55,393 bases of DNA from Hyphochytrium catenoides (taxonomy: Eukaryota > Protista > Hyphochytriomycota): the NCBI GenBank assembly GCA_900088475.1, contig FLMG01003684.1, positions 1 to 55,393 on the forward strand, written 5' to 3'. This document shows, piece after piece, positions 1-55,393 of the stretch. Position 1 is the stretch's first letter. Every line of letters starts with the position of its first letter. The position numbers and the translations under genes are program-made. The notes under the pieces were generated by a model, which was given only the letters and a program-made list of their open reading frames with translations, was not told where the DNA came from and made no database searches.

Positions 1-272
1 GAGAGAGAGAGAAGAGAGAGAGAGAGGGAAAAGAAGAGAAAGACAGAGAGCAGAAGAGAGCAGCGCAGCACGTGAGCAGGAACCCGAAGTCGGAGCAAAG
101 AGCAGCAGCCAAGAGCAGGAGTCGGGATATAGGGACGGGGATCATAGTCTGGTGCTATTTTTGTCTTGTTTTCTGAACTAGTCAAGGCGAAGCCCTTGGT
201 CCCTCTCTTTCTACGCTTCTAGTAGCTAAACAGACCAGTTAGGACAACAGCAAGAAAGAGAAGGTTGGAAGA

Positions 273-1121
273 ATGGCTACCGGCAATGGAAAGACAGAGA
301 ATGGCAAGACAACCGAAGGTGAGAAGAGGACGCGAAGAGTAATACGGAGAGAGAGAGGGAGATCTTGCTAGGCACTTTCCCCCGGTCATTCTTCTTATAT
401 TGGTTCTCTTTTGCAGTTGAAGAGGAGGCGAAGGTGCCCACCGCCGCGGGGACGAAGAAACGTCCCCAGGAAGAAGTAGAGGAGGAGGAGGAAGAGAAGA
501 AGGTGGAGAAGGCGAGCAAGAAGAAGAAGGAGGCCGAGGAGGAAGACGAAGAGGAGGAGCTAGAGGAAGAAGAGGATCTAGAAGATCAAGAGGAAGACGA
601 GGTTGACGATGAGGACGGCGGAGGAGACTACTCGATGCTTGTCTATGGAAACATTGAGGTAGAGAGAGGAGCTCCTTATCTCTGAGATCCTCGAGCTCCC
701 TTCCGCTCTGTCTCTCTCGTCTCTAGCTCTCCAAGATTCTGCTCTCTTGACGTCCCTCTTTCTCTTGCGCTCTCCCTCTTTCTTGTCATTCGGTTCTTCT
801 GCAGTGTTCCTGCTCTCTATCTTCCCTCCTATAGCGTGGTGGTCCCTTCTCCTTCCTGTCCCCTCGCGGCCCCTCTCGCTTTGTGTCTCTCTCTCTCCTC
901 CCTTCTCCTCTACTCGAGGGTTGCCGCGCTCTTCTCTTACAGAAGCAGGAAGAGCAAAGAGCTAATGTCGCTCAATAGGAGGGAGACAGTGATGATGATG
1001 AGGACTTCGTAGGCGACGAAGGTGGCGCAGAGGAAGAAGAGGATGAAGAAGATTTTGTCGATGACGAGGAGGAAGATGAGGTGGACAGCGACTACAAGGC
1101 TGGGACCAGTGGGAGCAGCAA

Positions 1122-1125
<4 letters not shown>
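273..1125 (+). CDS. Small, highly acidic protein (~144 aa), possible histone chaperone; join(273..318,417..658,979..1125)
   Basis: ATG at 273 and two phase-compatible GT-AG introns. Product MATGNGKTENGKTTEVEEEAKVPTAAGTKKRPQEE...DYSMLVYGNIEEGDSDDDEDFV...GSSK* has long D/E tracts and basic clusters (KKRP, KKKK). Function is inferred from composition only. Confidence 0.7.

Positions 1126-1185
<60 letters not shown>
1125..1185. repeat. (AG)n microsatellite, ~30 units
   Basis: Perfect AG run starting at the stop codon of the acidic-protein gene. A second imperfect AG tract lies at 1-60. Confidence 0.97.
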
Positions 1186-1188
<3 letters not shown>

Positions 1189-1696
1189 CGTGTCAGGGAG
1201 GGAAGGACGCGCTCGAGAGAGGAGACAGTGCCGCAAGGGAGCGAAAGAGAAGAAGAAGTGTACCAGGCCATGAGCTAGACGATTAGAAAACATAAATAGA
1301 AAATATTGCATTAAAGTGAAGGACATGGATAATATCCGAGGACAGGCAGAGAGGGAGAGACTGCGCTTTTGAGAAAGAAGAGGATGCCACTGTGTATCTT
1401 CTAAGGCTTTGGCGAAGGTCCGCTTGTGCTAGGAAAAGAAGACGATGCTGCTGCTGCTCCAATCCATGGCAGTGAACATATTTCCTCTAATCTCTCAAAG
1501 ACGGCAAGCTTTCGCATTATCTCTTCAACCCTTCTCTCCTGCCGTCTTCATACTGTTCCTCTCCTCTAGCCTCTCTCTCTCTCTCTCGGTCTATTGATCT
1601 TCACATACTGGCGCGTCCCCTCGACCTCCGATGGCGCAGTGGAGAAGAACGTGTTGACAGCCAAAACGTGCCCACCTCTCTTGCCAGGGCCTCTCC

Positions 1697-4600
1697 TCAT
1701 CGCCCGGCGTCACTGCTGCTAAAGAAGTGTCCGATGCTCCTTTGCCCCTTGTCCCTCGGCGTCACTTTGGATTTTCTCCCTCCCGCGGCTCCCTGCGACT
1801 TGTTGCTGCCTACCTTGCCCTTTCCGGATGTTTGGCGGCTCTTGACTGGCCATCTAAGAGCAGTGACGCCGCTTCTTTGCTCTTGAGACGGCTGAGAGCT
1901 CTGTTCTTTGTCGTCTTCATCCACATCTAACACTATCGCGTCTAGGTCTCCTTGGGTGACTGATTCATTTTCTTGACAGCTGCCGCTTTCTTGTACACAA
2001 ACAGTCACCTGAGATTCTGACTGTATCTGGGCAAGCGGTGAAGGAGCGGAAGAGCGGGGACTAGGCGCCGTCTGCTGCTGAAAGAATGAACGGATGGAAC
2101 TCGCCGGCGGCTTCTGTCCACTCACCACCACGGAAACGATGCGAATGTCGGAGGATCCCCTGGAGCAATCATCAAGAACTTCACTGCCATTTCCTTCTTC
2201 TTGAAAAGGAGCAGAGGAAGGTGATGCAGGGGACTTCTGAAGTGAGCAGATCTCCTCCTCAGCTCTCTTTTGCCTTTTCGGCACTCTCTCCCCTGCACCT
2301 TTGCCTGAGAAAAAGGCTTTGATACTGTGCTGCTTGGGGCGAAAGTAACAGAACTTGGTCTCTTCATCTTGGCAGTTCACTGTTAGTGGCCAGGAGCTCT
2401 GTGACTTCACCAGTAAGGAGACTGCAATGTGGTCACTGAACTTTGGCGGCGTATAAATCATTCCTGCAGAGGAGGACAACCCGAGATCTGACGTTAGAGG
2501 ACAAGCTTGGCTTGACGGAGAGGACTGTAATGAAGACTAAAGTCCGAAGTGTGATATCATATGCTGTAGGAGAGAATCAGACAACGGCAGCTGTCCGTCC
2601 GAGAAGCTCATAGAGCCCATCCAAACACAAGTTCTTAGACGTCTAGCAAGAAACGGAGCAGTGGAAGCCCATAGCGCAGGAAGTAGAGACTGTTTCTATG
2701 GGCCCAGAGATCAAGGCAAAAGATATCTAAGCAAGCTCTGCGGTTTGAGAGGAACAGCGGTAAAGACCGATCAAGTGTGACCTGAGTGCGGCTCTACGAA
2801 TTGCGTGTCATAGACTCGTTGTGGCGACTCCATCATGCCCGTTCCATCCACAGGGGCAGGCATCCATTGGCCATCGGATGTCGCCATGCGCAGTGCTGCT
2901 CGGCCACTGAGTGGGTCGTCCGGAGGGTGGGACTTGTCCACGCCTATTCGATTGGGCAAGCACAGACATCAACCAAGATCGGGTTTTAGAAAGGAAAGCG
3001 AACGAGGATGGAAAGAGAGAGAGAAAAGACAGTAGGAGAGGGCGCGAGGGGGCGTAAGGGAGGGAAGACAAGGTAGGAAGGAAGCGAGACAGGGAGAGGG
3101 AGAGGGGGAGAGATACAGAGAGCAACTATAGAAAGAGACGGGAAAGAGAGAAAGAAAAGGAGACAGGCAGCCAAACAGAGAAACACCATAGTTACCTCCT
3201 TTCAAACTGGGCCCTCGTAGACAGCACTCAAAGAAGAACTTCTTATCGACAAGGATGTAATCGATCCGAGTCCCTTCGTTCCGGTACCGCCCATTCCGAT
3301 ACTGATCCCAGCATGTAAAGCGGTCCACCGCCGTAGGATAAAAGAAGGCGAATGAGTCCACCATTCCATCCTCAAAGAGAAGAGACTCCATCCACCTTCA
3401 TCGCCAAAGTGGGACGGCAACAGAAACAATAAGAAGAAAATGGAAGCAACAAAACATTTCTTAGGATCAAAGATGTACGTAGTTGGACAGGCTGATACGA
3501 AATGGCAGAACGTAGAAGCGAAGCGAAAAGAGAAGAATCGCGAGAACTATGATAGGAGAACAAGAAGCGAGATGTAGCATAGACGAAGGGCGCTCAGGGA
3601 GAGATTCCGAGATACACAGACAAAGAGAGAAAGAAGGAGAGAGAGGGAGAAAGATTGAAGAGGAGAAATAGGAGAGGAGCATAACTGGGCCGCCTACCCG
3701 ACGGTTGCGGAGTTGTATCCGCTGCGACCAAAGTGCAGACTGAGAGCTATAAGGTCCTTCAGACGGATTGGGCAGCCTGCTTTCTCCAAGGCGTCACTAA
3801 GCTCTCGAGTCTCCATCAGAACCTCTTTCCCCGTTTCTTTGTACACTCCATTTGTTGATCCATCGGCTGGGATCTTCTCTTTGGCTATTATCTCTATCCC
3901 TTGTCTGTGCGCCTGCAGGATCCTTCGGATGTGGTCATCCTTTTGCTCTGCCCGAGACTGGGCCGGACGGAGCAAGGAGAGCCAAAGGCTAGCGTAAGCA
4001 AGTTTGTCTCTATTTCCGCTTTCACTCGCCTCTAAGGATGTAATAACCTTCGGTCCTTCTTCTCACTGTCCTCTGTTCAGACTTACACTCACTGGGGTCT
4101 CTGCTTCCTTAAGTGCCCTGAGGATTCGCGACAGATTGACATCCCGCCATTTCCAGGCCATGTCTTCCGCCCTTCTAGCTATGTTAATGTCGCCTAGCAG
4201 CATCACTGCTCGCCCTCTTTCCCTTTGTCGCTGCATAGCACGACGAAGGCCATTGAGGAACTGGAGCTTGAAGGCAAAACGCTCGGGATCAGAGGGTCCT
4301 AGCATGACATGAGGGAATGGTCAACCTGCAGTCCGCCTGGCAGCAGCATCGCACTTTGCAATGCAATTTCTTTCCTTCCAGGCTTTCTTTTGAATGCCTT
4401 ACGTCAACCAAGGGGATCTTTGCGGGTTATCCTCCAACCTACTGCCAAGGATATCCCCGGTTCTGCTCAAACTAGCCTCACCTGCGTTAGGTACATAGAC
4501 GTTGAAGATGACAAATGTGCCATGGTCTGTCATCACGCATCGCCCCTCGCTGTCCAGCTCTGCATCCTCCAGAGGGGCCGCGCTGCCTGCCTGCGTAAGG

Positions 4601-5155
4601 CCCTTACGTGCGTAGGTAGTGACGCCGCTATACCCTTTCTTTCCTGGGTGAGAGCAGCAGCACCAGAAGGAGTCCCACTGGTCGATAAACCCATCCTGCA
4701 AGCGGGGGTCGACAGAACAAAGAGCGAGTATATGGTAGGGGTCGTCAGGGGCTGAGAAAGGTGCCCAGCGAGAGATAGGCGAACGGAGCAGCTATAAGAG
4801 ACAGAAGGGATAGGATGTGAACCTAGCAAAGGAAGGAGAGTGAGCTGCATATCGCTGCCCGATCAGAAAAGGGTCCCCGGCTCTCATCGCGGTTTGTTAG
4901 GGAACACTCTTGAGAAGAAAGGAAAGGAAGAATCAGTCCCGCGTCCTTGCATCGTAGCATTTCCAGTACCTTGTCAGTCGCTCCTGAGGAGAATGGATCT
5001 TCATACAGTTTGTTCCTAGTCACCTTTACCTCCTGCACGCAAAAGATATCAGCTTGCAGCCTTTGTAGATAGTTCCCCAGCGTCCCATAGTGGTTGCGGA
5101 TGAGCTGCAACGTGGTGGGCCAGCTCGCCACATTCCAGCTGATGATGAGCACCAT
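1697..5155 (-). CDS. APEX2: ExoIII-family AP endonuclease, APE2/Apn2-like (multi-exon)
   Basis: Ordered EEP motifs across exons: ISWNV, DIFCVQEVK, GYSGV, DSEGRCV, NVYVPN, GDINIA, FTCW...GTRIDYIL, SDHIAV. Disordered C-terminal tail with PIP-box-like motifs. Confidence 0.9.
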
Positions 5156-6360
5156 CCCAGGCCCAGGGGGAACTCATGAGGAAGTAGGACGAAGGCAATA
5201 AAGAGCGGCGCAGTGAGAGGAGGGATGAAGAAGGACCGTGGTGAGGAGTGGAACGTTTAAAAGCGTATCTTGGCGAAAGAGTTAAGTCATGCCATCACGC
5301 CGCCTGCCTCAGAAGCCGCAAAGCGCTTTTCTCTAGCTGCCAAATGCCTGGCTAAGAAGAAGAGACGGAGAGCTGATTGAGCTTCCCGTCAGGTACAGAG
5401 CCTTCGGGCCTAAGCTGAATCTTCCAAGAGCACAATGGACGACGGCGGGTCTCTCTTCCGCCGTCAGGACGGCAACCTCTGCTATCCTCTCCTCTCCTTT
5501 GCTCTCTCACTCTCCTTCTCCTCCTCTCTTGTTAGTCCGATCTTCAGAAATCCAAGTCTCAAGAAGTGCAACGCTGTGTGCTTCAAGAGATTCGCAGAGG
5601 CAGAAATTCATGAGCTGGATAACAACAACAACAAACATGTGTAAAAGACATTGGTCCACGGTTCAATAGCTAGTGAACAGAGGGCGTATTAATGCCGTTA
5701 GCAGTACTTTCTCCGCAGTGTGATTGATGCTTGATTCGTGATCTCCATAATTTGAAGATCTCGCCTCAGTCATCAGTCATCAGTCAGCGTATGAAGCTGC
5801 GGACAGGAGGCGGAGGGACTAAACCTTTACTTTCCCATTCATTGAGACGCTGGCGGTAGAGAGGAGGATTCCCTGTCTACGTAGAGGGACCGCGACCTTG
5901 CAGGCCGACGGGTGCAGATCTCCGCCGGCTAGACGCCATTGTGAAGAAGCCTTCTCTAAACCTGCAATTCCAGAACTGTCCTATGACCGTGTCCGCATCA
6001 GCCCGTGATCTCCCAACGTCTTTTGGAAGGATAACCAGCAATCCTCATTACTTTTGTTCGATGATCTTTCTGCCTTCCTGCGGAGTATTTCTCCTAGGAC
6101 GTTATTCTCTCTCTTTTCCTCTCTCTCACTGCTCCTTGCCCGGCTCCCTTCTCTTCTCTCTCTCTCTCTTTCCTAGATCAGAGTTGACCCTTGATGCTGA
6201 GGATATCTTTATAATATTATTTAACATCTTGATGAGACACGGCGTTCCATTCGTCGGTATTCGTAGTCTCAACGCCCTTGGATAGTCAGCAGAGCAGCGC
6301 CACAGATAACAATCTGCCGTGCTTGGAGGCCTAGAACTGATAGAACAACTAGCAACCACC

Positions 6361-7887
6361 TCAGAGACACAAGGCATTGATCACACTTAAAGCTGTTAAC
6401 AGGAACAACGTTATCGCCCCAAGTGGCTGGCTAGCAGCGGCGAAGGAATTCTCTAGGGATGGTGCCTTCCCTTGGTTCGCGTCGTCAGACGTCGTGGTGG
6501 AGTTGTCCACCTTAGGCCCATCTTCAGACGGCTTCGGATCGCTGCTATTCATGACAGGCCGCGGAATTGGGTCCTTCACCGTCTCTCCTCTCTCCTTGTT
6601 GCTGAACTTCACTAGCGATTCGTTTCTTGGTGGTTTCTCCTTGATAGCAGGATTGTCAAAGTAACACGCCCACATGTTCTGGCCCTCCTTAGGCATCTCT
6701 GACTCTGCCGTATCGCTCAGCGTGTACATCAGCTCGCCCCCCATGGCTACCGCGTAAGCGTTACCCTGCCGCCTGCAGGTTAGCTCTGCGACGTAATTGT
6801 CCTCATCCGTAATACCAGGCACTAGCTCCCGCTCCCGCAGCGTGTAGCATTCTTGCACTGCGTTACCACATCCTCCTCCCACGAGGGCATCCTTCTCGCT
6901 TTTGCAAGCGGTCATACATCTCTCAAAGGCCGCCTCCACGTAGTCCAGAGAGATAGGATAAGACTTGTACGTGCTGCCGCTTCCCTCGCCAAGCTTCCGT
7001 ACATCGTCCTCGCACCTTGCTTTAGGTGGCTCGTTTCCTCCCGGTACAGGAGCTTGAGACGAGTCGTTCTTGACATGCTGTGTGGCCTTGCAGCAGAAGG
7101 CAGGAGAGGAGGGACCGACCACTGCTCCGTCAAAGTAGTAGAGAATCTCACTCCGATCCTTAGCGATCTTCTTTTCCGCGCTGACGATACTGGTTGTCAA
7201 TGGTTCCTGCGTCCCATTGATTGCTATGGTGATGTTATACCGGCCAGCAGGAGGAAAGATGTGCGTGACGCCCGCTTCGTTAGCATCACAGCGACTGCAG
7301 CCATGAAGCTGTCGCTTGCTTTGACCTTCGGACTCTCTGCCGGAAGAGAGCCACAGGTTATAAGACTCTCCTTTAGACTCTATTGCTTGACACTNNNNNN
7401 NNNNNNNNNNNNNNNNNNNNNNNNNNNNNNNNNNNNNNNNNNNNNNNNNNNNNNNNGAAAGGCCCTCTTCGCTGCTGAAGGCCTCTTGGCAAATCTCCTC
7501 AGGGCTCACTGGCGTGTCTTCATCATCTGGAGCCTCTATCTCATTCTCTAACAGCTCTGCCTCCTCCTTTTCCTCCAAGCCGTCCTCCATTACTTTCTCC
7601 TGAGTCTCTGCCGACTCGAGGTGGCGGGAACCTGACAGCGATGAGGAAGAAGATATGGTGAAGGCCTTTGGGGGCGTCATTGCTGCGGCATCGGTAGCCC
7701 CGTCACCACTTAGCTGACGTGGGACGAACAGCCCTTGAGGGAGGGAGTTATGCTCCTGGCCCATGGCTACACTGGCGGCGAGTAGGGTGACTCCAAGGAA
7801 GTGTGCTGCTCTCCTGGCATTTCTAGCGGTGCGCTGACACCTTGCAGCTCTCTGTCTACGTCTGATATTGCCACCGAGAGCTACCAT
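6361..7887 (-). CDS. Secreted Cys-rich, putatively GPI-anchored surface protein of unknown family
   Basis: Long open frame from ATG 7887 that stays in frame across the N gap. Signal-peptide-like FLGVTLLAASVAMG, Cys-rich core, S/T/P/D-rich stalk, and a hydrophobic C-terminus (AAASQPLGAITLFLLTALSVINALCL*) with no cytosolic tail. Confidence 0.75.
   Translation of the reverse strand: MVALGGNIRRRQRAARCQRTARNARRAAHFLGVTLLAASVAMGQEHNSLPQGLFVPRQLSGDGATDAAAMTPPKAFTISSSSSLSGSRHLESAETQEKVMEDGLEEKEEAELLENEIEAPDDEDTPVSPEEICQEAFSSEEGLXXXXXXXXXXXXXXXXXXXXXXCQAIESKGESYNLWLSSGRESEGQSKRQLHGCSRCDANEAGVTHIFPPAGRYNITIAINGTQEPLTTSIVSAEKKIAKDRSEILYYFDGAVVGPSSPAFCCKATQHVKNDSSQAPVPGGNEPPKARCEDDVRKLGEGSGSTYKSYPISLDYVEAAFERCMTACKSEKDALVGGGCGNAVQECYTLRERELVPGITDEDNYVAELTCRRQGNAYAVAMGGELMYTLSDTAESEMPKEGQNMWACYFDNPAIKEKPPRNESLVKFSNKERGETVKDPIPRPVMNSSDPKPSEDGPKVDNSTTTSDDANQGKAPSLENSFAAASQPLGAITLFLLTALSVINALCL
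7395..7456. other. Assembly gap (62 N)
   Basis: Run of N in the sequence. Confidence 1.
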
Positions 7888-8129
7888 CTTTATCAAGACT
7901 TATAGCAGACGCAACTTGATTAGAGAAGATTAAGTTCGCCGCAAAAGTCGAGCGCTTGTTTGCTGACGGCCCCTTCACTATGTGGCGCCTGGGATAAATA
8001 TCTTGTGAGAAATTAGAGCGCCAGAGCGATGAAGCTGGGTGGCTACCGTTTACAGCCTACTGTCACCGCGAGCGGCGCTGCTCACATTGTGGACGACGAG
8101 AGATCATTCAGCCAGCCTGAATGTTCCTG

Positions 8130-8560
8130 GTGTGCCTTAGTGGACTGCAGCATTACGACTAGGCTCTTGGCGCTCTGGGACCACGTTGTAGGAGTTTGCC
8201 TTGAACTGTGACAGCCTGTGATGGACAGACTTGGCTATTGTTATTCCATCACAACGAACCTCCTAGCAGAATCTAACCAAACATCTAAGAAGAGCCAGGA
8301 CAGCCTTTATGGTTCTTGGAGGTTCCGTGGACATTCCTTTTTTTCCGAGACCTTTGTTGTCGGCGCCAGCACCGTTAGAGATCAACAGCTTCGAAGAAGG
8401 ACACATCATGGTCTTGGTAGTTGTTCTACGGACAAGCTGATCGCACAGACAGGACCTAAATGGGAGTCGAGGTACATCGCTTCTACTATGTTAAGAGAAG
8501 GACATACACCGGTCCTTGGGACTATGATAGAAGAAGAACTACTACCCGATACATCTTAGG
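8130..8560 (+). mobile_element. Decayed Ty1/copia-like RNase H remnant
   Basis: Correctly ordered degenerate motifs across frameshifts: LVDCS; GVCLEL*QPV; SITTNLLAE...SQDSL/WFL (cf. STxEAEY...E.LWL); DRT*MGVEVHRFYYVK (cf. RTKHIDIRYHFVRE); EELLPD (cf. EQLAD). Confidence 0.45.
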
Positions 8561-8728
8561 CCGGAAGAAGAGAAGAACAGGTTCTTTATCCCCCTTCTCT
8601 GTACATCGAAACCTCTCGAGGGCCTGGCTATATTGCTCTGGCTCTCTCTCTCGGCGTCCCTCCGCTCGAACATAATAAACACTATGGGCCGACGTTGATG
8701 CATCATCATCCATCATGCCCTAGAACTT

Positions 8729-9470
8729 CTACTTCCTCATCTTGATATCCAGTCTTCTCGTCTCTATAGAGAGAAAATAGCTGGCCACTTCGATTTTCTT
8801 ATCAAAATGCCGCTTTGATAGGGCCAACAGCTGCTGCATACGGCTGGGCGTCGGTGTCGGCTGTAGGTTCCGCCGGACAAGGCTCGAGGAACGACTTTGC
8901 TTAATTATTAGTGCTCCGATCTTTCCAGGAAGTTGTACGGTACGAGACTCGGAGCCAACCTCATCAGACTGCAGAGCGGATAGCAGTTCTACCGTTATAA
9001 AAGCGTGACGTCTCGTAGTACAGCCACAGTTTAAGCATGAAGCGGAGCGAGTGATCAAGAGCAGCATGTAAGAAGGGTCGACGAATCTTGTCTCAGCAGA
9101 GAACGTGCTGCTTCATCGGACACAGGCGCTACTAGAAGAAGTTGGCAGTCGCCGACGGTCGACTGATGCTTCTACTACCTCAGGTATAAGGTTGTTGGGA
9201 CCATCACTCTTCATCGTCGGTCCAATTATCATGAAGAGGCAAGGATGGAAGGACAGGAGAGTAAAAACAATAGAGCTCAGGACACCATCAAGCTTGGCCC
9301 CTGGTCTGTTACGCTTGTTTGGCGAGTAGAGGGAGGACAGGTAGATTGCACCTGGCTCAGTAACCTAACCTGCCCTCTCTGCCTCCTGCAGCAGGGCACT
9401 CGCCAGCCGGCGTTGATCGTTAGCTTCGTCCACTATGAGAATAGTTCGTTAGTCATCAATTTCTAGTCGC
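8729..9470 (-). mobile_element. Possible decayed Ty3/gypsy-like RT-RNase H remnant
   Basis: Degenerate ordered motifs: IDD; LTIN...QVRLLSQV; VDPSYMLLLITRSAS (cf. pD..pf.l.TDAS); TVELLSAL (cf. EKELLAI); SRMQQLLALSKRHFD...VASYFLS (cf. RL.RW.L.L..FDF...VADALS). Each match is weak on its own. Confidence 0.3.
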
Positions 9471-9905
9471 AGGAAGTATGTTAACCATTATCACTTTTCT
9501 CTTAGTCATCTGCCGCTACTCAGGCACAGTTGTCTTGTCACCATCAACGATCAACCACCATAAGAAGAGGATCGCTGCGCTAGTGTCATACACCATCGTT
9601 TCTAGCATCCCCGCTCTTTTAAGCTCTCTCTCTGGCTCAGAATATAGTGCAAGATAACATTCCAAAGGCTGATCACTGACTACTCTTCTTTTATTATGCA
9701 TTATTGACAGTAAGAAGGTAGAAGAGGACCACGCTAGGGTCTAAAGAAATAGTTAAATGGTAAGGCATCACTTTCGCCTTCCTGGGCCGCCGTCGCCGAT
9801 GTCACGTGATAGCTAAGACCTTACAGGTCAGCCGGCTGACGCTTCCTCCAGGTAAAGCTCCGATGCAATGCTACTAAATATATGCACAGCGGACAATCAG
9901 TCCAG

Positions 9906-10217
9906 TTAACGCGTTGAAGAACCTCCCATGGCTCCTCCTCCGAGGCCATAACCACCGGCCGACGAATTGGTCGTACTGTAGTCACCATTCAGGTTATCGG
10001 TAGCTGAGACCCGTCCATGGTGCTTCCGCTGGCCGCGAGCCATATCTGCTTGTTGCTGGGTTGCACTCTTCCTAGAATCAGGCGTTATGGCAGCCTTGAC
10101 GCGATCGACGCCATCGGTGACCTTCTCTTTCACACGTTCTCCCATGGTCTTGTCTTGGCGGGGAATGTTCTCCTCGAGCTGTTGGCGGGTGAGGTCCTTT
10201 CTTCCGTAGTCTGACAT
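9906..10217 (-). CDS. Hsp12/Hsp9-like small hydrophilic stress protein (103 aa, intronless)
   Basis: MSDYGRKD...GERVKEKVTDGVDRVKAAITPDSRKSATQQQAD resembles the fungal Hsp12/Hsp9 pattern (MSDxGRK...KE..TD..D.V....PD..KS..Q...D). Gly/Ser-rich tail. Confidence 0.75.
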   Translation of the reverse strand: MSDYGRKDLTRQQLEENIPRQDKTMGERVKEKVTDGVDRVKAAITPDSRKSATQQQADMARGQRKHHGRVSATDNLNGDYSTTNSSAGGYGLGGGAMGGSSTR

Positions 10218-13180
10218 CTTTATCGGAAGTGGCGAGAGAGGTCTACTGCTGAGCTAAATAGATGTACCGGGGACAGAGCTGCTTTTGATAAGGCTAGTAA
10301 GGCTTTCGTGGAACTTCAGTTCTTGCTTTATGGCTCTTTGGGAAATTGGAAAGTGAGACGGCGAGACCTTCCAATGGTTCAACTCCAGCACTAAGCATCG
10401 CTTCCAGTATGGAGGAGGAGGCGTCCCACATCTGGCCAGAAGAAGATAAGATGCTCATGCTCTTTTGTCTTGATCATAGAGGAGAAGAAGAGTAGGTACA
10501 GACCTTTTTGCTGGCACCTTAACTTTTTCTTCCCTCTCGTGGTTGTCTACCACCAGTTTGGACGATACTCTGCCATCATTCCTCGCGCAGTGAGCGTTAC
10601 TATAGTAAATCGAGAAGAAAGCGAGGGTCGAAGATCCCTTAATTTCTCATGATGATGAAGAAAGGCACTACTGTTCCGCATTTGTCTGGGCACATCAACA
10701 TGATGGAATCTAAGCAGTTTGACAGTGACTAAGAATTCTATCAAAAGGGCAGAGCAATATGCGACCGCATTCTGCGAGTCCACGGAGAAGGCGCGCAGGA
10801 AGATATGCACAAAAGCTCTAGAAGGAAGGACGCTCGTTGAAGTCACCGAATGATGATTGCACACAAGCAGTTCTTGCTTCTTCCCGCCGTTCTCCTCTTG
10901 CTTCTAGAACTGATTCTCAGGTCACTGTCCATTCCTGCTGCTGGATGGGTGCTGCTGCCTCAGTAGGAGGAGGACCTCCTATCACCTCTGATGCACTCAG
11001 TGCAACCTCTTCACAGGCATACCTTTCTCTGCAACCAAGGCAGCCAAAGAAGACGTGGCGCTGCTTGTTGGGAGAACTTTGACTAGTAGGGACCAGACCT
11101 AGCAGCGGTCTGCCTTCTTCTTGCGTGGCCCGCCTCCTTCTTCTCTCGTCCTCTCTTCTTCCGGCACTAACGAGGACGGAGAAGAGTTCTCACTACTGTT
11201 CGAGGTCCTAACCGCAGGAGCCCGTGTTCTCATCATTGTAAGGACGGGGAAAGCTAAATGACCTGTCTATAGGGATCACTTGTCATTCCTGTATATTCGT
11301 CGTATCATGTCTGGGTTAGCGGTCCAACTCTGAAGGAGTGTGGGACATCTTTCGTCTTGTTCTTCTGTTCGCACTGGGAACATAAGCAGCAGCTTCCCAC
11401 CATCATCGAGCGGCTGCAGCTGCTGCTGCTCCTACTGATGATGATGATGGGATCATCGATGAGGCGCCTCTTCGTTGGTATGTTATTAGATGATGATGGT
11501 TCTGATCGATGGGAGAGTGGAGGAGGACGGCATGTGCCGGCGTCTGAGTGACCTTTCTTGCGGTGGTAACTACGGGTATGGCCCGCCGTTCTTCAGCAAC
11601 AACATGCAAGGCTAAAGAAATGATGCGTGACTGAAGAACTTGGGGATCGTCTCCGTCTTTGCTTTGTTGAGCAAACGCTACGCCACGAGTTACGAGGCTT
11701 TAAACTCACGTTTGCCCGAGGCCTCCGCCTGATATGATGAGGAAGGCAAAGGGTCGAGTTATTATTGAGGAGATCCTCTTGCCTCCGACGACCAAGCGAA
11801 GTTCTTTCCTGCTGCTTGATGACACACATCCCCGCCCTATAGTAAGCCTTAGTATTAAAGGTCTAAGGTGCCCGGCGAAGTCAACTGCTTGTACAGGGCC
11901 ACGACGGCGAAGAAAGCGCCCTGCTGGTGGTAGCTCTTCTCCAAAAAAAAAAAGCCTTGATAACATAGTTCCTAGACATTGTCCCTGGATGAACGAAGAT
12001 CGTAGGACGTGTTTATGTGTTGAAGAGGTCGTGACAGGACAGAGGATGAGAAAGAGGAAGAACTTGGTCGTCCTTGACACACTTGAGCAGTATGGAGAAG
12101 AAGTGTCCCGACTCACAGAGTAGAAAGGCCAATTAGCATCGAAAGAAGCGGTCTCCTTTCTAACACAAAGATCCAATAATTATGTTTTTGCACTCAGACG
12201 ACGGCCTCTCGAGTCTCCGAGCTGAGAAGCGAAGGAAAAATTCTCCTACCGATGGTGAAGGGATCCTCGCTATTAATAGAAAGAGCCCAGATAGGACCAA
12301 GAAAAGGCATCCTTAATAACCGCTCGTAAAGAATGGCGGGATAAATGAACGGCAATAAAGATGATGACATTTAGAGAAGCTGCATCGGTACTCATCGCCA
12401 GGAGTTTCGATGACATCGGGAAGGAGACAATAAGCCATTGGTAACAGGCTAAATATAAAGTAAAGAGAGAGACTCGACGGCATTCCAACCGCAGCGACGC
12501 CAGGAGGAGCGAAGCCGTAGAGATCACAAGGAAGGAAGGGTGGCCAAAGGAAGGAAATGGGGTGCAGCTTATTAAGCAGTAAACGAACGCTCAAGGCAGG
12601 TATAAAGAAGGAAATAACGGAGTGAGAATTCTCCGCTTCTCTCTCCTCTGCTGTGTGCACGCATGTTCAACAGAACTGAATGGTGGTGGCAGTAAGACAG
12701 AGATCTCGAAGCGACTTTCCAATCCTTGAGAAAGGGCTGGATGCTGTTCTCCTTCCCCGCGTGGCTGCTACTGCCGCCAACGAGAGTTTGAGTTGCATCT
12801 GGAAGGGACAACAAACTTCTCAGTTCTCAGTTTCTCTCCACCACCAGGCACTTTTCAATGTCGTCTTGGGTTCCGGGTAATAGTGCCCCCTATCTGTAGC
12901 GGATCGATAAATGAGGAACGAAAGAGGCAAAAGGACCTATCCTCCGCAGATGGACATGGCTTATTTAGAAGGACTGGGCCGCTGACTAGGTGTACTTTTA
13001 AGTGCGCTGTAAGTTGATAACTTGCGCCGTCAGGCCAAACAACATTCTTCGAGCGTCAGTCTTAGTTGGCGTTGCCGCTTCTCTATATACGGGAATTGCC
13101 GTGTATAATATATCGGCCCCAAGATCAGACTAAGCACCGCAAGAAGTGAGGAGAAGACGCATAAGCCAGTTGGAAAATGG

Positions 13181-15566
13181 CTATAGATCGCCACAGAACA
13201 TTTTCGGCTGAACGAGAAGGACAACAATCAAAAGAAGGGCACGCAGAACACTGAAGAAATGACAGCTCGTGGTAGGCGCGCTGCTAGGTTTCGACGATGG
13301 CGTAGGCCCATCCGCAGAACCTCTATCTCCTCCAGCCTGCTCAGAGACCACAGCCTGTCTTGTCACAGTCTTGGCTAACCACACCTTGGCATTTGGCTCC
13401 TCCACGGTCTCCACGAAGTACCACTCTCCCGTGACACTTTCCTTAGTCAGCGTTAGGACGTAATAGCCGTGGTGCTGCAGATCCACCCATTTGACTTGGT
13501 CTTCAAGCCCAAGGATGAGCTTTTCCGCGGCGTCCCCAATGATACCCCTCTTTACAAACAAGGGAGAGGAGATGGAAGGTGTGATAAGCTCTAGTCCTAT
13601 GGGCGACCGGTCTCCTAGATCGCCTTTATCTGGATCGTTAACGTCAATAGCCCACGAGCTATGAATGTCGCCAGTCGCCCAGACGACGTTTCTAGGAGAG
13701 AAGAGAAGTTTGCGGCAGGGGGCAACCCTGAGAAAGAGGAGGCAGGCAAAGAAGAACTGCTGGCTTACTTGATATTATTTTCCTCTAAGTAGCCCACAAC
13801 CCTTCGTCGAGTCGCAGGATAGCCATTCCAGGCATCATTGAGAAGAACCCTGTCGACGATGCCTAAGTCTTCAATCTTCAAGGCAGAAAAGAGGACCTGC
13901 GGGTTGCGGTTCAGTTGGAAATATCTCTGCTTATGGCATCTATGCGAGTACCCCTTAGAAGGCGTACGAGCTTGCTCAGACCTGATTCCCGATGACCTTC
14001 CATCTAATCGATTCCTGTTTCGTAGTGCCCAGGGTTGCGTTCAGCCACTTCTCCTGTTCTAGCCCTAGTATAGTCCTGTTCCAGCTTCCTATGTTCATGG
14101 TAACAGTGTAGTAAGAGGGTAGTGCGAGACGAGACGAAAGAAACGTTAAGCAGATGTCCATTTCCCCTCCTTCCATAACAGTTTTTTAGCATTACCAACG
14201 CTCTCTGCATCCTTCTCGATGGGATCACGACCATAAGCTCTGGTATCTAGCATGATTAGCTCCTAAAAGGCGCAGTGCGTGAGGGAAGAGAAAGGCCCAT
14301 CAAAGACGAAGAACGTACCGCTAGCTTGCCGAAGCGGAAAGAGCGAAAAATCCTCGTCTTTCCGTCCGGCTCGACCTCTGCGCGCTTTGGAGTGTATTCT
14401 AGGTACGCTTGGATAGCATCGTTCTTGCGCTGAGGCCAAGGGCCCTCCGTTTTCGGATCATGATTTGCTGCTCCAGACTCCCAGGCATTGTTAGCAAACT
14501 CTATGGGAGTGATTACCGGTAGAATTGTGAGCAAACTCGAAGCCGTCAATTGCATCTTCACTTATAAATAAGGGTCCATTTTGAGTGGTGAGATGTTTGT
14601 TCTGTCATCTGTCGTACCGTGATCATCCCAAACCATGAACCAAGGGAGCCAGCGCATAGCCTTGGAGAGTTCGGATGTGGTCCGATATTGAGCGTATCGC
14701 TTTCTATAGTCGGCCAGCTGCACCGTCTCTCGGGGCGGATCTGGTTCCCGGTCAATTGGACTCTCATTGCCCCAGTAGCCCTCAGATCCGTACTCGTAGA
14801 TGCTGGAGGGTAGATAACGCAAGCATCAGCCCAATGACGAGCAGTCGAGCTGAGATGGTTCCAAAGGTGCTTGAAGCTGAAGAGACAGGACTTACAAGTC
14901 ACCAAGGGCCACAACCCCAAAGAGGTCGCTAGCATTATCCGCAAGATGTTCAAGAGCGGTGAAGTAGCCTCCTTGGTAATTAATGCAGCTGATTACCGCC
15001 AGCTGCAACCTCGCCAAATCAGCCCCAGCATCTGGAAGAGTCCGCGTCCTCCCTACCACGGACCGGGTGGCATTCTCAACATCGGTAAAGCGATAGAAAT
15101 ACGTAGTCCCAGGCGTGAGGTTATCGACTGTCAGCTACATTGGTGTTGGGAGCCAAACAGTCGATGAGCCATATGGAGCTGAGATTCAAGAAAAGTAGCG
15201 CTATCACCCCTGTTCCCACTATTTATCCTATACCTTGACTGTCCAGTCTGTACTCGCATTCGTGGTCGCATCCCCTTCTTGGACAGTGTCCCACATACGA
15301 TTTTCTTGCATATTGCCCAAGCTGGCAACTTCCCATCGAAGACCGAGACTTCCGCTGGCTGCTGTGGCATTGTTCCGTGCCCGAGTCCAAATAATGACCG
15401 AGGTCGAAGTCGGATCACCCGAGGCAACTCCCCATAGAAATTCAATAGCGTCGGCAGCGGGTTTGACAGTGTCCAGAAATCCAAAAGCTAATAGGTGGGG
15501 AAGGATGAGTATCAGTGATGCTCGAGGAGGCAAGCTCCGGCAGGTCATCATCATCAAGTGCGTCAT
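13181..15566 (-). CDS. phoD: PhoD-family alkaline phosphatase, secreted, with C-terminal hydrophobic anchor (multi-exon)
   Basis: Signal peptide, then FLWGVASGDP..SVIIWTRA, DWTVKV, LADYRKRYAQYRT, WDDH(E)FANNAW, IFRSFRFGKLA, MLDTR, LGLEQEKWL, WKVIGNQV, DAWNGYP, TGDIHSSW, HGYYVLTLT. Ends with VLRALLLIVVLLV. Confidence 0.93.
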
Positions 15567-16109
15567 CCGGGCGTCAAGAGCAGTAGCTGTATAGCTTGAG
15601 AGATACCCAACCCTTTCGTAGCCCGCGGAATACCTATTGTGAGCTCGAAGATCTATAGATTTTGGGCTTGGCAGGTTGTGAGGTCTATTCTAAAAATTAT
15701 AAGTGCAATGAAAAGGGAAGGGAAAGCAACTGAAAGTCGAGCTTCTAAACCGAACAAAGCCAGTGACCTCTTGTGTTCAGCGTTCAGCCTCCACGTCGCG
15801 ATCCTTGCAAACATAGATGTAGGGACGTGGCGAGGTGAGGATGCTGCACTCGCGACAGGGTAGTAAGAGGAACCACGTGAGAAGCCAGGAGAGACACCGA
15901 GAAGACGAAGGCTTCTGCCTGCGGCGTCAGAAGAGAACAAAGAAGCCAACCATGCCAGCAGCAGCCTTGGGTGAGAGGGACTGGCATCATACTCTACGTG
16001 CAGGTCCTTGGACGTCAGGCGCTGACACTGAATGAGAACAGCGCCAGAAAGAAGAAGGCTTGACGCTGATGGATGATGAAGGAGAGGAGGAGAGGAGAGA
16101 GAAGAACAC

Positions 16110-16350
16110 GCACAGGATTCTTGTTCTTCGTGGTGTGGACTCTGGACAGTGTTACCTCTTATTATCGCTGACTCTGTCTGGTCAGTCTCCCGCCCTCTGT
16201 CTCGCTCGCGATCTATATTTTCCTTCCAGCTTCAAGGATTATGTTCGGCTGTTATTAGAATCTATTACGGTACTGCAAGATTATCACGCGAACTTCAACA
16301 TCCTCGAACATATGACGTGCGTACGATGTGGTTATCTGATGTAAACCGTT
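16110..16350 (+). mobile_element. Decayed non-LTR (LINE-like) reverse transcriptase fragment
   Basis: VLRGVDSGQCYLLLSLTL (cf. RGVxQGxPLSPLLF) followed by FKDYVRLLLESITVLQDY...CVRCGYLM (cf. FADDxxLLxES...LQ...C...GL.N), in one frame. Confidence 0.4.
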
Positions 16351-16616
16351 TGCGCGGCTGTATCCTGGGCGCAGCTACCACCTGTGGCGATCTCTTTTCT
16401 TCCCTGTTATTGCGCTTTGTGCCTGTTCCTTTCTTCGCATCTTCATCTCACATACTTTAGTAGAGATTACCGACCGATGACATCTGTGCAGCTAGCTGTT
16501 GCACGACAAGTCGCGACGTGGTCTCGCCTCTGGCCAACACTTCCACAGCCCTGACCAGCTGCAAATGTATTGAAAGGATGAGCGACTTGCCCTTGCTTGG
16601 ATGAGGACTGCTAGTC

Positions 16617-16686
16617 GTCAGGGGGTGCTATCATGAAACCTTGCCTTGGCTTGGGTCAGGGGCTATTATGAAACCTTGCCTTGGCT
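16617..16686. repeat. Short direct repeat, two ~33-bp copies
   Basis: gtcagggggtgctatcatgaaaccttgccttggct followed by gtcaggggctattatgaaaccttgccttggct. Confidence 0.9.
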
Positions 16687-16749
16687 CAACAAGAAGTAGT
16701 GCCTTGTAAAGTGTCGAGCGCGTGGCTCTTCTCGCAGCTCTCTTACACG

Positions 16750-18171
16750 ATGAGCGACAAGCAATTCTACTTAACGGACCGATATTCCTTTCCAGCAGAA
16801 GTTCGCCCAATACCGAGGAGTAAAACGAAGCCAATAAAATTCGTTGGGCTCCAGTACATCAAGGCGGCGGGCTTTAAGCTCGACCAGAGTGACCGTCTTC
16901 TCCCAGTGCCGGGCGGCATCTTGGGTTTATTATGGCTTACGACGAACCAAAGTAAGAAGCCCGTATTTGTCTTTCGAAGCCTGGAGGGCACGTGGCACTA
17001 CTGCCGGCGGTTAGGTAATCTGCAAAGAACTAATGGCTCCGGCATAACTGAAGTGGCGGAGGACCAGTTGGTGCAGTTAGTGCTGAAAACAGGTTCTAAG
17101 CAGTCCATGTTCTTGATTCATGAAGATGGGGCCGAAGCAATAGCAGATGCCTCTCGCTTCAATTCATGGTATACGGCCAACCTGAAGCGGAAGAATGCCT
17201 TTGGGTCTCTCTATTCCTTCGGCGCTCAAAAGCTCTTTCCTCTAAAAAGTCCTTGTACAGTGACTGTCAAGAGTGCAGATGGAGAGCTGAAGACAAAAAT
17301 CTCCTTCTCCGGCGACCTTACTCTTCCTTACCCTGGCTCACAGACTATTCAATTCTCTGCGGATTCATCTGAAGGGATTGAAAGCCTAAGAGCCCACCCA
17401 CTTGTAGGGTCTGATGGCCCAGCCACAAAGCTGAATACCTTCAAAGATCACACTAAAACTTGGGCTAAGTTGAATTACTTCGATGTGGTTAGTTTTGACG
17501 GACGGAAGGAGCCATCATTTATGTTGCTGCCCTACTTTGAAGATGCCCCGTACGATGTGGACGATTCCATCGTTCACTTCCCTCCAGTCACCGAGGTGAC
17601 TTTTACTAGCGACGATGCCACCATCACTGCGACCGCACATGATGACAGGGCACCTCACCCACGTTTAAGGCGAATTTCCACTTCAAGCGCTGGTACAGCT
17701 GCTAAAAGAAAGATTACGGAGGTAGGACCGGCGCCAACCAGAACCAGACGGAGGAAACGAACAAGACCAAGCAGCACATCTTCAGAGGAAAGCTTCGCGC
17801 AAGACGAAAGCATAACAGAAAGCGATGACGACGATAAGCTTTCGATTCGGTCCTTCAAAGAGATCGGTGAGAGATCTTTTGCCAACAGCAATATAACAGA
17901 GAGGACAAGCACATCTTCGACGCCAGCACAACTAGAACGAACAAGAGCAGGTCTTCGGGGCGAACAATGGGAACAAGAAGGAGCCGAATCCTTTGAAGGT
18001 CCTGAAGATAAAGCCACAATGCCAGACGTCAGCAGTCTATTCTCTAGCCAAAGAAGGTCGGCACCATGTGAGCGGTGCAAAGTCTTCCGCGTGGTGCTCG
18101 AGAATACTACGGCCAGTAATTTTGACCGTGCAAAGGCATTCATGTTGTCATTGCTGAGTCCTGGCGACTAG
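16750..18171 (+). CDS. Intronless orphan ORF (473 aa from first ATG)
   Basis: 1.4-kb stop-free frame. Globular-looking N-terminal half, basic NLS-like segment (KRKITE...RTRRRKRTRP), acidic/Ser-rich tail and a CERC motif near the C-terminus. No family recognised. Confidence 0.7.
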   Translation: MSDKQFYLTDRYSFPAEVRPIPRSKTKPIKFVGLQYIKAAGFKLDQSDRLLPVPGGILGLLWLTTNQSKKPVFVFRSLEGTWHYCRRLGNLQRTNGSGITEVAEDQLVQLVLKTGSKQSMFLIHEDGAEAIADASRFNSWYTANLKRKNAFGSLYSFGAQKLFPLKSPCTVTVKSADGELKTKISFSGDLTLPYPGSQTIQFSADSSEGIESLRAHPLVGSDGPATKLNTFKDHTKTWAKLNYFDVVSFDGRKEPSFMLLPYFEDAPYDVDDSIVHFPPVTEVTFTSDDATITATAHDDRAPHPRLRRISTSSAGTAAKRKITEVGPAPTRTRRRKRTRPSSTSSEESFAQDESITESDDDDKLSIRSFKEIGERSFANSNITERTSTSSTPAQLERTRAGLRGEQWEQEGAESFEGPEDKATMPDVSSLFSSQRRSAPCERCKVFRVVLENTTASNFDRAKAFMLSLLSPGD

Positions 18172-19590
18172 AGGTTGATAGGCTTTAATAAGCGATGTAG
18201 GATCTCAGATTGCAGTCCACCACCTTTACTAGGTGGGATCGCAGTGCCAGTGATTTACACAGTGTCGTCGATATTTACTACCCCCTCATCTGTTTCTCTT
18301 CGAGTCGCAGGGAGAGCACAGGTCTTCACACATTCAAAACATCATTGCGACCATTGAGTGCTAGTGCCGGTGGGACATTAGGCTATGTAACATAATCAAA
18401 AGTTTTGTGGATTACAAAGCCAGGAAGAAGGAGCCACTATTCCTTCTCCACTCCTAGGGAATGGCCGGAAGCTCTAAAAGTGCTACACAGCGAGAGTAGA
18501 CCCATCCGAAGAACTACTATACATTCCCTAAAAAAAAAAACAATGAGGAGGAAAAGAACACTGATGGCCATACACTGCCCTACCACTGCCTTGGTTCTCA
18601 CAGAGAAGGCCCTTTGGGTTATCATGCCCGATAGCTGCTGTTGGAGGAGGTGACTGAGCGACGGTATCACTGTTTGTTAATCTGCATCTTCGATGGGTGA
18701 ATGAGCGACAGTATGACTCTTCATCCGCACCTCCTCGTAGAACTACGGTAGTTCGTTTAGCTGTTGACTGAGGCAGGAGGAGATAGCGTGGTGGTGCGGT
18801 GACTCTGTTGGCTGGTGGCGGTGACTGGTGCTCGCAATCTCTGCAGAGAAAGGCCTAACTTTTGTTGTCCTTCTGAAACTTCGTAGGTGTGCCACTTGAG
18901 GCTTGACTACCCTGTGAAACGTTCATGATGAAAGGTATTTACTCGAAACATTCAAAAAGCTTACCAAGAAAGACTAAGGGTAAAAATACAGGCATCCAGA
19001 AACTTGGGAAGCTTTCATTTGGAGGAGAACGAGTAGGGCGGTTGGCTTTTCTTCCACCATATTAGCAGGAAGTGTATGATGGATGACGGACGGGCTGTGG
19101 GTGAGAGGAAGAAGAGCTGTGGGTTTGATAAACACTGTCTTCCCAATGGCAAGGAGGGTGACCTATTGTGCTGCGTTTGAGTGGCTAGAGTGAGTTTGTC
19201 AGGCCCTTGATGACCTCAGCGTGTCGCTTGATGATGCTCCTTCCAAATCCTTCGACAGCACAGCAGGGCCATCCTCCTCCTCCTCCTCTGGACCATGATG
19301 GATGAGGTGATGGCATGCGGGCCGGCACAGGAACAGTAGGAAGGAAAAGGAACAAACTTCCTGGCAAAGCTAGCTTTGTTCTCTCCTTGTCAGTGGCTTG
19401 GCCTGCCCAGCTGTTGCCTTTGTCACTTCTTCAATAAAGGCCCTTAACTGCTGATAGGATGCACTGCTAGTGACACGGTCACAGGACGAAGCCTACATCG
19501 CCGCGCAGTCCGCTCATCCTCTACTGCAACTGCACTGCAGTTTGCTTTCTTCCAGGCGCGGTGTATGCAAGAGCTGTAGTTGCTAATAAT

Positions 19591-25806
<6,216 letters not shown>

Positions 25807-26983
25807 GAAGCCACGTCGTAAGCTTCTAAGAACCCAGTTGAGCAAGATACAAGCGCTGTTGGGCCTTCGGCGGTTCAGACACCAAGACATGCGACGTGCA
25901 AGATGTTTCTTGTTCGTCAAAAAAGTTCTATTTATGAGTAATAAAAAGACGCGCAAGGCTCGTCTAGATAAGGCTTGCCGGAAGATCTGTCACGGCCCTA
26001 GACCGCATTAAAGATGAATATGTCTCAGAGGCAGTCAAAGGTATGGCCGTTGGCACTTGAAAACTAGGAACCCGTGACTGCTCGAACAGGAATCCAGACA
26101 AGCAAGCGGCGTCTTAGGTTGTTTGGCTTCCTTCAAAAACTTCTTTCCCAGAGGCCACCTTCTTCCGTCCGCGCGCTGTCTATGATGGCTAGCAATCATT
26201 TCTATCCTTGATGTCTTCTGGTGGCTCTTTGCTTGAGTTATGCCACTCACTTCTCCATTGGATCTGCCTCTTGGCGACGTCCACCACTACCTGCTACAGC
26301 TCCAACTCAAGCCGCCAGACGAGGTCTGGTGAGCTGGCGAGACCGCGGCTCTGGTCTCATCAAAAGCCACGAGTGTTTTCACTTCTTCCCTGCTTGCCCA
26401 TTCTCTTCTTCATTATCTGACCCATAAAGCCCATGTAGGTTCGTATTATTCTTCCTGTCCTATGAGATCTTAGAGTTTAGTATGAGAAGAGGAAACAGGG
26501 GTGGTCAGACCTACATTAGCAGGATGACCTACTCGGGTTCCTAGTAAGGAAGCGAAGGACTGGACTGTACTAATACTGAAGGCAGACCCATAATTACTCG
26601 AATTGTGGGTTCGGCATCATCATTAGAAAGGACGAGCAGACTCGGCAGCTCGCACCAAAGGGAAGGCGTCAGCCCAACAGGAAAGCCCGTTTCTGGAGAA
26701 GTCTGAAAGCGCGGAAGCCCACCGCTCTTTCATTGCTACCACGGATACTCAGATCTGATTGCAGCCCTTCCAGGCCAAGATGCAGGAAATGCATCAAACG
26801 ACATAGTTTATAAGTATAGAGTAACCAGATCGGATAGGTGTCTGTCCTACGCTGGGAGCGGAAGTCCCGTCCCATTCCCCTCTCCGATATCTCTTGCGTA
26901 TGGTCCGCCGCTGATGGTGGGCACCGCTTGGATGCTTCTGGACAAACAGAATGAGTTGCCCTCAGACTCTGGCAGAGGAGTAG

Positions 26984-29900
26984 ATGGCAGGGAGCCCTGT
27001 GGACCTTTTCTATAGGTTAGAGGCATCAAGCTCCTCAGCGAAAGAAGTGGCATTTAGCAACAAAAGCGGAAAGAAGATGTCACTCGCTTCGCTGATTGGC
27101 GTAAGGGATAAAGTTCAGCAGGAAACAGTGTTGGCCGAGACAAGGAAGGAGAAAGACAAGCGGGACCGCGCAGGTGCGTGCAGCAGGTGTCCTTCCGTGC
27201 CAATCACTTTTCACTTGTGACCACTAATAGTCGGCGGATTCAGTGTCCATGGTTCCATCCAGCGCCACAGCCATGGGTCCTTCCAGTGTCAGCACTTCCG
27301 CTTCCTTTGGTGCGTTAACCTCCACGGCGAAGAAGAACCGGGCGCAATCTTCTGGTGCAGTGGGTACTGCAAGGGACTACAGGCGGGGTCGCGTGGGTTT
27401 GGCAAGCGCCAAGGAGCCTCCGGCCTGCTGTCAAAATTGTGGCCTCTATCTGGAGATTAAGTCTGTTCCTAAGGAACTACCCGGTAGTGATCTTCCCTTC
27501 GCCTTCTAATACTCAGCAGACTGACTGGCCGGCTTGCCCATTGGCAGATCTATTGGACAAATTTAAAGCCAAGTATCAGCAGCTCTTAGAGCGTAGGCAG
27601 GCAGAGCAGAAGGAGATTCAGCAGAGAGAGAAGATCAATCGCGCTTATGGGTCTCCCACAGGTCCTCATTTTTCCTTGTATGTCCTTTGGCAAAAACCGA
27701 CTCAGTCTCTCCGTCGCTATCAGGTGAAAGGTTGCGTACTCTTTACCCAGAGTTCCCTCCCAAAAAGGTTCGGACAACGTCGGCAGTCACCAGCTCCTCG
27801 GCAGGATCCCCCGTCAATATGCACAGCCCTACCTCGGACACCTCTACTATAAGACTTGAGCCATCGTTGTATGAAGGGACTGAGTCCTGGTATGAAGGGG
27901 ATGAGGGTGCCGCTTTAGAAGAAATTGATGCGACGATGGTAGGCATGACAGCCAGATTATGAGAGGTGAATTCACGTTACTAAGCTTGAGAACCCATTCT
28001 CAGGTTGAGATTGTAGAAGAGGAAGACCAAACGGGTCCGGGCGAAAGGGAAGAGGAAGAGCCTCTTCTATCTGCCGACAAAAAGCGAGGTAGGCTTGTAT
28101 AATGACGATGGTCTAAATCATGAGCGAAACGGCACCTCCACTTACTTACTGAGTGTCACCGCCCTCCGGCGCAGAAGAGGCTCCTGTAACACGGCCCCAC
28201 CTCTCATCTGAAGTCAGTATCAGAAGGTATTCAACTTCAGCGCGGGACCAAAAGGCGTGTTTATTAAGCGTGCCCACTTTCCCTATGCAGCCATACTTCA
28301 AATGCCAGCAGCCTCGCAGACAGCGATGAGATTGTACCAGGCTATATTGTCGAAGAAGAAGTCTGGGAGAATGAGATCCGGACAACAAATGGAGAGTGGT
28401 AAGCGCAATAGGAGGGCACGGCTCTCACTTTGCGCTGACAGGACGTCAATACTCTTCCTGTTGTGTCTATAGGGAGTCTTCCCATTATAGCAACTTCGGT
28501 GGCACAATGTTCAATAGAAGTCGACGGGCTGTGCTTGTACCTCCGAAGCACCCTGAGAAGTGGGACTACATCTCAGACTGGGTTGTGGATAGGAGTTGGC
28601 CAGGTTTGTGAGATATCCCGCTCTTCCAAGAGATGCATTTGGCTGCCAGCTGACTGACGGAAGAGCAGGTTCCGAGACCGACGGCTGGTTTTATGCCGAG
28701 AGCCTGCAGGAATTTCTCAAAGCAACTGAGAAGGGACTAGAATCTCTTGAGACCGCAAGCGAAGCTTCTTCAGGAGTTAACGAAAACCACAGGGCACAAA
28801 TAGGAGCAAATGCGGGCGGATTACAGCTATGTACGTGCAAATGATCGTATGGGTGCAAGGCTTTGGACAGTCATCTTAGCCCGCTTCCCAATGCAGCCAA
28901 ACCCTTTCGGCGCAGGAGGTGGACAAGAAAGCGACGTTTTTACGGAGAGCCTCTGCCGTGGCTTGCCGAGATATCAAAACTAGGGTATGAGACAAAATAA
29001 GATGTACGAGAGCATGGTTTGGTCGCTAACATCATGACGGGTGGCTACAGATTCAAGCTTACTGGCATAGATCATCCACTCTGTAACTCATGCCAGGACA
29101 GAGCGATGGAAGCCCTAGCAAGGTTCGTTTTCTTCAAGTCCTAGGAGAGAATAGGGTAGATAGCTGTAGGGTAGCTTTCTGATTGGCGTTGATTCTGGAA
29201 CCCTCAAGGTCTTCAAGGACGGAGTCAAGGACGGAAAGCGGCAAAGAAAGGGCTAATGCTCATCTTTCGTTTTTGAAAATGGATACATTCAGGGACATTA
29301 AGGAGGCTAAGGAATTAGGAGAGGTTTATTCTCAGGTTGTGGCAGATGCAAGAGCTACAAAAAGTGTTCAAGAGCCTCATAGGCTAGCGGTTGAACATGG
29401 GATTGTGGGCTTGTCATTAAAAGAGGTCAGTGGAGAATAACTGCCAAGTCAAAAGGGACTAGAGTCATCTGAGCCAATGTCTCCCCCCTTAGCTTCAAGA
29501 CGAGTGTGAGAACATGCGGCAGAAGATTCGAGACATTGAGAACAACAGGGAAGCACTCCACGATAGGCGGGCAGGCTTACGGAGCTTCGCGGAGAAGTTA
29601 GGAAAAGTTGAGGTATGAGAATGCGTCATTAAGGTGTTTACTGTTGCTCATATGTCGACACCTTTTCTCGGGAATCTCTACAGCGTGGTATGTGGAACGA
29701 AATCGTGTCGCGGTCACTTTCCAATTGGAATCTAAGTGAGGACGAAAAAGCTGTGAACGCACAGTTAGTTCACGTACAGGACCAGGTAGCCCAGCTAGAC
29801 GTTTTACCGGTTCATGCCGATGCACCTCATGCACTTTCCATGCAGCTTCAAAAACTACATCGTTATCACGTGGTTAGCGATGCGTTCTTCATCTGGTACG

Positions 29901-30610
29901 AAGGGCCGTTTGCTACCATTAACGGGTTACGTTTGGGGCGTCTCCCTTCTCATATGGTGCGTCCGGAATAGTATGGTAGAAAACAAGCTTCACTTAGATC
30001 AAAAGTTTTACTTACGATATGCGTCTGCAGGTGGACTGGAATGAGATTAATGCAGGGCTTGGGCAGGTTGCAATGCTGGTAGCCATAATACTGAGACGAT
30101 GCGGCTTCAAGCCGTCGAAGTACATGGTCTACCCGTTCGGTAGCTTTTCCAAGATAACGGAACAGCAGAAGAAGACATCATTTCCTCTCTTTTACGAGAG
30201 CAGGTGCGACAATTGAACAAGTACCAAATGGCTCTGGTTAGCTGCTAAATCTACCTCTACGGGCAGGTTTCGGCGAAAACATATGAATGATGGGCTCAAA
30301 GCCCTTCTGGATATTGTCCAGGTGCTCATTGATATTTCGTTATTCTTCTTCCAAATTGCTTTGTTTCAGCGATGTCCTTAGCATAGCCGTTCCTTAGGAG
30401 CTCGGAGAGCAAGCCAAAAAGGAGGACAAGACTATACAACTCCCCTTTAGCATCTCCAAGGATAAGATTGACGGTCTGACAGTTACGATCTCGAGCAGCG
30501 GCAACGACGAAGCGTGGACTAAAGCGATGAAGTACATGCTGATACACCTCAAGTGGATCTCTGCATGGATCGTGCGCCATTACCCCTTCGATCTCTCCGG
30601 AGATATATGA
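26984..30610 (+). CDS. ATG6: Beclin-1/Atg6/Vps30 with an inserted DysF domain (multi-exon)
   Basis: N-terminal CQNC, IDHPLCNSC, coiled coil, and BARA-domain motifs FFIWYEGPFATINGLRLGRLP, VDWNEINAGLGQ, WTKAMKYMLIHLKW. Stop TGA at 30608-30610. Exon phases checked from exon 1 into the coiled coil. Confidence 0.93.
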
Positions 30611-30739
30611 TGGGAAGCGCCGCTATCCCGCAGCCACGAAGAACATCGTAAGGGCCCACGCTGTTAAATCTGTAAAGTAGAGTGAATTATTTTTGGGAGG
30701 AACTGGTGGCGAGACACATCGACAAATTGTGTTTGCATG

Positions 30740-33165
30740 TCAATGCGTCCGGCTCTCTCGGCTTAGATCAATGACCAAGGCTGTCGTATTGTCCCTGCTC
30801 CCAAGCTCAATGGCGCGCTCCACCAGCCTGCGTACAGTTAGCGTCAGAGGATTGACTGCAGTTCGCAGACGTCGAGCACACACCTCGCCGCGATGGCCTG
30901 GGCCTTCTGATCGCCGGTTCGGGCTATTCTTCCTGCTTCTTCCACTGACACAACATCCCACAGTCCATCGGTTGCTAGGACGACCAGTCTGTCTTCATTT
31001 TTGTCCACCATATGCTCAACCACTTCAGGCTCGGCTGTTACATAGTTCTGTCCATCATCAAGGGGGATGCAAGATGGAGACGAGGCTTAGCTCTTGCACC
31101 ACGCATAGGGTCCTGAAAACAGTTGTACCGACCTTCATAGCCTTATCACCTAGCGCCCTCGTTACAGCTAAAATACCGTCGACACGCCCGTCCTCCACGC
31201 CACCACCCGCTGCAATAATCCGGTCAACTTCATCCTGTCGATTAGTCTTGTGATCCCTAGAGAGAGAGACTAGATACGAGTCTTAGAAGAACTCTGAGAA
31301 GTGAGGATTAACTCCTACTAACCTGCGGAGCCAGAGAGCTTCACCAAAATCGCTCTTGAGTCCCCGACGTTAGCTATCATCAGCCGATGACCTCGCGCTA
31401 GACAGACCACTATGATGGGCACAACTCCGGTTAGGATGATATCAATACCGGCCCTCACGATCTTGTTCTCTGACCTGCAGTGGTTCCTTGAAACTCTGAA
31501 TCCCTTGAGTGCGATGATCCTGAGCCAATGTCTGCGTCGGTTTTCAAAAATCCATCCACCAGGGCCTTAGCCGGACGGGAGCTGTACGAGGGCTGAGTAA
31601 CAAACCAGACGGAGTCGCATAAGCAAATCGATTCTCGTGGCTCTGTAGAAAAACGTTGAGTCGTACCTCCGCAGCAATATTTTCGAATAGTGTGGCAGCG
31701 CAATACTCTGCAACTTTAACACCTCCATGTCCTGCAGAAAGCTCTTAACGGAAGCCGACAAACGTATGTCAGGATGAGTGGCATACCATCAAAGACACCA
31801 TAGAATGAGGCGTCTGCGTCTCCCTTAACCTTGCTCATCACCGAGAACCTATGGCAAATCCATTGTTAGCTCTGCGCCCACTCTAGACACTAAAATAATG
31901 GTGTTAGCCGTACCTGTCCTCGTTTGACGCTCTGCAGTTCTTACTCGTGCATACTCCATAATCATAGCACGGGACGTCCTAGAACGCCAGATGTCAGAGG
32001 AAAGGACTTTATGACGCCAAACCTCTATTACCTGGGTTCGTGACAATGATACACACGCGGGCTGAGCCTGCTGCTCGAAAGCGGGAAGCGTGACACTCCC
32101 GCTAGCATCAACACCTTTGTCGTCCTCCAATTGAAGTTTTCGCTTCGCAATAAGATTGCCTGTAAGCTCCCCAATATGTTCTGGTACATCAAGTAAAGAG
32201 GATTGTCTTAGACGGGACCTAGGAAACCAATGCATTGCGGCGTCAATCGAATTACCGTCCGCCTGGTCACGGTTTCTCTTCCTAGTATTTATAGCTGGGG
32301 TGCGCTGCTTATCTTGCGCATTTAGCGAGTCCGCTTGAAGAACACTTTCCTTCTCTAACTCTTCGGAGAGATCTCTCCTTGAGGTTTGACGTCCGTCGAA
32401 GTTTGTCGAGACAATGGAAGGTCCAAACGGCGTTGAAGAGAAAGTGTTGCCCTGGGAAATGATCTGGGCTCCAAACCCAGCCGAAGCCAGTGATGGTAAG
32501 CCAGAGGACCCTGCTTTCAAGGCTCCCTGCGGAGGGAAGCGAAGGGGTTCTTTGTGAACATGAACCCCCAGATGCCCAGAGGTAGGCTTCCTCGCTAATG
32601 CGGACTTCCACCTGCAGTATGGAGCTTCCAATCAGAATCCATCATTGATGTAGCTTTGACTAGCATCAAAGCAACAAATCTCAAACTCTAAAGGGACAAA
32701 CGATCCGTGAGCCTTACCATGCCGAGTCTTTGGGTCTCTTCTGTTCTTCCACACTAGGCTGGCATGACGAAACGTCTATAAATAATCGCCGCCGCTTCTC
32801 TCCACGCATCCCTGGGCTGACTCCTGGGCTATCTGCTAAGAGGCTTAGTCGAGCAGTTCTCTAAGCTCCTCAGGCATGGTAAAAGCAGTACCTCTCATGA
32901 TGATCCTAGGGGATGGTTGCGGACTCTCCTGCTGCAAGACTTCTGCCCTTGACAGTCGGGAAACCAGACCAGGGCTCTTGAGGAGCATGGTGCTAGCGTC
33001 GGATGCTGCCATTGGCTGCACTGCCTCACTGTTAACGAGAGCGACAGGCTTCCTTTGTATGGTAAAGTCTGCGCCTTCGGCACCATTTTCCACGGACGTG
33101 GCGAGGGCGCAGTCCGCCGAGTCCTTAACGTCCTCACGCATCGAAACAAGAGGCAATGCGTCCAT
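30740..33165 (-). CDS. PP2C (PPM) protein phosphatase with long low-complexity N-terminus; start uncertain
   Basis: Spliced motifs RASNEDR, FYGVFDGHGG, GTTA, ANVGDSRA, DHK...EVDRI, GILAVTRALGD, TAEPEV, LATDGLWDV, GSRDNTT. Confidence 0.92.
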
Positions 33166-33521
33166 TCTTGCGCTCTGACACCGGGGCCAGTCAAGGAGAA
33201 TAAAGTGTTGGAAACCTCCCGCTAGCGCCTTGGCAGTGCCGAATGATTGCTAGCAATACAGGTTCTGATACATTGCTTTAGAGCCACTGAGAATTGTTGT
33301 CTTCAATTGAAGGTCAAACGAGATAGAAATATGCAAAAATTGGCGTCAGCTTGTTCTCGAGGGTCCTTCTGAGCCAATGGGAAGAGGAGTAAGTGACCCC
33401 CAGCTCATACATTAAGTCATGGCCCTGTCACCACACAGAAGAGCTCAAAGGGCGATACACTCTTAAGAGCTTCTACTAACGAAGAAGTTGCGCAGAGCGA
33501 GGAATCCAGAGGGACGGACAG

Positions 33522-34115
33522 TCAGGGAGCGCGCGCACACTGTGATAGAGCACAGGCTTGGTCCCTCGCAGCGGCCAGACTCATAGTAGCATTTGGCACT
33601 GCAAGCGAGAATCCTTGCCATATGCGGTCAATCCTCCTGACGGCACCGCTGATTGAAGGACGGGATCCGCCTTCTGACTGACGGCGAAGACCGGTCCTCT
33701 CTCTCTCCCAGGCAGGCGCTTCCGCTCTCAAGGCCAAGAAGGGCCGTTTCGCCCAGAAATTTTTGGGCTGTGACTGTTTGCTCTGTTGAAAGATTTCATT
33801 GAAGCTTTCATATCTTCTTGAAAGCTTTCTTGAAGGACGGTGGAAGGGCTAGAGGAAGGTGCTACAGTACCCAAACTGAGGCAAGCTTTCCAAAGAAAGT
33901 CCATTCACAAAACTTCAAGGCAACGGCAACTTGAAGCTTTTGCTCTCTGTCATTTCCTTATTAAAGGCCTTCCCTACCTGTAGGTTTCCTAGACCTTCCT
34001 CCGCGCGCGCGCCATCGTTCTCTACTCCAGGTCCAGTCTTCTTCAGAGCCAAGGCGGCGCCACATAGTTCATCTTCCTTTGCCGCTGGTGGGGTTGCCGG
34101 GCGGTACACTGGCAT
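33522..34115 (-). CDS. Possible short two-exon gene, or upstream exons of the PP2C
   Basis: ATG at 34115 (MPVYRPATPP...GNLQ), a GT donor, and a phase-compatible acceptor near 33848 continuing PFHRPSRKLSRRY...CARAP*. No homology recognised. Confidence 0.3.
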
Positions 34116-34909
34116 GCTGGCTCATTGATGGATGGCCGACCAAGGCGCGAGAGGGAGTCTGGCTGATGAGCTGAACAAATCTCGTCTTCTTCTTCTTTAT
34201 TTATGATCATCTCCGTTCGTACATGGGGAAGGTCTTTGCACGCCTCAAGTTACAAAACTTGTCCAGCTGAAGCACTGCTGCTGCTGGTCGTTACAATAAA
34301 GCTTGAAGGTCATATGTAGTTCTTGAAGGTCATATGTGCGTTTTGAACGACTCTGACCAGGCTGTGGAGAGCGATGAAAGCACATGGCTTCAGTCCTGAA
34401 TAAAGTCAGTCCCCATACAATACCACCAGCTGCGAAAGGATGGCAGGCACTTCCTCCGTTCGTTAGCTTTTTCCGGCCGAGCGACTAAAAAGCCATATGT
34501 GACTGGTCAACATTACTCCGCGTCTTTAGTCTTGCATCTGCTGTGCACACCTTTAAATACGATTGCGAAGCCGCCAGTGATACGAGGTCACTCCAGGTTT
34601 GCTGTACGCTAATGAAGTTGATGTCTCCCATCTCTAGAAAACCATTTTTCATAGAGACGCTTCTCCAATACTGATGCCTCGTCTTCTTTCATTATTCCAT
34701 TCTCAAAACTTCAGAAGCGCAATCATTGTGGTTTACTTCCCGTGAATAGCACTCAGAAGTCAAACTCCTAACTTCTGTCAAAATGGGATGAAGCGGTGGC
34801 GTGTACGGGATGAAATATATGCAGAACTTAATCTTGAATTAGCGAAGAAATTAGAGCTGGCAGCATAAGCCTGCTCTGTTTAGGATGTGCTCACAGGACT
34901 AGAGTAGGG

Positions 34910-37900
34910 CTATTCTTCCTTTTCCGGGTCTGTCCAGCCGTTCGCCTTGAAAAAGAGAACATACCTCAGCCTCACCCGGCTGCTGTCGTAGACAATGTAC
35001 TCATTGTAAGGCATATAGGAAGTCGTCCAGCTCTGTTGCTTGTCGCTTTCTTTGTCAGGTCTTTGACTCAACTGTCCAAATGGCAGAATGACTCCATCCT
35101 GATATGCCAGAGTCGGGTCAGTCCTCTTTGGGATTATCTGCTACCTACATACATACCTGAAGCACTAGATCCTTTTCTGGGGAAGGGATAGTTTTGCCTT
35201 CCGCTTGGACAGAATCATATCCCTTGGCAGGACCATGAACAGAGCCCCATGCAGATGAAGAGACGACATCCGGGCTTCCGACAGCCACTTCGCACAATAG
35301 CATGCAAGCATAGTTTTTCACCGCACTGCCTCCCGCCTCCTGGAAGCGCATGTAGCCGAAGCTTTTCTCAAAGCAATCTGCGAAGTAGATTCCCTTTCCA
35401 AACATACTTCCAGACTCATTAGCGATTGCAGGTGCAATCTGGAGCCCATTCTTCAGTATACCAATCATATTGCCAAGAGGAGAGCCATGCCAGAGGAGCA
35501 TTCTTCTTTGGGTCAGGTGAGCTTTCATGGCGACCATTTCTCCAGGCCTTTCCACCTGTCGGTGCAGCCATGGCGACTGGCTTAATCGATGTGTACCATG
35601 GTGATAATGCAATTGTGACTGTTACCTGGAAAGCTTCCACCAACTCCAGACGATCGCGAGTATTCTGCGTAGAAGTATTACGCCAGTACCTACAACAAGA
35701 CAAACGGTCAGCTCATCCTGTCTCAGTCCTTTCAACTATCAATATAACGCTGATGGAAGGCAAGGATGATCAGACCCCAAGAGAGTCACTAGATACGAGG
35801 AGAGAGAGAGAGAGCGAGACCGAGAAGTAAAATGCTTTCCTCCAGGCCTCTCATGCTCACCTGCTTAACATATCCCTCATCGGATTGTCCAGTGAAAGCG
35901 CCTCCAACCCCACACCGATGCCTCGATAGAGGTACTCATACGGGTTGATCTCCTTAGGTTTGTGCAAAGCTCCAAGGATCAACTTGCCCGCAGTGTGGAT
36001 GTCAGAGAGTGACATCAACATTTGGATCTTCTCGTTAACCTGCTGTCGACTCTGGATAGCGAAAATTCGATTACTCTCGGCACCCTGCGGGACGAAGGTG
36101 TAGAACAAGTTGGACAGCTTTGTGATCCTCTCGGTGCATGAACGCAGGACGTCAGGATTTGGCACGATTTTGTCCTTTCCATCAACGCTTGCGTTTTCTG
36201 CGTCTTTTTCGTCAAGGATGGCACTTATCTCCTCCAAATACTTCATTGCTTTCCTGAAGAGCACAGGATGTGAGGATAGGCGTTACCTAGACGTCAGTCG
36301 ACTCATTTAGGCATAGGTCACCTACCGGAGATTCTCGTTGTGAATGGCCCCAAAGGGCAGGTTATAATTTGTCTCGCGAAGAGTCTCCTTGAGCAAGCGG
36401 CATTCGGAGACGGTTCTCATCAGCTTCTGCACCGATGGCCTTAGGACTGCATCGTCAGGAAGGGCCAAGTTCTTCCCAAAGGGAATAAGGAAGTCGACCT
36501 CCTCCTTCGGCGGCAACTTTCTGACAAGGTTGTACTTCCCATTCTTGAACTCAAAGTTCTCTCGGTTATCCCATGCATTGCCGGTCTTCGATTGGAATAT
36601 CTAAGGAGACGGACAGTTCAGGCAGGTGTTATCAGGAAAGGGGATTCGGCCAGAGGGCCGCCTTACCTTCTTGAACTCATGTATGGCAGCTTGCTTATCG
36701 GGGAAAGGAGTCTCTTGGTGCTCTCCTCTCTCTCCAATTCTTCCCCACCTGTACAATGCCATCCAATCTCATCTTAGCAACACCATTCAGTCCAATGACC
36801 ACGAGAATGCTTTCTCCTTACCTGGTAAGGAGGATAACAAGCTGCTCCCGTGACTCCTCCTCTAGCACTTGCAGCACGTAGAAGTCATTACGGCCGTACC
36901 ATGACGCTGCCACGTCGGTCTTGTTAAGAGTCACGTTATATTCCACTCCCTCAGAAAGAACAACATGATATCTTTCTCTTCGATTGCATAGCTCGTCCAC
37001 CTTTTGCTTCAGAATTTGCTCAGGCTTCAGCTTCAGTCTCTTCGCTTTCTCTTTCTCTTCAAGACGACGAAGCGTTGCCTTAGCGTCTGAGTCCAGGCTC
37101 ACCGGCGGGGGTAAGACGAGAGACGGCCACGAATCGTTGGACGGACCATCCTTTTTTGATGCCTTGGCACCAAGCTTTTCCAAGGCTGTCAGCATGGTGC
37201 CTGAGCATTGGCGAGCAGCGTAATACCATGCCGTCTTCCCTTCCTTATTTCCGACGTCTAGAGGTGCTCCACAGTCTTTCAGCATAGGAAGAAGTTGAAC
37301 ATTCTCAAAAGAACCAAGAGGTAAAGGCTGAACGGCATAGTGGACTGCCGTCCATCCTTTAGCATCCGCCAACTTGACCAGCGTATTTGCTTTCCGCTTA
37401 TCCTACTCGACAAAGTGAGGCCAGGGGTGTCAGAACAACGTGACAATGAAGCCAAAGGGAAACGAAAGGGTTATTCTCCCGCTCCCATTACCTTCAGAAG
37501 GAGCTTGATAAGTACGCTATCGTTCTCTTCGATTGCGAGCATCAGTGATGTCTTGAGCCTGTGAGAAAGCCAAGAGTATGGGGGCAGTGCAGCTTAGTCT
37601 ATCTGATGATCGTGGACATGGATAGCGGCAATCGAAGCGTCAAACGTGAGATCTTGCCTCCATGGGAACGACAACTTGTAGATGCTAGTCGAAGGAAGAG
37701 GAAGTCTTACGTGACAGGTTCTGGTTCACAGATGTCACCACCTTTCGCCTGCAAATACTTCACGCAACGCTTGTCATGTGCTTTGACGGCCTCCAGCAGT
37801 GGGAGGAAGAGCTGCGCCTGCTACAAGAAAAAAGTCAGTGCACAGAAGAAAAAAATGTCTGACGCCATTAAAGAAGGCATTGCTCACCTCTGCCAAACGC

Positions 37901-40900
37901 TTCCTGACGTTGCCCTTACAACTTTCACCTGTCAACGTGATTCTGGCGCCTGCTTCAACCAGAACTTCGACAGTTTGGAATTTTTTGTCGTTTCTAGCCT
38001 TCGAAATAACCGCCTCACTCCTACATGCTAAGACCAAAGGCGTCTCCCCAAGTCCGTTGCACAGTTCAAGGGCTGCACCCTTATCGATAAAGAACTTTGA
38101 GAGCGATGGATGCAAGTTCTTCGCAGAATAATGCAGAGGGGAGTTGCCTCTGTTATCAGTCTGCTTCACGTCCACACCAAAGTCAAAAAGATCTGACGCA
38201 ATCCTGACCGCAAACTCGGTACCAAAAATAGTGGCAGATTCCGAGGCCTTCGGCGAGTGGCACGCCAGGATATGATAGAGACCCTTACCATCCTCAGAAA
38301 GCATCTGAAGCTGTTGTTTCTTGGTCTTGCTTAGCAGCGTGAGGACCATTTGATACTGCTCAAGATCTAGAGCATCTTCGACTGCAGCAAGGACGTTGAC
38401 TCCCTTATCCATCATAATGTATGCAAGGCCCATGTACTTCTCAGAAAGAACAAGCTTGAAAAGAGACTCAGAATTGAGATCAAGCTTGAACGGCTCATCG
38501 TTCTTAGTGGAAGGCTGATAGGATTGAACGGAGGAAGAAGAGAGCAAAGCAGGGCAGAGTAAAGCAGGGAAGAGTTATTAGTTCAAGGACTCCAAGATTA
38601 AGGCATGCTCGGCATACTTACCTCTGACGTTTGCCCACAGTAGATGGTGTCTACCAGATCGGCGCCATTGTTCAACAACATCACTGCATAATTGGCATGG
38701 CCCTTTATCACCCCAATGGCAAAGGGGGAGTTCTGATGGCAATCTAGGATGTTGACTTGTGCGCCGCGTTGCAATAAGTATAGTGAAGATATCAAAGCAC
38801 CAGTCTCTGCAGCATAGTGCAAAGGGGTGCGGCCAAATTTGTCAGGCAAGTCCAGGTTGATCCCATCAACATTGCATAGGTCACTGACAATGTCGATGGG
38901 ATCCTTCTCTACTTTATTGCTGGATTGCCAGTAGTATCTTGGCGCCACCTAAGAGAACAAGCGGAGATGAAACGAAGGTAAAGCGGCTGGCACTTCGAGC
39001 CGAGCGCCAGGGGAAGGGGAGCAGGACCATACCAGTTTTTGGGAGTTAGGGAGACTATGGGGGTTCGTGAATGCGTAGTGTAAGCAGGTCCGGCTTCTTT
39101 TGTCTTTCGCATTGATGTCTGCCCCGTAGCGCAGAAGAATGCGCTCAATCCGGAACCCTACCAGGAATGAAGAGAGAATACCATGAGTAAAGTAACTAAA
39201 ATTGGGGCCATCATCTCACGTCTTCAAACAGCACACGTACCAGAGTTCGGATCTTCTTTTGATTTTTCCACTGCGAGCATGAGAGGTGTGGCTCCGTTTT
39301 CGTCCTGGACATTGATAGCGGCGTCTCGCCGACAAATAGACTCGAGAATCTCTAGATCTCTCAGACTGCCCGCAGCAACATGAAGAGGACTCAGCTTCTT
39401 CTTGTGACTGCTCGAAACATTGACATCTGCCTCATGATTGAGGAGCTCTTGCGCAATAAGCTTGGCCTGGCGGGTTAAACTCAGAAACAGGGGCGTCTCG
39501 TTCCTATAGTTCGGGGTGTCAAGGTCTGCTTTGCAGTCATTGAGGAGGTAGACGACAAGTGGCAAGTTGCGGTCATGGGAACAGCAAAAGTGCAGAGCAG
39601 TACAGCCAAGGGTTTCCTGGTTCTCATCCTTCTTCCGTTGTCGCTCCTCCTCCTTGGCTTTCTCGTCCTCCTCCGCCTTCTCCCTCCCCTCTTGCAGATC
39701 ATCACCATCAACGTGCCCATCTTCCTCTTCCTCCATAAGATCGTCATTGTCTTCGTCCTCGTCGGATGAGTATGTGGCGCTAGATACTTGAGCAGACGCA
39801 GAAAGTTCCTCGTCCTCCGTAGACTTCTCGCGTTGAACCTTGGCATTAATTTGCCAATCAATGGTTTGCATGATCTCTTGTAGCACCGGCATCCACTTCT
39901 CAATAGGGATCTGTTTTTTGGGGTCTACATTTTCCTCCTGAGCAATACGCTGCACCAAAGCTTTAATAAGGGTCAGTATAGGTGTGTTGCCTGCATTGTC
40001 CACAGCCCGGGCCAGCGTCTCTAGTGAAGCATGTCCGGCTTCTTGTTCTTCAAACGCTCTCCTTAGCTGTTGCCACAGTGTGCTTATCATGTCAGGAGTT
40101 GGCCCACCCTGCGGACTCTGGCAAAAGGAAAGGTGACACTTTAGACTTATGTTTACCTCCATGAAAGTCTGATAAACGCATCTTACCAGTGCATTAAAAA
40201 AAGCATGGAGCGTATTCTGTCCTTGCGAGGTGGTTCCAAGATCAACTCGTGCGCCATTATCAAGAAGCTTTGAGGCAAGCTCCAGGTTTTTTGAAGCCAA
40301 GGCTAGGATTAGAGGCGTTGAGTTAGATTTGCTGGCGGCATTGATGTTGGCCCCGTTGCTGAGTAACAGCTCAAGGACAGGAATTGCAGCCTGCCCTGCC
40401 CCGCCTCTACATAAGTGATGAAGAGCCGTATGGCCATCAGCATCTCCCTGATCCAGAAGGTCCTTGTTTTTCCGTAGAACGTATTTGAGTAGTCTGACAG
40501 AATTAGAACCCAGATTCATGGCGGCGTAATGAATCAGGCTGCGGCCCTATAAAAAAAAGAAAGGCGTAAGAAAGATTGTGGACTTCGGGCGCACTGGCCA
40601 TCGCACTGCAAGTATAGCTGACCTCATCATCTTTGAAATGTGGATCCACTCCGTCCGTGCCAAGGAGGTAGTCAATGCAGAGAAAGTGCGACTTGATAAC
40701 TGCAATCGATAGGGGAGTCACCTTCCAGAGGTTGGCGATGTTTAGATCTGCTTGACCGAATTCTTGAAGCAGGCGCAGAACATTTGGGTACCCATAAGCA
40801 GCAGCGTAGTGTGCTGGGGCATTTCCGCTGGAGTCAGCAAGATCAACGCTTGCGCCAGCTCGCAGGAGTTCCAAGCAGACTAAGAACGATTTGTCAGTGC

Positions 40901-43762
40901 CCAGAAGCCGAATCGACTTTCGCTTCAGCTACCTTCATAATCGCCATTCTTCGCAGCATATATGAGAGGGGTCTTTTTGAGCTTGTCTTGGCTGTCAATT
41001 CTTGCTCCTTTCTTAATGAGCAAGCGCACGACACCCAAATGACCCTGTTGAGCCGCTAAATGGAGCGCAGTCATTTTTGACGGCTTGATAAACTCTGCAC
41101 GAAAGAAGAGGGACCAAGACAAGTTACATCGAAGGATTAGCAAGCTGCTCTTTGCATATACTTTTAGTACCTTCAAGCGCTGCACCCCACTCTACCAAGG
41201 CCTTCGCAGCCTCGACATGGCCAAAGTAAGCTGTTTGTAGGGTGAGAAGGTTCATAAGTAGTTGTGACGGGCAAGTCTGAATAATCAAGCATTACCTGCA
41301 TATGCGAGAGCCGTATTCCCCTTCTTGTCGTGATATGTGCCATCAAACACATCCTCTCCTGACGTCTGGGCCTCTAATAGCCATTTAATGTTATCAGCAC
41401 GTCCAAACTTCGCCGCTAGATGAAGTGGTATCAGTCCGAATTTGTCCGCTGACTTTACCGAGGCACCCAATTTAATCAGCAGGTTCAGATTGTCTGGAGT
41501 CTCACACGCAGCGGCAAAGTGTAGGGGTAGTCTGCCATTGTCATCTGCCTGGAATGAGTCGTTATCAACTGCTGCTAAAAGCTCCCTTAGAACTTCAGAA
41601 TTGGGGTTGATTGCCGCCACATGGAGTGGAGTCAGCTTCAAAGGCCCTTTCTTAAGCACACTAGGCTTACGAAAGGCAGGGAGGCTTTCACCTGCCTTGG
41701 TCTTCAGAACTTGCGAATGCAATGCATTGTAGCCGTAACCGCCATATCCGTTGCTATTGGAAGCGGACTTGCCTTGGTGGTCGATCAGGGCAGCTGCGAC
41801 CCTGTGATTGCCAGCTACACAGGCGTGGTAGGTCAGATTGTAGCTATCCATAAGATTCTGGAATTGCGAAGCTAAAGGTGAGAGAAGCAAGAACTCCAGC
41901 AGCTGGTGGCTGATATCGGGATTGCGGACCACATATAGAGGCCAGCGTGATCCACAGCTTCTCCAGTACGTGGAGACTAGGCATTCCAGCCGATTCTCTT
42001 CCTTTGTAGCCACCAGCGCCCTATTACCTTCCTTTCCTCCGCGCGCTATGTTAACCTTTCTTACACCACGAGAATAGCTTCCTCTCGCACCTCGACCCGT
42101 GTCCGTCTCACTCAAAATGGTGTGTTCTGGTACACCGACTCGCCTGTCTTTATAGTTTGAGACAAATTTGGCAGGGTCCTGAGAGTATTCTAGAAGCAAG
42201 ACTACCATCTTTAGGTCGTTTCTTCTCAGGGCGATTTCAAGACAGGTCGTCTCGCGGTCAACGCTAGCTGGTGCAAAAGGGTCAGCAATATGATCCCAGT
42301 CAGCAAGTACTGCGGTCATCAAGGTCAGAGAGCCTGTCTCCGCTGCTTTAATGGCAGTACGGCAGCTGCAGCTGGTGCAACATTCCTCCTCGTGATCCAG
42401 TTCGCCCAAAGTCTTTGCACTCGGAATGTTCGAGCAGCCTAACTCGATATTTGTGAGATTGTGTCAAGTCCTCAGAGCTGCAGCGAGTATTAACCTTACC
42501 TCCATCAGCTCCTCCCCCAGCGGACTTTGAGTTGGTGGCTGGTGGTGCCGCACTTCGCCGCTTGCCTTTGCTTTTCTTGCCAGTGTTGGCCATTCGACGT
42601 TCACTACAGTTTACGGAACAGAGCAACGATCATGACTAGGGGTTAGACCACCACCGATGTTGAGATACGGACTGCTGGAGTAAGTAAAGCTTACCTGTCA
42701 GGTTGCTCTGAGTGCATCTCACTCCATGGCGGGTACTCTAAGCTTCCCACAAAAGGGTTTGACGGAGGAGCATTTAGCTCCTTTCGCACCTCTGCTGCTT
42801 CCTCTTGAGCTTTCATAAGCTTTTTTATCCTTGGTGCCACTGGTTTCGGCGGAGGCAGAGGCGGTGGCGACGGGCAATTATTGCTTTCATTAACCTTTCG
42901 CTTCTTTGCGGGCTGGTCCTCGCTTCTTTTCGCATTGCTTGGACCAAGTGACGTTGCCTTACGCTTAGTACTGGTCTCTTTTTGCGGCTTTCCCTCGCTG
43001 GCAGGCTTCAAGACCTGGGTCTTCCGAGAGTTTCCGCGTCCAGTACGCTTCGTCTCACCCATCGGATGACTTACATCGTCCTGAGCAGCTGCCTGGATCT
43101 CGTCCTGCGTTTCTACTTCAGATTGCTTTTCCCCCTTTCGACGACCAATCCCAGCTGCACTCTTTCTGGGCCCAGCAGCCCGCTTGGGCTTGGACTTCTT
43201 CTTACCCCTTTGCGCTGTAGTCTCAATAGGTATCTCTATGTTGCCCTGTGCAAGATATGACACGTCAAGGTTCAGAGGTGTACTACTGACAGAAGACCGC
43301 AGCAACTAATATGAGAAAACAAACCTTTTCCTCTTCTTCTAGATCCATTTTGTCTTCTTCTTCACCATCCACGTCGTCTTCCTCTGCATCAGTCATGTCT
43401 TTACCTTCAGCATTGTGGTCCAATCCATTCCCTGTACTTCTCATTCGTGGCACGGCTGTCTGCACAGTGGAGGCAGGCTGACCTCTGTTGCCGACAGCGA
43501 CTTTCTGACTGTCCTTATTCAGTTGAAGTCGTTTTTGTTGTCGAAGGCTCGACCGTCTTTCCAACGTAGATTGTGAAGAAGCAAGCCCACCGCTTTCTGC
43601 AGCTTGACTCATGCTTTCCTCTTTAAAAGTGGAGCGCGTTGACCGTCGTGATGGAAGTCTCTTATTCACCTCTTCCGTTCGCTCGTTATCCACCGAGCTC
43701 AACGTTGTGGGCACAACGGAGGTTTTGTTAGCCGCCCTACTACTGCCCGTCCGCGCCGACAT
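34910..43762 (-). CDS. Large ankyrin-repeat + WGR + regulatory + catalytic poly(ADP-ribose) polymerase (multi-exon)
   Basis: Many ankyrin repeats (TPLHVAA, LPLHFAA, TALHLAA, TPLHYAA). WGR domain (NDFYVLQV...LLTR|WGRIG). Regulatory domain (LPFGAI, LSNLFYTFVP). Catalytic LLWHGS, GSMFGKGIYFAD, LCEVAVG, YNEYIVYD. Stop at 34910-34912. Confidence 0.95.
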
Positions 43763-45049
43763 TTCTTCCTACCAGCGTCTATCTGTCACCCCAAGTACGA
43801 TCCTAAAGTCTGCCAAGCATGATTGCCACCCAACTCTGTGTGTGTCAAAGCACTGGTACCACCGTAGAGACAACGCTAGGCACCTCCGCAGCTCATGTAC
43901 TTCTCACTTATTGGGCAGCTTTAGAAGTGAAGCCCTATCAGTCATGAAACCCCAAACTAAGTTTTGGAGATTGCTCGTGGCCCTCACTCTGGTTGCTCCC
44001 GACCCTCGATCATCATTGCTGCTTGACCTGCTACGTGAGCTGCTGTGTGCACCTATCTCTTGGTACTGCTGCTGCTCTACTTTGAGGAGCATGATGTGGA
44101 TCCCATTTCCCTCCTTCTTCACCCTGTCTGCCAGCAAACCCCCCAAACCGCCCCCCAACAACTCATAACGGCCTATCTGTTAGAGGAGGAAGTTGGAAGG
44201 AGAGATCGTGCTAAGTCAGTAGAGGAAGTTGATGACTGACTGAGTGTTTAGCAGCCAGAGCCGTACCAAATGTTAGGAGCACAGTGAGGGGATGAAGGAA
44301 GAGCCAGATACCCAATCATGGCGGGATTTCATTGTGGGTTATTATTACTACGGCTTGCCCTGTTATCCAAACGCTCTTGACAAACCTACTACTACAGATT
44401 CAATTCACTTAGTCAACAATCATTCCTACGGAGTGATTGTCTGCACGAGTGATTGTTTCCACCCCTTGTTAATTAAGGTACTTGTAAGGGAGATAGGTCG
44501 ATGACAATCATTTATGGAGTAGCCCAGCTTTTTAACAGAAGCTTGCGGAGGGCGAAATTATTGCTTGGGCGCTTGCTTCTTCATCGCGCTTCCTACAAAA
44601 AGGGGTAAGAATACGTAGTTAGATTGGCAGCCTTCGGCGGCGCGACACGTACGCCTCCCCCCTGTCGTTTACTTGTTGGTTGTGTGCCAACCTGCCTTTG
44701 ACCCGCTGCACGAGTGAGGGTGTGTTGTTGCAGCAGTAGCAGTACTAGCGCGCCGGTGTCACAAGAGGCCTTACACCTCCACCTATCAAAAATAGAAAAC
44801 TAATGTCGCACAACCTCCTCGTACCTGACAACAACAACCTTCTCGAATAAGATGAGGGTTTGCGATGATGATGATGTTTTTTCTTCCTCGAAGATGTTCT
44901 ATTGATGCAAGCTTCATGCTGAATCGATATATATATATAAGCAACAGGAAGTAGCTTTTCCTCCGATAATAATACAATGTACTTGACAAGAGAAAAGAAG
45001 AGATCGCCCAGTGCTACTAATTTCCAGCGAGGGCGAGGACTTTTACTTG

Positions 45050-45138
45050 AAGGTACGTGGTGTGTTATTTTTTTATAGCAGTTCACTAAGCAGGATAAAC
45101 TAAGACGGAGTAAACGAAGAAGTAAAACATGAAGGAAG

Positions 45139-45169
<31 letters not shown>

Positions 45170-48100
45170 ACAGAAACAAGAAAAGCTAAAACGCCTTTGT
45201 CTAAGAAGCAGAAACAAGGAAAGCTAAAACGCCTTTGTCCCGGCCTCCGCTCCATCTCCTCCACGCTCATCATCAGTGAAGGAAGAAGAATCAGAGTTGA
45301 TCTCCTCAGGGAAACTAGGGGAGAAGAAGGAGGAGATGTGAGCCACCAACCGCAATGTCGTCACGATCAAGTTCAACCGCCGCGAGGCAAGCAAGAGAAG
45401 GTTCCAGCTGTTCAAGAGGAATACGCTTCCCTAATCTGAAGCGCATTTCCTTCATGAATCGCCATAGAGAAGATCCTCGTTTGTTGGAGGCGTAAGACCA
45501 TGGCCCAACGCGACCATGGACCAATATGCCGAGAAGCATCAAGAGCAGAGCGGTCACACTGAAGCCTCTCCAGATATGGTACACAATCAACAATGCCCTG
45601 CAAAGCTCCCCCAAACGACTCCCAAACTAGTGGAACAAAGTGCAGCCCTACAGCATTACAAGGAGCCTCATACTTCTTCAACTTCGCCTTCTCAGACAAG
45701 CGACCTCGATAGCCTGCGTGGACAGCTGCATAAGGAAGGGTTCTAAATTGCAGCAAGTCCGTGATGACAGAGATATTAAAGGCCCTATGCTGATACGAGG
45801 CGGAGAAGCCACGAACCAACAAATCTCGCGATTTCAGATATGACTCCGGGAGGAGGTGACGGGGTTCACGAGAGACAATGAGTCCCGAGTCCCAAAAGCA
45901 TGAAAGAGTTTATCCTGAACACGACTGACTAGCGCCACAGCCTCGGCGACATTTTATACCGTGATCCCAAAAACAATCATAGGACACGAGTCTTTTTATT
46001 ATTGGTATATGTAAAAAGACAATCATGATCCATCATATCTATCTCATTGGAAGTTCGTTGTTGGCGTGTAGCGAACGTAACGGTAGAGTAAGGGCGGCGA
46101 AGCAACCGACAACAATACCAGTCACATCTCTGTAGTCAGGAGCAGTCATTATGAACGGCAACGCAAAACTGCTGATCATCAGTCAATGAGCATGTCTTTG
46201 ATTAAGGGCTTCCTCAATGACTGGAACAACTATGCTAGGAACTCTGACCTTTCTCCTCTCCTATGTCTGGCTAATCTATCTATCTCAGATTCTTATGTTG
46301 CTGGCCCCTACCACTTACCGCCCAAAGCCAAGAGTAGTAGCGGTAAGAATCAGGGCATGCTTTGTAAGTGAAAATAACATAGTAAGCTGCACTTACGTAG
46401 AAAGAGGATAAGTGGAGGAATGGAGCTCTTTTTCATATTATCTATTATCTTCATAAGCGGACAGAGATATAATATTTCACCGACCTTCTGAACTTTGTGG
46501 CTGAGTTAGGGGGACCATAATTTGTCACGGGGAGATAAAGCATCGTTAAAGGGAAAGAATGGCTCCGAAACCGAAGAAGATTTCTTGTATAGTGTCGCGA
46601 GGACACCCGCTGCTGCTGTGACAAGTGCAATCTGGTCAGACGCCGCAGGATACACCCATAATGATGAGAGTGTAACGGAAAAAAGCAGATAACGATCCGG
46701 AGGAGGAAAGAGGTATCTCGGAGCCAAAGGAATAGAGAGATAAACGTCGTCGCACTAGAACGGTCAGAGTAGCAGCAGCTTGACTCTTTTGCTGGTTTAC
46801 AACATAATAGGTGGCAGTCAAAAAAGTGGTTCTCTCTCTTGGTGAAGTATCAAAACATTGCAGAATGCGGTCGACAGCGGTTAATAGTTCGCAACGAGCT
46901 CAATAGCTCATCCATTTATTACTACTCTGAAGCCAAACTATATGAGTTATGGCACGAGAGAATGCAGACAGAGTCATGCACGACGGAGTAAAGGGAGCGA
47001 AGGCAGAGGCGACAAAGAACAAAAAAAAGTTCATCAAAGCCTCCTTTGAAAAACGAAAGTAAGGTCAAACAAATGACGCGCAGCTGGCATGAAAAGGGAA
47101 TCCTGACAGTCCGCCGAAGGAAGTGGCGAAGTAGGAAAAACGCCAAAATAGAAATGCACACTGTTCTTCGGAAGAAGAACAATATGAGCAAAGTCAAGCA
47201 GAAACGATATTTATGTGATTCTACGAGAGCTTACGGGAAGAAGAAACGACCATAGGTTCTCTATTCAGGACTCATCAGCATAGAAAGAGACTATGTATTA
47301 TATCGATGCCAGACCCCAACCAAATGATGAAGAGGTCACACTACTACGACATCAAAGACTAACTCAGGCTTACGTCCATATATAATTATTAGTCAAAATT
47401 ATACTGCTGAATGAAGTTCAACAATACCTACGGATAAACAGAATAGCCGTTCTTCTAGGTTGATCGCCAATGCCAAACGGTATGCTTTTAACCGATGGGC
47501 GATGTATGAGCAGCGCCTGGGGAAGCCTTGGACAAGGCCTCGAACGACTTTGGTAGTAAGTTTTTCCCACCAGTTCCCTTCTCCGATTGTCTTCCGTGGT
47601 CGTGATCACTCTTCACTTGGCGTTATAACCCTCTAACACAGTGAAAACATTTCAGTTCCTTCTGAAACGGGCTTGTCAAAGATACCTCCTCCTCCCATCT
47701 GCTCCCACTCTGGCCTCTCGTCTATTTATGGAGCGCAAAGAAGACGTGCAGACTGTGAACGGATCAAGAAGAGCCAAATACCGAGATGCAAGTCAGCTCC
47801 ATCATCAGTCAAGCGGATTGTGTGAGATATAAAGTTACAGATAAAGATAAACTAGTCACGAGAAAGAATTTGAGCTCTAGTGAAAGGAAGGATATTATAG
47901 CAACACGAGCAAGTGAGTCTTCGCTGAGCGCGACAGTAATAGCTTTTGTCCGCGAGAAGAATGTGTTTTCTGGAGATGAGAAAAGCGAGACTGAGAGTCT
48001 CCTCTCATTATGCTTATCATGCAGAGGAAAGAAGAACAGGTCTTCCTAACGCGAAGTTCTATCATAGAAAATGTATGCAGAGACAAAGCAGAGAAAGAAC

Positions 48101-48650
48101 AAAGAAGGAGCCTGTGGCAGGAAAGTGGTGAGAGGAGGGACAAGTTCTCCCCTGAAAGCTCTATGACTGCTGACTTGATACTTGCACCTCTTCTGCAAAC
48201 TTAAAAAGGCTCTTCACAAGTTCGTCTATTGTTCCAAGAGCAAATAAATTTTTGTGCGCTTGTGCCAAAGCAAGGAGCTGAGGCAGCATTGCTAGGAACA
48301 ACAGATTCATGTCGGCTGTCTACCTTGCTTGATTAGGCGTCAAAGTCTCAAGCCTTAGCAGATGAGCGACCAAGCCTCCGTAGATCAAACGACACTCTGC
48401 ATACTCCGTAAAGGTATCGCTGAGTCCCCTGATGTTTTCTACCGGATCTCCTTGTCCTTAACCATCCGTCACACTGATAGGGAGGAGGATGAGCTGTACC
48501 TCCAATTCCAACAGATTGGTTAATGAACGCTGAAAGCGACGCCGAAATGGTTTTTGAGGAATATTGTTCTTGGAGACCGACTCTACTTTTATTATCAGCC
48601 AGGGAAACATAAGCGGTAATAACGGGAACGTCCTCAAGAAGATCTCGATT
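45050..48650 (-). mobile_element. Decayed RLE-type (CRE-like) non-LTR retrotransposon, near full length or composite
   Basis: 3' part (45990-45220) is clear: DHGIKC, REP, SEKAKLKKY, FVPLVWESFGG, SMAIHEGNA, then a (CTT)n-rich tail. Upstream, degenerate RT motifs occur in order: VGADG (~47700), IPFGIGDQPRR (~47470), VVNQQKS (~46795), IIMGVSCG (~46650). Boundaries approximate. Confidence 0.7.
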
Positions 48651-48764
48651 AATCTCTCGCGAAGAGACTAAGCTGCAACACTATTTGTCACTGTTCGTTT
48701 GGTCAGCGTATGTCAATGTCTTGATTGTTTTGCTGACCTGGCCTGTTTTTTTTTTGCTGGCCTG

Positions 48765-49900
48765 GACTTGAGGTCGAAGGCTCGCTTACGGGCTGCTTCT
48801 CTATGGCATGCGGGGTCGTTTCTTTAGGCTGCTCCTGTTCCTTGGCTGCAGTTGAAGGTTCGTCCCCATTGTTGATCCGGGTGATGCTGTGGCGATTCCT
48901 TGTTGGAACCCTCTGGTTGCTCTTCTGTTCCCGTTTCTTGCCAGACCTGCTCGTGTCGTATGTATGTTTTTGGAGATCACAGTATCATATGCCGTCGTGG
49001 CGGTGGCGCTAGTCAGGGTCATCGTCGTGTTTAGGATAATCTCTTTCATGCTTTTCAGACTCGGGACTCATAGTCTCTCCGCGAACCTCATCACCTCCTC
49101 CCGGGGCCAAATCTGAAACCGGGAGATTTGTCGGTTCGTGGCCTCTCCGCCTCGTACCGCATACGGCCTTCTTTGATTTGTCTGTTAGGACTCTCCGCAA
49201 TCTAGAACCCTTCCTAATGCAGCAGTTAGTCCGGTCGTTTGTCTGAGAGGGTGAAGCTGAAGAAGTATGAGGTTTCTTGTAAGGCCCTAGGGCCGCAAAT
49301 TGTCCCACTACTACTCATTGTCCCACTAGTTGGGAGTCATTTGGGGGAGCTATGCAAGGCATCGTCGATTGTGTAGGGAATTTGGTGAAGCTCCTGTGTG
49401 ATCGCTCTGCTCTTGATGCTTCTCGGCATATTGGTCAATTGTCCCGTTTGGCCATGACCTTCGGCCTTCACACGAGAATCTCTATGACGATTCATGAGGG
49501 GGAAATCCGCCTCAGATTTTGAAGCGTATTCGTCTTGATAGCTGGACCTTTCTGTTGCTGGCGTCGCGGCGGTTGAACTTGATGGTGACGACATTCTGAT
49601 TAGTGGTTCACATGTTTCTCCTTCTTCTCCCATTATTATCGCTGAGGAGATCAACTATGATCCTTCCATCACTGATGAGGAGTAGTGTGGAGCAGCTCAA
49701 GCTGAGGACGAGACGAAGGCTGTATAGCTTCTTCTCTCGCCCCTTCTTCTTCTTCCTCTTGTCCCACTTTTTCTTCTTCCTTCTCCTTCTCACTTTTTCT
49801 TCTCCTCCTACTTCTTCCTCTTCTTCTTCTCCTTTTAATCATGATTAGTTTATAGTAGTGGTAACCTGCTGATGCTTAAACTAAACAATTTTTCCTATAT
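48765..49900 (+). mobile_element. 5'-truncated decayed copy of the same RLE-type non-LTR element, in opposite orientation
   Basis: KARLRAASLWHAGSFL*AAP; zinc knuckle CSCRMYVFGDHSIIC; HRRV; REP...LKPGDL; FDLSV; KLKKY; (CTT)n tail. 48950-49735 aligns by eye as an inverted copy of 45225-45990. Confidence 0.85.
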
Positions 49901-51629
49901 AGGAAAGAAGATCACAAGAAGCTACACCTACAAGTAGGCAAATAACGGTACTTATAGCAGAAGAGGTTGGATAGCCTTACACGCAGCCGCGCTGCTGCAG
50001 TTCGTGTCAAAGCTGAGGTACGAGTTTACACAAGCAGCGAACAGCAGCTGGATGGAAAAAAGGATAATTAATGGGAAATGCTTTTGCCTAGGGAAAGGAA
50101 TATGGAGAGACAACAGCGAGAGCATAATTGAGGGGCTAACTCTAATGGAATGAAAAGGCATTAACAAACAGAAGAAGGAGAAGGAAGAAGACGGAGAGAG
50201 GAAATTGAAGTTGCAGACAGAAGAGGACGAAGTCACCGCAGAAATGGGCGTCGATTGGGAACAACTGACGAAGAAAGGAGCAAAAACTGCCACGAGGAGG
50301 AGGGGGCCAGCTGAGGGAACGAAAACAACGGCAATGAGAGAAGAGAATAAGTGTGCAAGAAGGCAAGAGAAAGAAAACCTACCCATAAAGTAAGGAAGAG
50401 GCAAAGAGTAATAAGAACGGAACTTCCAGGCAGGAAGAAATGAAGACGAGAAATAAAAGATCTCGGAAAAGAGGGGGAGAGAGGGAAATGAGGAATCGAG
50501 TGAGAAGCTGAGGAAAGCAGGATGAGTTAGTGTAAGTCTAGACTTCTCAGAACAAGGGGAGCAGTACATCCGAGAAAGATTCCCTATCGTACCGTCCGCT
50601 AAAGCGGGTTGTGAGGCACGAATTATTAGTAGGTAATCTGGCAAGTGGTCTAGCCCACCGCTTATTACTCCACAGACAGCTGAAGGAGTCTCTTATAACC
50701 GGAAAGGGTATACAGTCTTCCTTTCGTCTCCTTTCTCCAGTGACTTCTACTACTCTTTGAATTCGCGGAGACATACAAGGGGGTTGGCAACTTGGCAAAG
50801 AAGAGAGAGAACAAAAAGACTAAGAAGGAGAAAATAGAGCGAGACGAAATAGCAGTTTGATGCAGTACGAAAGAGGAAGAAATATGGGAGCATGGAAGTG
50901 AGAATTATAGAGGGGATAGAGAGGAAAGAAATTGAAAAAAATAACGCGTGAGGAACAAAGAGAGGAGGGCGGAAGCGAAGAAGTCGTATCAAGGTGAACG
51001 GAATAGGTGGTGCAAGTAACAATGACAGGGACGGTCCGAAGGAGCAAACGAGAGGAGGCGACAGATCAAAAGAGTAGGAGATGAAAAAGAGTCAGATATG
51101 ATGTGACGTAGACGTGTGACCTTGACAGGAGGGACCAGAAAAACTGAATTTCAAAAGGAACAGGTCGCCGAAGAAAACAAGTGGCGTCAAAGAGCATAAA
51201 GGAAGGGTAGACGTTGGGAAAGAGCGAGTGATATTGAAATGAGTAGAGGAGAGAATAGGAAGACTGTATAAAAAGAGACACAGGGAAGACACGGAGGATG
51301 CGCCAAGGCAATGGGCCCAGAAGAGAGGGAATGAAGATAATTGGGAATAGGTAAAGGATGAAAAGGAAGAGAGATATGACCTGGGAAATAGGGAAAGGAA
51401 AGAGAAGGACCGGACCTGAAAAGGCAAGAAAGGTGACAGAAAAGAAAATATGTCCTGCTCCTTCTTGTATGGGGATGGAAATTAAGGACAATTAAGGGAC
51501 TTAGGTAGAAAAAAGTTTAGTTGCCTAGACAAAGGCGGGAGTGACAGAGAGAAAAATGAGGAAAGTGAGAAGGGAGTAGGATAACAAGGATACATATATA
51601 TAGCTATATATATATAGATGGAGAGAGAG

Positions 51630-52579
51630 ATAGGCTAGAAGCTAGAGTAGTGCGACCTGTGACTTGCATCAGTACGTGCTTGACAGAGCTGGTAAATATT
51701 TGTAGGCGGCTCCTGAGGCTGGAATCCAGCATCCTGCTAACTGGTAGTTTTCAGGCTGTCACCTAGACTGGGTAGCTAGCTTTCACCTGACTTGGTAAAC
51801 AGAATATCATCTAGCCAGTAGCAGGCCTCGCTCTATGTTTACACCTAAGGATTGGCATTAGGTGGCCTCAGGAATAGCACCTTTTGGCTGGCACCTAGGC
51901 GTACCTCGCACTCCTTATCTCTGTCATTAGGCTGGCAACGAAGACTGACATATAAGCTGGAACAATAGTTAATGAATAGCGTTCGCGTGCAGGGCTATGG
52001 CACGTAGGCTGCTCATCGTCGGGTTTAGTGATCTAAAGTAATGTATATGTGTGACTCCTAAGGCTGGCTCTAGAGTGATCCCAATGCTACTCATACGTAG
52101 AACCATCAGTAAAAGTAGTACCTAGGTTGGCACCCATCCGAGCACCTACGCTGCCCCCTACAGCCGGCGCATAAGGCTGGCATGAAGGCTGCTGGGACAA
52201 AGAATGGTGCACCAACATGGGCAATAGGCTGGCACTTGAGGTTGACGCCGGACTGGTACAATCTAGGTTGTTACCTAGGCTGGCTCTGGCCCCTATTCTT
52301 CTAGCTAGGGTGGCACCTATGGTTCCTCGCATCAAGACTGGCAGCGCGGAGTTGGTATCTAGCCGCGCCTAAGGTCTGCATAAAAGGCAGTTCCCCAAGC
52401 TGGTATCAGGGCCGACATTGAGCTGGTTACCTATTACGTTGGTGCCTCATCTGACGCCTCTAATAGGCTAGAAGCTAGAGTAGTGCGACCTGTGACTTGC
52501 ACCAGTACGTGCTTGACAGAGCTGGTAAATATATAAAGGCGGCTCCTGAGGCTGGATTCCAGAATCCTGCTAAGTGGTA
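51630..52579. repeat. Two 117-bp direct repeats (51630-51746, 52463-52579) flanking a decayed 12-bp satellite (consensus ~GCTGGCACCTAG)
   Basis: ataggctagaagctagagtagtgcgacctgtgacttgc...atcctgctaa.tggta occurs twice, 833 bp apart. Many variants of ggctggcacctag lie between 51750 and 52660. Confidence 0.9.
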
Positions 52580-52824
52580 CCTAGGGGGCAGAGCGAGATT
52601 GGCTCCTCGGGTGGCACCTAAACTGGCATCTATGGCAGGCACCATTACTGGCACCTAGCTTAGGGTCACTCCTCTCCTCTTCTATCTAGCATAACTGACG
52701 AACATTTTTAATAGTCACTCTTTAAAAATTAGCCCCTGTACTCTGGTATTTTCTAGAGCGCGATGACCTATCTTTCTCATCCTACTAGTTCCCTCATTAA
52801 GCGGGTTTCTTACCTCAAGGTGTC

Positions 52825-53028
52825 GTCATTGACCTGGTTTCCTACCTCCAGGCTGTCGTCTTTGGCCTGCCCGTCCATGTACAGACAGTGACGTCATTGA
52901 CCTGGTTTCCTACCTCCAGGCTGTCGTCTTTGGCCTGCTCGTCCATGTACAGACAGTGACGTCATTGACCTGGTTTCCTACCTCAAGGCTGTCGTCTTTG
53001 GCCTGCCCGTCTATGTACAGACAGTGAC
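52825..53028. repeat. 68-bp minisatellite, 3 near-identical copies
   Basis: Unit gtcattgacctggtttcctacctccaggctgtcgtctttggcctgcccgtccatgtacagacagtgac starts at 52825, 52893 and 52961. Confidence 0.97.
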
Positions 53029-53764
53029 CGTTCCCATCGCGATAAAAAATCTTCCTTCTGCTCACCAGGATGAACGTAAGAGAGCATCAGATGAATGGTA
53101 AGCCTCTGGCTGGGGGAATCAAACTGGCGCTTGACATTACTAGCCTGGGAGCTCTCCTTGCCGCCCAGCTGGGTCAAGCGGAAGGAGGCTCTTGGCCCGT
53201 TAGTAATCGCCGACGTGTCCTAACTCTACGACTAAATCGCAAAGACTAAGCTAACTAACAAGATCTGGGTACTGCTTACCGCCACGACTGCATATTAATC
53301 ACGTACTCTCTCTTCTAACGTACGTGGGGCGCAGCGAGGAAAGGGCGGGGGGGCGTTGACTGTTCCTGCTGCGCCGAATAGGTGCAGTCAGCTGTGCCTC
53401 CCCTCTCCGTTGCCGCTGTGTCTAAGTCTGGGCAGGCGGCAGAGGCTGATGCTGACCGAGCAAATCTGAGACTGAGGCCCGAGGTCAGCCCCATCCTCTA
53501 ACCGCGCCAGGAAAACCTAATACCCCCCCCAGATATTCAACAACCTGGCGTGCAAAGAGTTCCTCAATTTTGAGTCCAGCAGCGAACTCTGCCTTGCAAG
53601 TAGTCGTCGCTCGAACTAATTCTGGAAAGTACTTAGCTATAGGATGCGATCGGACTGGAGAGTGCCCGATCCTGGTCTCCTAATAACCTTCTGTTTGTGT
53701 CCTCTCTTGTCTTAGGGACTAAAACAACCCTACCTCTCCCTTTCTTTCCGGCCAGGCTTTCTGC

Positions 53765-53797
53765 TTAGGGTTAGGGTTAACCCTAACCCTAACCCTA
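53765..53797. repeat. Head-to-head interstitial telomeric repeat
   Basis: TTAGGGTTAGGGTT|AACCCTAACCCTAACCCTA; 53765-53792 is a perfect 28-bp palindrome. Confidence 0.95.
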
Positions 53798-55173
53798 GAT
53801 AGAAGCAAAGAAAAAGAACTAAAGAACTATTTGTACAGAGTACAGAGGAGCAGGAGCTGGGACATAGGAGTGAGGCACAGAAAAATGGAGCCTTGGAGTA
53901 TGGTTGTTAAGCGTCTACGACAGGAGCAAATGAGTCAAACGGACGGAAAATAACCGAACGAGCATTTTAGAGGTTAGGAAACCGAGTCGGAGAGCAGATG
54001 CGAGCTATAGGAAAGAGAGATAAAGACGAGCATCAATGGACTAACCCTAACAAGAACATTAGAAAGAATGGCGCACAGGACGGATTTAGCGAGAACGAGC
54101 AGAGTGAAGCAGGCACCGGGAAGTGGGATGAACGACAAGAAGGTGAGATATCGGAGAAAGAGTGAAAGCCTCTATATATGAGCAAAAGAGTCATCCTGAC
54201 GGACGTTAAAGATTAAAAGGATTAAGAAAGGGAATGGGAAGTGCAGTTCCCTGTGGAAGAAAAAAGAGAAAAGGAAGAAAAGCAAGGGAGAGGGAGCATG
54301 TCAGAAAAGGGGTGGTACAAAGGACGAAATTGGTGAGAATAAGCAGAGCGAAGCAGGGGAAGGGAAGTAGCAATAACTGACAAGTGTAAAATGCTAGAGA
54401 AGGAGTGATAAGCATCTAGGCAGGAGCAAACGAGTCAAGCGGACGAGAACTTGTCCCGAAAGGGAGCATTTTAGACGGTTAGGCGGGGAAGTAGGAGTAA
54501 TCAACAAAGAGTAATATGTTAGAGAAGGAAAATAATGGAAATGCATTTGCTTACAGGGATAAAAGACGCTGATAAAGATTATTAGCGAACGAGACAAAAG
54601 AGCACCAAGAAGAATTGTACAGAGGACAGAGCTCGGGGGAAGGGATACAGAAGTGATGGAGAAGAGGGAGAGATATTCGAGTAGGGGTAGTAGGTATGCA
54701 GCGGCGAACTGAAGAGCATTCAAGGCTAGAAAAGAGAATGGGAGAGCAATGGCTAACGGGTGAGTAAGAAACAGGAAGAGCGCGGAGGAGCGAGCAGCAG
54801 CAAGAATTCATATAGGACACGCAGTTCGCGAGATTAAGCATACTGAAGCAAAGCGCCGAAGTAGGAACGAGCAGTCGAAAATTATGAGTACTGGAGTAGG
54901 AGTAAGAAGCATATAGAACAAGAGCAAATGAGTAAGTGACCAAGGGTATGATATAGAGGGCATTAGGGTTATGACAGGAGGTTATGGATGTTGGCCACGG
55001 GAGCGCTATGGCAGCGGGGATATGGGCGAAGGTTACAGCCGGGGGGGAGGGTTTGCTTATAGCCGTGGGCTTATAAAAGCGATGCCGGTTAGCGAAACGG
55101 CAACCGCTGTGGGATAGGAATACAGCTTAACGGTTGTAAGAAAGCAGCGATGAGATAAACGGCAGAAGGTTAC

Positions 55174-55393
55174 GGTTAGGGCAATGGGTTAGGGCATTGG
55201 GTTAAGGCATCGCGTTAGGGCAGCGGATTTGGACAGCAGGTTAGGGCAGCAGATTAGGGCAGCGGGTTAGAGCAGAGGGTAAGGGGAGCGGATGAGGGCA
55301 GCGGTGGCAGCAGGTTAGAGCAGCGGTTTAGGGCAGCGGGTAAGGGTAGCGGATGAGGGCAGTGATGGCAGCGGTTTAGGGCAGTGGGTTAGT
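55174..55393 (+). repeat. 13-bp telomere-like satellite (consensus ~GGGTTAGGGCAGC), probably subtelomeric
   Basis: Tandem degenerate units (ggttagggcaat, ggttagggcatt, cgttagggcagc, ggttagagcagc...) run to the window end, G-rich on the + strand. Confidence 0.88.

Follow-up and report, generated by a model that had tools for sequence, protein, structure and literature searches.

The window analysed here is a stretch of 55,393 nucleotides of Hyphochytrium catenoides DNA (contig FLMG01003684.1), the forward strand of which carries a Beclin-1/Atg6 gene of 16 exons with a DysF domain encoded within it. The coordinates of all features are collected in Table 1.

Gene model and Beclin identity

All 15 introns are bordered by GT and AG, the reading frame is unbroken and all phases fit. 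PF04111 (BARA) was matched in Pfam by exons 13, 14 and 16 with E-values of 3.8e-8, 2e-14 and 3.3e-15, covering profile positions 1-33, 36-90 and 119-177, respectively. Searches with phmmer matched Beclins at 160-175 bits with alignments spanning aa 399-731, and APG6_N was not matched in Pfam by the exons taken singly. The continuous frame, the intron borders, PF04111 and the phmmer matches bear out the sequence-only reading of the locus as one gene, Beclin-1/Atg6. Two N-terminal CxxC motifs, a membership feature of Beclin, are present: CQNC lines up with the CxxC in Beclins of oomycetes and chytrids, and HPLCNSC with the HPLCxxC of other Beclins. In the alignment, the segment EPLPWLAEISKLG is matched to DLSWFQELL of oomycetes and to the segment that Pfam calls BH3 in chytrids, and the segment at this position is helical in the AlphaFold2 (AF2) model of an orthologue, from which we infer that it is probably the equivalent of a functional BH3. 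The order along the protein is CxxC, a linker of ~185 aa, DysF, the BH3-like helix, HPLCxxC, a putative coiled coil and BARA. The linker (exons 2-5) appears to be of low complexity when examined by eye.

Confirmation of the exon junctions with transcripts had been proposed earlier. A search of public runs listed DNA-type runs and X4 but no RNA run, and the removal of intron 7, one of the 15 splice junctions, is seen in a 214-nt contig from X4 (transcript-like, run type not on record), in which 28603 is joined exactly to 28669 with flanks of 89 and 125 nt at an identity of at least 99%. Haplotype or strain indels within the gene model are all intronic (8/8), and 16 of the 18 exonic SNPs are synonymous. 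A start of exon 11 at 29209 was ruled out, because an allele carries a 2-nt insertion at 29269 and the surrounding stretch is consequently intronic; the start was set at 29293. The protein is collinear with its intron-poor oomycete and metagenome orthologues in the alignment. An exact pattern search of metagenome contigs for the exon 7-8 junction sequence gave no matches, and a phmmer search of 1.84 billion representatives with exon 13 identified no close relative, the best matches having ~54-64% identity over 40-50 aa, indicating that the H. catenoides Beclin and its near kin are absent from this library.

Table 1. Features of the Beclin-1/Atg6 gene in the window (positions of the whole stretch)
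Feature	Position	Strand	Details
Beclin-1/Atg6 coding region	27249..30610	+	16 exons, 742 aa
Exons 1-8	27249-27483, 27548-27661, 27724-27938, 28004-28088, 28175-28226, 28291-28398, 28473-28603, 28669-28830	+	
Exons 9-16	28897-28984, 29051-29122, 29293-29425, 29493-29612, 29684-29956, 30031-30203, 30267-30321, 30398-30610	+	
First CxxC half-motif, CQNC	27429..27440	+	aa 61-64, direct reading
DysF domain (predicted)	28343..28982	+	aa 252-396 (~145 aa), exons 6-9 (28291-28984)
Intron 7, within DysF region	28604..28668	+	65 nt, GT..AG, contig evidence
Putative BH3-equivalent helix, EPLPWLAEISKLG	28947..29051	+	aa 385-397, across intron 9
Second Cys half-motif, HPLCNSC	29073..29093	+	aa 405-411, direct reading
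Putative coiled-coil region	29293..29869	+	exons 11-13, aa ~421-567
BARA domain	29870..30607	+	aa ~568-742, PF04111

The DysF insert and the predicted fold of its oomycete orthologue

A DysF domain had been proposed at 28343-28937, and these limits proved exact: Y252 begins at 28343 and the last arginine of RRRRWTRKRR finishes at 28937, with exons 6-9 compatible in phase and the open frame running on through exon 10 to the putative coiled coil and BARA. Its placement between the two CxxC half-motifs was likewise upheld, and could be specified from the alignment as directly upstream of the BH3-equivalent helix. The four DysF signature motifs VWENEIR, KWDYISDWVVD, TDGWFYA and RRRRWTRKRR are present in order (aa 258-263, 300-309, 316-323 and 372-380), the consensus being a WENxR-type start, W.[WY]..DW.VD, D.DGW.YA and RRRRW.R.R, and a variable loop of ~45 aa separates DGWFYA from RRRRW. 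Exons 6-9 gave no Pfam match when searched singly, as the pieces are too short. A phmmer search of PDB sequences with exons 7 and 8 returned designed repeat proteins only, which were regarded as noise, and the ESM Atlas features of exon 7 held nothing informative. A word-based search for homologous proteins with the exon 7 stretch found no protein with three words in common. The exon pieces are in register with the oomycete inserts (alignment A1), and a profile HMM constructed from oomycete inserts only was matched by the H. catenoides domain at 42.9 bits over aa 253-393, encompassing 140 of 147 profile positions.

The structure check suggested for the insert was carried out on the Globisporangium orthologue and returned DysF only. 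The AF2 model of this insert has a pLDDT of 86.2 and a pTM of 0.79. The first 9 matches in a Foldseek search of the PDB were all DysF domains (including 8p5p, 4cah, 9qle, 9h6x, 2k2o and 9b8k) with probabilities of 0.84-1.0, the rest being noise. VIA-align yielded Z-scores of 7.6 and 7.3 over 101/109 and 97/105 residues, the next unrelated structure scoring 2.9; the N-terminal DysF of TECPR1 (8p5p) was the top Foldseek PDB match and was second by VIA-align Z-score to the inner DysF of dysferlin (4cah). Matches of the model among the Swiss-Prot entries of the AlphaFold database (AFDB) were Mug65, TECPR1, PEX23/30/31/32, myoferlin, Spo73 and dysferlin, and the AFDB clusters and ESM Atlas returned the Peroxin/Ferlin and PF06398 families. 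PF06398, the Pex24p/Pex30 family model, was the sole recurring Pfam family across 9 oomycete inserts, and was matched below its gathering score in 5 of them (E 0.008-0.13, 11.7-15.7 bits, cutoff 26.8). At the sequence level, the A1 profile found the TECPR1 DysF among PDB sequences at an E-value of 5.3 only, and a region-limited search with the Globisporangium insert returned oomycete Beclins only and no canonical DysF protein. The oomycete Beclin insert is thus predicted by modelling to have the DysF fold, which is characterised by a pair of long antiparallel strands with W/R stacking, and by homology (42.9 bits) this fold is predicted to carry over to the H. catenoides segment. The identification of the insert as DysF, made earlier from its letters, is therefore retained, its basis now being the motifs together with homology to a modelled oomycete orthologue.

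Taxonomic range and comparison with other Beclins

That the architecture might be peculiar to this locus, as the sequence-only reading implied, did not hold, since a homologous insert occupies the same position in all oomycete Beclins examined; it was found in 46 oomycete sequences, each a Beclin or Beclin fragment, from genera including Phytophthora, Peronospora, Pythium, Globisporangium, Lagenidium, Albugo, Saprolegnia and Aphanomyces. Phmmer matches of the H. catenoides insert to oomycete Beclins had E-values of 1e-12 to 1e-8 in a set of 270 proteins. Among the ~270 sampled Beclins the insert is limited to an oomycete/hyphochytrid-like clade, being absent from the chytrid, glaucophyte, haptophyte, ochrophyte and labyrinthulid Beclins sampled. 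In two marine metagenome relatives the insert is degenerate and reduced to a remnant, and these inserts (P0073, L002) gave no match in Pfam. The H. catenoides Beclin, which has a long branch in the tree (1.59), is sister to a group of metagenome sequences P0073/P0003 and oomycetes with moderate support (SH-aLRT 84). The tryptophan of RRRRW is replaced by L, V or F in oomycetes; this replacement and the two degenerate inserts indicate that constraint on canonical DysF function is not uniform. The DysF domain would have been gained by Beclin before the H. catenoides lineage split from oomycetes and retained since, persisting in reduced form in the two marine metagenome lineages. The DysF-bearing Beclin is an old, lineage-wide trait of the oomycete/hyphochytrid-like clade and not a one-off.

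The architecture and insert position are shared with the Beclins of Phytophthora infestans T30-4 (P0167), Globisporangium ultimum (P0193) and Aphanomyces astaci (W4FU95/P0159). However, the H. catenoides gene differs from these in its 15 short introns, in a longer pre-DysF linker and intra-DysF loop, and in retaining the RRRRW tryptophan. For Phytophthora sojae, a pair of Atg6 paralogues has been reported. Canonical Beclin 1/Atg6/Vps30 proteins of animals, fungi and plants share the CxxC pair, BH3-position helix, BARA and the putative coiled coil, but the stretch between their CxxC motifs is short, mostly disordered and without DysF, whereas in H. catenoides it carries the DysF domain. Precomputed Pfam annotation of public oomycete Beclins comprises PF04111 and PF17675 only, with DysF unannotated in the records examined. 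A literature search found no description of a DysF-bearing Beclin, and the oomycete ATG6 studies examined mention neither DysF nor any other domain apart from BARA. The architecture is genuine and appears to be undescribed, and Pfam annotation overlooks the Beclin DysF in dozens of public proteins.

Proposed role at membranes and alternative explanations

Regulation of the Vps34 complex is centred on Beclin-1, proteins of this family assembling with Vps34/Vps15 and Atg14 or Vps38/UVRAG, and the membrane choice of the complex is central to autophagy and endosome biology. In animals and yeast, Vps34 targeting is adaptor-based. The Pex30/Pex23 family, Spo73, Mug65 and the inner DysF of ferlins share the fold and the W/R signature motifs with the Beclin insert, but are ER/peroxisome membrane, DysF-only or C2-domain proteins, none of which is in the Vps34 complex. 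TECPR1 is likewise a protein of the autophagy machinery that uses DysF; however, it acts as an ATG5-ATG12 E3-like scaffold whose two DysF domains sit on tectonin propellers (PMC10476171), in contrast to the single DysF in a PI3KC3 subunit described here, and the sequence identity is just 18-25%.

Phosphatidic acid (PA) is bound by the DysF domains of the Pex30 family and by the inner DysF of dysferlin (PMC12101078), and sphingomyelin by the DysF of TECPR1 (PMC10476171). Because these other DysF domains bind lipids, the Beclin DysF may by analogy bind lipids too and so help to target the Vps34 complex to membranes, with PA binding, which has been demonstrated for Pex30 and dysferlin (PMC12101078), as a candidate activity. 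It would then provide a second lipid-selective membrane contact of the complex beside the BARA aromatic finger, which could direct PI3P synthesis to membranes that are rich in PA or marked in some other way. On the same analogy, it is reasonable that Vps34 might be recruited directly to particular lipids or damaged membranes via the Beclin DysF. As the domain lies in the CxxC-closed loop and adjoins the BH3-like helix, it may additionally gate the N-terminal regulatory region. The fullest form of this proposal is put forward tentatively, namely that the Vps34 complex of the clade has its own lipid sensor, in which DysF would read PA or another marker lipid and allow recruitment or activation without adaptors at PA-rich, contact-site or damaged membranes, as part of a lineage-wide DysF rewiring of lipid and trafficking enzymes.

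Alternatively, the DysF-fold insert could sense no lipid and be a module for protein-protein interaction or autoinhibition, taking the place of BH3-type regulation or modulating it. Its location, immediately ahead of the BH3-equivalent helix and within the loop that the CxxC motifs delimit, would suit such a module, and the loss of the RRRRW tryptophan in oomycetes, with a remnant only in two relatives, argues against a strictly conserved lipid surface. However, the DysF domains tested in PMC12101078 and PMC10476171 all bind membranes or lipids, and we consider this alternative unlikely. Far less probable still is an artefact of the gene model, whereby the DysF exons would be part of another gene lying upstream, or of a minor isoform, with the true Beclin starting near exon 10. 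The low-complexity appearance of the linker and the coverage of the exon 7-8 junction only by a spliced contig are compatible with this, but the first of the two Beclin CxxC motifs precedes DysF, the phases all fit, and synonymous SNPs are spread through exons 1-4 and exon 8. Moreover, the succession from the first CxxC through DysF, the BH3-like helix, the second CxxC and the coiled coil to BARA is found within single ORFs in relatives that have few introns (P0073 in L001), and the identical domain order in annotated oomycete proteins. Chance resemblance of W/R-rich motifs to the DysF signature, to which the failure to obtain a single-exon Pfam match or a significant PDB sequence match might point, is refuted for practical purposes, as the top score of 5000 composition-matched shuffles against the same oomycete-insert HMM was 11.3 bits, as compared to 42.9 bits, and the orthologous segment was modelled at high confidence and matches DysF only.

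The reading of the locus as a whole, that of a single Beclin-1/Atg6 gene of the class III PI3-kinase complex bearing a complete DysF domain with a predicted role in membrane targeting, is considered likely. A folded DysF conserved across a clade in the regulatory N-terminus of Beclin would offer a natural experiment on a different mode of membrane targeting. Among the members of the clade are Phytophthora, Pythium, Aphanomyces and Saprolegnia, which are major pathogens of plants and animals. A role for the DysF of Beclin is directly testable in oomycetes, as silencing of ATG6 in Phytophthora sojae and knockout of the gene in Peronophythora litchii have both been accomplished.

Gene model and its support

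Three-frame reading of 26800-31500 yielded a plus-strand Beclin gene whose exons join via GT-AG borders in compatible phases, giving a model of 16 exons and 742 codons. Peptides bearing the signature of the dysferlin-type (DysF) domain were placed exactly at 28343-28937, and the four short exons proposed to splice there in compatible phases correspond to exons 6-9, all with GT-AG borders. The next exon, said by the sequence-only reading to run in frame into the coiled coil and BARA domain, does so, as exon 10; BARA itself was located by Pfam PF04111 on exons 13, 14 and 16 (E = 3.8e-8, 2e-14 and 3.3e-15), which match successive parts of the profile.

Splicing and variant evidence was obtained by comparing 27000-30700 with contigs of DNA-type runs from the same organism and of X4, a 2023 run filed under another organism label. 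Among the junctions proposed between 28289 and 29052, those of intron 7, which interrupts the DysF region midway, were matched by a 214-nt X4 contig from which the intron is removed exactly (at least 99% identity); the remaining junctions were set by GT-AG borders, by phase and by collinear alignment with orthologues that have few introns. All eight haplotype or strain indels in the run contigs fall within introns of the model. Eighteen of the 40 SNPs listed are exonic and 16 of these are synonymous (2/2 in DysF exon 8, 7/8 in exons 1-4), with a SNP density in introns twice that in exons. An exon 11 start at 29209 was rejected in favour of 29293, because a TT insertion at 29269 marks intron; both starts are in frame, and the shorter exon gave the better fit to the Beclin alignment.

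Runs X1 and X2 contain two diverged haplotypes or strains across 27000-30700, differing at ~1.6% of intron and ~0.8% of exon positions and with small indels in introns only, and the locus was split by assemblers into alternative contigs (e.g. 28359-28498). The start codon at 27249 is provisional and the ATG of a possible extra 5' exon may be used instead; this exon would join the ATG at 27249 in frame and add ~33 residues, and the putative intron behind it contains two SNPs.

Coordinates of the Beclin gene model and of neighbouring features in the window
Feature	Position	Strand	Remarks
Possible extra 5' exon	ATG 27080; GT donor 27174; AG acceptor 27243	+	
Beclin gene model	27249-30610	+	
Exon 6 (DysF)	28291-28398	+	GT-AG, phase
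Exon 7 (DysF)	28473-28603	+	GT-AG, phase
Intron 7	28604-28668	+	GT..AG
Exon 8 (DysF)	28669-28830	+	GT-AG, phase
Exon 9 (DysF)	28897-28984	+	GT-AG, phase
Exon 10	29051-29122	+	HPLCNSC; continues into coiled coil and BARA region
PP2C-type phosphatase-like gene	30740-31800	-	convergent with Beclin 3' end
Telomere-type repeat	53765-53797		head-to-head, (TTAGGG)n directly into (CCCTAA)n

Homologous inserts in other Beclins

A phmmer search of 1.84 billion representative proteins with exon 13 returned no near relative, and the best full-length matches were oomycete Beclins (Thraustotheca, Aphanomyces), a glaucophyte and a chytrid. Inspection identified two metagenome Beclins, P0073 (a single 491-aa ORF on the compact eukaryotic scaffold L001) and P0003 (on L002/L003), with degenerate DysF-like motifs N-terminal to the second CxxC; use of P0073 as a query added ~120 Beclins to the sample. 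Residues 245-400 of the window's protein matched Beclins of Peronosporales and Pythiales at the equivalent protein position (phmmer, 270 proteins; E 1e-12 to 1e-8, 39-42 bits), and Jackhmmer added Lagenidium, Albugo and Saprolegniales to the insert-bearers. The window's four exon pieces lay in register in an alignment with 34 oomycete inserts (A1). An HMM built from oomycete inserts only scored 42.9 bits against the spliced protein (aa 253-393, profile positions 3-142 of 147), compared with 11.3 bits for the best of 5000 same-residue shuffles.

Across 273 sequences, the insert HMM matched 47, namely the window's model and 46 oomycete proteins, and none of the chytrid, Dikarya, glaucophyte, haptophyte, ochrophyte or labyrinthulid Beclins. 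A Beclin with a DysF domain was confirmed, and the suggestion that the architecture is unique was wrong, since the insert is clade-wide. It nevertheless seems undescribed though the proteins are public, because a full-text literature search found no description of it, the oomycete ATG6 papers examined (P. sojae, P. litchii) name BARA as the sole domain with DysF unmentioned, and precomputed Pfam annotation of all oomycete Beclins gives PF04111 and PF17675 only; SMART may nonetheless already annotate DysFN/DysFC in these proteins. One oomycete Beclin record named by its domains lists Atg6/Beclin, BARA and coiled coil only.

In a maximum-likelihood tree computed from 49 Beclins over columns with at least 60% occupancy, a filter that leaves out the insert, the window's protein sat on a long branch (1.59) as sister to a group made up of the two metagenome proteins and all oomycetes (SH-aLRT 84). 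The simplest reading is that DysF would have entered Beclin once, before the clade diversified, and decayed afterwards in the P0073/P0003 lineage. On L002 (3496-4925) and L003 (3422-4851) the gene caller split the Beclin into a 78-aa ORF with the first CxxC and a 347-aa ORF. Between them, in another frame, is a stretch encoding the N-terminal half of a DysF-like segment that is strongly reduced (W.W.DEW ... RKRKWTR); this arrangement points to an intron or frameshift.

Fold, position and possible role of the insert

Pfam, model and structure searches were performed with orthologous oomycete inserts, to which the window's segment is linked by homology. The sole recurring Pfam family was PF06398, the Pex24p family, in which the DysF region forms the C-terminal part (5/9 inserts, below threshold, E 0.008-0.13). 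AlphaFold2 run on A1, with Globisporangium ultimum aa 136-290 as first row, gave a model (pLDDT 86.2, pTM 0.79) with two long strands at the domain ends followed by a C-terminal helix. The first nine Foldseek matches in the PDB were all DysF (probability 0.84-1.0), including the TECPR1 N-terminal DysF (8p5p), the dysferlin inner DysF (4cah), dysferlin (9b8k) and myoferlin (9qle, 9h6x, 9qkv, 2k2o), and all later matches had E > 3. VIA-align Z was 7.6 against 4cah (101/109 residues) and 7.3 against 8p5p (97/105), versus 2.9 for the first unrelated chain. Swiss-Prot AFDB matches were Mug65, TECPR1, PEX23/30/31/32, myoferlin, Fer1L5, Spo73 and dysferlin; AFDB clusters comprised Peroxin/Ferlin and TECPR1-like DysF proteins and Aphanomyces Beclin itself, and the ESM Atlas returned PF06398 clusters. 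On these combined results the predicted fold of the orthologous insert is well supported as DysF, in agreement with the original assignment, and the window's domain is assigned through homology to it. Canonical motifs are better preserved in the window than in the modelled insert, because it retains the RRRRW tryptophan of canonical DysF domains whereas oomycete Beclins carry RRRR[LVF].

In A1 the loop separating DGW.YA from RRRR is acidic, and its length varies greatly. In the AFDB clusters the closest structural neighbour of Beclin DysF was a VASt-domain protein (31% identity over the domain), and DysF also occurred in RING, V-SNARE and C1-domain proteins; among protists and fungi it seems to have been shuffled widely between proteins.

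Full-length alignment gave the order first CxxC, linker, DysF, short helix, (H)P.CxxC, coiled coil and BARA, with the helix (EPLPWLAEIS in the window, DLSWFQELL in oomycetes) aligned to the chytrid segment called BH3 by Pfam. The proposed location between the cysteine half-motifs is thereby refined, DysF being placed by alignment within the CxxC-bounded loop, immediately N-terminal to the BH3-equivalent helix. Phosphatidic acid is bound by Pex30-family DysF domains and by the inner DysF of human dysferlin (PMC12101078), and the DysF domains of TECPR1 sense sphingomyelin on damaged lysosomes via hydrophobic residues exposed at the tip (PMC10476171). Providing the Vps34 complex with a lipid-selective contact to membranes is therefore rated the likeliest role, with about an even chance of being correct if the domain is real; the leading alternative is that it acts in regulation or protein binding beside the BH3-like helix.

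Neighbouring features

The PP2C-type phosphatase-like gene contains several short introns, and its ORF pieces include VVLATDGLWDVVS and AVTRALGDKAMK. The usual telomere unit of oomycetes is TTTAGGG; the unit of the telomere-type repeat, ~1.6 kb from the window's end, is TTAGGG.
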